From contig CM075991.1 of assembly GCA_038087875.1 (NCBI GenBank), positions 10,232,001-10,296,000 on the forward strand: a stretch of DNA of 64,000 nt. Reading direction: 5' to 3'. Within the stretch, counting starts at the first letter, position 1. The number at the start of each line of letters is the position of its first letter. The translations under genes were made by a program, and so were the position numbers. This DNA is from Malacoraja senta (lineage: Eukaryota). Below the pieces are notes generated by a model. The model saw only the letters and a program-made list of their open reading frames with translations, was not told where the DNA came from and did no database searches. Positions 1-64,000 of this stretch are shown one piece after another.

Positions 1-332
1 AACATCGGGAACAATCTTCCTGCATCTAGCCTGTCCAACCCCTTAAGAATCTTATAAGTTTCTATAAGATCCCCCCTCAATCTTCTAAATACTAGCGAGT
101 ACAAGCCGAGTCTATCCAGACTTTCTTCATATGAAAGTCCTGACATCCCAGGAATCAGTCTGGTGAACCTTCTCTGTACTCCCTCTATGGCAAGAATGTC
201 TTTCCTCAGATTTGGTGACCAAAACTGTACGCAATACTCCAGGTGTGGTCTCACCAAGACCCTGTACAACTGCAGTAGAACCTCCCTGCTCTTATACTCA
301 AATCCTTTTGCTATGAATGCTAACATACCATG
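1..332 (-). mobile_element. CR1-clade (HER1-like) LINE ORF2 fragment
   Basis: Near-identical to the copy at 12931-13262, which encodes RPHLEYCVQFWSP..VQRRFTRLIPG. Confidence 0.9.
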
Positions 333-1321
333 GGGTGAATGGCCTAATCCTGTTCCTATAACGTATGAACATGAACTGTGACATGAATTGTAATTGCATT
401 TTGTGGAGAGTGACGCACAGTGACATGAATGCCCGGATGGTCTTGCGACACGACAATGTTTGTATTACCATCATCCTTGTGCCAGGAATTCGTGAAACAT
501 TTGCTGAAGAATTCTTAGATCAGTGCGCTTCTAGTCAATGGAGAAAGGGATCAGTATTGAGCAACGAGCGTGCAGGGTAAATGGAGTTAGTTTAGTTTAG
601 TTTTGAGATCCATCAAAGAAACAGGCCCTTCGTCACTCCGAGCCCGCACCAACCAGCGATCACTGGTTTTATCCCACACTCTCGGGCAACTTACAGAAGC
701 CAATATACCTACCAACCTTCGGAAAGTCGGAGGAAACCGGAGGACTCAGAGAAAACCCACACGGTCACAGAAGAACCTACAAACAGCATACAAGCACCCG
801 TAGTCAGGATCGAACCTGGGTCTCTGGCACTGTGAGGCAGCAACTCTACCACTGTGATGTTTAATGAGGGAGTATTTGAGAGATCAATAACCCCAACAAG
901 GTTCACAAGGATGTTACCGGGACCGGAGGGCTTCAGCTCATAACGTCATCAGTGATAGAAGCAGAATTAGGCCATTCGGCCCATCAAGTCTACTCCACCA
1001 TTCAATCGTTCTCAGTGGGCTATTTCTGTCCACTTTGCTAATTGGGGATCGAGCTTTGGTATGACAATGCTTCACTGAACACTCTGTCTCTGTGTGATTG
1101 CACCACTGACCATCCAGGGAAAAGAACATTGTAATAAATGGTAACCCAAGCTTGAGGGGCCGAATGGCCTCCTTTTAGTTTAGTTTAGAGAAACAGCGCG
1201 GAAACAGGCCCTCTGGTCCATTGAGTCCGTGCCAACCAGCAATCCCTGCACACTAACACTATCCTACACACACTAGGGACAATTTACATTTATACCAAGC
1301 CAATTTACCTACAAACCCGAA

Positions 1322-1760
1322 GATAGACTTGGCTTATACTCGCTAGAATTTAGGAGATTGAGAGGGGATCTTATAGAAACATACAAAATTCTTATGGGGG
1401 CTGGACAGGCTAGATGCAGGAAGATTGTTCCCGATGTTGGGGAAGTCCAGGACAAGGGGTCACAGCTTAAGGATAAGGGGGAAATCCTTTAAGACCGAGA
1501 TGAGAAAAAACTTTTTCACACAGAGAGTGGTGAATCTCTGGAACTCTCTGCCACAGAGGGTAGTTGAGGCCAGTTCATTGGCTATATTTAAGAGGGAGTT
1601 AGATGTGGCCCTTGTGGCTAAAGGGATCAGGGGGTATGGAGAGAAGGCAGGTACGGGATACTGAGTTGGATGATCAGCCATGATCATATTGAATGGTGGT
1701 GCAGGCTCGAAGGGCCGAATGGCCTACTCCTGCACCTATTGTCTATGTATCTATGTATCT
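1322..1760 (+). mobile_element. CR1 LINE 3' end, inserted into a SINE
   Basis: RTRGHSLRIRG..FFTQRVVNLWNSLP; tail gggccgaatggcctactcctgcacc + (ctatgtat)n. Confidence 0.92.
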
Positions 1761-1783
1761 TTAGACACAAATGGCTGGAGTAA

Positions 1784-2137
1784 AGGGCCTGTTCCACTGT
1801 ACGAGGTAATTCAAGAGTTCTCCCGAGTTTTCCCCTGATTTGAACTCGGAGAATGTCCGTAGCCGGTCCGTAGGAGTTCGTGGATGTCTCGTAGCGGCCC
1901 GTACTAGTAAAAAGTAACCATTTTTTTCATCACGAGTATTTTTTTACTCGTGGACATTTTTCAGTGTTGAAAAAACATCACGAGTTTACCGGATTTCCCG
2001 AGTACCTACCGTTACTCATACGAGCCGCTACGGGGACACCCACGAACTCCTACGGGCCCGCTACGGACATTCTACAAGTTCGAATCAGGGGAAAAACTCG
2101 GGAGAACTCTAGAATTACCTCGTACAGGCCAGGGCCT
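1784..2137. mobile_element. Harbinger-type MITE inserted in a Penelope-derived repeat
   Basis: Left TIR AGGGCCTGTTCCACT after TAA; degenerate right TIR before TTA. Confidence 0.82.
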
Positions 2138-2665
2138 TTACTCAGCGGGACAAGCAGCACCTCTGGAGAGAAGGAATGGGTGACGTTTTGGTTCGAGACC
2201 CTTCTTCAGACTGAAGACCCAAAACGTCACCCATTCCTTCTCTCCAGAGGTGCTGCTTGTCCCGCTGAGTTACTCCACCATTTTGTGTCTATCTTCTGTT
2301 TTAAACCAGCATCTGCAATTCCTTCCTACACCCTTAACCTACAAACCTGTACATCTTTGGAGTGTGGGAGGAAACTGAAGATCTCGGAGAGAACCCACGT
2401 GGTCACGGGGAGAAGGTACAAACTCGGTACAGACAGCACCCGTAGTCGGGATCGAACCCGGGTCTCCGGCGCTGTAAGCGCTGTAAGGCAGCGACGTTAC
2501 CACCTTGCCGTCTGGCTCAGATGTTATGTTCTTATACCCATTGTGGTGATAAGACTTGACCGGGGAATTTTCCAATCGTATCTGGCGGGCTATAGTATTG
2601 TCAGAGTGCTGTCTGTAGACAATGTGACATGACCCACAATGGATGGAATGAGTGTTGGACAAATT

Positions 2666-2930
2666 CAATGTACACGCTGAATGGTTCCAAAAATTAACTG
2701 GTACAATATACTGTCTGAACGGATACAAGAAGCACCTTCAATTTACAAGCTGAAAGAGTGTAGGAAATGGTTCCATTTATAGTCTGAGTGAGTACAAGAA
2801 AGTTGTCAAATATACAGTGAAAGAGTACAGAAAACACATTCAATATACAGGCTAAAAATGTACAAGACAGAAGACTGTATCACTATATAGGCTCAAGGAC
2901 TACTGGAAAGTATTCATCGTTTACAGTGCA
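2666..2930 (+). repeat. Degenerate ~35-bp minisatellite, about 7 units
   Basis: Recurrent AATATACAGGCTGAAAGAGTACAAGAAA-like units. Confidence 0.6.
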
Positions 2931-3493
2931 ATTCAATTCAGTTCATTGTCACATGTACCGAGGTACAGTGAAAAGCTTTTTGTTGCCTGCTAACTAGTCA
3001 GCGGAAAGACAACACATGATTACAATCAATCCATTGACAGTGTATAGATACATGGTAAGGGAATAACGTTTAGTGCAAGGTAAAGCCAGCAAAGTCCGGT
3101 CAAGGATAGTCTGAGCAAGATAGTCACTGCTCTCTGTTGTGGTGGGATGAGGATAGTTTCTAAAGATACAGCATGGAAACAGGCCCGTTGGTCGATACGC
3201 CAGTTCAATACCACACATTAATGACAATTTATAAAAGCCAATTCATCTACAAAAACCGGAGCACCCGGAGAAAACCCACGCGATCACAGGGAGAACATGC
3301 AAACTCCGTACAGACAGCACCCGTGGTCAGGATTGAACCCGCGTCACTGGTGCTGCAAGTAAGCAACTCTACCGCTGCGCCAACGTACCGGCCCTTGTAA
3401 TTAACAGATACAAAACGTGCTTATCTTTGACAGATACAAAATGCTGGAGTAACTCAACGCGACAGGCAGCAGGTATGGATAGAAGGAATGGGT

Positions 3494-3521
3494 GACGTTT
3501 CGGGTCGAGACCCTTCTTCAG
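3494..3521 (-). ncRNA. Candidate minimal hammerhead core (also intact at 23320-23347 -, 59247-59274 -, 9953-9980 +, 17046-17073 +)
   Basis: CUGAAGA-AGGGUCUCGACCC-GAAAC-GUC; helix I only ~2 bp. Confidence 0.55.
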
Positions 3522-4284
3522 ACTGAACCGATCTTCAGATTGGCCCACACAGATCAACATGTCCCATCTACACTAGACTCACATGCCCACAAACCTCTAC
3601 CTGTCCTATTTGTGTACCTGTCCAAATGTCTCTTAAACGTTATGATGGTATCTGCCTCAACTACCTCTTCCAGCAGATCGTGACCCCGCAGATGCATATG
3701 AAATATTTCCCCCCTCATCTTAAACCTATGTCCTCTCTGGATCTTGATTCCCCTCTGGGCAAAAGACCGTGCATTTATCCGATCTAATCCTCTCTTGATC
3801 ACCCATCATCTTCAAGCGGTATCTCTGGAGAGAAGGAATGGGGACCGTTTCGGGTCGGGACCCTTCTTCAAACCTTCTAACTTCTATGGTCACTGCAGTT
3901 GAACAAAGGCTTGTGTGTATCATTATTACAAAGGAAAAAATACGAGACTTTTCTATTTGTCCACTAATTCCGTTTATTGCATTACCTGACAGGTAGGATT
4001 GATTGCAACATTTGTCAAGGATGTGTACAGTTGGTGGAATTAACTCAGGATTAAGCCAATTTATTATGGAGACTTGTAGGTTGATGGTTGGCAGTGAGAT
4101 ACGATGGCAGTAGTTCATTATGGGCATTGGAAGAGTGTGGCTGTACTCCAGCAGTGCCCACATGATGGTTGTCACAATCCCACAGAGAGTTTTATCCTTA
4201 ACCTTCACGTTTGTTCGCTGTTCAACGCATCCAATGTTATTTTAGTTTCCTAAGCATCAGCATTATTTCTACAGCAGAAAGCAA

Positions 4285-6225
4285 ACTCATTGCTAGCATT
4301 TATTTCAAGAGGGCTTGTACACAAAAACAGGGATGTAACGTTGAGGCCGCATTTGGAATATTGAGAGCAATTCTGGGCACCATATCTGAGGAAGGATGTG
4401 CTGGCTCTGGAGATGTGCTGGCTCTGGAGAGGGTCCAGAGGAGGTTTACAAGAATGATCCCAGGAATGAGTGGGTTAGCATATGATGATAATATTAATAC
4501 ATTTTATTTATGGGCGCCTTTCAAAAGTCTCAAGGACACCTTACAAAGTTTAACAAATAGTAGAAACATGTAAGCGGAATGAAATAAATAGTAAAGACAT
4601 CACGAGTACACAAATTAAAGAGAGAATTCAATCCAAAAAACACAATATGGAAGAGAGAGCAGCGGATGCTAAAACGCGCCAGCGTCCACTCTCCCCTCCG
4701 GCAGCCATCTTGGACATAAAATAAAATATCATTTACACACAAAAATCATCCCCCCCGCAATGATTACCACTGTGGGGGAAGGCACAATGTCCAGTCCCCA
4801 ACCCCAGTTCACCCAAAGTCAGGCCTATTGAGGCCTCCACAGTTGCCTCTACGGAGGCCCGATGTTTCCTGGCCGTTTTCACCGGGTGTTGTTGCCCCGG
4901 CGTCGGGAGAGTCCACGCAGCGGCTGGGCCACCTGGAGCGGCAGATTTTCTACCGGAGTCCGTGGCACCTGAAGCCGACAAGGCCGCGCCGATTTGGAGC
5001 TCCGAGGCTCCCGATGTTGGAGTCGGCGCCACGCCCGCCCGCGGCCGCCCGCTCCGCAGTCCCGCAGCCCGGAGGTGTCGAGCTCGGCGGTCCAGCTCAC
5101 CGGAGCTCCAGCGCGTCGATCCAGCGCGGCAACCCAGGCAAGGCATCGCCCCGCTTCCGCTCCGCGATAGTGCTCCAGCGCTGTGCCGCCACCGAAGCTG
5201 AAGGTGCTGGGCGGTCCCAGTCAGGAAACGCCGCTCCACGCCACGCTGGTAGGCCACAAGGACGGGTCGACGAGGGCAGCCTGGAGAAAAAGCTGCCTCA
5301 CCAACCAGGTAAGGACCTAGAAATAGTTTCCCCCTTACCCCCCCACATTAAAAGTCAAAATTCCCCATAGACAAAAACAAGAAAAAAACTAAAACCAAGT
5401 AAAAAAAAGTGAATTTAACAGACGGCTGCTGGTTAGCAGCCGTTCCCCAAGATAGCTCCTCCCCACCATATGATGAGCGTTTTGTCGGCACTGGGCCTGT
5501 ACTCGCTGGAGTTTAGAATGGGGGGGGGACCTCATTGAAAGTTACAGAATAATGAAAGGCTTGGATAGAGTGGATGTGGAGAGGATGTTTCCATTAGTGG
5601 GAGAGTCTAGGACTAGAGGTCATAGTCTCAGGATTAAAGAATGTTCTTTTAAAGCCCTGTCCCACTGTACGAGTTCATTCAAGAGCTCTCCCGAGTTTAA
5701 AAAAAATCAAACTCGTGGTAAGCACGGAGAATGAACGTAGCGGGTACGTCGGAGCTCGGGGACGTCTCTTAGCGGCTCGTAAACGCTAACGGCAGGTACT
5801 CTGGAAACGCGGTAAGCTCGGGAAGACTCGTGAAGATTTTTCAACATGTTGGAAAATGTCCACGAGAGCCCCGAGTACCTACGAGCGGCCATTACCGTAA
5901 ATCTCCGAGTTCGAATCAGGGGAAACTCGGGAGAACTCTTCAATGAACTCGTACAGTGGGACAGGGGGTTTAAGGAAGGAGATGAGGAGAAATGTATTTA
6001 GTCAGAGGTTGGTGAATCTGTGGAATTCTTTGCCACAGAAGGCTGTGGAGGCTGTCAGTGGATATTTTTAAGGCAGAGATAGATAGATTCTCAATTAGCA
6101 TGGGTGTCAGAGGTTATGGTGAGAAGGCTGGAGAATGGGGTTGGGAGAGGAGAGATAGATCAGTCATGATTGAATGGAGGAGTAGACTTGATGGGCCGAA
6201 TGGCCTAATTCTACCCCTATTCCTT
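4285..6225 (+). mobile_element. CR1 LINE 3' region interrupted by a ~1 kb GC-rich insert (4489-5466) and a MITE (~5652-5970)
   Basis: LERVQRRFTRMIPG / RTRGHSLRIK pieces rejoin across the inserts. Confidence 0.85.
5652..5970. mobile_element. Harbinger-type MITE inserted in CR1
   Basis: GCCCTGTCCCACT...AGTGGGACAGGG; same internal sequence as 49437-49744; TWA flanks. Confidence 0.88.
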
Positions 6226-6549
6226 CTGACATTATTTCCTCCCTTGATTGGGCAGGTGTTGAGAGTTGCTGAATGTGGAGGAGTTCAGAGTGAAGGCAGG
6301 TGAATGGTGTATAAATGTAAGCCATGGGGAATGTGAAGGCAATGGATCGCCCGGGACTGGGACAAATAGGGTGTATATTTTCGCTGCCACAGCAGATGAC
6401 TTGGAGGTTTGCCAGAAGTTTTTCAGCGGCAGAGAGCGTGGGTTCCGACAGGCAAGTCACCTTGAACCTCGCCCCAGGATAGCCGCACATTGTGTGGCTA
6501 TTTCTATCCCGCTCCAGTTCAAGAGAGAACGACCGCTTTCAAAAGACTT

Positions 6550-6835
6550 TTAGAGACACAGCGTGAAAACAGGCCCTTCGGCCCACCGAGTCGGTGCTCA
6601 CCCCGTACACAAGCACAATCCTACACACACTAGGGGCCAATTTACAATTTTACCAAAGCCAGTTAACCTACAAACCCGTACGTCTTTGGAATGTGGGAGG
6701 AAACCGGAGCACCCGGAGAAAACCCACGCAGGTCACAGGGAGAACGTACAAACTCGGTACAGACAGCGCCCTTGGTCAGGATCGAACCTGTGACTCGTGA
6801 GGCAGCAATTCTACCGCTGCGCCACCGTGCCACCC
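6550..6835 (-). mobile_element. V-SINE (HE1-like)
   Basis: Same structure; further copies at ~590-855, 2335-2515, 11209-11450, 22674-23125, 24015-25015, 27186-27450, 28681-28845, 30128-30425, 46712-46880, 56350-56620. Confidence 0.85.
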
Positions 6836-6924
6836 TACAACCTTCACAAGCTTGGACACTTTGTACAGGAGTGGCTGAGGAAGAGAATGTGGATGGAGAG
6901 GGAGTGAACGAGGGGCGGAGAGAG

Positions 6925-7527
<603 letters not shown>

Positions 7528-7879
7528 GGTGGGGAGAATGAAAAAAAGAGGGATTTGGGAAATGAATGGCTCTTGCTTTGAAAATAATTCTTATTCAGTA
7601 GGAGCTTTACTTCTTCAGATTGGTAATGGAATAACTTACAGGATTAGGTTGTTTTTTTAAACCCTGTGGAATTTGGAAGGTTCAGAGATAAGACAAACGT
7701 CATTCCTTCAAGAGTTTTTCTCCCACCCGTCTCTCAGTCCAGCAGCCGGCAACTCGGTAACTAAATCCATTTTGAGAAGATGCCACATGAAAGGTCACAG
7801 CAGAGGATGAAATCCGACGGTAAATGAGGTGACGTTTTGCATGGGTTTAACATTGGCAGGCTAGCAGAGAACAGAGTTA

Positions 7880-8502
7880 AGGCCCCTGTCCCACTTTCCC
7901 GAGTTACTCACGAACTCTCCCGAGTTTTCCCCTTCATTCGAACTCGGAGAATTACGGTAATAGCCGTTCGTAGGTACTCGGGGCTATTTTTTTTAACTCG
8001 TGGACATTTTTCAACATGTTGAAAAAACGTCCCAACTTAAGGGCCTGCCCCACTGTACGAGGTAATTCAAGAGTTCTCCCGAGTTTCCCCTGATTCGAAC
8101 TCAGAGAATTATGGTAATAGCTGCTCATAGGTACTCGGGGCTCTCGTGGACACTCTCTGCACTGTTGATAAAAACGTAATGAGCTTACCGCGTTTCCCGA
8201 GTACCTGCCGTTAACGTTACGAGCCGCTAAGAGACGTCCCAAGCTCCGACGTACATTCTACGTACTTACCACGAGTTTGATTTTTTTTTTTTTACTCGAT
8301 AAAGCTCTTGGGTAAACTCGTACAGTGGGACAGGCCCTTTACCTGATGCCCCGAGTTCCTACGGCTGGCATTACGAGCCGCTACGAAACATCTACGGCCT
8401 CCTACGAGCTCGCTACAGACATTACCCGACATTCCCCGAGTTCGAATCAAGGGGAAAACTCGGGAGAGTTCGTGAGTAACTCGGGAAAGTGGGACAGGGC
8501 CT
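7880..8502. mobile_element. Harbinger-type MITE with a second MITE nested inside (8040-8338)
   Basis: Outer and inner TIR pairs, each flanked by a TTA TSD. Confidence 0.9.
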
Positions 8503-9525
8503 TTAGGGTACAAAAAGCGTGCCTGCATCTGGCTTGGCAAGATATGAAGAGTAGCTGTGTGTGGCAGAGCTCATAGCTGGGCCTCAACTTTACACACCTT
8601 AGGAGCGTAGAAACAGGCCCTTCGGCCCACAGCGTCGACGCCGAATGGTCACTCGTTCACCAGTTCTATCCCACACTTGGGACAATTTACAGAAGCCAAT
8701 TGACCTTCAAACACACACACACACACATCTTTGGAGTGCGTGAGGAAACTGGAGCACCTGGAGAAAACCCACACGGTCACAGGGAGAATGTGCGAACTCC
8801 ACACAGACAGCACCCGAGGAGCAGCAGGGGGAGCTGCTGCCACACAGTGCCAGAGACCCAAGTTCCATCCTGACCTCGGGGGCTGTCTTTGTTCATAAGT
8901 CGTAGGAGCAGAATTAGGCCATTCGGCCCATCGAGTCTACTCCGCCATTCAATCATGGCCGATCTATCTCTCCCTCTCAACCCCATTCTCCTGCCTTCTC
9001 CCCGTAACCCCTGACACCCGTACTGATCAAGTGGAGTTGGTGGAGTTTCACCACTCTCTCTGCAACATAGCAGTTTAGAGAGTTGCTCAAACACTTTTCC
9101 TTCACAGGCTGACTGACCAGTTGTTTGTATCCAGCATTTCCTGCTTCTCTCTCTCTGAGAGAGACCTCCGTTTAATGTCTGGCCCATACAGAACGCTCTC
9201 CCACCAGTGCAGCACTCCGCTGTTCTGTGCTGAAGTCTCCCATTCACGAGGATCAGTGGTAGAGTTGCTGCCTCACAGTGCCAGAGACACAGGTTCGATC
9301 CTGACCTCGGATGCTGTCTGTGCAGAGTTTGTACATTCTCCCTGTGACTACCTGGGTTTTTCCGGTTGCTCCAGTTTCCTCCCCATTCCAAAGACGTGGG
9401 GTTCGAAGGTTAATTGGCTTCTGTTAATTGCCTTTAGGCAGAAGGATTGAACCAGTGTATAGGTGATCGTTGATCGACATGGACTCTGTGAGCCGATGGG
9501 CCTGTTTCCACCCTGTATCTCAAAA

Positions 9526-10405
9526 GTAAGCATGCAGGTACAGCAGGCAGTGAAGAAAGCAAATGGCATGTTGGCCTTCATAACAAGAGGAGTTGAGTAT
9601 AGGAACAAAGAGGTCCTTCTGCAGTTGTATAGGGCCCTAGTGAGTGCAGTTTTGGTCCCCTAATTTGAGGAAGGACATTCTTGCTATTGAGGGAGTGCAG
9701 CGTAGGTTTACAAGGCTAATTCCCCGGATGGCGGGACTGTCATATGCTGAGAGAATGGAGCAGCTGGGCTTGTACACTCTGGAGTTTAGAAGGATGAGAG
9801 GGAATCTCATTGAAACATATTATATTATTAAGGGTTTGGGCACGCTAGAGGCAGGAAACATGTTCCCGACGGTACACAAAAATGCTGTAGAAACTCAGCG
9901 GGTGCAGCAGCATCTATGGAGCGAAGGAAGTGTTCGAGTCTGAAGTCTGAGTCTGAAGAGGGGTTTCGGCCCGAAACGTTGCCTATTTCCTTCGCTCCAT
10001 AGATGCTGCTGCACTCGCTGAGTTTCTCCAGCATTTTTGTGTACCTTCGATTTTCCAGCATCTGCAATTCCTTCTTAAACAACATGTTCCCGATGTTGGG
10101 GGAGTCCAGAACCAGGGGCCACAGTTTAAGAATAAAGGGGTAAGCCATTTAGAACGGAGATGGGGAAACACTTTTTCTCACAGAGAGTGGTGAGTCTGTG
10201 GAATTCTCTGCCTCAGAGGGCGGTGGAGGCCGGTTCTCTGGATACTTTCAAGAGAGATCTAGATAGGGCTCTTAAAGATAGCGGAGTCAAGTGATTTGGG
10301 GAGAAGGCAGGAATGGGATACTGATTATGGATGATCACATTGAATGGCGGTGCTGGCTCGAAGGGCTGAATGGCCTACTCCTGCACCTATTGTCTATGGT
10401 CTATT
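9526..10405 (+). mobile_element. CR1 LINE 3' region interrupted by a Penelope-derived hairpin element
   Basis: AVKKANGMLAFI, VQRRFTRLIP, standard CR1 3' tail. Confidence 0.9.
9870..10080 (+). mobile_element. Short non-coding Penelope-derived fold-back element with 13-bp TSD
   Basis: TSD AACATGTTCCCGA at 9857-9869 and 10081-10093; ~60-bp inverted arms enclosing CTGAAGA-GGGGTTTCGGCCC-GAAACGTT. Confidence 0.85.
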
Positions 10406-12610
10406 GCCTGAAACTAAACCAGCATTAGTCTTACTCAATGACTGAGCAGGTCAGAGTGTCTGAGTGGTCTACTCCTATACCTGATTCATATGTTTAGTTT
10501 AGTTTGGTTTAGAGATACACCGTAGAAACAGGCCCCGCGGCCCGCCGAGCCCGCACCGACCAGCGATCCCCGCACACTAACCACTATCCTACACACATTC
10601 GGGACGATTTACAATCATACCAAGCCGTTTAGCCTCCAAACCTGTACGTCTTAGGAAACCTGTACAAACCTATGCTCATACACTAAACTGCAAGACACTG
10701 CCCCTGCCCCTGCTGTAGCTTTGACACCAGTACAGGCTTTAATCTTACGCGGCATTAGGATAAGTTGCAAATTAATTGCTCACACAAGGCATCCTGTCTG
10801 GGAACAGGTTAAAATGATTTACGAGACAGTATCTGTTCCAAAGCAGCTTCACTTGGAAGCAATGTTTAGCAAAGGTCCGACTGTCAAAGACGTGGCAGCA
10901 GCAGATATTATCAATCTGGGCAGATGAGCCGTGCAGAGATACTGGAGAGTAGCTGCATGGGAACCATGACAAGGCATTCCTTCAGCCGAGGGACTTTGTA
11001 CAATAATGCTGAGCCCTGAGCCCAGTTCGCAAGGGTGAAATCTAAGCATAGATTGCAATGGTTCGGATAATGAACATGACATCATTGAAAAATGAGTTTG
11101 ATATCCTGCTAAACAAGGCTTTTAGCTTGTTCATTTGAAGGACGGCATTTATTATGCATCCCGACTTGCACTTGGTGGTGGATCTGCTGTTCCTGCTGCC
11201 ATGGACGTCACGGTGGCGCAGCAGTAGAGTTGCTGCTTTACAGCGCCAGAGACCCGGGTTCGAACCTGACTACGGGTGCTGTCTGTACGGAGTTTGTACA
11301 CTATCCCGTGAACTGGTTGGGTTTTCTCCGGGCGCTCCGGTTTCATCCCACACTCCAAAGTTAATTGGCTTCGGTAAAATTGTAAATGGATGGGGCATCT
11401 GGGTCAGCATGGACGTGTTGGGCTGAAGGGCCCGTTTCTGTACTGTATGACCATGTGACTCTATAACTCTATGAATCTATGATCTTAATCCCATCCAGCA
11501 ACCTAACCCCGGCACCCTTCGACCTGAAACGTCGCCTATTTCCTTCGCTCCATAGATGCTGCCTCACCCACTGAGTTTCTCCAGCATTTTTGTCTACCTT
11601 CAATACTTGTTTGATCGATCCTTCTCCAAGACATTCCCCATCTCGGAACAATGGACAAAACACAAATTGCAAATAGAGATTCCAGAGACTAGCACCTCTT
11701 TCTCCCACTTCTTCTCCCAGACTCCAAGGTCAATGGAATCTTTCTCTCACAATGGGTACGATCTTCCGATTAACACCCTCTCCAGACTATCTCCCTCCCA
11801 ATTTGTGCCCTATATGTTCCCTCTGTCACTGAATGACATTCAGTGACATATAGGGCACAAATTGTCCTGTAATGGAGAATCCACATTTAGTTATTTGAGA
11901 TACATTTGGCTCTTTTCTCTTTGTTTCTCTTTGTCACTTTTTAATGATGCTTTTAATATATAGTTCGAGTCATAGAGTCACACAGCGTGGAAACAGGCCC
12001 TTCAACCCAACTTGCCCACGTCGAACAACATGCCTCATCTACACTAAGTCCCACCTGCCTACGTTTGGCCCATATCCCTCTAAACCCGTCCACCCACGTA
12101 CCTGTCTAAATGCTTCTTAAACGTTGCAATCGTACCTGCCTCTACTACCACCTCCGACAGCTCGTCCCTAACACTCACCACCCTTTGTGTGAAGAAATTA
12201 CACCTCAGGTTCGTATTAAATCTTTCACTCCCCCCCCTCACCTTAAACCTATATCCTCTGGTTCTTTATTCCCCCTACTCTGGGCAAGAGACTCTGTGCG
12301 TCTACCTGATCTATTCCTCTGATGTTCTGTTATTTTTTATATATATATATATATATAGTTGTTTTTCCCCATTGTATTAAAATATAAACTAATTTGAAGA
12401 CTTTCCCCTCATATTCCCCTGGCCCTAACGTGCTTGGCAAGGCATGTAAGGTGCCCTGGTTTGGGTCACCAGTGCCCAGAGTATATTGAAGAATGCTAGA
12501 AGCAGCCAGGGTGTTGCCCCCCATCAGCTCACCCTCACCACCCGTTTGCAGGACTTTGGAAGTAAGCCATTAGGAATCATAACCTGCAACTTTGTTTTTA
12601 TTTAGTTTAG

Positions 12611-13293
12611 AAACATAGAAACATAGAAAATAGGCACAGGAGTAGGCCATTCGGCCCTTCGAGCCTGCACCGCCATTTGATATGATCATGGCTGATCATC
12701 CAACTCAGTATCCCATCCCTGCCTTCTCTCCATACCCACTGATCCCTTTAGCCACAAGGGCCACATCTAACTCCCTCTTAAATATAGCCAATGAACTGGC
12801 CTCAACTACCTTCTGTGGCAGAGAATTCCACAGATTCACCACTCTCTGTGTAAAAAATGATTTCCTCATCTCGGTCCTAAAAGTCTTCCCTCTTATCCTT
12901 AAACTGTGACCCCTAGTTCTGAACTTCCCCAACATTGGGGAATAATCTTCCTGCATCTAGCCTGTCCAACCCCTTAAGAATTTTGTGAGTTTCTATAAGA
13001 TCCCCCCCTCAGTGTTCTGAATTCCAACGTGTACAAGCCGAGTCTATCCAGTCTTTCTTCATATGAAAGTCCTGCCATCCCAGGAATCAGTCTGGTGAAC
13101 CTTCTCTGTACTCCCTCTATGGCAAGAATGTCTTTCCTCAGATTTGGTGACCAAAACTGTACGCAATACTCCAGGTGTGGTCTCACCAAGACCCTGTACA
13201 ACTGCAGTAGAACCTCCCTGCTCTTGTACTCAAATCCTTTTGCTATGAATGCTAACATACCATTTGCTTTCTTCACTGCCTGCTGCACCTGCA
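12611..13293 (-). mobile_element. CR1 LINE 3' region
   Basis: KKANGMLAFI..RPHLEYCVQFWSP..; (agaaacat)n tail. Confidence 0.93.
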
Positions 13294-14219
13294 TTCCTAG
13301 CTTGGAATGGAAGAATGGAAACCAGCCCCTTGTCCCACTGAATCCACGCCGGCCATCGATCATCCGTTTGCACTAGTTCTATTTATCCCATTTCCTCGCC
13401 CTCTCCTTATATATTCGGGACCGCTTTACAGGGGAGGGCAATCAACCTGCAATCAACCCCCCCCCCCCCCCCCCGTCTTTGGGAAGTAAGAGGGTCTCGA
13501 TTAGTACGGGTGTCAGGGGTTATGGGGAGAAGGCAGGAGAATGGGGGTTGGGAGGGAGAGATAGATCAGCCGTGATTGAATGGGGTAGACTTGGTGGGCC
13601 GAATGGCCTAATTCTGCTCCTATCACTTATGAAACCGGAGCACCCAGTGGAAATTCATGCGATCACAGGGAGAACTCCACACAGACAGCATCTGAGGTCA
13701 GGATCGAACCCCGGGTTTCTGTTCTACTATGCTATACCTTTGCTCCTGAAAATCTACATAATCACAAATCGTTGATCTGCGCGATGTATGATATTATTAA
13801 TTAGTGACAGGTGTAAATTGCAGTTTCTAAAGTGTTTGGAATATCCATTTCCTTCTGCTAATCACTGCTCTGTGTCAACGTGTCCAAAGGCTGAATCTCC
13901 AAGTTAGATATTAGTCAAAATGTTTGATTTGTCGACTCTAAACCCTTCAAGAATAGCTGTAAGTTCACAAATTACAATAACTGCATGCACATTTTTACAC
14001 CACATCCAAAAGATTGAAAGATATTACAGCCACTGATTACCATATTACAGAAGAAGGGTAACGTTTAAGAAACAGTTAGACAAGTACATGGACAGGACAG
14101 GTTTGGAGGGATATGGGCCAAACGCAGGCAGGTGGGACTAGTGTAGCTGGGACATGCTGGCCAGTGTGGGCAAGTTGGGCCGAAGGGCCTGTACCGACGC
14201 TGTATCACATGTTTATATG

Positions 14220-14705
14220 TAGGGAGTACAGCGTAGGTTTACAAGGTTATTTCACATATGCTGAGAGAATGGAGCGGCTGGGCTTGTACACTCTGGAGTT
14301 TAGAAGGATGAGAGGATATCTCATTGAAACATATAAGATTGTTAAGGGCTTGGACACGCTAGAGGCAGGAAACATGTTCCCGATGTTGGGGGAGTCCAGA
14401 ACCAGGGGCCACAGTTTAAGAATAAGGGGTAAGCCATTTAGAACGGAGATGAGGAAACACTTTTTCTCACAGAGAGTTGTGAGTCTGTGGAATTCTCTGC
14501 CTCAGAGGGCGGTGGAGGCCGGTTCTCTGGATACTTTCAAGAGAGAGCCAGATAGGGCTCTTAAAGATAGCAGAGTCAGGGGATATGGGGAGAAGGCAGG
14601 AACGGGGTACTGATTGGGGATGATCAGCCATGATCACATTGAATGGCGGTGCTGGCTCGAAGGGCCGAATGGCCTACTCTTGCACCTATTGTCTATTGTC
14701 TATTA
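14220..14705 (+). mobile_element. CR1 LINE 3' region
   Basis: LGLYTLEFRRMRG..RTRGHSLRIRG..FFSQRVVSLWNSLP. Confidence 0.92.
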
Positions 14706-15234
14706 CTCTATGACTCTAAGGAGTGCAAGGAATACTGTAATACTCAAAAAAGACAAAGAAAAGTTTGGCAACTTAGAGATTTCACCGGGTAATGTCTGAT
14801 TCCTGGTCAATCTCCAGATCTTACACACTCACACACTCCAATCATTTTCTAAAGTAACGTGTGGAGATATTGGTAAAGCTGAGATTATGTCCCTTGGAGC
14901 AGTGGACAGAACCAGGCACTTAGACAATTATATTAGTGCAATGCCAGAAGGCCAAATGTGATCACAATCTTTACCTGATAAAAAGACAAAAACAGAACTT
15001 ACAGCCCATCTCAGCCACTTTATAAGTCAAAACATCAAATAATGGCAATATCCTAAAAAATCCTCAACAGGTTAACCTCAAAAAAACATGTATGCCCTGT
15101 ATCCCAGGTTCAAACAGTCTATCACAGCATATCTACAGGTCAAAGTAATACAACTGTGCATCATCCTCAAATATACTTTGCATGTCAATCCGGCTACTAA
15201 ACATGACCACCTCCAAATAAGCTCTGAACTACAT

Positions 15235-15472
<238 letters not shown>

Positions 15473-16724
15473 ACAACTTGTTGTCCTTTATTATGTAGTT
15501 TACAGAGTATCATGTCCACATGGTCTGTTGTGCTGTTCCAAGTAACAATGTCATTGTTCTCTTTGGGCCACATGACAATAAAACACTCTTGCCTCTTCGT
15601 CAAGAGGATTGCATGAGGTTGCGATGCCACTTGGACAGAAGCCCGTCGTCCAACAGTGCAGCTTGGCAGGGATCTACTGAACTGGAAGGTCCACCTTAGA
15701 GGAATTTTACTTTGCTCAGATGTGCCTCGAGGCTGAGCAACATGAATATCGTTGCAGCATCTGGGCAGATGTGTACAGGTGCAATGTCACCACGACGCAT
15801 GGCATTCTAGACAACGCAAACACGATCATTGGGATTGCACAGGGCAGGAGTGAATCATTGAATGACATTGATAAAATCCCTCAGGAGCAACGTTTTCCAC
15901 TCAGAGTGTAGTCCATCTCTGGAATGAGCTGCCAGAGGAGGTTCTTGAGGCAAATACAATGGCAACTCTTAAAGGACGTTTGGAAAGATATATGGATAGG
16001 AAGGGTTCAGAGGTGATGTGGGTGGTGAGCAGGCACATGGGACTAGTCCTGTATGTCATCTTACAGGATAACACACCACTAAAGCTTTTTACTGTACCTC
16101 GGTGCAAATGATGATAAACTAAACTGATAGTGGTCAGCATAGTGGGCCAAAGGGCCTGTTTCTGAGCTGTGCAGATTAACAGCTTCATGATATTCAGCCT
16201 CAGAAACAGACAGAAGATGTACCTTGTCACTTACACCCTTGTAAGGAAAATGATTGAGTTGCTGGTCATAGAATCACAGAGTTATACGACGAGGAAGAGA
16301 GGCCCGTCGGCCCAACATGTACCATCTACATTAGTCCCGCCTGCCTGAGTTTGGTCCATATCCCTCTAAACCTATCCTATCCATGTACCTGTCTAAATGT
16401 TTCTTAAACATTATGATAGTCCCTGCCTCAACTACCTTCTCCGGCTGCTCGTTCCATACACCCACCACCCTTTGTGTGAAAAAAAGGTTATCCCTCAGGT
16501 GCCTATTAAATCTTTCCCCCCTCACCTGAACCCTATGTCCCTCTGGTTTTCAATTCTCCTGCTCTGGGCAAAAGACTGTGCATTTACCCAATTGTTTCCT
16601 GTCATGAACTTGTACACCTCTATGAGAGGCGTCATTCACAAAGGCACATAAATAACAACCTGGAACAAACAGAGAGCGGTGGAAATATTCAGCAGGTCGT
16701 GCAGCATCCGTGGAGAAAGAAGCC

Positions 16725-17173
16725 GGACACCTCCGCTCGGTTCGCAATAACCAACCTGATCTCCCCGTGACTCAGCACTTCAATTCCCCCTCCCATTCTA
16801 AATCTGACCTTTCCGTCCTCGTGCTGGGCCTCCTCCATGGCCGGAGTGAGTCCCACCACAAATTGGAGGAGCAGCACCCCATATTTCGCTTGGGAAGTTT
16901 ACACCCCAGCGGTATGAACATTGACTTCTCCAATTTCAGGTAGTCCTTGCTTTCCCCCTCTTTCCCCTCCCCTTCCCAGCTCTCCCACAGCCCACTGTCT
17001 CCGCCTCTTCCTTTCTTCTTCCTGCCCCCCCAACCCAACATCAGTCTGAAGAAGGGTCTCGACCAGAAACGTCACCTATTTCCTTCGCTCCATAGATGCT
17101 GCCTCACCGCTGAGTTTCTCCAGCATTTTTGTCTACCTTTGATTTTTCCAGCATCTGCAGTTCTTTCTTAAAC
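16725..17173 (+). mobile_element. Penelope-like element 3' end: GIY-YIG endonuclease C-terminus plus terminal repeat with hammerhead motif
   Basis: HLRSVRNNQPDLPVTQHFNSPSHS..GLLH..KLEEQH.IFRLGSLHPSGMN is typical of the PLE GIY-YIG C-terminus; followed by a pyrimidine tract and CTGAAGA-helix-GAAACGTC at 17046-17073. Confidence 0.85.
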
Positions 17174-17659
17174 AGTTAATATTTCAAGTCATTTCAGTTC
17201 TGATTAATTATCAGTCTCAATTGATGAGTCAGTTTCTTCCCCCACAAATGCTGCCCGGAGTACTTCCAATAATATTCTGTCTATATTTTAGATTTCCCAC
17301 AGTGTTTCCATTTCAGCCCTTGAATAGAATTGCCTCTCTCTATTCTACACGCCTTGGATTGTGGCTTGAGGAATGACAGGGTGAGTGCTCAACAGCGGAC
17401 AAATGTCCATATGCACACACACTCTTCACCCGACAAACACATCATTCAGGAACAAGAGGGCCCCACAGCAGAAGCGTCCACGTCGCGGGGCTGGACACTG
17501 GAAGTATCCCGAGCTAATTCGGCTACCACCATCATCTATTGCGACAAGTGATGGCTCCCACTGATTGTCGCCGGAAGCTTGCGTCCTTTTCAGGACGGAT
17601 GATGACAGCGATGTCAACATTTTTCACATGGAAGATGGACATGAAAGAAGGACATAGAG

Positions 17660-17859
17660 NNNNNNNNNNNNNNNNNNNNNNNNNNNNNNNNNNNNNNNNN
17701 NNNNNNNNNNNNNNNNNNNNNNNNNNNNNNNNNNNNNNNNNNNNNNNNNNNNNNNNNNNNNNNNNNNNNNNNNNNNNNNNNNNNNNNNNNNNNNNNNNNN
17801 NNNNNNNNNNNNNNNNNNNNNNNNNNNNNNNNNNNNNNNNNNNNNNNNNNNNNNNNNNN
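17660..17859. other. Assembly gap (200 N)
   Basis: Run of N. Confidence 1.
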
Positions 17860-19225
17860 CTGGAAACAGACCCTTCGGCCCAACTAGCCCACTGAATGGA
17901 CATCATTTGACAAACCACCAGTATTTTACATTCTAACCACCTCTAATGTAATGTGACAATTCTTCAACACTTATTGGCTTTGGTGTAACTACCATAAAAA
18001 CCCTTGATCTCCCCGACCAGACAACATACAGTCCCGGGTTCTGCATTTCCCCAAACCCATTGCCCTTCCAAATAAACCCAGCCCGTGGTGAAAGTAGGAG
18101 ATGTCCCCCATTATGGGCTCAGACTGGTGGCCGGTCCCACCCAGAGCGCTGTCCTTGGTATTTTACCCGAGAGAGGGTTGTTTTTACAAGTCCCTGCATC
18201 GCATCAAGCTGCACCAACAAGTGTACGTGTTCGCAGACTCTTTCAAAGTTTGCACCATTATTTAGCAAACCGTCAGCATTTGTGGACGTGGCTGACAATC
18301 GGATCCCAGCTCCAGATGCCTGCAATCCGGTCGCTCAAAACCCATCTGATCCCGCGTTGGAAAGGGCTCATTGAGAGTGAGAGAGAGAGAGAGGTCCCCA
18401 CCTCCCTGCCCCTGAAATTCACCCCAATGCTCCATCATCTGTTTGATCCTCTCCTGCTCACTCCTGCCCCCTCCCCATCATCTCTGCCCCCCCCAGTGTG
18501 TTTACCCTTGGACACACACTGCTCTGTCCACGGGTCACCCCGCTATCTCCAGCTTCCTGATGTTTCCTGAACCTGGAAGGTCGCTAGACTGAGCATTGCG
18601 GCTCGCCAGCCCTGCCAACACCCCCCCCCCCCACCCACCCACCCAAACAATCAAAGCTTCACCTCCAAATCCCTCGTCCACACAAACACGAACAACGTGG
18701 ACCGTGAATCCAGATTGGGGGGGGGGGTGGCTCAGTGTCAGAGGAGACACCTCATCTCCCCCTTCCCACCCATTCCACCCACCTCTACATTCAATTCACC
18801 TCGACCCCCTCCCCTCGCACTCTCCAGCCCACCCACCTCCCTACCCCCTCCACCTCCCTCTCCCTTCCTCGCCTCCCCCTCTCCCCTCTAACTCATTCAC
18901 CGTCACCTCACTCACCTTCCCCTTTACCCTTGGAAGCCACTTGGTGGGACAGGTGACAATCCTCACCCCCCCCACACACACACACACCCTGTCTCACCCC
19001 TCACACACCCCCTCCCCACCTTCCCGTCCCACTCACAACATCAGCACTCTCAGTCAAGATTGGTACCTGACCTCCCATCCCCTCTCACCCTCAATCCCCC
19101 CTCTCAATCACCTCCCCTCACCCCCTCCTCAACCCCTCGCCCCCTGAGGTCCCTCGGTGACGGGTGATCCATCCAAATCTACCTCACTCCCCCCCTCCTT
19201 CTCATTCACATCGCCTCACCCCCCC

Positions 19226-19261
<36 letters not shown>

Positions 19262-19579
19262 CTTGCAGTCCTGGAGGTCGCTCAGATGATACACCATCAA
19301 CCACCCCCATCTCCAACCCTCACCACCACCACCCCCTCATCTCATTCATCTCTGCATCTCCCATTCTCTCTCCCTCTCCAAACCCCTTGCAGTCCAGAAG
19401 GTCGCTCAGCCATGATCACAATGAATGGCGGTGCTGGGCCGAATGGCCTCCTCCTGCACCTATTTTCTATGTTTCTATGATACATCATCAACCATCTCAA
19501 TCTCCCTCAACCCCATCCTCTCCCCCATTTCCAACCCCTCCACCTCCCTCCCTCCCTCCAGGCCGTTCGGCCCCTGTAC

Positions 19580-19705
19580 CTTCTTCTTGCGCTCCCGGGA
19601 ACGGTTCCTCCGTTTTCTCTTCTCTTCCTCTTTCTTGTCCAGCTCCAATTGAGCATTCGTCTCCACATCTTTGAACTTCTTCAACTGTTTGGCGGCTTGA
19701 GCCAT
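19580..19705 (-). CDS. ANK1: ANK1 (ankyrin-R) distal alternative first coding exon, 42 aa
   Basis: Strong Kozak GCCATGG; MAQAAKQLKKFKDVETNAQLELDKKEEEKRKRRNRSRERKKK resembles the human ANK1 distal-promoter isoform N-terminus (MAQAAKQLKKIKD...KRRNRSRDRKKK); phase-0 donor AAG|gtacag; downstream of KAT6A on the same strand, as in human. Confidence 0.9.
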
Positions 19706-20760
19706 GGCAAGAGATGGCCGAGGGGAGGGGGGGTCCCAGTGGTGGCCGAGGTCACCCACTCGGTCACTCACTCACTCACTCACAGAGCAGGCAAGCCAGC
19801 CCGGGTAGGGACAGGGAGAGGGGAGAGGAGGGGAAGGGGGTGAGCTGGCTGGCTGGCTGCTGGCTCCAGCCTCTGCCGCTTTACAACAGCAGCCTGGTCA
19901 TCATTGGTTTCCAATCAGCAATGCGCTGGTGCTAATCAGCGCTGCATCGGGTCCGGGAGCGAGAGGTTCCCCCTCATAGCCGCAGCCCCCCACGGTAGAA
20001 GTGGTTGGACGGTGTAACATCGCGGGGTGAACGCCCCCCTCCTCCCCTCTCTCTGCCTCTCTCCCCCCTTTCTCTCTCTACTCTCCCCTCTCCCACCCTC
20101 TCTTTCTCTCTCCCTCCCCCTGGGGCCGTGCTCTGTGCCTTGTCCGGGATGGGATGCGCCTACCTCGCCCTGCTCTGTGTGTGTGTGTGTGTGTGTGGGG
20201 TGGGGAGAGAAGAGACACGGACTCTGTGCGGCTGCAGAAACTGCGGCGGAGATCCGCGACCAGACCAGACCTGGAGAGTGAATGATGTTCCCCCCTCTCC
20301 TGCCTTCCCCTCTCCTCTCCCCTCCCCTCCCCTCCCCGCGGGTACCTGCGGCTCTGTGTCTGTGTCTGTGTCTGTGTCTGTGTGTGTGTGTGTGTGTGTC
20401 AGTGTGTGTGATCTATGCTGGAGATGCAGGCTCCACTGCGGGTGGAGACAGACCAGCTCCCACTGCACCAGTCGCGACCTCCCTCGGCTGCAGACCCTGT
20501 CCCACCTGGGCTTAAATCTCCCCTCCTCCACAGCCTCCCCCCCCCCCTCCCCCACCCACCCAACCACCCGCGGCCGCTCGGCCCTCCAGACAGATTCTAG
20601 ACGAGCCAAGTTGTGGCGTTTGCCAGCTTGGGGGGGCGCGCACTGTGATGTTACAACACTCCTGACGCAAGCGGCGGCGATCTCTTGTTACATAATGCAG
20701 GGGAGGTTTTGTGGCACGTGTTAATGCACAGGAAGACTGCGAAAACCCTCCCCCAATCTA
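19706..20760 (-). promoter_or_regulatory. GC/CpG-rich 5'UTR and promoter region of the ANK1 distal exon
   Basis: GC-rich, TE-free stretch directly upstream of the ATG; inverted CCAAT pair ATTGGtttCCAAT at 19903-19915; purine/pyrimidine tracts. Confidence 0.55.
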
Positions 20761-21730
20761 CGCCAGAGGTACGTCTATCTGCTGGGAGATGAGCACTGCC
20801 CCTTGGATGGTGAATCTGTGGGCATGTTTGCCACAGAAGGCTGTGGAGGACAAGTCAGTTGATATATTGAAGGCAGACTGTTCAGATAGATTCTTGATTA
20901 GGACGGTTATGTGTCAGAGGTTGTGGGGAGAAGGCAGGAGGATAGGGCTGGGAGCCTGACCCACTGAGTTTCTCCAGCACTGTGTGTTTCACTCGGATGA
21001 TGATGAGTATGGAGAGAAAGTCTAAAGTGGGGAAAAAAACACACACACACAAAGTGCTGGAGGAACCCAGCGGGTCAGGCAGCATCTGTGGATGGAATGG
21101 AAAGAGGTGGTTTCAGATGGGGACTGTCCTACTCCAATCTGAAGAAGGGTCCCGACCAGAAACATCCTCTGGCCATTCCCTCCACAGATGCTGCCTGACC
21201 TGCTGAGTGCTTCCAGCACCTTGTGTTTTATTTCAAGTCTTTGGTTGGGGATGTGTTGGATGGTGGTTCAATGGTACTTCAGGAAGGCTGGCTCCGTCCT
21301 GGGGCGGAGTTGGATTGACTGGAGGTGGGTCTTGGAGGGGAGGATGCTCCTCAAACTGCGGAGCATCCTGGACAATACTAGCTCACCCCCTCCATGACAC
21401 ACTGGTCAACCTGAGGAGCACCTTCAGCAACAGACTGGTTCTCACCAAGATGCAGCACAGAACACCACAGGAGATCCTTCTTCCTGTGGCTATCAAACTG
21501 TACAACTCCTCCACCTTCTGTCGTGGGGTAGACTGAGGCTGACTCACCCCCACCCACCTCAATTCTTTGCACATCCCCAATCCTGGACTTTCCACGCGTC
21601 ACTTTAATTTCATGTTTCTTATATCTTATTGTGTTTTATGGCTGTTGCAGACCGATTTCCCCCCCCCCCCCCTTGATATATAACGTTCTATCATATCGCA
21701 TGATATCGTATCATATTGCCCGGAGAATAA

Positions 21731-22210
21731 CGGGCCTGTCCCACTTGGGCTTCATTTGCACATCCTAAAAATGGTTGGGACGCCGTGACGCGCGTGCGGT
21801 GGCGTATGCAGTGACGCGCGGTGCTTCCCTATCGCCCCAGGATTTTGGAATGTTCAAAATCCTCGCTCGCTACCTGCGTGAAGTATCCCTTGCGCACGCT
21901 GACGTACTGATGGCGTCCGTGTAGCGCGTGGTGACGCATGGTTACGCACGGTGATGCGCGAACATTGCCGGTGCTAATTTATTATGCGTCACCGTGCGTC
22001 AACATCCGTAACCATGCGTCGCCGCATACGCCGTGCCATTTGAGCGCCGCACCACGTGACCACACGGGTATAAAGCGCGCCGAGTTTTTAAAAACATTTT
22101 TCACTGGGAAAATCCTTGCCACGGAGATCGGACTAAGGACGAACGACATCGCAAATGGCTCCCCAAAGAAGCAGCGCCCTCAAGAGCGAAGCGCGCGACT
22201 GACGTACTGC
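21731..22210. mobile_element. One-ended, CpG-rich Harbinger-type element (related piece at 25875-26090)
   Basis: TWA + GGGCCTGTCCCACTTGGGC left end; shared hairpin GGATTTTGGAAT.TTCAAAATCC; no right TIR found. Confidence 0.6.
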
Positions 22211-24073
22211 TAGACTTCTGCAATGCAAGGCAACGTACCATTCACCTTCCCAAATGCTTGCTGGTGTTTCACTTTAGCTTCCAATGATTCATGTACAAGG
22301 ACATCAGGGACCCTTTTAATAGAAATCCCTTCAAAACTCTTACCGTTAACAAATATATCTGAGCACTCCAATTTCTTTTCCATCAGTGCGAGTTGGTCTT
22401 GAAGGAACAAAGCACTCGGTCATCGGAATGAGACTAGTGGGTAAGTGGGTTACATTTTAAGGAAAGGTTTGGCTTTTATTCCCAGGGTTGGACTGACCAC
22501 ATTTGGGGAAATTGATGGGAGCGAGTGTTTCTTTGATGGGGGAGAAATGGAGGCAAACCTTGCAATGTTCAGTTGGGCCATTTGATGGGTGATGGTGATT
22601 GAGGTCAACTGGAAACATGAATATAGAGATGCTGTCTCTGCGGAGTTTGCACGTTCTCCGTGAATGCAGAATTAAATTATATGCAGAAAGGAAGGCATGG
22701 TGGCGCAGCGGTAGAGTTGCTGCCTTACAGCGCCGGTGACCCGGGTTCAGTCCTGACTACGGGTGCTGTCTGTGTGGAGTTTGTACGTTCTGCCTGTGAC
22801 CTGCTTGGGTTTTCTCCAGGTGCTCCGGTTTCCTCCCACACTCCAAAGACCTACAGGTTTATAGGTGAATGGGCTATTGTAAATTGTCATGGAGGGGGTG
22901 GAGCTAGTGTAGGGGGGGGGGAGATTGCAACCTACGCGTGGTCCACCCTGTTTCGACTAATGCAATCAACCTGACATGCACAAACAGAAGATCAAATAGA
23001 ACAAGTTGACCTACAACTTTAGGCTGTGCACGCCATACGCAAGAAGAGGTGTACGGGTGATCACTGGCCAGCATGGCTTCGATGGGCCGAAGGGCCTGTT
23101 TCCACGCTGTTCTCTAAACTAAATCTAAACAGACCATCCTTCAGAGGCAATTAGATCAAATATCAGGTAGGAAACCAATTGGGGCCATGACTTTCTCAAA
23201 CTATTCCACAATAAGCTATGTTTAAGAAGGAACTGCAGATGCTGGAAAATCGAGGGTAGACAAAAGTGCTGGAGAAATTCAGCGGGTGCAGCAGCATCTA
23301 TGGAGCGAAGGAAATAGGCAACGTTTCGGGCCGAAACCCTTCTTCAGACTGATCTGAAGCTATAAGCTATTGAGGGTTTGTAGACACATAATTTGTCAGT
23401 GCATAGACCTTAGGACAGTTGCTAGAGCCGCTACCTCACAGCGCCAGAGACCCAGTTCAACCCAAAACGTCACCTATTTCTTTTTCTTCAGAGATGCTGC
23501 CTATGCTGAGCTACTCCAGCTTTTTGTACCCATCATCCGTTGTATAGAGGTCCATTATTACGAGGGTTTACTGTATCTGTGTTTGACAGGGATGATCAGA
23601 TTCAGTGCACCAGTCTTGCAGTGAAGCTTGCAATTTTTGTCCCTAACACTGAATGCAATGGATTTTTTTTGCTTCAGACTAAACAAAAACCTGCAGCTTC
23701 TGAAGTTTCAAAGGTGCAATCAATAATCCTGATAACCCCCTTTTGCAGCATTATTGATTAGCTGATAGCAGGAGGTGATGTGTGTTAGATAGATGTGCAG
23801 ACTCCACTCAAAATCCTTTGCAGGATTACCCATTCACCAAAGAAGACAGCGTGAACTGTGATTGTACTGACAACAAATATGTGTGTCGGTTCACAGTTGC
23901 AAACATGCCTCTTAGGCTGCACAAACATGTCATTTACGGGCAGGAAAAGGCCAGTCAACATTCAAGCCACTCCACAATTTAATATAATTCTGTGGTCGCA
24001 GTGTCATGCAGCACAGCATCAGACCCTTCGGCCCAACGTGTCCGTGCCGACCCCCAGACACTACCACTATCCT

Positions 24074-24789
24074 TTTTTAAAAAATTTTATTTATTAGAAG
24101 TACATTACATTACAACCACATACATTAATACTCGTCATTTATATCTTCTTACAATTAATGTACTCCCTTTATTTATTTTTTTACACTAGAAAAGGAAAAG
24201 ATTGAAAGAAAGAAGAAAGTGAAGGAAAAAGTGAAAGTGTAGAAAAGTGTAGAAAATGTAACAACAATAAAGGACGAAGACCCTATAAGAGCGAAATTAA
24301 AACAAGAGAAAAAGAGTTAAGAAATAGGCCCTAGGAAAAAAAAGAGAAAGAGAGAGGAAAAAAAAAAGAAAAAAATATATTTTTTTGAGCATTACGTAAA
24401 TAGGACATACCAACTCTTCAACTATCATCCCCCTTACCTGACCTCAATTTTTTTTTTTTTTTTAAGTACTTTTGCACCCTATGTTTGTAATAATTCTATA
24501 AATGCAGACCACGTCAGGTGGAAGTGATCTGGTTTACCTGCTAGGAGGTCTTATCTCTTCTAGGTGTAATGTTCAAACATATTTGAAATCCACATATTTA
24601 TAGTTGGTATTGGAGCCTTCTTCCAAAATTTTAGAATTAGCTTTTTTCCAGTTATTAACCCATAGTCCATTAGTTTCTTTTGAAACACATTTAGTTCTGG
24701 ACCATCTTCCGTTATACCGAAGATAATCCATTCTGCTTTGGGTATCAGTCTTGTTTTAAATAACTTTGTAAAGATTTCAAAATTTCATT
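24074..24789 (-). mobile_element. L1/Tx1-like LINE 3' end with 10-bp TSD, inserted in a SINE
   Basis: TSD CCACTATCCT at 24064-24073 and 24790-24799; minus strand reads KKLILKFWKKAPIPTINMWISNMFE (L1-type ORF2 C-terminus), then U-rich 3'UTR, AATAAA and A-rich tail. Confidence 0.75.
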
Positions 24790-27700
24790 CCACTATCCTA
24801 CACACTGGGGACAATTTACCATTTTTACCAAAGCCAGTTAACCTACAAACCTGTACCTCTTTGGAATGCGGGAGGAAACCGGAGCACCCGGGGAAAACCC
24901 TCGCGGTCACGGGGAGAACGTGCAAACTCCGTACGGACAGCACCGGTAGTCAGGATCGAACCCGGGTCTCTGGCGCTGAAAGGCAGTAACTCTACCACTC
25001 CGCTGTGCCACCATGCTGCCACTAAACTGCATGCATGGCCATTGAGTTCCCTATGACTGTGGAGGGCAGGAGCCCATGTCTTCTCTTGACCTCCATGTGT
25101 GAAATACAGCAATCAGCTCATCTTGAAAGAGGTCGAGAGGGCAATAATAATTCCTCCGTCACCAAAATATCAGTGACGGGAGGAATCAATGCTTCATTGC
25201 TTGCCACCCTCAGTGAAAGAAAAATGGCTGGTGAGACACCGAAGCATCTATTTTCATGATGATCTCGGATTTGTTTCTCTCAAGCAGATTTTACATTCTG
25301 CCAGCATATTGATCCAAGACTTGCTCAAGACTTGCCAAGGTGTATTTTTTTATTTAATAGTGCACCGTAAATCTAATTAAGCATAATTGTCTAAATTCTA
25401 GATTATGAATGGCATGTTTGATGATTGATGCATCCATTCAGAAGTTGATATATTTTCATGTTCAACACACTGCTATGAAACACACCTCTTTGGCCTGAAC
25501 TCTACACCACATTACATTTCTCACTGTTTTTGTGGCTTCTGTAAACATCACAGGAAATTACAAATGGTAGGCAGAGAGTTTTACATCACTCAAGATTCCT
25601 CCCACCCCATTAACAATGTTTGTTGATCAGTTGACGTTAAAATGTAGGTTAAGTTGGTAATATTCTCACCTAAGTCAGAGTTTGTGAATTTAGTTTAGTT
25701 TAGCTTGGGACAGGCAAGCATCTCTGGAGAGAAGGAATGGGTGACGTTTTGGGTCGTGGCCCTTCCTACATACTTCAGCCCACCGAGTCCACACCGACCA
25801 TCGATCACCCATCCATGTTATCCCATTTTCTCATCCACTCACGTCGCACTAGGGCAATTTAAAGAGGACGGTTAAGGGCCTGTCCCACTTGGGCGACATT
25901 TTCGGCGACAGCCTGGAAAGAGGTTGTCGCCTCGTGGTCGGGGCGTGACGCATATATTGACGCGCGGTGTCTCCCTGTCGCCCCAGGATTTTGGAATATT
26001 CAAAATCCAGGGGCGACATCTGGGTGTCTCATCATGTCGTGCGCCCTGTCACCGCTGACGTACGCTGTCCTGCGGGTGACGCCCGGTTAGGGTGTTCAAC
26101 CTACGAATCCGCACGGCTTTTGTGATGTGCCTGGAGCAAGACCCACGCAGTCACAGGGAGAGCGTGCAAACTCCACACAGGCAGCACCCGAGGTCAGGAT
26201 CGAACCCGCGTCTCTGGCGCTGTGAGGCAGCAGCTGTAGCAACTGCGCCACCCAGCAGCTGGAATGGGAGACTCCAGCACAAAACAGAAGGTGTACAGTC
26301 CGATACAGACTGAGGGAGTGCCGCGCTGGTGGGAGATCCTTCTATACGGGCCAGACATTAACGTGAGGTCCCTCCGCGGGCGGCGCTGGATTTAAAACAC
26401 CGCGGAGCCTGGGATCAGAGATCGCCAGAGTCGGAGCTCCAACCAGCGCGGCCTGAGGACTTCGGGTGCCGCGATCTCCGGGAGGAAGCGGCCGCTCCAG
26501 ACATTTCCAAGCTGCTGAGGAGTGTTCACCCGACGCCGGAGTTCCATCTTCCCGGCAAGAGGGCCTGAAAACATCGGACTGGCTGCGGAGGCCACAAATA
26601 GGCCCCGACTGAACTTTCTGATGCCTTTCCCCACAGTGGAAAATTTTGATTCTGTTGTGGGGGGACGTTCATGTTGAATTTTATGATGTGTCGCGTCATT
26701 TTTCTTTTATGAAAATTTCCTATGGATGTACGGAAACGTAATTATTTCTTCTATTTAAAGCACTTTGGTTTCAACGCGAGTTGATTTAATCGTGCTATAT
26801 AAATAAAATGTACTTACTCTCAGAGAAACAGGAAATGCTGGAGGCACTCAACTGGTCAGCCAGCATGTGAAAGAAAAGCAAATTGAGCAACTCTTTAAAC
26901 TGAAATATCACATCTACTTCTCTCTCCACAGATGCTGCCTGACACGCTGAGTGTCCCTAGCATCTTCTGGTTTTATTACAAATGTCCAGCAACTGGAGTT
27001 TTAAATTTCCACTTCTCTCTGAAACACCTGTCTCAGGTGTAAAGTAAAAGACTCCATTGAGATATATAAGAGCAGAGGACATTTTTCAAGTGACATGGTC
27101 AAGTTATCCCTCGGTCATCTTCACTAAGTCATCTGGTTATTATCCCACTGCTACATAGAGGCCACAATTAGTAAACACCAGTGGTACTGTGGCGCAGTGG
27201 TAGAGTTGCTGCCTTACAACACCACAGACCCGGGTTCCATACTGCCTATGGGTGCTTGTCCGTACGGAGTTTGTACGTTCTCCCTGTGTCTGGGATTTCC
27301 AGTTTCCTCCCACATTCCAAAGACAGATTTGTAGGCCAATTGGCTTGGTATAATTGTAAATTGTCCCTAGTGTGTGTAGGATCGTGTTAATGCACTGGAA
27401 TCTCTGGTCGGTGCGGACTTGGTGGGCCGAAGGGCCTATTTCCACGTTGTATCAACAGATAGAGAACAGTATGGAAGAGAACATCCTCTTTACAGTGTAG
27501 ACAAAAGTGCTGGAGAAACTCAGCTGGTGAGGCAGCATCTATGGAGCGAAGGAATTGGTGACGTTTTGGGTCGAGCCCCGGATGGTACTTTACAGTGTAC
27601 TATGTGTACATATTCTGTGTGCTGCTGCAAGTAAGAATTTCAATGTTCCGTTTCGGGACATATGACAATAAAACACTCTTGGCTCTTTTTTTCCAGTGCA

Positions 27701-28872
27701 GGATTTTACTACAAAAGGACGTTTGCAAGAACGTGTTGTTATTTCCGACAATGATTGCACATAAAAAGGACCACAGTGGCTGTAAGCTCCACTCGATGCT
27801 CTTTGCTGTAAAGCACTATCTGACGACCGGAGGCTCTGAAACACTCTTCAGTAATGCAAGTGTTTTTTTTTTAGCTCTGCAGTGTTTCTTTGTGTAGAAT
27901 ACTTTGCAAGAGTGTATCAGACCTTGACAACAAAAAGAACACATTCAGGCTGGGATTACAATACTCAGGGGTTATAGGGAACTCCCGAAGAACTGAGGTT
28001 TGGTGACTTACTGCTGCATTCTTCCTAATGTTACAGACCGACTGCATTACATAAACAGCACTGTCTTGCACACGGGGGACAATTTACAATTTTTACAGAA
28101 GCCAATTAACCTACAAATCTAAAGTAGACACAACATGCTGGAGTAACTATCGCAGTCGCTGCCTCAAAAAGGCTGGCAGTATCATCAAGGACCCACACCA
28201 TCCTGGCCACACACTCATCTCCCCGCCCGCTACCTTCAGGTAGAAGGTACAGGAGCCTGAAGACTGCAACGACCAGGTTCAGGAATAACTACTTCCCCAC
28301 AGCCATCAGGCTATTAAACTTGGCTCGGACAAAACTCTGAACATTAATAGCCCATTATCTGTTTTTTGCACTTTATCAGTTTATTTATTCATGTGTGTAT
28401 ATATTTATATAATGGTATATGGACACACTGATCTGTTTTGTATTCATGCCTACTATATTCCGTTGTGCTGAAGCAAAGCAAGAATTTCATTGTCCTATCA
28501 GGGACACATGACAATAAACTCTCTTGAATCTTGAATCTTAACAGCGGGTCAGGCAGCATCTCTTCTCTTCTCTTCGACGCCCATTCCTTCTCTCCAGAGA
28601 TGCTGCCTGACCCGCTGAGTTACTCCAGCATTTTGTGTCTACCTTCGATTTAAACCAGCATCTGCAGTTCTTTCTCACACAACCTACAAACCTATACGTC
28701 TTTGGACTGTGGGAGGAAACTGGAGCACCCGAAGAAAACTCGCGCAGTCACAGGGAGAGCGTACAAACTCCGTAAAGATAGCACCAGCAGTCAGGATCGA
28801 ACCCGGGTCTCTGGTGCTGTGGGGCAACTCTACCGCTGTGCCTGGTCTGGGATCTGCAGAAGAATTGGACCC

Positions 28873-29267
28873 CAAAGATCCTATAGACCAAGATAGACCA
28901 CTCCTGCTAAATGCAATGGGCTGACGTGTAGTACGCAACGGAGCGGAACGTGGGCCTTTTTTTCATCCATTTCCGTAACCGGACCCGACCCGCAGTGTAA
29001 TCAACGTTACAGGGGAACAGTTTGTGTTGATAAATTAAAATTCTGAAAATGAGAAGATTTTTACCAAATAACTTTTATTTTTTCGAGGATGTTTCCGTAA
29101 CCGGCTTCCGTCGCCGCACTAGTTATCTTTGCTCCGCTATGGGGATCTTTGGTGCGGAGACGGAAGCCGGTTACGGAAATGGGGCCTAAAATGACCCATG
29201 AATCTGCCCATGACCGTACTACGTCTTTTTCGTCAAGTGGTCTATCTTGGTCGCTGTAGGATCTTTG
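28873..29267. mobile_element. hAT-type MITE, 395 bp
   Basis: ~30-bp imperfect TIR CAAAGATCCTATAG..CCAAGATAGACCACT; 8-bp TSD TTGGACCC/ATGGACCC (7/8). Confidence 0.8.
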
Positions 29268-29724
29268 ATGGACCCAAGCTAAACCAAAGTAATTCATGTA
29301 CCCTGATAGCCATCATCCACTCAGCCATTAGCTGCCATGCGGAAGATGCGATGAGAACCCGGGCCCATTTTAAATCTAAGCATGGAATTATTATTTATTA
29401 AATCAATTTCTTTTCATCTCGTTTCAGTTGAATTATTTTTTATTTGCCTTCCCCTGAATTAACCGCACACATTAAAAAATCAATGGTTTCACGCACTGGA
29501 TTGCACCGCCATTAGTCTTTGCAAATTTGCAAATTAAATTTTCATTGCAACTTTGCCTTAATGGTGTCAGTCATTCCATTCCCTTCCTGAAGCCTTACTC
29601 GTTTATTGATGAGAAGTGATGCGTTGTAAAATGATTGTAGGCTTTTGAGAAACAGAGACGAGCAACTTTCTCAGTCATCAGCCATCACCATATTTGATAC
29701 AAGTCCGGCGTAAACATTTGGGTA

Positions 29725-30128
29725 AACATACGATGAGCGTTGGAAGCCACTGGGCCTGTACCTCCGCTGGAGTTTAGAAGGATGAGGGGGGGGGGGGGGG
29801 GGACCTCATTGAAACTTACCAAATACTGAAAGGCGTGGATAGAGTGGATGTGGAGAGAATGTTTCCACTAGAGGGAGAGTATTGGACCAGAGGTCATAGC
29901 CTCAGAATAAAAGGATGTACCTTTAGAAAGATGAGAAGGAATTTCTTTAGTCAGAGGGTGGTAAATCTGCGGAATTCATTGCCACAGACGGCTGTAGAGG
30001 CCAAGTCAATAGATATTTTTAAGGCGGAGATTGACAGATTCTTGATTACTATGGGTGTCAGGGGTCATGGGGCGAAGGCAGGAGAATGGGTTTGAGAGGG
30101 AACGATAGATGAGCCATGATTGAATGGC
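29725..30128 (+). mobile_element. CR1 LINE 3' fragment
   Basis: TRGHSLRIKG..FFSQRVVNL.NSLP. Confidence 0.85.
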
Positions 30129-31269
30129 TCAGCAGTAGTGTTGCTGCCTCACAGCGCCGGAAGCCTGGGTTTGATCATGAATACTGGTACTGTCTGTACG
30201 GAGTTTGTACGCTTTTCCCGTTACCGCTCGGGTTTTCTCTGGATACTCTGGTTTCTTCCCACACTCAAAAGACCTACAGGTTTGTAGGTTAATAGGTTCA
30301 TAAATGATTGTGTGTGTGTGAGAGAGAGAGAGAAAGTACTTGAGTGCAGGGCTCGCTGGTCGGCATGGACTCAGTGGGACGAAGGTTGGACGAAGACTGT
30401 TTCCCTGCTGTACCTCTAAACCAAACAACTAACCTTAACTATGGACCACTTTTGGTTGCGCTAAGGATTTCAGTGTATTTTTTTTCCACTAGCATTGACG
30501 TTATTAATCGACTGAAGCGTTGCTAATTATCTATCATCTGTGCATTGTGTTTACAGGCCTGTTATATTGCAGCAAGAACACATTTCATTGTTCTCTTCTC
30601 AGTGCATGTGACAATTATACACTCTTGAAGAGACTATCTCTTGATTGTTTTGTTCTGGACAATACACCTTGTCGAAGATATATTGTTCTTGGAGTGAGTA
30701 ACAAGCACTTGAATTACACAAGGCTTTTAAGTGGTTAAAATACAAGGACATGTTGTATATATCGGTTTAAATATCTCTTTGAGTGTTCAAAATTGAGAGA
30801 CGTTCAACATATTAAAAAATATTCATTGGACTAAATGCTGACAGTCACTTTTTCCCTGGTTGGGAGGATTCAGAACCAGAGGCACGACTTTAGAGTCGGC
30901 TCACATTGCACTGAAATCAGAGACGTTTATCATGCTGTGGAAATATGGAATTTCATCCCCAAAATAAGCCTCTAAGATCAGGGTTAAATGACAATTGCAT
31001 GATGCATATTAGGTAAAGATAGAGAAATGCAGCAAAGCTGGATAAAGGAAGGATATCGCTCACTAAAGGACTCAAGGGATGGATCATTTCACACCCGCTC
31101 TCACAGTCCGAACATCAGTAGGTGCGGTGAATGACAGCATGATGCCAACAATCCTCTGACCTTCCATACCTGCCGATATTTTCCACTCTCTGGAATTTGT
31201 CCTGCTCTCTTGCATGTCGAATCGGTAGTAAAGAAAGCAAACTCTTATTTCGAGAGGGTGTGTGTAGGA

Positions 31270-31800
31270 AAACAGGGATGTAATGCTGAGACTCTCTCTA
31301 GAAGGCGTTGGTCAGGCCGCATTGGAATATTGTGAGCAATTTTGGGCACAAGGATGTGCTGGCTCTGGAGAGGCTCCAGAGAATGATCCCAGGAAAGAGT
31401 AGGTTAAACTATGATGAGCATTTGTCATCATAGGTTAACCTATGGGAGTTTAGAATGAGCGGGGGGAAATGTACAGAATAGTAAAAGACATGGATAGAGT
31501 GGATGTGGAAGAGTCTAGAACTAGAGGTCATAGCCTCAAAATTAAAGGATGTTCTTTTAGGAAGGTGATGAGGAATTTCTTTAGTAAGAGGGTGGTGAAT
31601 CTGTGGAATTCTTTGCCACAGAAGGCTGTGGAGGCTGTCAGTGGATATTTTTAAGGCAGCGATAGTACAGGTCTTGATTAGTACAGGTTATAGGGAGAAG
31701 ACAGGAGAATGGGGTTAGGAGGGAGAGATAGATCAACCATGATTGAAAGGCCGTGTAGACTTGATGTAGACCTCAAAGGCCTAATTCTGCTCCTATCACT
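31270..31800 (+). mobile_element. Degenerate CR1 LINE 3' fragment
   Basis: RTRGHSLKIKG..FFSKRVVNLWNSLP plus CR1 tail. Confidence 0.85.
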
Positions 31801-34737
31801 TATGGTCTCCTCAAGGTATGACCGTATGACATACTTACACGATAGAACATGGAACAGTATAGCACAAGAACAGGCCCTTCGGCCCACAACGTCTGTGCTG
31901 AACATAATGTCAAAATAAACTAATCTCATCTGCCGAAGATAGACACAAAATTCTGGAGCAACTCAGCGGGTCAGGCAACTTCTCTGGAGAACATGGATGG
32001 GGGATGTTTCGGGTCGGAATCCTTCTTCCAGTCTGATGGGTTCCAACCGCAAACGTCACCTATTCCTTTTCACCAGAGTTGCTGATTGACCCGCTGAGCT
32101 ACTCCAGCATTTTGTGTCTATCTTCGGTATAAACCAGCATCTGCAGTTCTTTCCTGCACATAATCCCATCTGCCTGCACATGGTCTATATCCTTTAATCA
32201 TTTGAATAGCCATGGGCTGATCTCACAGCCTCTCAATGCAAGATTATTTTTGCATGTAGAGGCTGTTCAATGGGCACATGGATATTTAGATGATTAAGGG
32301 TTGTAGATCCATGTGCAGGCAGGTTGTTCCACAGAAGCACAACGAAATCTCTCCTAAATTATGACCAAAATTCCTGAAGTATTAGGAGCACTTTCTGCAC
32401 CATTTCAATATTGAACTGGTTTTACATTTTGACTGGGGTTGCCAGTACGGAGGGGAGTGCAAGGAGATGTAAATGGGGACATACACAGGCGGAATTAGTG
32501 AGCAAGAACATAGTAAATGAAATGAAATGTCGAAATATAGTGAGGTCATTTATTTTGCTAAACGTTACAGAAAAGCAGAGTTGTTACAAATGGCGAGAGA
32601 TTGGGAAAAGTTGATGTTCAGAAGGACCTAGGTATGCTTGTACATCAATGAAATCCAACATGCAGGTGTAGTGGGTGGAATTCATTGCCACAGAAGGCTG
32701 TGGAGGCCAAGTCAATGGATAAGAAATAGATATAGATTCCTGATTAGTACGGGTGTCAGGGGTTATGAGGAGAAGGCAGGAGAATGGTGTTAGGAGCGAA
32801 CGATAGTCCAGTCATGATTGAATGGCGGAGTAGACTTCATGAGCCGAATATGAATTATGAATATCAATTATGAATTTATGATTATAACTGGACCCACGCA
32901 CAAGCTTGGCCATACACGTCCTCTGAGGGACGTTCTCTGAGGGAGGGCTATATGTATGTATTTATGTATGTACTTAATCTATGAACCACTGTTGTATAAC
33001 GTTAGTACCTCCACCAATGTAAAGCACTTTGGTCCACGAGAGTTGTTTTGTAAATGTGCTATAGAAATAAAAGTGACTTGACTCGACTATGATTAGGAAG
33101 AGATAGTTTTTATTATGATCTGAATCCAGCGGTAAGGAAGTTTCACTGCAAATACACTGGGCCTTGATTGAGACAGTGCCTGGGAGTACAATGTATATTT
33201 TTGGTCTACTTACATAAAATAAAAAGGATTTACTTACCATTGAGAAGTGAAGATGCGTTAGGCTCCAGATTCCAAGGATGTCAGGCTTGTTGCACGAGAG
33301 TTTGAATACATTCGTCCATCTTCCCAAGTGTGGAATTGGTGATCACATAGAAGGGCACAAAATGCTGTCGTAATTGAGTGGATCAGGCAGCATCTCTGGA
33401 GAACATCGATAGGTGATGTTTTAGGAAACGTCACCAATCCATGTCCTCCAGAGATGGTGCCTGACCCGATTAGTTACTCCAGCACTTTGTGTCCTCTTTG
33501 TGTAAACCAGCATTTGCAGTTCCTTCTTTTTACATAGCGATCGCATACAACTGAAAACATTCTCAAGTTTGACGCAGGAAAGTTGAGGGAGTCCGAAACC
33601 AGGGGTCAGTCTCTTTTTAAAAAGGGGGCAGACGTTTACGAGATGTTTTTGAAATTTGGGAAGATTTCTTCACCCATTGGGCGGTGAATCTACGTAAATC
33701 CTTACTCTGTGTCAGCCGTGTCCGTGAGTTCATTCAAAACTTTAGATTGATTACGGGAATCAAGGGATAGGGGGGTAGTGCAGGGAAATGGCACCAAGGG
33801 AAATCAGTGCATCCTTTGCAAAACCTATTTGAGGCTGCTCATAACATGAATGCAGGAAGACATTTAACTTTGGCTTTAAGGGGGAGATGCAGGATGTGCA
33901 CTGGATTACAAACCAGCACTGCATTACAAATTGCACTGGATTACAAACCAGTCCAGTATTCAACTGCCTCCTGAGGCTCCAGTGACCATTGTGATGGTGT
34001 TGGTGGTTAAGAGGTGCTGAGAGGCAATGGCAAAGGCTTCGACCCTGGTTGCTCAGCCTTTGATCCACGAATTGATAACAAAATACAGGCCATCCAGTGT
34101 GACAAACGGGTCCCGTATTTACAGATGTCCTCAGGAACACAAAACCACTTGATATGGTGAACGTACCTCCATAGTATCGTAATGAATGGCAGCAAATACA
34201 CCTAGTACTGACAAGAATTAACAATCACTAAAAGTGGAAAGGGAAGAAGAAACTACTTCTGCCGTTCGTAAGGAATGAACATTATTATATGTCTGAGGGA
34301 CTTTTGAATTTAATATTATTGTGGGAGCTTGTTCGTATGTAGGGGTGTCCATTAGTTCATAACCTGGGAGAGGCCTGTACCAATATAGCCCCAGCTTGTT
34401 CAGGGTAAACCAGTGGTGAAATTTAACTATGGAACCAACTAATACTGAAAATTGTGCTGCTTTATTAATATTGTTGCAAACAGAGTCTGCGCCTTTGAGC
34501 GTGCTGTAAAATATGAAATATTGCTGTTGAGCAAAATCCTCTTAAAGTGTCCTAATTCTGCTCCTAGGACATATGAAGTTATGAAAATGCATATGGCATC
34601 CAATGGTCCATTGATCTCAGGTGGGGCAAAATTAAGCAGCGGTGGATGCAAAGCAAGCAATTAATTATGTGGAAGGCAGAGGGTTAACACCAAGATATTC
34701 TGTAGCAGCTGCCCTTTCATTCAGCTAAATTAAGATG

Positions 34738-35045
34738 GTTTAGTTTAGTTTAGAGATACAGTGAGGAACCAGGCCCTTCGGCCCACCTAGTCTACACCGA
34801 TCAGCGATCCTTGCACATTAACACTATCCTACACACTAGGGACAGTTCACACTAGTGACATTTATACCAAGCCAATTAACCCACAAGCCGGCACGTCTTT
34901 GTTGCGTGGGAGGAAACCGAAGATCTCAGAGAAAACCCACCCGGTCATGGGGAGAACGTGCAAACTCCGTACGGACAGCACCCGTAGTCGGGATCGATCC
35001 CGGGTGTCCGGCGCATGTACGGCAGCAAATTACCGCCGTGCCGCC
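34738..35045 (-). mobile_element. V-SINE (HE1-like) just beyond the KAT6A 3' end
   Basis: (TTTAG)n tail, V-domain and box B on the minus strand. Confidence 0.85.
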
Positions 35046-35224
35046 CCCGATGGCGTTGCGCTTAATGTTTTGAACGGACAGGATAAAAGTAGAAACATAT
35101 AATGCACACTTTCACTCAACGATAACCATTGCTACTGTGTGTGCTGCTGCAAGAACGCTTGCTCCCCAATCGCGCCCTTTTGATCAAAACACTGCAGGTC
35201 AGCTCAAAAGACAGACATCCAAAA

Positions 35225-37850
35225 ATGGCTCAACATAATTTATTTATGTTAAAATGTACAGAGGTCTTTGAAAGTACTTGCTAGAAAGAAAAATGATATT
35301 ACATACAAGGGAGATGAAGAGGGAGTGTGGCCGGTGCTGGCAACTGTGTACACAGGCCATGTTAATCCCTCCTCGTAGCTTACAGTCACCATGTACAAGT
35401 ACAAAGGCTACAAAAAAGAAAGCAATATAAACAGACATGAATATTCAGCTTTTTACATGCGGCTTGGAGTCTGGAGGAGGTCTATTCACACACACTATAA
35501 GTCTTGAGAATTTATTTTTCTTAAAATAGCTTCAATATTCTACAACAAAGATAGAAAAACTCTAGAGATGGAATGAAATGTGAGTTCTTTAAAAGGCATC
35601 TGAGAATCACTAACAGATTCAGTTAAGATTACCCAAGTTTAGCTGCTAAAAATACCTCTTAACAGAATTGAAAAATGACAAGTACCAATATTATGTAGGA
35701 TAAATTCATTTTTAATATAGAAAAACATTTTCTATAATAATCCTAAAGTCAAAATGAGCCAGTTTAGCTTTCAAAAAAGGAAGCTGCCTGATCCAACAAA
35801 CCAAGAACACCAGAAACAATGAGAAGGAGAAAAGAAAAATCTTCTTTGTCAATCTGTAATATATCTGGTGCTCTGGGCTAAAACTGGGTTGTTTTTTTTT
35901 CCTTTTCTTTTTTAAAAACATCTTCCCTTCTCCCTCCCACCCCACCCCAAATCAACAGTATTCCATCAATCACACTTGAAGGCCAGCCCAGAAGTGTGGA
36001 GTGGTTTTTTTTGTTGTTGTTTTTTTTTGTTTTGATGGATGCAATTCCAATAATGGGACTCGCTACGAATTAAAAAATAAACCACCGGGTGTGACACGGG
36101 CCCACAGGCATACAAGTGGGCGAGTTGCCAAACATGCATGTTTTTCAAACTCTCGCCCGCCGCTGTGGGAAGATTTCACATCACATCATGTTCTTTTGTT
36201 TTCCTTTGAAAAAGCATGAGATTAATCGGACGGTGGGGAAAAGAGAAGGATGCGACTGGTGAACGGACTGCGTGGTGTGGACCTGCACCGATGATACACA
36301 TCTCTGGGCTGGGTTGGCTGCCAGCTACAATCCAGCAACATTTCCTAACCCCCCCCACCCCCTCCCCTATCACTTGACCTTACATGGGTTGCATGGTGGT
36401 GGGCTTCAGAAACAGGGAGCCTGCCACTTGCCTTATCTGACGACATCCTGGCTGTAAACCTCTCTTTGACAGTTCAGTACCATTTATCACCACTGAACCA
36501 TTTCCCTCGTCTCACATTCAAGATGATTATTTTTCCTTTTGGTACCCACAGCTCTGGGGTTTGGGATGCCGACGAGCATCTCTTAACGTACCCCCCTCAC
36601 ACTGTCCTGTCGATGTACATACACCACCAATTCCTCTCTTACAACCCATCTCCTTTGTCTCCACCTGGAAGATACCAGGGGATTGCTGAACTCTGATAAC
36701 CAAACACCATTGACAGTGTCAGATGGTGGCAAACAAGAGTCAAGATAATCCTCTCCTTAACTACGCGACTCCTGAGCTAATCTTGCCACCTAGTGAGCTA
36801 ATTGAGACTGGATTTGGAAGCAGTGTGTGATTACGGGGTCGGGCAGGTGAGGGAATTAAAAAAAAAACGTTGTTGCAAACATAGCAGTTTTTTTTGGATC
36901 TGATAAATATTCTGAACTGGAACCAAAAATACATAGTCTGACAAATCTGAATAGGTTTCTCATGATTGAGAATTTTACTTAAGAAAAATAAAGTGGAAAT
37001 TAAATGTTTTTTAAGCCTCAAATGTTCAGGACCCTGGGCTGTCCTTCGAAAGTGCCGGGAACAAATACTGTCAATTCTCATAAAAAAATAAAGGCGTACG
37101 AGTGAAATGGCTTGCAGTGACACAAGAAGCAATGTTAAAAACATAGTTATAACATACGTGAAAATGCTCTTGGCCTGTTGCATGCTGCGCTCGAGTCAAA
37201 CTCAATACCAACGGGTGGGAAAAAGGGTGCCCTCAGCATTAAGGTTGGAAGTCCCATCCACAAGCGCACAAGCGATCTGGTTTCACCTACTGGCATGGGG
37301 GGGGGGGGGGGGGGGGGTTGGGGGTGGGGGTGGGATACAGAGAGATCAATAAATTACAGCCACACCTGCAACAATATCACCAAGGCAGAGTATGGAATAA
37401 GTGCCTCCTGCCCTGTGCCAAGTCAATAAACGGAGACCTGGCCAGTCCTCCCTCAGGGGCTCACATATCTATGGACTCTATAAAAATGTGGACTGCACAC
37501 ACAAACTGAAAGATTAAAAAAATTAAAATATAAAAAGCAGATAGTTTTTCATTTCTACAATTCATTAAGTAAGGCTTCTTTTAATTAAAAGATTTCTTGG
37601 TGCATGGTTCCTTAAACCATTTTTTTTCTTATTGAATTCTGTTGCAGAATTTCTCTTTCTTCTTTTTTTCTCTCTCTCTCGGGGCTGGGAAATTAAGGCC
37701 AAGGCGCTGCGAACATGGCCTTAAGCAGTTCATGAAATTCCTATGTCTACAGCAACCGTTCTATTTGAAATTTCCATTATTTCTGTTGTCGAAGAGTATA
37801 AACAGTGGCTTTATCTTTTTTTTTTAAATGTCGCCTCCAAGAAGCTTCCC
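35225..37850 (-). other. KAT6A: Probable KAT6A 3'UTR
   Basis: AT/U-rich, no recognisable TE over 2.6 kb, ends near minus-strand AATAAA at 35239-35244 (second AATAAA at 35511-35516). Confidence 0.65.
35239..35244 (-). terminator. Candidate polyadenylation signal AATAAA for KAT6A
   Basis: Plus-strand tttatt at the distal edge of the TE-free block, followed on the minus strand by TG-rich sequence. Confidence 0.55.
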
Positions 37851-38774
37851 TCATCTTCTCATGTACGGGCTATTTAGTGATTGCTTGGCCATGCCAGTGT
37901 TCATGTAGCTGTGGTGAGAGGGGCCAGTGTACATCACATTGCCGTGGTGTTGGGCTGCATGTGTTGCTGCGTAGGGCTGGCTGCCCATCATGCCCATCTG
38001 CATCTGCATGGGATACTGGGCGGTTTGGTTCATGTAGGCCGCGTTGCCGTGGTAGCCGCTGTTCATCATCGGCTGGCTCATGCGGTAGCTGCCCATGGGG
38101 TTCAGCGGGTTCATGTTCATGGAGTTGACGTTGTAGGCGGGGGCGGGCATCAGGTTGACGCCCATGTTCATGCCCCGCTGGACCGTGATGGCGCGCTGGG
38201 CCAGGGCCGGGGTGTGCGGCCGTAGATCTGCTGCTGGTGGGTGGCGGCGGCGGCGGCGGCGGCGGCGGCCGGCAGCGGAGCCGACTTGGAGCGGTTGGAG
38301 ATGTGGCCCTTGGCCGGCATCTGGCCCTGCAGCCGCTGGGTGTGGGGGATGCCGAGGTTGGAGGTGCCCATGTTGCACTGCAGCAGGGGCGAGGACAGGT
38401 TCATGGAGGGCGACGCCAGGTTGGGCGGCGGGGTCATGGTGGCCTGCACTTGGGGCGTGCCCGCCAGCGAGTGGGGCGTGGGGGCCAGCTGAGCCAGGCC
38501 CGAGTTGGACAGAGACACGCTGGTTGCATAGGAGGTCACAGCGGCCGAGTGGCTGTAAGGCATGGCATGATGGTCCATGATGGTGTTGGTCAGCTGCTGA
38601 AGCCTGGCCAGGCTGAAGTTGGCCGAGGGCTGAGGGTAGCCTCCGGCTCCAAAGTCCCCCTGGCCCATTCTGTCGTACAGGCTCATGGCGGCAGCGTTGG
38701 CCGACTCGGGGATCTCCATCAGAGTCATGGGGGCCGTGGTGAAGCTGTTACTCATGCTGCACTGGGACAGCGGT

Positions 38775-38840
<66 letters not shown>

Positions 38841-38905
38841 CTGTTGCTGCTGTTGCTGTTGGGGTGGCTGCTGCTGGGGCTGCTGCGGTGGTGGCTGCGG
38901 CTGGG

Positions 38906-38954
<49 letters not shown>

Positions 38955-40555
38955 CGGGGGCGGCTGCTGCTGCTGCTGCTGCTGGTTGTTGCTCGGGGGC
39001 CTCTCGATGGCACAGCTCTGCGGCGACTTCATGTTGCAGTTGGCCGGGGCAGTGACGCCGCCCTGCTGCATCATGCTGCAGCTGCTGTTCATGCTGGCCA
39101 TCTGCTGGGTCACCACGCAGCTGTTCTGCGTCAGGCTGCTGGAGGAAGACAGGCCGCTGTACGAACAGCTGGTCTGCGAGGTGTTATTGCCGCAGATGCT
39201 GCCGCCCATGGTGGAGTCGTAGCTGCTGGGGTTCTCGTAGTTTTCCGTTGTACTCTCGATGCTGCCCAGGTCGCTGAAGCCACTGTCGACCACCTGCTGC
39301 GAGTGGTCGGACACAGAAGGTACGTCCATCATGGGGCTGGTCTCCATGTTCTGCATGGAGGGGGCGGACAGGGAACCCTGCTCGGGACTTATCTGCGTGT
39401 AGTTGCTCTCCAGGGTCGGCATACTGGGGCTACTGACCGAACGGACCGACTGGCTGGGGTGCGACTGAACGGAAGAGATGGGGCTGTTGTGGCCCGACTG
39501 CTGGCAGTCCTCCACCATGGTTATCTGCGGGCTCTCTTCAGCCTGGTTGTAGCTCTGCAAGTTCTGGCAGGCCTCCAGGGTCTCCGCACAGTCCTGGTAC
39601 GTCCCGTCCTGCTCACCGTTCGTCTCCTGGGTCAACGACTGAACGGCCTGCACGGTTTCCAGATCAAGCTCGCTGTGCGAGATATCTTCCTCCTCTTCCT
39701 CGTCCTCCTCCTCTTCCTCCTCCTCCTCCTCGTCTTTGAACTCCGGGATCAACGTCTCCTTGCTGTCTTGATCGTCGACGCGGTCTTCGTCTGAGGGCGG
39801 CACGAGCTCAGAGTCCAGAGACGTGTCGTTTGCCTGATCTTCTTCGGAATCTGCATCCATCACATTTTCACACTCAATATTTTTATCCAGGGCGCTCGTC
39901 TCTAAAAAACGCTCTTGGATGGGAGATTCCTCCTTCCCGTTCTCCTTTACAGTCTCCTCCACCTTCTTGTCATCGGGGTCCAGATGCCCTTCGTCTTCAT
40001 CGTCGGCATCGTGGTCTTCATTCTGGTTGAGTTCTTCCTCCTCCTCCTCTTCCTGCTCGTGCTCCTCGTCAGTGTGCCCCTCTAGCTCCACGGATTCAGA
40101 CTTCTCCTCGGTCTCAACGTCCGCCTCCTGCTCCTCAACCTTCGCAGGGGGGCTGTGAGATTGGGGCGGCATTCTCTGCACGTCGCACGGCACCTCCTCC
40201 TCCAGCTCCTCCTCATCCTCCTCTTCCTCCTCGTCCTCTTTTTTGTAGGCGACGGGCAGGTCCGCAACCTTCGACTCCACGACGGAATTCCTCCTCTCCT
40301 CGCTGCGGTTGGGACGGCCTTGCTTCGCGACAGCATTGGCCGGCGGTGGACTTCCGTTCTCCACTGCCGCCATCGATCGGGCGAGCTTAAAGCCTGGCTT
40401 ACGCCCGGGCTTTTTCTTCCATTTGATGGTCCCCCGCTTCACGCCTTTCGGCCACCCTCTCTTGCGCTTCAACACCAAGGGCGGGGATTTGGGTACGGGA
40501 CACTCCTTGACTTTATCTTTCCTCAGGGGGGCAAAGGATTCAGGCGCATTTTCTC
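37851..40555 (-). CDS. KAT6A: KAT6A last coding exon (acidic, Ser-rich, Q-rich and Met-rich regions); frameshifted in this sequence
   Basis: tttttcag|[90 protein letters not shown], ends [14 protein letters not shown]. Homology is split over ORFs 38748-40478, 38168-39013 and 37851-38378. The PYMRR end, HNSSVVTET motif and ANK1 neighbour favour KAT6A over KAT6B. Confidence 0.93.
38775..38985 (-). repeat. CAG/CAA polyglutamine-coding repeat in KAT6A
   Basis: About 70 codons, mostly Q with P interruptions. Confidence 0.97.
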
Positions 40556-42258
40556 CTGAAAAATGAAGGAAACACGAGTCAGAGTTCAGATTTAGGCAAG
40601 CAAAACGGTGAATACTCTAAACAGAGAAATTCCCTAATGGGGACTTAATGGCACTCCAATGTCCTTCAATACAGCGGTTGTGGGCACAAATTTCCTCGGG
40701 CAATGCGCAATACCAACCACTTCCACTATGTGGTGTCAAACAAGAGATTGCCCTGCCAACATAGAACATGTTGCAAGTACTCAGAAGATCAGACGGCACG
40801 TGTGGAAAGAGAAGCAGAGTTAATGCTTCAAGTCACTGATCGTAATTGATGTTCCAAGATTCTACCTTTGGGGCAACATTAAACTACTGCTTCATGAATT
40901 ACTTTACTTACTATTAAGTATTTGTTATAACACCAGGATAAACATAGAAAATAGGTGCAGGAGTATGCCATTCAGCCCTTCGAGCCAGCACCGCCATTCA
41001 ATATGATCATGGCTGATCATCCAAAATCAGTACCCCGTTCCTGCTTTCTCCCCATATCCCCCGATTCCGTTAGCCCCAAGAACTATATCAAACTCTCTCT
41101 TGAACACATCGATTAAGCACTCAACCAAGAAAACTAAGCTCAATGCCAGTAGATAAACTGCCTATACACACTTATGCTTTGGGGCAATAACTAACTTTGT
41201 ATTCAGTAATAAGCTAATACATCTTAACAAACACATAAGCTAAATGTTCACGCAAGAAACCCAATCCCAATGCCACATGGGAATGTAAAATGCCTTTACA
41301 CAGTTAAACTATGGGGTAACAAAAACTAGACATGAAGATGCCAGTAAATCATTGGGATTACCAAGTGGGCACCTCCCTTCACTGGTATTTCGCTGAGTTA
41401 GGCCCACGACACCTCGGGAAGGCTCAAGTTAGTTTGATGCATTAATCTGGATAGCCAGAGTCACAAACTTATACGTTTTATCGCACCAGCATGTATTATT
41501 TATAATTTGCTGTGAACCGAGATGAAGGGGAAATTGGAAGGCAAATTGTGCCTAAGTGGACACTGAGCAACAGACACGATGGGCTGGACTCAAATGCCAG
41601 CAAGGATGCCAGATTCCTGTCCTTGGCAGACACTTGCAAAATATGAGCTTTTGATACGTCTGGAAGCTGTGTTTCTTCTCCTCTCCTGTAGGCCCATAAT
41701 CACCCGTTTAAATTGCAATATCCCAGGACGTGTCGGCTTCTCCGCCATTCGATACAATTCAAAAAAGGCTCACCGGATCTTTATTTCCACTTTCCTGTCC
41801 TGCCCATCTATACAATTCCTTGATTCCTCTCTAGTCCAAAAATCCATCTCAGCTTTGAACAAAGTAATCCATACTATTAATTCAATCTTGCTCCTAACGT
41901 TATCATATTGTCTCTTATATGTATGGTCAATAATGGAGCTAGCTTGTGCTTTCAAAGTAATATGCCCAATCAACCCCAACTTGGGTAACTCCATAGAAAC
42001 ATATAGGTGCAGGAGGAGGCCATTCGGCCCTTCGAGCCAACACCGCCAACATGGGAATGCCTTCCATTCCCATGTTGTGGTTTGCCCTGCAGTCATCTTC
42101 TCCAATCTACCTATGGTAGGTCCATAGGAAGATTGACTATAGGTAGACATCTCAACTCTTCCTCATTTCACCATTTTCATATTTTTGGTCTCTTCCCACA
42201 ATAATTGAAAAGAGAATCCAACTTCCGCCACTGAAAGGGCCATGCGACAGTCAAATAC

Positions 42259-42559
42259 CTTGAACTTCATTGGCGTTGGCCTCATCCTCTGCCACCTTTC
42301 TCTTGCACAAAGTGCGCTTTCGGATCCCGCCGCCCGGTTCCAAGCTCCTGAAGATGCGGCCACCCCGATGCTCCTTCTCGTTCCTCTCATCCTCTTCCAG
42401 TTCGAACGTCGGTTCCAGGTGTGGCATCGGCCGCTCGGTGTCGGAATCGTCAAATGGCTCATCCAGCACCTCGGTCGTCTCTGAGATGGTCTCTGTGACA
42501 ACGCTGCTGTTGTGCTGTTTGCGTTTCCTCCCACGTTTCTTCCGGTGAATTACCACTCT
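42259..42559 (-). CDS. KAT6A: KAT6A penultimate exon (301 bp)
   Basis: [53 protein letters not shown]...; cctag|AGA...CAAG|gtattt; phase 0 to 1. Confidence 0.93.
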
Positions 42560-42699
42560 CTAGGGAAGCAGGTCAAAAAAATGGCATCAATTCAATCATG
42601 TAGTGAAAGTCATTACTATTCACCGGAGCTACTGCGTGTTATCGAGACCAATGTGTCTGCATTTCTTAATGTATTTTAAAACCAATTCTAATATCAACT

Positions 42700-43150
42700 G
42701 GAAAGGCTACAGGGAAGATTTACGAGGATGTTGCCAGGACTCGAGGGACTGAGCTATAGGGAGAGGTTGAGTTGGCTGGGACTCTATTCCTTGGAAACAG
42801 GAGGATGAGGGGTTATCTCAGAGGTGTATAAAATGATGCGAGGAATAGATCGGGTAGATGAACAGTCTCTTGCCCAGAGTAGGGAGATCGAGGACCAGAG
42901 GACATAGATTTAAGGTGAACGGGAATGGATTTAACAGGAATCTGAGCAGTAACTTTTTCACACAAAGGGTGGTGGGTGTATGGAACGAGCTGCCAGAGGC
43001 GGTAGTTGAGGCTGGGACTATCACTATGTTTATGAAACAGTACATGGATAGGACAGGTTTGGAGGGATACGGAACAAACAAAGTCAGCTAGTGTAGCCGG
43101 GACATGTTGGTCGGTGTTGGCAAGTTAGATCATGTTTCCACGCTGGATGA
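42700..43150 (+). mobile_element. CR1 LINE 3' fragment (second subfamily; also 11970-12320 and 16270-16625 on the minus strand)
   Basis: RTRGHRFKVNG..FFTQRVVGVWNELP. Confidence 0.85.
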
Positions 43151-43709
43151 CCATCAGAAATAAGAATGGAAAATGCTGCAAACACTCAGCAGATATGGCA
43201 GCAACTGGGGGAAGTGAAACAGTTCATGTATATTCTTGGTGACTGTTAGCAGCATGTTCTGATGAGAGACCATCAACGTAACGCGACTAATTAACACTGG
43301 TTCTCTGTCACGTCTTTTCTCATTTTGGTATTTCCAGCTATTTACTTAAATGCATGTTAATAGATGGACATAAGAAGAAGGAGCAGGCAAAAGCCATCTT
43401 GCACCTTAAGCTTGTTATACCATTCTTCACGATCGTGGTTGATCTTCCACCTTAGTGATGCTTTCCAGCACTACTCCCACACCTCTTAGTTCCCTCACAA
43501 ATAAACTTGGTGAGATCTTCTGGGAATTTTTTTCTCAGTCCTAAACAGCCTACCTCCTATTCAGAGTATGATCCCTGGTTGTAAACTCCTTGGTCGGGAA
43601 CAAAATATTCCCTGCATCTAACCTAGAACTTTGCAAGTTTGAAGAAATTTGGAAGGGGGCTCTCAGTTTTCCAGAGTATACTGGCACAGTCGACAATCTC
43701 TCCACATCT

Positions 43710-44652
43710 GCGTACGCTCTCCTCTCCTCTACTCTCTCTACACCAACGACTGCACCTCCACAGACTCCTCTGTCAAGCTTCTCAAGTTTGCGGACGACAC
43801 AACCCTGATTGGACAGATCCAGGATGGGGAGGAATCTGCCTACAGACAGGAAGTGTCGCAGCTGGCATCCTGGTGCCATTGCAACAACCTGGAGCTCAAT
43901 GCTCTTAAGAGTGGAATTGATTGTAGACTTTAGGAGAGTTCCTCCTCCCCTCACCATCAACAACACCACAGTCACATCTGTAGTCTATTAAGTTCTTGGG
44001 AGCCTTCATCTCCAAGGACCTTAAGTGGGTGGCAACCATCAGACTCCACAGTCAAAAAGGCACAACAGAGGATGTACTTCCTGCGGCAGCTGAGGAAGCA
44101 CAATCTACCACAGGCAATGATGGTCCAATTCTACACGGCCATCGTAGAGTCTGTCCTCACCTTCTCCATCATGGTCTGGTTTGGCTCAGCCACCAAGCAC
44201 GACACCCGGAGGCTGCAGCGAATCGTCCGATCAGCAGAGAAGGTTATTGGCTGCAACCTTCCCTCCATTGACGAACTGTACACTGCAAGGGTCAGGAAGC
44301 GAGCGGGCAAGATCATCTCTGACCCCTCTCACCCTGGCCACAAACTCTTTGAATCACTTCCCTCTAGAAGGCGACTCTGGATTGTCAAAGCTGCCACAGC
44401 CAGACATAAAAACAGAATTTTTCCACGAGTAGTAGCTCTACTCAATAACCAAAAATCTGTAGCTTCCTTTTGCTCTGGTATTTTATTTAATTCGCATGTT
44501 TAATCAATAATGTTTTATTATTAATGTTTAATGTTTTATGTATCATTCTTAACTGTCACTGTATGTCATGTTGTCACTTGCGGGCAGAGCACCAAGGCAA
44601 ATTCCTTGTATGTGAATACTTGGCCAATAAACGTATTCATTCATTCATTCAT
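43710..44652 (+). mobile_element. Rex1/Babar-type LINE 3' part (RT FADD motif)
   Basis: LLYSLYTNDC..LLKFADDTTLIG; FYTAIVESVLTFSIMVWFGS..LQRIVRSAEKVIG; AATAAA + (CATT)n tail. Confidence 0.88.
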
Positions 44653-45904
44653 GCGCTCCCTGGCACTGGGTGAATGGCTCTATAAGTCACTTGCCAGTCT
44701 CTCTCAACTCTAAAAGCACAAACTGTGTAAATTTCCCCATCTCTTGATTAGTGGGTGTCGGGGATTATGGGGGAGAACGGTGTTGAGATGGAGAGATAGA
44801 TCAGCCATGATTGAATGGCTGAGTAGACTTGACGGGCCAAATGGATTAATTCTGTTCCTGGACCTTATGAACTATCTCTGCTCGAATGGGGATGGATCGC
44901 GAAACAGCTTAAAACCAAAATCTCAATGGTGCAACTGAAAAATCAGCCGATTCCATGGTGTTTATAACCAGCAGAACCAGAATGGTTTCAGGTTGTGTTG
45001 GGGGCTTAGTGGGCTGAGGCATCAACTAGTTTTGAAATATTGAGGGTTACATTTCATTTCAAGGAACAATCTCACTCAGGGCCAAAATGTGGTAGACACT
45101 GCCATCTAGTGAAACTCAGTGGGAAACGTAAAATCATTTTGAATTGAGATCAGGTGTACAGCAGATCTTGTGTCATATCACAAGCTGGGTGATTGCCAGA
45201 GGTGCCAGGTGTCAACAGGATGGATGTGAAGATGATGTTTCCTCATATGGGGGAATTAGAACGGGGGTGTAGCTATGTTCAAAAATAAGGAGTTACCCAT
45301 TTAAGGCAACGATCAGGTGACATTTCTTCTCTCAAAGGGACTGAGCGCCTTTGGAACCCTCTTGTCCAAAGCCCAGTGGACGCAGAATCTTTGAATATTT
45401 TTAAGACAGAGCAAAAGTTAGATTCTTGATGCGCAAAGTGGTAAAAAGGTTTACTGTGAAAGGCAGGAATGCAGAGTTGTGGTTGCCCTCAAACCAAGAT
45501 CTCAGTGCAAAATGAAGCAGGTTTGATGGACTGAGTGTAGACACAAAATGCTGGATTAACTCTGGACCAGCAGCATCTCTGGAGAGAAGGAATGGGTGAC
45601 GAGACCCTTCTTCAGACTGATTGAAGGACCGAGTGATATCTTCCTGTATCTAATTCCTATGTTCCAATAAATCCAGAAACGATGACAATAATGTCTAGAA
45701 TATCCTTTCCTCGTGCTCATCACAGAATGTTTACAATTTGCAAGGCGGTTGTTTGGCCATTGAGTTGGTACCATTTCTCTGGAAACACCACCCAGCCAGT
45801 CTTCCCACAAAATTATTTCTTTTCAGAAATCTGGCTCCTTCTGAATGCTACGGTTATCTCTGTCTCAACAAATCATACTGGCAATGCCCTCTAGAACCTC
45901 TGAG

Positions 45905-46185
45905 GGGTGGCACAGCGGCGCAGCAGTAGAGTTGCTGCCTTACAGTGCCAGAGACCCGGGTTCAATCCTGACAACGGCTGCTCTCTGTACGGAGTGTGTA
46001 CATTCTCCCCGTGGGTGGATTTTCTCCAGGTGTTCTGGTTTGCTCCTACATTCCAAAGAAGGGTTTGTAGGCCAAGTCGTTTCTGCAACTTGTCCCTAGT
46101 GTGTAGAACTAGTGTAGAAGAGATCGTTCGTCAGTGTGGACTCGGTGGGCCGAAGGGCCTGTATCTATGCTGTATCTCTAAACTA
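45905..46185 (+). mobile_element. V-SINE (HE1-like)
   Basis: Box A/B, V-domain, CR1-like tail. Confidence 0.85.
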
Positions 46186-47029
46186 AGCCATTCGCTCTGC
46201 AAGATTTTTTTCCCCCTTATTCTTATAATTGGGAATAATTTCTGAATTACTCCAATGATATTCTGTTCAGTCAGTCAAGGTTAATATAAAAGGTAGAGAA
46301 AAATGAACATCATTAGAAGTGAGACTACAATGGGAATGGATGGATGAATGAATGATAAACTTAAGCCAGAAAAAGTAGTGCATGTGGCTCTAATGCCGAT
46401 AATCAGTTTATTCAGTATCGCCTTTCTCCACTGAAACTATGAAGCCTTTGCAACAGTCATGCATTGTAAAAGAATAAATGCTAAACTATCGTTATTCAGT
46501 TAGCTTTACAATATGATTCTCAGCAAAGTTAGAAAGGTTATGAAAATATAGTCCCTTGGATGTCAGGGCAGCTGTTATATATTGCCAGTTGTTAGATCAT
46601 TTGGATTGGTATTGGTATATTTCTGGCCTCATCTCTTCATGAATTATTGATTGCATTTAACGTGCAGAGGTTATAATCCGATTTCACTTTCTGTGCAGTC
46701 TGATCACACTGCCGCACAGTGGCGCAGCTGGTAGAGCTGCTGCCTCACCGTGCCGGTGACCCAGGTTCAATCCTGACCTCGGGCACCGTCTGTATGGAAC
46801 TGGCACGTTCTCCCCGTGACTACCCGGGTTTCCTCCCACATCCCAAAGACTTGCAGGTTTGCAGGTTAATTGGCCCTGTGTAAAGGGTCTTTATTTCTGA
46901 GCTGAATCTCCAAACTAAAGTAAATGAACTACCTTACAGCTAGTGTTCCTCCCCTACTTCCTGATATATTCTTCATGGACAGTACTATTAGGGAAAGCTC
47001 AAGTTGAAAGGGTAATTGAACCTCATCCC

Positions 47030-47550
47030 TGCCATAGCCGAAAAAGGGACCACACCACCCCGATTCTGGCCTCTCTCCACTGGCTCCCAGTGCGGTTCAG
47101 AATCAATTTCAAGCTCCTCCTTTATGTATACAAAGCCCTTAACGGGCTTGCCCCCACCTACATCAAAAATCTGCTAATCCACCATTCTACCTCCAGGTCC
47201 ATCAGGTCGGCCGACTTGGGGTTACTGACCATCCCGTGGTCCAGGTTTAAGTTCAGGGGCGACCGCGCTTTTGCGGTTGCAGCACCTAGACTGTGGAACA
47301 GCATCCCTCTTCTCATCAGAACTGCCCCCTCCATCCACTCCTTTAAGTCTAGACTTAAAACCTATTTCTACTCACAAGCGTTTCTTGAGGTCCTCTAAGG
47401 GAGCGCTGTATGTATGTATTTATGTATGTATTGTTAGATCTATGTACCACTGTATGTAGCATGTTAGTACCTGCACTGATGTATAGCACTTTGGTCAACG
47501 AGAGTTGTTTTTAAATGTGCTATAGAAATAAAATTGACTTGACTTGACTT
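47030..47550 (+). mobile_element. L2-clade LINE 3' end
   Basis: DHTTPILASLHWLPVRFRINFKLLL..KALNGLAP.Y..GDRAFAVAAPRLWNSIP..FKSRLKTY; (GACTT)n tail; the same tail occurs at ~32940-33085. Confidence 0.9.
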
Positions 47551-47724
47551 GATACTGTAACACTGCCATGCGGACATCTTGCTGCATGTTTCTTGCATGC
47601 AGTAGTTGTGTCCAAACAGTCATCACTATCTTTAAGTGAAGCAGTTCTTCCTTGCTGCCATTTAAAAACTAGTTTTCACCATTGTAAACTTAGGACCTCT
47701 TGTCTGATTCTACAGCATTGTTGG

Positions 47725-48025
47725 GCGACACGGTGGCACAGCGGCAGAGTTACTGCCTGACAGCACCTACAACGCCAGAGACCCAGGTTCGATCCTGACC
47801 GCGGGTGCTGTCCGTACGGAATTTGTACGTTCCCCCTGTGACCGTGTGGGTTTTCCCCGGGTGCTCTGGTTTCCTCCCACGCTCCAAAGGCATACAGGTT
47901 TGTAGGTTAATTGGCTTGGTATAAATGTAAACTGTCCTTGGGATAGTGCTGATGTGCGTGGATCGCTGGTTGGTGCAGACTCGGTGGGCCAAAGGGCTTG
48001 TTTCCGCGCGGTATCTCCAAACTAA
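47725..48025 (+). mobile_element. tRNA-derived V-SINE (HE1-like), near full length
   Basis: Box A GGTGGCACAGCGG, box B GGTTCGATCC, V-domain TTTGTACGTTCCCCCTGTG..GGTTTCCTCCCAC, CR1-like tail GGGCCAAAGGGC..(CTAAA)n. Confidence 0.88.
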
Positions 48026-48127
48026 ACGAAGTCTAGGTAAGGATTATTGCGGTGTACTTCGCAAATGACTCCAAAATACGACCCTTTTGATCTGGAAAAA
48101 CCACAAAGCCACTTTCCACGACCTTAC

Positions 48128-48439
48128 CTTCCTCTTCACTCCACGCAGCGCTGGTTTTGTGAGTACAGGCGGAGAACTTGGCCTTGCCTCATCGCCTTCT
48201 TCATCCTCACCATCTTCCTCCTCCTCCTCCTCCTCCTCCTCCACCTCCTCCTCCTCTTCCTCCTCACTGCTTTCACTGAAATGCTTCCTCTTGCCATCAC
48301 CATTAGACAGAAGACCATCGGCAATGATGTCCTGCCGGGTTTTGCCGTTTGATGCACCCAATGTGATTTGCCGGCCGTTCTGGATTGGTGCATAGCCATT
48401 GAGTTCCTTTTTATCCCACAACTCAATGGTGTCTTCCGT
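48128..48439 (-). CDS. KAT6A: KAT6A internal exon, acidic region (312 bp)
   Basis: TEDTIELWDKK...polyE...SSPPVLTKPALRGVKRK; caacag|ACG...AAG|gtaagg; phase 0 to 0; the C-terminal SSPP.LTKP..KRK matches KAT6 proteins; the 5' boundary is less certain. Confidence 0.85.
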
Positions 48440-48741
48440 CTGTTGAGAATGAATCACGTTTAACACATGAACAGTGAATTGACTCTCACAGAAGGTGAGA
48501 CACAAAATGCACCCAGACAACACACATGGTCAGGGTCGGGTCTCTGGCGCCGTGAGGCAGAAACTTTACCGCGGCACCACCGTGCCAACTTTGACAACTT
48601 GAAACTTCAAACGGCTAAGAGCTCTCTTTATGCCATGACAGATGGCATTACATGTAGTGGGAAGGAACTTCTGACGCTGGTTTAAACCGAAGATAGGCAC
48701 AAAAAGCTGGAGTAACTCAGCATCTCTGGAAAGAAGGGATG

Positions 48742-48775
48742 GGTGACGTTTCGAGTCGAGACCCTTCATCAGACC
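48742..48775 (-). ncRNA. Candidate minimal type I hammerhead ribozyme (Penelope type)
   Basis: GGU-CUGAUGA-AGGGUCUCGACUC-GAAAC-GUC-ACC: complete core, helix II, 3-bp helix I (GGU/ACC), vestigial palindromic helix III. Confidence 0.65.
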
Positions 48776-48987
48776 AGTTGGGGAAAAGGGAAACGAGAGA
48801 TGTAGAGATAAAGAACAATGAACGAAAGACCTTGTTAGCTCTACCACTGCGCTACTGTGCCGTCCCAATAAATCTATGGCAGGAAAATTTTAAATCAGGA
48901 ATAATTTGGCTCGGAAGGCAAATCAGCTGACGATGCACCGATGAGAAAGAGAATCAGAAAGTCATGCCTTGTGTTGTGAACTGTTAC

Positions 48988-49168
48988 CTTTAATGCTGGA
49001 GTCTCTTCGTCCTCTTCCTCATCCTCCTCTTCCTCGGACACTACCGTGTTGGAAAAGATTAAAGGAGTCCAACGTAAGCTGTCAGGATCAACTTCAATCT
49101 GACGTGGATTAGCTTTAAGCTTTGCCATGTGATCTTGAATCAGCTTCTCTCGCCGAATGACCAGAAAC
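48988..49168 (-). CDS. KAT6A: KAT6A internal exon, end of MYST domain and start of acidic region (181 bp)
   Basis: (R)[60 protein letters not shown]; gaaag|G...AAG|gtaaca; phase 2 to 0. Confidence 0.93.
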
Positions 49169-49436
49169 CTTTCAACAAGTTAAAAAGAGACACATCAAAG
49201 GATACTGCAAGGCAGAAGCACAATGAAATGTCAGAACCCAATGGAGGATCACTACAGTACAAGCACAGGTCTGCAACTGTGCTTTTGGTTGTTGGCTGTT
49301 TAAACCAACAAATGTGTCTGCAATCAAAAAGAAATAAACCGTTAGTTATTATGTCTGAAAGAGAGTGTTGAAGGAGGACCTGATAGAGAGATTTACAAAT
49401 TAGGGAATAAAATAACTCACAAGAAAGTTATCATAA

Positions 49437-49744
49437 AGGGCCTGTCCCACTATACGAGTTTACCCAAGAGCTCTCCCGAGTTTAAAAAAAAATCAAACTC
49501 GTGGTCAGTACGTAGAATGTACGTAGCGGGTACGTCGGAGCTCGGGACGTCTCTTAGCGGCTCGTAACGCTAACGGCAGGTACTCGGGAAACGCGGTAAG
49601 CTCGTGAAGTTTTTTCAACATGTTGAAAAATGTCCACGAGAGCCCCGAGTACCTACGAGCGGCTATTACCGTAATTCTCAGAGTTCGAATCAGTGGGAAA
49701 CTCGGGAGAACACTTGAATTACCTCGTACAGTGGGACAGGCCCT
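49437..49744. mobile_element. PIF/Harbinger-type MITE, 308 bp
   Basis: TIR AGGGCCTGTCCCACT...AGTGGGACAGGCCCT, TSD TAA on both sides. Confidence 0.92.
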
Positions 49745-50876
49745 TAATACAAGAGTTATCTAGAGGTAGAGGGGATATGTTTAAGTGGTAAAATTGCTTG
49801 TCGATAAAAAGGTCGACAAGCAGATCAATTAAAAATCAAGCTGCATTTAGCAAAATATGTCAACAACATACCACCCTCTTTGGTTTTGATTTTGTGACCA
49901 ATCAACTTCTAATTTAATAAACTAATAACTAAAGATTATAACATCAACACGTTAAAAATGAATCAAAATCTAGTTTTTAAACTTTGTACAGGGGCCCATT
50001 CACCGTACCATATTGTTACAAAAACAAGCACTGAGGAAGAGTAAGGGGCAAGAGGATAGAAGTTTAGAGGGATTTGAGGAGGAACTTTTTCACCCACAGT
50101 ATGATGGGAATATCAAAAGCACTGTCAGAGTGGGTGATGGAGGCAGGAATGCTTACAACATTTTAGACTTTTTGCAAATGAGTACTTGAAATCACAATCC
50201 TGGAAACATGGTTGAAGGGACAGCAGGACTGGCAGGTTAACATTCCTGGGAATATTCCAGGACTTGGCAGTGGGATATGGGGGAGTCACACGACTGATTA
50301 AGGAGAACATAATGGAAGTACGTCAACAGGTTATCCCAGAAGTTTCATCCAATGAAGCCACTTAGGTAGATAATAGGAATAAGGCATCTTATCACTTAAC
50401 TGGGGTTTGGGAACAGCTCCATCCAAGACCGCAAGACATTGCAGAGAATTGAGGACGCAGCCCAGACCGTCAAACAAACCAACCTCCCTTCCATTGACTC
50501 CTTCTACACTTCACTCTACCTCGGCAAGGCCACCCCCACAATCAAGGACGAGTCTCACCCCTCTTCTCCCCTCTCCCATTAGGCAAGTGGTACAGAAGTG
50601 TGAGAGCGCATGCACCCAAGATTCAGGGACACCCAGCTAACAAAAATGACACAGAGCCATAAAGGGAGATGAGAGGATTGAGAACCACAAATGGTCAGAC
50701 ACGCGATATTAAGGAATTTGGGAGTGGTTTTAGAGGATATAGTCTACCACGTGCCAAAAAGTTGTTTGGCCTTAATATTCACAGTATACCTTTCAGAAGA
50801 TGAACATGACAGGTGCATTTGTTACTCCTTACAAACAAAGAAAGTTATATATGACAGTTGTGAGATGTTAACATAC

Positions 50877-51108
50877 CGGTCGCTGCGTAACTGTAACATC
50901 TTTAGATGGTGGAGAATGGTGGTGATATCCTGGGGACAGATCCCCGTTAGTTTGCTCAGCTTCTTGATGCTAAGTTGCTTGTCATGACATTGGTGAAGGC
51001 ACTCCAAGATCACGCTCTTCCAGTAGGCCATGTACGAGAGGCGGCCCAGGTCAGACAGTGGCTTCTCTGGCGACCCAGCCTGGCCTTCTCGCTTCGACAG
51101 CAAATAAC
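50877..51108 (-). CDS. KAT6A: KAT6A internal exon, catalytic [11 protein letters not shown] motif (232 bp)
   Basis: (S)[37 protein letters not shown]...LQLRSD(R); ccag|GT...CG|gtatgt; phase 1 to 2. Confidence 0.97.
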
Positions 51109-53821
51109 CTGGGCACACAAAGTTTCATGCATGTCACTTTTCAACCAGAATTACCTTGTGCAAATTGTGCAAAAAAAACTACAAAACAGAATGGAACAGA
51201 ATCACATATTCACATATTCCATATTTGTGGGAGGAAAAAAAAAGAAGAAAAAACAGCGATTTTAAAAATACACCACACAACAGTAAACACCAGTAAACAC
51301 TGAATTCTCCAATTTTAGAGAACTGATCTACAGATCCCCCCCCACCCCAACACAATTTAAAATCAAATTTTAAAACTTTTTTTCCCCCTTCACCCCCTTC
51401 ACCCCTCGTTTTCCCCCTTCACCCCTCGTTTCCCTGTGCCCCAGGTGAATTTGCATCTATTTCTCCTTTTCCACCTCCCCCAACCCCCCTCTACCTATCT
51501 ATATTCCTTCTTCACAAATCGCACCTCTTCCATCCTTACCTCACAATTCTAGCCAACCACCTGCGTATTTACCTTATGGCTCCCTCCCCCCCCCCACAGA
51601 AAGGGTCCTGACCCTACATGTCAGGTCTCTAACATGTCCCTACGTGTCAGGCCACGGGTACCTGCTCCATGGTCAAATAGTCAGCGACCAAACCGTCTCC
51701 CCCACCTGGTTTGACAGGTGAGGAGGGGGCTGTGGACCCCCAGCGGGACCAAAAACAAGCGCGAATGAGTTCCTAGCGAGCCAACGGCCGTCCACACTTC
51801 AGTAGAAGTTGCGATCACTGTTGGACATAGCATTGTAAGGCACCGTGCCCGTCGGAAACCAGCACCACTGCGTCGCTAATGTTTTCAACGATTTAATAAA
51901 TAATAAATAATGACCCTAAACGTCACCTATCCATGTTCTCCAGCGATGCTGCCTGACCCGCTGAGTTACTGTGTGTCTTTCTTAGGGAATCAAACTCTGT
52001 CTAGCATAGAATGAGAGAGCAGATGCGCTCTCTCAAAGTCAGAGTTAGAGCCAGACGACGAGGCCTTCCTGCCTCTGGTCTTTAGTAAAATAAACCGATG
52101 TGATTGAGGTGCTGCAGTGTGAACTACATGCTGTAGACACAGAGTGCTCAATGCAACGAGTTCACACACGGTGCAACAATGAATTATCTCGCAGCGTCCT
52201 GTGACTCTGTAACAACTTCAATTTATCTTGTACCATAAAGAGAAATATATTGTCAGACACTCTGCAAGAGTCTTTAGCCACAGCCAGTTTACAAGATGCC
52301 CCTGGCAGGAGTCTGCAAACTTACTATCCAGCAGCCTCATGTGCACAGTTCTACACACAGGGAACTGAATCAAAGTGATGGGTCTGGCTGGTGTATGAGC
52401 TCCTGAATGAACAACAGTGAAGAAGCAAAATAAGAAAGTCCAAAGTGCTTTATTGTTATATGTACCAAGCAGAACAATGAAATTCTTACTTGTAGCATCA
52501 CAAACAGGTTTGTAAAGGTTTGTACATTTGTAAATGCCTACTATACTCTGATGTGCTGTTGTGTTGTGTTCCTATCTGGGACACTTGACAATAAACTCTC
52601 TTGAATCTTGAGTACTCAATAGCTAATGTAATAAACACACATTAAAAATGTTCAATAAATAAATAAACCTACGTAGTGCAAGAAACAAAACAAAGCCCAG
52701 TCCTGAATGCAACCAAGGAAATTTGTAGTTTAGTTGGAGAATGTTCAATAGCCTGATCGCCGTTGGGTAGAAGCTGTTCTTGAACCTGGACGTTACAGTT
52801 TTCAGACCTACACCTTCTTCCCGATGGCAAGAGTGAAATGAAAGCATGGCCAGGGTGGTGTAGGTCCAGCAGAGAGCAATGGAGGTGGGTCAGAGAATAG
52901 GCATTCAAGGTCAAGGTTATGAACTTGGGAGATGAAGAAGCTGGGGGCAATGTTGTTTTTTGTCCGGGTTAAGTCACCATGGAAAATTTGCAAACTTAAA
53001 ACTGCTTTGCAAGCAAAATATAGTCTGTGGATACGGTGAATCTGCAGCAGTGTCACACGATGAACATTCTCACAGGTGAAGCTCCTTGTTCTGAATGACT
53101 GTTACAAAATGGGTTGGGTGTGGATATATTTACATTTTGTCTCAATACAGTGCATCTTGTGGAAGTAAAACTAGGTTCAATAAGAATCATCCGTATCTGT
53201 TCCATACCGTGAGATTTTAGGGAAAGTACGTCAACTTGGACTGAAATGCTCGTGTTTTATGGCAACCTGTTAGATGGAATCTGGTAGAAACTCCACAGAA
53301 AATGTCGCTGGTCAATATTTCATTTTTACTTCCTGGTAAACTTGACAGCTCAATTCAGTGCTGAATAAATTATGGCCACCTTCACCCAAACTTTAAAAAA
53401 AACATATACTGTGAAGTAAAATTTGACATATTGAATTCACTGTGTTGATTTATACGAGACTAGATTTCACACAGTGTTTCTGTGCCTGTTGCAGTGACTG
53501 CTACCGTTATCAAAGTAAACCGGTCAATCTTTTCCCGTCATCCCAAGAGTTTAAACATATCTTAAGTATGTTTAGAGTCTACGTGTGCAATCTTATCAGC
53601 AATCAATGTGCAATCAATCTTATCTATTTGCATTTCCTGTACAGCTGTGCTGGAGTTCAGTTCAGTACAGTTTAGTTTATTGTCACATAGAAAATAGGTG
53701 CAGGAGTAGGCCATTCGGCCCTTCGAGCCGTATGATCATGGCTTATCATCCAAAATCAGTACCCCGTTCCTGCTTTTTCCCCATATCCCTTGATTCTGTT
53801 AGCACTAAGAGCTAAATCTAT

Positions 53822-54138
53822 AGCCCGTCCCACTTTCCTGAGTTACTCACAAATTCTTCCGAGTTTTCCCCTTGCTTCAAACTCGGAGAATGTCCGTAGT
53901 GAGTCCGTAGGAGGCCGTAAGCGCCCGTAGATATTTCGTAGCGGTTCGTAATGCCAGCTGTAGGTACTCGGGGCATCAGGTAAGTCGGGACGTTTATTCA
54001 GCATGTTGAAAAATGTCCACGAGTAAAATAAATAGCCCCAAGTACCTACGGCTGGCTATTACCGTAATTCTCCGAGTTTGAATCAAGGGGAAAACTCGGG
54101 AGAATTCGTGATTAACTCGGGAAAGTGGGACTCGGGCT
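53822..54138. mobile_element. Harbinger-type MITE in a CR1 tail (un-nested relative of 7880-8502)
   Basis: AGCCCGTCCCACTTTCC...GGAAAGTGGGACTCGGGCT, right flank TAA. Confidence 0.85.
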
Positions 54139-54374
54139 TAACTCTCTCTTGAAAACATCTTCCCCACCACCGATGTAAGGCTACGTGTGCTGAGGTGCAA
54201 TGAAATGCTTTTGTTGTGTGCTAGCCAGTCAGCAGAAAGACAATACCTGGTTACAGTCAAGTGAATCAGCATCAAGGTAAAGAGGCAAAGGCTGCTCACT
54301 CAATGTTCTCAAATGGGCAATGATCCTCCAATATAACATTTAAAATTGCTTCTTGGAATAAGTAACTCTAGACT

Positions 54375-54657
54375 TTAGAGCTACAGTGTGGAAACAGGCC
54401 TTAAGCCCACTGAGTCCGCACCAACCACCCCGTACACTAACACTATCCTACAAACACCAGGGGCAATTTTTACTGAAGCCAATTAACCTACATACCTGCA
54501 CATTTTTAGAATGTGGGTGGAAACCGGAGCATCCGGAGGAAATCCACGTGGTCACAGGGAGAACGTACAAACTCCATACAGATAGCACCCATAGTCAGGA
54601 TCGAACCCGGGTCTCTGGCGCTGGAAGGCAGCAACTCTGCCGCTGCGCCACCGTGCC
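54375..54657 (-). mobile_element. V-SINE (HE1-like)
   Basis: Box A/B, V-domain, CR1-like tail on the minus strand. Confidence 0.85.
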
Positions 54658-55285
54658 GTCCAAACCTTAGAGGAGATTTTGCAATGCACTTTTAAAAGCA
54701 TGCAGCTAACCTAGATCATCCTCCCAAGTTGACAGCAAATAAACTAACGTATTGTTTATTTCTTATTATTCATGCAATGAAGCCCCAAAACTTAGCACGC
54801 CTATCCAGTATCTTCCTTTTTTCAGTTGTTATGGGTCTGATTCATTTTGGAAGTTAACATCGGGTAGCATTAAGAATGCTCTTTGCATTTTTCAGCTGCC
54901 CTATTTAAATGATGGATGTTAACAAACGCTCAAACATTCTGAAATATAACTTTTCACATGGTTTTAGTCTGTGGAGAAAAATTATCAGGAACATTTAACA
55001 TGACACAAGCAGGTGCCCATGAAATTAAAAAAGTGGTGGAAATTATAACTGAATTCTAACATGATGTATTTTCATCTGCTGCTTATAACTCAAAAAGGTA
55101 TGATTTAAAATGCTAGTCTTAATTGCCCCATCTTTCCATGCTAATAATCAATTGAAGTTCTGCTTCCAGATATTTTTCACATTTCTATCCAAATGACTAG
55201 ACCAGGGAGAGTGATGCTACAATATACATTCCTCCCTGCATCTCACCTCCTAAATTGAACAAATCCTGAGGCTGGATACTCCTAA

Positions 55286-55617
55286 TGGGCCTGTCCCACT
55301 TACTAGACTTTTTCGGCGACTGCCGGCACCCGTCATAGGTCACCGAAAATTTTCAACATGTTGAAAATTCAGCAGCGACCAGAAAGACGCTCCCACTCTT
55401 TGGGTGACTGAGGAGACTACTCACGACCTCACAGGCGACACCCTGGTGACATGTCGCGGGGTGAAGCCTGTATGGTCGTGAGTAGTCGCCTAAAGAGTCG
55501 TACCTTGTTCTGGTCGCCGCTGGATTTTCAACATGTTGAACATTTTCGGAGACCTGCTGCGACTATGACGGGTGCCGGCAAGTCGCCTAAAAAAATCGCG
55601 TAAGTGGGACAGGCCCA
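55286..55617. mobile_element. Harbinger-type MITE, different internal family
   Basis: TGGGCCTGTCCCACTTA...TAAGTGGGACAGGCCCA, TSD TAA. Confidence 0.9.
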
Positions 55618-55911
55618 TAAGTTCATGATTTATAGGAGCAGAATTAGGTAATTCAGCCCATCCAGTCGACTCCACCATTCAATCATGGCAAATCTATCTT
55701 TCCCTCTCAACCCCATTCTCCTGCCTTCTCCCTGTAACCCCTGACACTCAAGTCATAAACCTTGCTTATAAACTAATATGCTTTCAACATCCTGATCCAA
55801 CATTAAAAAATGAGGTGAATACATTTTTGTAGGATACAGAAGATCAAAACTCAATCATAAAACAAAATATCTTTGAATTTATCTAAGATCCTGCACATTA
55901 TTCCAAATTCA

Positions 55912-56301
<390 letters not shown>

Positions 56302-58147
56302 TTACAAACATATTAACAGATTAACTCCCCAGGTTAATTCCTAAGTTAATAGTTTAGTTTAAAGATACAGCGCGGTAACAGGCCCTTGGTCCACCAACCA
56401 GTGATCCCCGCACACATTAACACCACCCCACACGCACTATGGACAATTTTACATTTTGTGCCAAGCCAAACCTGTACATCTTTGAAGTGTGGGAGGAAAC
56501 TGAAGATCTCGGCGAAAACCCACACAGATCACGGGGAGAACGTACAAACTCTGTACAGACAAGCACCCAGTCAGGATCGAACCCGGGTTTCTGGCACTGC
56601 TAGGCAGCAACTCCACCGCCACGTTACAATAAACTACAGATACTGGGATCTTGAGCACCTTGCGATTCGCCTGAGTTTATAGGCTATTGGATTGAGGGTT
56701 TGCCATAAAAGTCTCAGCGATCCAAACATTTCTTTCTTAATTTTAATAATCTTTAATTTTGTGTTTTTTTACAATTTGCAAGTAATTATCATTTGCAGCA
56801 TAGAATTCTCCGCCTTCAGAAATAGTGTCCATTCTGGTTTATCATAAATTAGTGACAAATATGAATTTTTCTAAATGTAATCACTGGGTACAATTTTCAG
56901 TTTTGGCCCGGTGGTGTTCAAAGTACTTCTGTGTACCCTGGGCTCATGGGCAACAGCAATAATTGGCAGCAGTAATGAGCATCCAGCTGTGGCCTAACTA
57001 GCATCATCTGGATCATCCATATTCTGTGCTTCGACTAATAAAGAAGAACATCTTGTAATGTACAGGAAGGAACTGCAGATGCTGGTTTAAAAAGAGTTTG
57101 CCTTTCCCCTGACTCTCAGTCTGAAGAAGGGTCTCGACCCAAAATGTCACCTATTCCTTTTCTCCAGAGATAGCGTCTGACCCGCTGAGTTACTGTAAAT
57201 TACTCCAGCTTTTTGTGCCTGTCCTGTAATGTATCTTCATCTCCATTAACATGCTCCAGGGTTCTTCTATTCCTCCACATCTCTCAGTATCTTCCCATTG
57301 ATTACATAGTCCCACGACTTGTTTCAATTCGCTGAATGCCTCACCTCACACTTTTCTGGATTAAATTTTATTCGCCTTTTACTTTGCTACATGACGAGAC
57401 TATCTACATCTTCTTACAGTCTAAACCTCTCGTCCTCGCTGTCAACTATACAGCCAATATTTTATCAAGTGCTAATTGTTTTATCATACCATGTGCATTG
57501 AAAAAGAGTCGGGGTCATACAGCATCGATACATGCCCTTTGGCCCAACTTGCCGTGCCAACCAAGATGCCCCATCTACACTAGTTCCACTTGCCTACGTT
57601 TGGCCCATATCCCTCTAAACCTGTCCTATGGTTTCTAAATCTAAATGGAATCCAAAGCATCATAAATATAAAATTCAAAAGGCAAACGGGCTGAGCACTG
57701 TGGCCTCTCTCACCGTTAATAGCGTTTAGTCACAAAAGCACCTGTCAACTTGTGCTCTTTTCATCCTGTCACTGACTCAAATTTGCTGCTCTCCTTCGGA
57801 TCCCATGGGTTTGCGTCATATTTAACACACTACTAATAGAACAATGTCAACAGCCTTGCTAAACTCCAAGTAGACTACATCACACGTTGCCCTTGTCAAC
57901 TCTCGTTTCCTCCAAATCAAATTAGCAGGCATTTCCTTTGTAAATCCAAGCTGACAGTCCTTGAATAACCTGTGCCTTTCTGCATTTAGGTGTAGGTTGC
58001 TTCCTAAATAATGTGTCTGACGGTGAAGTTAAACTAACTGGCCTGTAGTTACTCGGTTATTCCTTTTAAAATAAAACATCAGCAGTTGTTCAGTTCTCTG
58101 GAACCACTCATGTAACCAATGAAGCTTGGAAAATGGACAGAACCTTA

Positions 58148-58546
<399 letters not shown>

Positions 58547-59329
58547 CTATAATCAATAGACAATTGATAGAAAAAATGACGTTAACATTTTAAAACTCTG
58601 CATTACCAAAGTCAGTAGTTCGTCAACATCTAAAAGACGAGCATCTAATCATCAAGAAATAATTGTCATTTGAAGGACGACTAGGGGAGAGTAGACGGTG
58701 AAAGAAAAACTGCTTATGGAGGAAAAGGGGTACCAGGCTAAAAGTGCATCTTGGAAGGAATCACTAAAATGTTTCCCACAGATCACAGAACAATACCACA
58801 CAGGAATAGGCCCTTCAGCCCACAATGTCCATGTCAAACGTGATGCAACGTTAAATAACAATTTTTGAATTGTAGTTGATTTCTCATGAAAAGAAAGCAA
58901 ACCAAAGAGAACACAATCCTTGTCCTTGAAAAAGGTTCACAGTTTAATTAAGGGGAGAGTTTAGATTCTACAGTGCAAGAAAGCAATGTAGATCCTAGGA
59001 ATTGATGATGCTGTTAATAAAAAAGACACACAAAATGCTGGAGCACCTCAGCAGGTCAGGCAGCATCTCTGGGGAACATGGATAGGCGACATTTTGGATT
59101 GGGATCCTTCAGACTGATCGCAGTAGGGGGGGGGGGGGGAAAGAAAGCTGGAAAAGAGGTGGGGCCGGACAAAGTCTGACGGGTGATAGGTAAACAGGCA
59201 CAAAATGGTGGAGTAACTCAGCGGGATCATCTCTGGAGAAAAAGGTAACGTTTCGGGTCGAGACCCTTCTTCAGTCTGAAGTGTCCCCGACTCCTTCTCT
59301 CCAGAGATGCTGCCTGACCCGCTGAGTTA

Positions 59330-59547
59330 AGGGCCTGTCCCACTTTCACGACCATTTTTTACTCGTGGACATTTTTCATCATGCCAGAAAAAAACGCCCC
59401 GACCTACTTGATGCCACGAGTACCTACGACGAGCATCACGGCCTGCTACGACCTACCTACGACCTTGTGACGACCATGCTGCGAGTATGAGTCAAGGGCA
59501 AACTCGGCAGAGGTCGTGAATTAGGTCGTGAAAGTGGGACAGGCCCT
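59330..59547. mobile_element. Harbinger-type MITE, 218 bp, in a Penelope-derived repeat
   Basis: AGGGCCTGTCCCACTTTCACGACC...GGTCGTGAAAGTGGGACAGGCCCT, TSD TTA. Confidence 0.92.
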
Positions 59548-59835
59548 TTATTCCAGCATTTTGTGTTTATCTTCAGAGTAAACCAGCATCTACAGTTCTT
59601 TCCTGCACAAATGATAGGTGGATGCAGGTGACAACGTTTTTCTGATTAGCAGATGGTTGGACAAAGGCCAGAGATGAACAGACAAAAAGTGTTAGATAGC
59701 AAAGCAGGGACATTCAAGTTGTGTTTTTATGTGACAGATGAAGGGTTTAATTTAGTTTAGTTTAGAGATACACTAACGTTTCTCAGGACAATTACAAAGC
59801 AGCGTTGTTGTATGCCTGGAACCATGGGAATATCA

Positions 59836-60306
<471 letters not shown>

Positions 60307-61205
60307 CTACCTCAACAGAGACCCACGGACTATCTTTCATCGGACTTTACTGGACTTTATTTTGCACTAAACGTTTTTTGCGTTATTCCCTTTATCATGT
60401 AACTGTACACTGTGGATGCCTTGATTGTAATCATGTATTGTCGCTCCGCTGACTGGTTGGCACGCAAGCAAAAGCCTATCACCTTGTACACGTGACAATA
60501 AACTAAACTAAACTTAAACTCATATCGCCACTTGCTCGTGTTAGGTTTTACTTGCAGACCCACAGAGAGCGTTCAGACACATATCTCCCGCCAGCTCACC
60601 CAGAGTAACAGCTGGTATATTTAACAATTGCGGATTGACCACCACAGCGCCTCCTGGCTTTCCCTCTGTGCCACCCCGATGTAACATCTTACATTGACGT
60701 TAGCAACCTGCTACAAAGCTGACCCCGAGTCATGGACTGTAGAAGCCTATAGGCAGTGTGGTGCAGGTAAATCAGACTAGGATTCATGTACAGTTCTGAT
60801 GACTACAGGCAGTCACTTCGTTATACCCCAGCAGAAGAGAACACTGTTGGAGATGGGAAGTGGAATACACCCCAGGGAGCAGAGTGCAGCCTCAAATTAA
60901 TTTGATGAGTGTGCAGTCAAAAAATTTATAAAATCCTCAAATTTAATCAATGTCATAATTTTATTTAATCCCAAACCAAATATGAATAAAATCCCAGAGA
61001 TTACTGAGGGAAAGAAGTCCAAAGGGTGGGAAAATGGCTTAGAGCTCTCACAACCATTTTAATGGTGAATTGAATTGTCAAAGAATGTTAGTAGGATTGC
61101 ATTTGTACCCTGCTTAGCACGACCCCAGTTATTGTAGACTCCAGTCCAGAAACCTCACTGAACATTAAAATAATAATCTGCGTGGAATGCATCTTGCTGT
61201 GCTGG

Positions 61206-61485
61206 TGTGGCGTCAGCTAATACACAGACCACTTATGGTCGAACCCTCGTCAGTAGCTACTAGGGCTGGCACGTGACGTCACGGCCTAGGGGGAGTGTCC
61301 TGCTACTTAAGCTAATCTCACCTCGAGAGTCAACAGGTAGCTGAGCCCGAGAGAACAACCTCGCTCAGCTACAGCAGCAATGATAATTACTTTAGCGGAC
61401 CAACTTAACATGTAACACCTGAATAGCACTACTGTTTGAACCTGCCTGACGTCTGGCCTTATTCACCACGTTTGGTGCTGCTACA
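61206..61485. mobile_element. Candidate solo LTR, 280 bp
   Basis: TGT...ACA termini with 7/10 inverted match, 4-bp TSD CTGG, internal CACGTGACGTCA motif. Confidence 0.55.
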
Positions 61486-64000
61486 CTGGGAACTTATTGT
61501 TGCTGCTCATTGATGTGCCAGGAAATGGGCAGGCTGGGATCCTGGCACAGAACCTGTTTGCTGCCAACAGATCGCACAGCAATGAATCGCCCAACAGCTC
61601 AGTGAGGAGAGGCTGGTATTGGGCACAGGAGGACAAGCGGCGTGGAACCTCAGCCCCAAGATGTCACCCACCTGCACGAGGCCTCAATGGCCAATTAATC
61701 GTGCAATCCGCACACCTTTTGGGAGGAAACCCGAGCACCTGGGATACCCCCTTGTGAGTTTGGCGAGAACGTGCAAACTCCACACAGACAGCAACGTGCA
61801 AACTCCACACGATCAGCCCCCCCAAGGATCAAACCAGGGTCGCTGGAATCATGAGGCAGCGACATAAAGTGTGGAGCCATCTAAAAAAAAAAGAGTGAAT
61901 GTACTTAATGGAAGTGCATACAGTGACTGCCAACAGTGAGAGGTAGTGAGCTCCATGGAAAAGATAATATGTTCATATTCACCAAACACAACTTAACAGC
62001 CACACACTGTAGACAATGCAAATGACTCTACAATGCAGGACTAATTTCTTCGTAGCAGCTGCAGATTAAAAAAAATACTTCTGGAACCCAAAATGGCTAG
62101 TTCTGCATCTTATCTTCAAAGCCCAGCGCTTATTAGCAGTGTGTCAGGTCAGAACTATTGAAATTTCCAATGGTTCAATATATTTCTCTCAGTAAACGCT
62201 TTCTGCAAACGTGTGACTATCATCGTTCCGTGCAGACCCATTTCTAGAATGATCTCGTTTAAGCAAAGATCAAACAAATTCTATATGGAATAATTACAGC
62301 CCAAAAAACAAGTGCTTGAACTTGGCCAATGCAAGAGGGTGGCAAAACTGGACAGAATTTATTCAGCTGAAGAGAGACGATCTAACATACTGTTGCAAGA
62401 CGCCATTTCAGGACAGCGAAACAATGACCTACCCCCTCCACCGTCAACTCTTCTTTCCACTTGACAAGATAATTTTACTGCGCGTTGACCATCTGTGCTT
62501 CTGCTAAGAGTCAACATTCTGTGCCAGCCTGATCAGCCTGTTGGTACTTGACAAAAATCACTAACTCCCTGGGCTTATTTCTGCACGAGACTGTTATTCG
62601 CTTTCCTCTTCTCCGTTCTGCCATCACTAGATACCATAGGTGGTGCTTGCTGCCCAGGAATAAGCTAAGAGTCAATACTCTGAGGAATAAATGAGGGGAT
62701 TAAATCGAGAAGAAAATCGTCCCACATTAAAGAGTATTGGTCCAAGTGCGAATTTTTATTTTCACAAAACAAATTGGTTCAATTTAATTAACTACACTAA
62801 CTGATGATACATTAAAGCAATGATATCAAGGACAGCAGACAGCGCTTGCTTTGACGATATCAACTGAGAGAATGGCCATTTTTGCATGTTAAAGGCATGA
62901 TTTGCAGTAATACGGCTGGGAGCTGCAATTCATTAGTTACACCACTATCCACTAATGGGCACAATCAGTGCAGCAGCATACTTCGATATTGAAAAAGGAG
63001 ATCTCAACCTAATTTAACCACTCGGTTGTGTCTCTTTGATTTAATGGGCTCTATACCTTATTCCAACATAAAATGCATTGGAGCTTTGATGATGAGCCTC
63101 ATTAAAGCGCATCGCAATGGACAAACAGAAAATGTGCGACAAGGGATTGGAGTATAATGAGGTAAATGTTCAGTGTTCAGGGTAATGAAAACCATCAGTA
63201 TTGTATGTTTAAGTGGTAAGATCATGAATTCCTGAGAGTGGGATTTAATTTGAAGTGCTGAAATCCAACATTGAGTAAGTGGCGAGTGGCTTTATCACAG
63301 CACGGCACAAGTGACAGCGAAAGGATTTGGGCCATTGTGCACACCCAGAAGCTGCAGCAGTTTGAACGGTTAAAGCTGAATGAAGAAAACAGCAGCAAAC
63401 ACTGGTAAACAACCTGCTCTTTGCCCAATGGGGGAGAGCTTGTAAGATTACTTGGGAGCTGAACAATAAAAGAATCCCAGCCCTCAGCAAGGCTTCCTTA
63501 CTGAAAACAAGAATACACTGGCTTGGAAATCACAAAGGGGGTTGATTTGGTCCCTGCACGGCAACAGTCCTGCGTATCTTATTACATCTGACTGCAAAAA
63601 GATCGCTACCTTCCCCAACCCTTCCCTCTCCCCCTCGACAAACGAGCCGCCTCTGACATGGTGGATATTGACCAACATCTTAATGCAGCTAGTTTAACCC
63701 AAGTGGAACAGAATAATCGAATGCCCTGAGGGATGAATCAATCACTCCTCTACGTAACCAGAGTGTTTTCAATCTGCTGATTTTAAACAGCCTGCAATAA
63801 CCAAGCACCTGGTAACAAAAAGAAACAGCAAGGTATACATTTTAGAGGAATCAAAATGATTTAATGGAGGTGATTAACAGCGGCTTTCTTCTGAGCAATA
63901 CATTCAGTGCAGGAGACAGTATTTTCTGACGACAACCACTGTGAGATGCTGCATGATGTCATTCAGCTTTAATAACAAGGACAGTACAATCACCCTCTGG

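Follow-up and report, generated by a model that had tools for sequence, protein, structure and literature searches.

Judging from its sequence, the insert at positions 9870-10080 of the window (the whole 64-kb stretch of DNA that was analysed) consists of two head-to-head pieces of the terminal repeat (pLTR) of a Penelope-like element (PLE), one of which carries 35 extra bases. We consider it likely that the fold-back arises anew at each insertion, and that it is a stereotyped short product of PLE insertion rather than a template for further copies. The insert and its surroundings are composed of the following features.

9857..9869 (+): left TSD, 13 bp, from TSD comparison with a random-pair null
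9871..9929 (-): inverted pLTR arm that begins 7 nt past the hammerhead cleavage site and reaches 3' site A, lacking the tail and the hammerhead core; matches the right arm at 57/59 positions
9930..9949 (+): junction filler in which the right arm's first 6-7 nt appear in two further copies; single in the window
9950..10080 (+): forward pLTR arm, bounded by the fixed 5' edge and 3' site B
10046..10080 (+): PLE 'tail', 35 nt, between sites A and B, on one arm only; depth halves past the equivalent of site A in sequencing runs
10081..10093 (+): right TSD, 13 bp
9530..10400 (+): host LINE fragment (probably CR1-type), split by the insert; its empty-site paralogue lies at 14221-14699

The 13-bp TSD, AACATGTTCCCGA, bounds the insert at 9857-9869 and 10081-10093, matches at 13/13 positions, and scores 13.0 compared with a maximum of 9.25 among random position pairs (n=391). 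The inverted arms (9867-9929 and 9987-10049; 63 nt, 95% identical, 57 nt between them) give the insert a predicted fold of -124.9 kcal/mol (z -15.3), which none of 200 shuffled sequences equalled. The host LINE, which we take to be CR1-type from its C-terminal ORF, has an empty site in its paralogue at 14221-14699, which aligns with the left flank up to 14383 and with the right flank from 14384. The TSD, the inverted arms, and the splitting of a CR1 copy had been put forward in an earlier reading of the letters without database searches (the sequence-only reading), and all were upheld, the CR1 label as a probable one. The insert is asymmetric, as the right arm extends 35 nt (10046-10080) beyond the end of the left arm and the hammerhead core is found only on the right. 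With the predicted cut site as zero, the right arm spans -30 to +100 and the left arm, in reverse complement, +7 to +64, with 20 nt of filler separating the two; we infer that the filler repeats at 9930-9949 stem from re-priming or template slippage. An identity as a MITE or a DNA fold-back element was rejected, given that the 35-nt tail lies outside the arms and that the TSDs are 8-15 bp and variable rather than short and fixed. A match of the insert to MIR1507 in Rfam (37.6 bits, cut-off 73) reflects hairpin shape only.

The connection to a PLE rests on a GIY-YIG fragment elsewhere in the window, whose 3' end (17043-17173) is identical to 9950-10080 of the insert at 118/130 positions. This bears out two further proposals of the sequence-only reading, that the fragment ends in the same sequence as the insert and that the insert is linked to a Penelope-like element with a minimal hammerhead, as the pLTR follows the end of the GIY-YIG ORF.

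16728..16943 (+): PLE GIY-YIG endonuclease, C-terminal 71 aa (P0001), with 62-75% identity to proteins of skates and rays
16940..17044 (+): pyrimidine-rich (81%) spacer, 105 nt, with GT at its start and AG at its end; a candidate counterpart of the Penelope pLTR intron
17041..17174 (+): pLTR piece still joined to coding sequence, with the palindrome TCAG-T-CTGA at 17041-17049 as the 5' hot spot

The closest named matches of P0001 are from Leucoraja, Rhinoraja, and Hypanus. A Pfam search with P0001 alone gave no match, its near homologues score below the GIY-YIG cut-off, and a score above it was reached only in P0017. The homologues lead to proteins combining RT and GIY-YIG with a DKG motif and a CX4CX2C linker; the CX2-5CxxC linker was seen in P0003 (74% identical to P0001) and P0005, and the fragment in the window begins downstream of the linker. 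According to the portions of PMC8557442 available to us, the DKG motif is a mark of PLEs and the CX2-5CxxC linker marks Neptune and Nematis. The parent element is thus, on these sequence features, probably an endonuclease-bearing PLE of the Neptune type, and its family is very abundant in skates and rays. A Poseidon label was dropped once the homologues showed the CX4CX2C linker. A full-length partner from this species did not turn up. The subfamily haplotype next to the insert's own also occurs attached to GIY-YIG sequence.

Several further observations were made around the GIY-YIG fragment. It is flanked by an older, diverged head-to-head pLTR pair at 16655-16721 (-) and 17233-17314 (+), and the younger PLE piece apparently inserted into this older fold-back at 16655-17314. 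RNA reads over the GIY-YIG end (16722-17025) are strand-biased by ~2.4:1, with the first mate on the plus strand, and those over the pLTR part are even; the excess is probably antisense RNA, and the bias may reflect selection against sense coding-bearing copies in host transcripts. The public skate gene models P0002, P0003, and P0004 fuse this endonuclease end to unrelated proteins, and these fusions are likely annotation artefacts or exonised repeats.

In the window, the family comprises 22 loci with 31 arms, about one locus per 3 kb; the recurrence of the arms had been recognised by the sequence-only reading, although its figure of about 15 was too low. Nine of the 22 loci are two-armed, with an inverted 5'-truncated arm placed head-to-head with a direct arm. 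The copies on which the argument draws are as follows.

1762..2331: two arms that meet at the palindrome centre, the left one interrupted by a subsequent insertion; TSD not found
23220..23361 (-): one arm only, sharing its subfamily with the insert at 9870-10080; tail present, TSD of 9 bp
28120..28680: two arms, neither with a hammerhead core; TSD of 14 bp (1 mismatch); a subsequent insertion interrupts the left arm
31936..32159: two-arm copy, 14-bp TSD (1 mismatch); arms differ in subfamily haplotype (70/90)
33349..33533: two-arm copy, junction in GAAA; 6-bp TSD, not above chance
57060..57219: two-arm copy, arms non-overlapping, one being just the inverted tail and the other a tail-less arm; TSD of 12 bp (1 mismatch)
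59193..59609: two arms that meet at the palindrome centre; TSD of 8 bp; interrupted by a subsequent insertion

With locus boundaries placed by eye, TSDs of 8-15 bp exceed the 99th percentile of the null in 8/22 loci, and none is above chance in 14/22. The tail is present on exactly one arm in seven of the nine two-arm loci and on both in none; the other two are the locus at 21048-21232, where a clear tail is found on neither arm, and one that is too diverged. Pattern scans for further loci returned none in viral contigs and, with two patterns, none in metagenome contigs. The copy at 59193-59609 is nested in an older, longer copy at 58995-59650. Two MITE-like insertions at 1785-2139 and 59330-59548, presumably of the PIF/Harbinger type, have related TIRs and hit the same TAA/TTA of the pLTR arm.

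The sequence-only reading had proposed that the ~210-bp fold-back is itself mobile, being transcribed and re-inserted whole by the PLE enzyme, and the clean TSD, strong hairpin, and intact core of this copy, as well as the many related loci, would fit such a unit. However, a copied unit would keep its junction, and the junctions here differ. The junctions of the nine two-arm loci in this window (inverted 5' end, forward 5' end) are (-32,-12), (+7,-30), (+7,+7), (-7,-31), (+21,+3), (-25,-31), (-6,-7), (+67,-50), and (-32,+3), all 9/9 of which differ, with the nearest pair 15 nt apart (summed). No junction or length is shared among the nine, and the 41-nt junction of the insert occurs a single time in the window with up to 6 errors allowed. 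The insert's nearest relative, the same-subfamily copy at 23220-23361, is single-armed with a TSD of its own, the two-arm locus at 28120-28680 lacks a hammerhead, and in young loci each arm has its closest match in its partner. No opposite-strand joint at high depth is present among the 15 joints listed of 310, which is weak evidence in view of the saturated tables. Taken together, these data make independent mobility of the fold-back very improbable.

What the copies do share is their ends. The 3' ends fall at two sites 35 nt apart, A (about +60 to +66) and B (about +100), and of the 14 arms that reach -29, 10 stop between -33 and -29, as do 7/8 of those bounded by a TSD or a partner arm. The stop rate in this interval is 0.19 per base versus 0.014 just downstream, a statistic that is post hoc and uses hand-set coordinates. 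Depth was followed in four runs aligned to 16722-17200, three being contig sets and the fourth poly(A) RNA; these runs share 0.56, 0.32, and 0.20 of query words or are unindexed, and come from this species or relatives. Depth steps up at 17041/42 in all four (10.2-, 9.0-, 9.4-, and 24-fold), falls past site A to 0.53-0.73 of the body, and stops at site B, with ends at 17138 and 17174. The loose ends before 17043 (986, 876, and 124) and 17044 (678, 888, and 816) are true insertion edges, because the consensus upstream of them is random (agreement 0.31-0.34). At 17041, agreement is 0.36-0.49 and the ends are mixed with the upstream sequence of another subfamily, so part of the depth step at 17041/42 is due to the inclusion of upstream sequence from other subfamilies. 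The view of the copies as extreme 5'-truncation products therefore holds for inverted truncated pairs and fails for random truncation; rather than a continuous random spectrum without structure, there are two fixed 3' ends and a 5' hot spot. Within the window, then, 3' ends and the 5' edge are fixed, a common junction or length is lacking, and TSDs accompany 8/22 loci.

The hot spot coincides with a 9-nt palindrome, TCAG-T-CTGA, at 17041-17049, ~30 nt upstream of the cut site. The junctions at 2210 and 59275 turn at its centre, with the native symmetry of 4 bp extended to 7 and 6 bp, while the symmetry is 5 bp in a single-arm copy and 0-4 bp in 9 of the other 10 copies listed, the remaining row being mis-centred. 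By computation, two cDNA ends can pair at the palindrome with -7.5 to -8.5 kcal/mol. We take the TCAGT bases at the 5' edge to match the initiator consensus. The palindrome also falls at the end of the pyrimidine-rich spacer and resembles a splice acceptor. In the Penelope of Drosophila virilis, the intron terminates on the 5' side of helix I (from passages in PMC4209133) and transcription starts 46 bp before the intron (from passages in PMC2377424). Three causes of the 5' stop, none exclusive of the others, can accordingly be put forward. The RNA may have its 5' end at the initiator-like TCAGT, to which we give nearly even chances; joining driven by the palindrome is a rather doubtful cause, and a block where the intron has its 3' end, by analogy with Penelope, an unlikely one. 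The last consensus letter is G before 17044 in 3/3 runs listed and before 17043 in 1/3, which offers a lead, though nothing beyond one, to a cap-copied start, and a subfamily variant could give the same letter.

Two other sources for the ends were considered and set aside. Hammerhead cleavage was rejected as the origin of the 5' ends, as there is no loose-end peak at 17073/74 among those listed. A spliced RNA template is disfavoured, in that the 15 joints listed of 310 do not include 16939->17045 and the loose ends show nothing like an exon in their consensus.

The hammerhead itself is present as proposed in the sequence-only reading, with CUGAAGA from 9953, helix II at 9961-9972, and GAAACGUU at 9973-9980.

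9951..9982 (+): minimal type I hammerhead; core CUGAAGA at 9953-9959, extra base at 9960, helix II of 4 bp at 9961-9972

The CUGANGA and GAAA boxes, an NUH site, helix II, and a palindromic helix III are all found at 9951-9982, with a predicted cut after 9980 (GUU), a helix I of 2 bp, and a G10.1-C11.1 pair. Helix III is loop-less and in need of a second copy, for which the inverted arm cannot serve as partner, and the probability of helix II in the whole insert is 0.08. Both boxes, helix II, and at least 2 helix I pairs are retained in four of the window's eight matched cores. A Rfam search of the window gave 6 matches at E<=1, none of them to a hammerhead family, and the best structure in a predicted dimer co-fold was not the active hammerhead dimer. 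In these models the hammerhead appears as a passenger that is weak, dimer-dependent, and not what sets the ends. Of the 7.3 million records in the poly(A) RNA run, 13,006 aligned, and 93% of these continue into other sequence; pLTR reads are about equal by strand (3296 vs 3024), and no position was found at which many RNA molecules start or end, in a library of a kind that misses small circles. The pLTR RNA is passive read-through. As for RNA editing of the hairpins, this run is richer in A>G and T>C sites but also in C>A and others, and its RNA comes from an unmatched individual. Joints that repeat the hammerhead (17043-17080), stepping back 38 nt and often with one G between, were observed in two contig sets (depth 576 and 176; 6 and 5 contigs), and such 38-nt tandem duplications could, from their sequence, form an active dimer in cis.

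A retrozyme-like family had also been suggested, in which a hammerhead-cut circular monomer RNA would be re-inserted by rolling-circle reverse transcription. A type I hammerhead is present, and accounts of non-LTR retrozymes (passages in PMC7229834 and bioRxiv 10.64898/2026.07.22.740005) describe elements that are likewise non-coding, carry a type I hammerhead, and are related to pLTRs; the latter source derives retrozymes from pLTRs and places them in a cartilaginous fish. Joints from 17174 back to 17041-17044 were also found in DNA contigs (12-21 contigs each in two contig sets) and in 3 RNA reads, and may be head-to-tail tandems or neighbouring copies. However, in the same two sources, the head-to-tail tandem array is the defining arrangement of animal retrozymes and yields circular RNA, whereas the copies here are dispersed, head-to-head, and often core-less. 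None of the 23 tandem-repeat (TRF) rows in the window has a period above 21, the ends do not lie at the cut site, and helix I has 2 bp, with helix II at a probability of 0.08 in the full insert. The RNA likewise lacks a pile-up of begins or ends, runs on in 93% of cases, and is of about equal strandedness, albeit in a poly(A) run that would miss small circles. We accordingly attach next to no credence to a retrozyme origin.

How the two arms come to be made anew can be outlined with reference to a lizard PLE protein which, in the portions of PMC11167929 available to us, cuts and extends both target strands in vitro, initiates at two internal start sites that bound the tail, requires RNA to +172, downstream of those start sites, does without cleavage by the hammerhead, and by prediction forms a dimer. 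This reference is a Poseidon element rather than a Neptune element, and its use here crosses clades. The PLE protein would nick both target strands 6-15 nt apart, giving rise to the TSD. Each nick would then prime reverse transcription on sense RNA, one at the end of the tail (B) and one at its start (A), a step that the lizard protein makes reasonably probable. Both cDNAs would usually copy one RNA molecule and stop within ~130 nt, mostly at the 5' foot of the hammerhead, and their 3' ends would be joined through the TCAG-T-CTGA palindrome or through microhomology and slippage, and then filled in. Overlapping arms would mean that one stretch was copied twice, either with displacement on a single RNA or with two RNAs as templates; the discordant arms at 31936-32159 suggest two RNAs at least once, or later conversion. 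A more specific and quite tentative version would have a dimeric enzyme prime both nicks at the sites bounding the tail of a single sense RNA and copy one stretch two times, with the cDNAs halting at the hammerhead foot and annealing at the 9-nt palindrome. Should the lizard result hold here, copies whose ends lie at A or B, having no downstream recognition region, would be dead on arrival.

The main mechanistic rival, which shares the pLTR origin, is a single nick and a single cDNA that snaps back by self-priming, possibly on an antisense template, with the tail-less end produced by endonuclease resolution. Palindromic junctions are found here, and parts of PMC3846280 argue for self-priming from rotifer copies; the arms are also 96-98% alike and mutual best matches in 3/7 loci (54/55, 57/59, and 48/50), and there is a mini-hairpin at the 5' end of 23220-23361. 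This comparison of arm kinship covers seven of the nine two-arm loci, leaving out one that is too diverged and one without arm overlap, and in the other 4/7 the partner arm is not the closest, ranking 6-14 among 21-29 arms, which counts against the two-nick scheme outlined above. Snap-back copying is opposed by the discordant arms at 31936-32159, by single-arm copies that bear TSDs and end at either A or B, and by the two start sites and both-strand extension demonstrated in vitro (passages in PMC11167929). Evidence against it also comes from the non-overlapping arms at 57060-57219, which are expected of two primers on one RNA, the first not passing the second, and are not expected of snap-back copying. 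In L1 twin priming, two primers on one RNA give rise to an inverted 5' piece inside one TSD. This locus fits that scheme exactly, whereas most other copies here have overlapping arms in which a stretch has been copied twice. We therefore regard snap-back copying as unlikely, while keeping it in serious consideration.

A different modification would retain de novo formation and change the template, which would often be a solo pLTR (~132 nt plus read-through) that acts as a master, without an ORF and under a promoter of its own, and is mobilised in trans to give a non-autonomous family with a fixed 5' end, in the manner of a SINE. This would account for the sharp 5' edge on an initiator-like motif and for hammerhead bins that are 2.0-7.0x deeper than the GIY-YIG end in the runs. 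In parts of the literature, pLTRs suffice in trans in rotifers (PMC3846280) and non-autonomous PLE derivatives are known (PMC8557442; bioRxiv 10.64898/2026.07.22.740005). On the other hand, the RNA up to +172 on which the lizard protein depends would be missing from copies with their ends at A or B, if the requirement is transferable; the haplotype next to the insert's is found attached to GIY-YIG sequence; and no discrete RNA start was seen in the poly(A) run. A solo master is, on balance, improbable.

De novo formation from two primed nicks leaves the copies with an architecture that, for the most part, has already been described. As reported in the portions of PMC3846280 and PMC8557442 available, EN+ PLEs have adjacent inverted pLTRs, a tail of 30-40 bp on one end, TSDs of 8-10 bp, and palindromes at the junctions, and the insertions treated there resemble those described here in their head-to-head pLTRs, one-end tail, TSD size, junction palindromes, hammerhead, and upstream GIY-YIG ORF. 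The copies in this window differ from them in that mostly the pLTR piece alone is present, in their frequency of about one locus per 3 kb, and in a sharp 5' edge at the hammerhead foot, for which no description was found in the available portions of these two papers. The architecture being already published, what is new may be the sharp 5' edge, the counted one-tail rule, and the non-overlapping locus. A limited literature search found no account of this PLE family in skates or of PLE twin priming.

The closest biochemical comparison is with PAc, the Poseidon element of Anolis (PMC11167929), which shares the two start sites bounding the tail, AC-rich ends, extension of both strands, and a dispensable hammerhead, as far as the available sections report. 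It belongs to another clade, whereas the homologues here have the Neptune/Nematis linker, and the joining of cDNAs lies outside that study, which in those sections leaves open the steps after both-strand extension. Metazoan PLE hammerheads, in the available text of PMC4209133, share with this one the extra base between 9 and 10.1, the G10.1-C11.1 pair, and a palindromic, loop-less helix III, and are likewise mostly single dispersed motifs that also occur as opposite-strand pairs. In comparison with the Schistosoma motifs of that paper, the helices here are shorter (2 bp for helix I and 4 bp for helix II), whereas a 2-bp helix I is also seen in Drosophila virilis (PMC4209133).

The formation of the inverted copy and tail of PLEs is still an open question in the available parts of PMC3846280, which proposes self-priming on an antisense template. 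The short, clean products of this family, its one-tail rule, and its fixed 5' edge discriminate between models of the PLE mechanism. Should the dimeric, two-site priming outlined above prove correct, the head-to-head, one-tail architecture of PLEs would be explained without an antisense template, and the skate genome would serve as a test set. Hairpins of 60-90 bp, which are common in skate introns, may also matter as double-stranded RNA. Inverted Alu pairs in primates, which matter as double-stranded RNA, provide an analogy for the skate hairpins.

Two other features of the window fall outside the PLE family. The minus strand carries a KAT6A-like acetyltransferase gene, at 37850-40616 with exons to ~60300, and the insert at 9870-10080 is ~28 kb beyond the gene's last exon, which contains long poly-Gln runs and gave a first-pass ORF with an apparent frameshift near 38750. 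An HDV-like ribozyme at 17447-17524 (+) matches the CPEB3 family in Rfam at 46.2 bits (cut-off 35, E 3e-9), occurs once in the window, immediately ahead of an assembly gap, and is outside a CPEB3 gene context; a literature search on it found nothing specific. When paired by hand, P1 is 6/6, P2 6/7, and P3 3/3, P1.1 has its full 2 bp, and P4 is degenerate, with a C at the catalytic position 17514, and the ribozyme is possibly the 5' end of a LINE.
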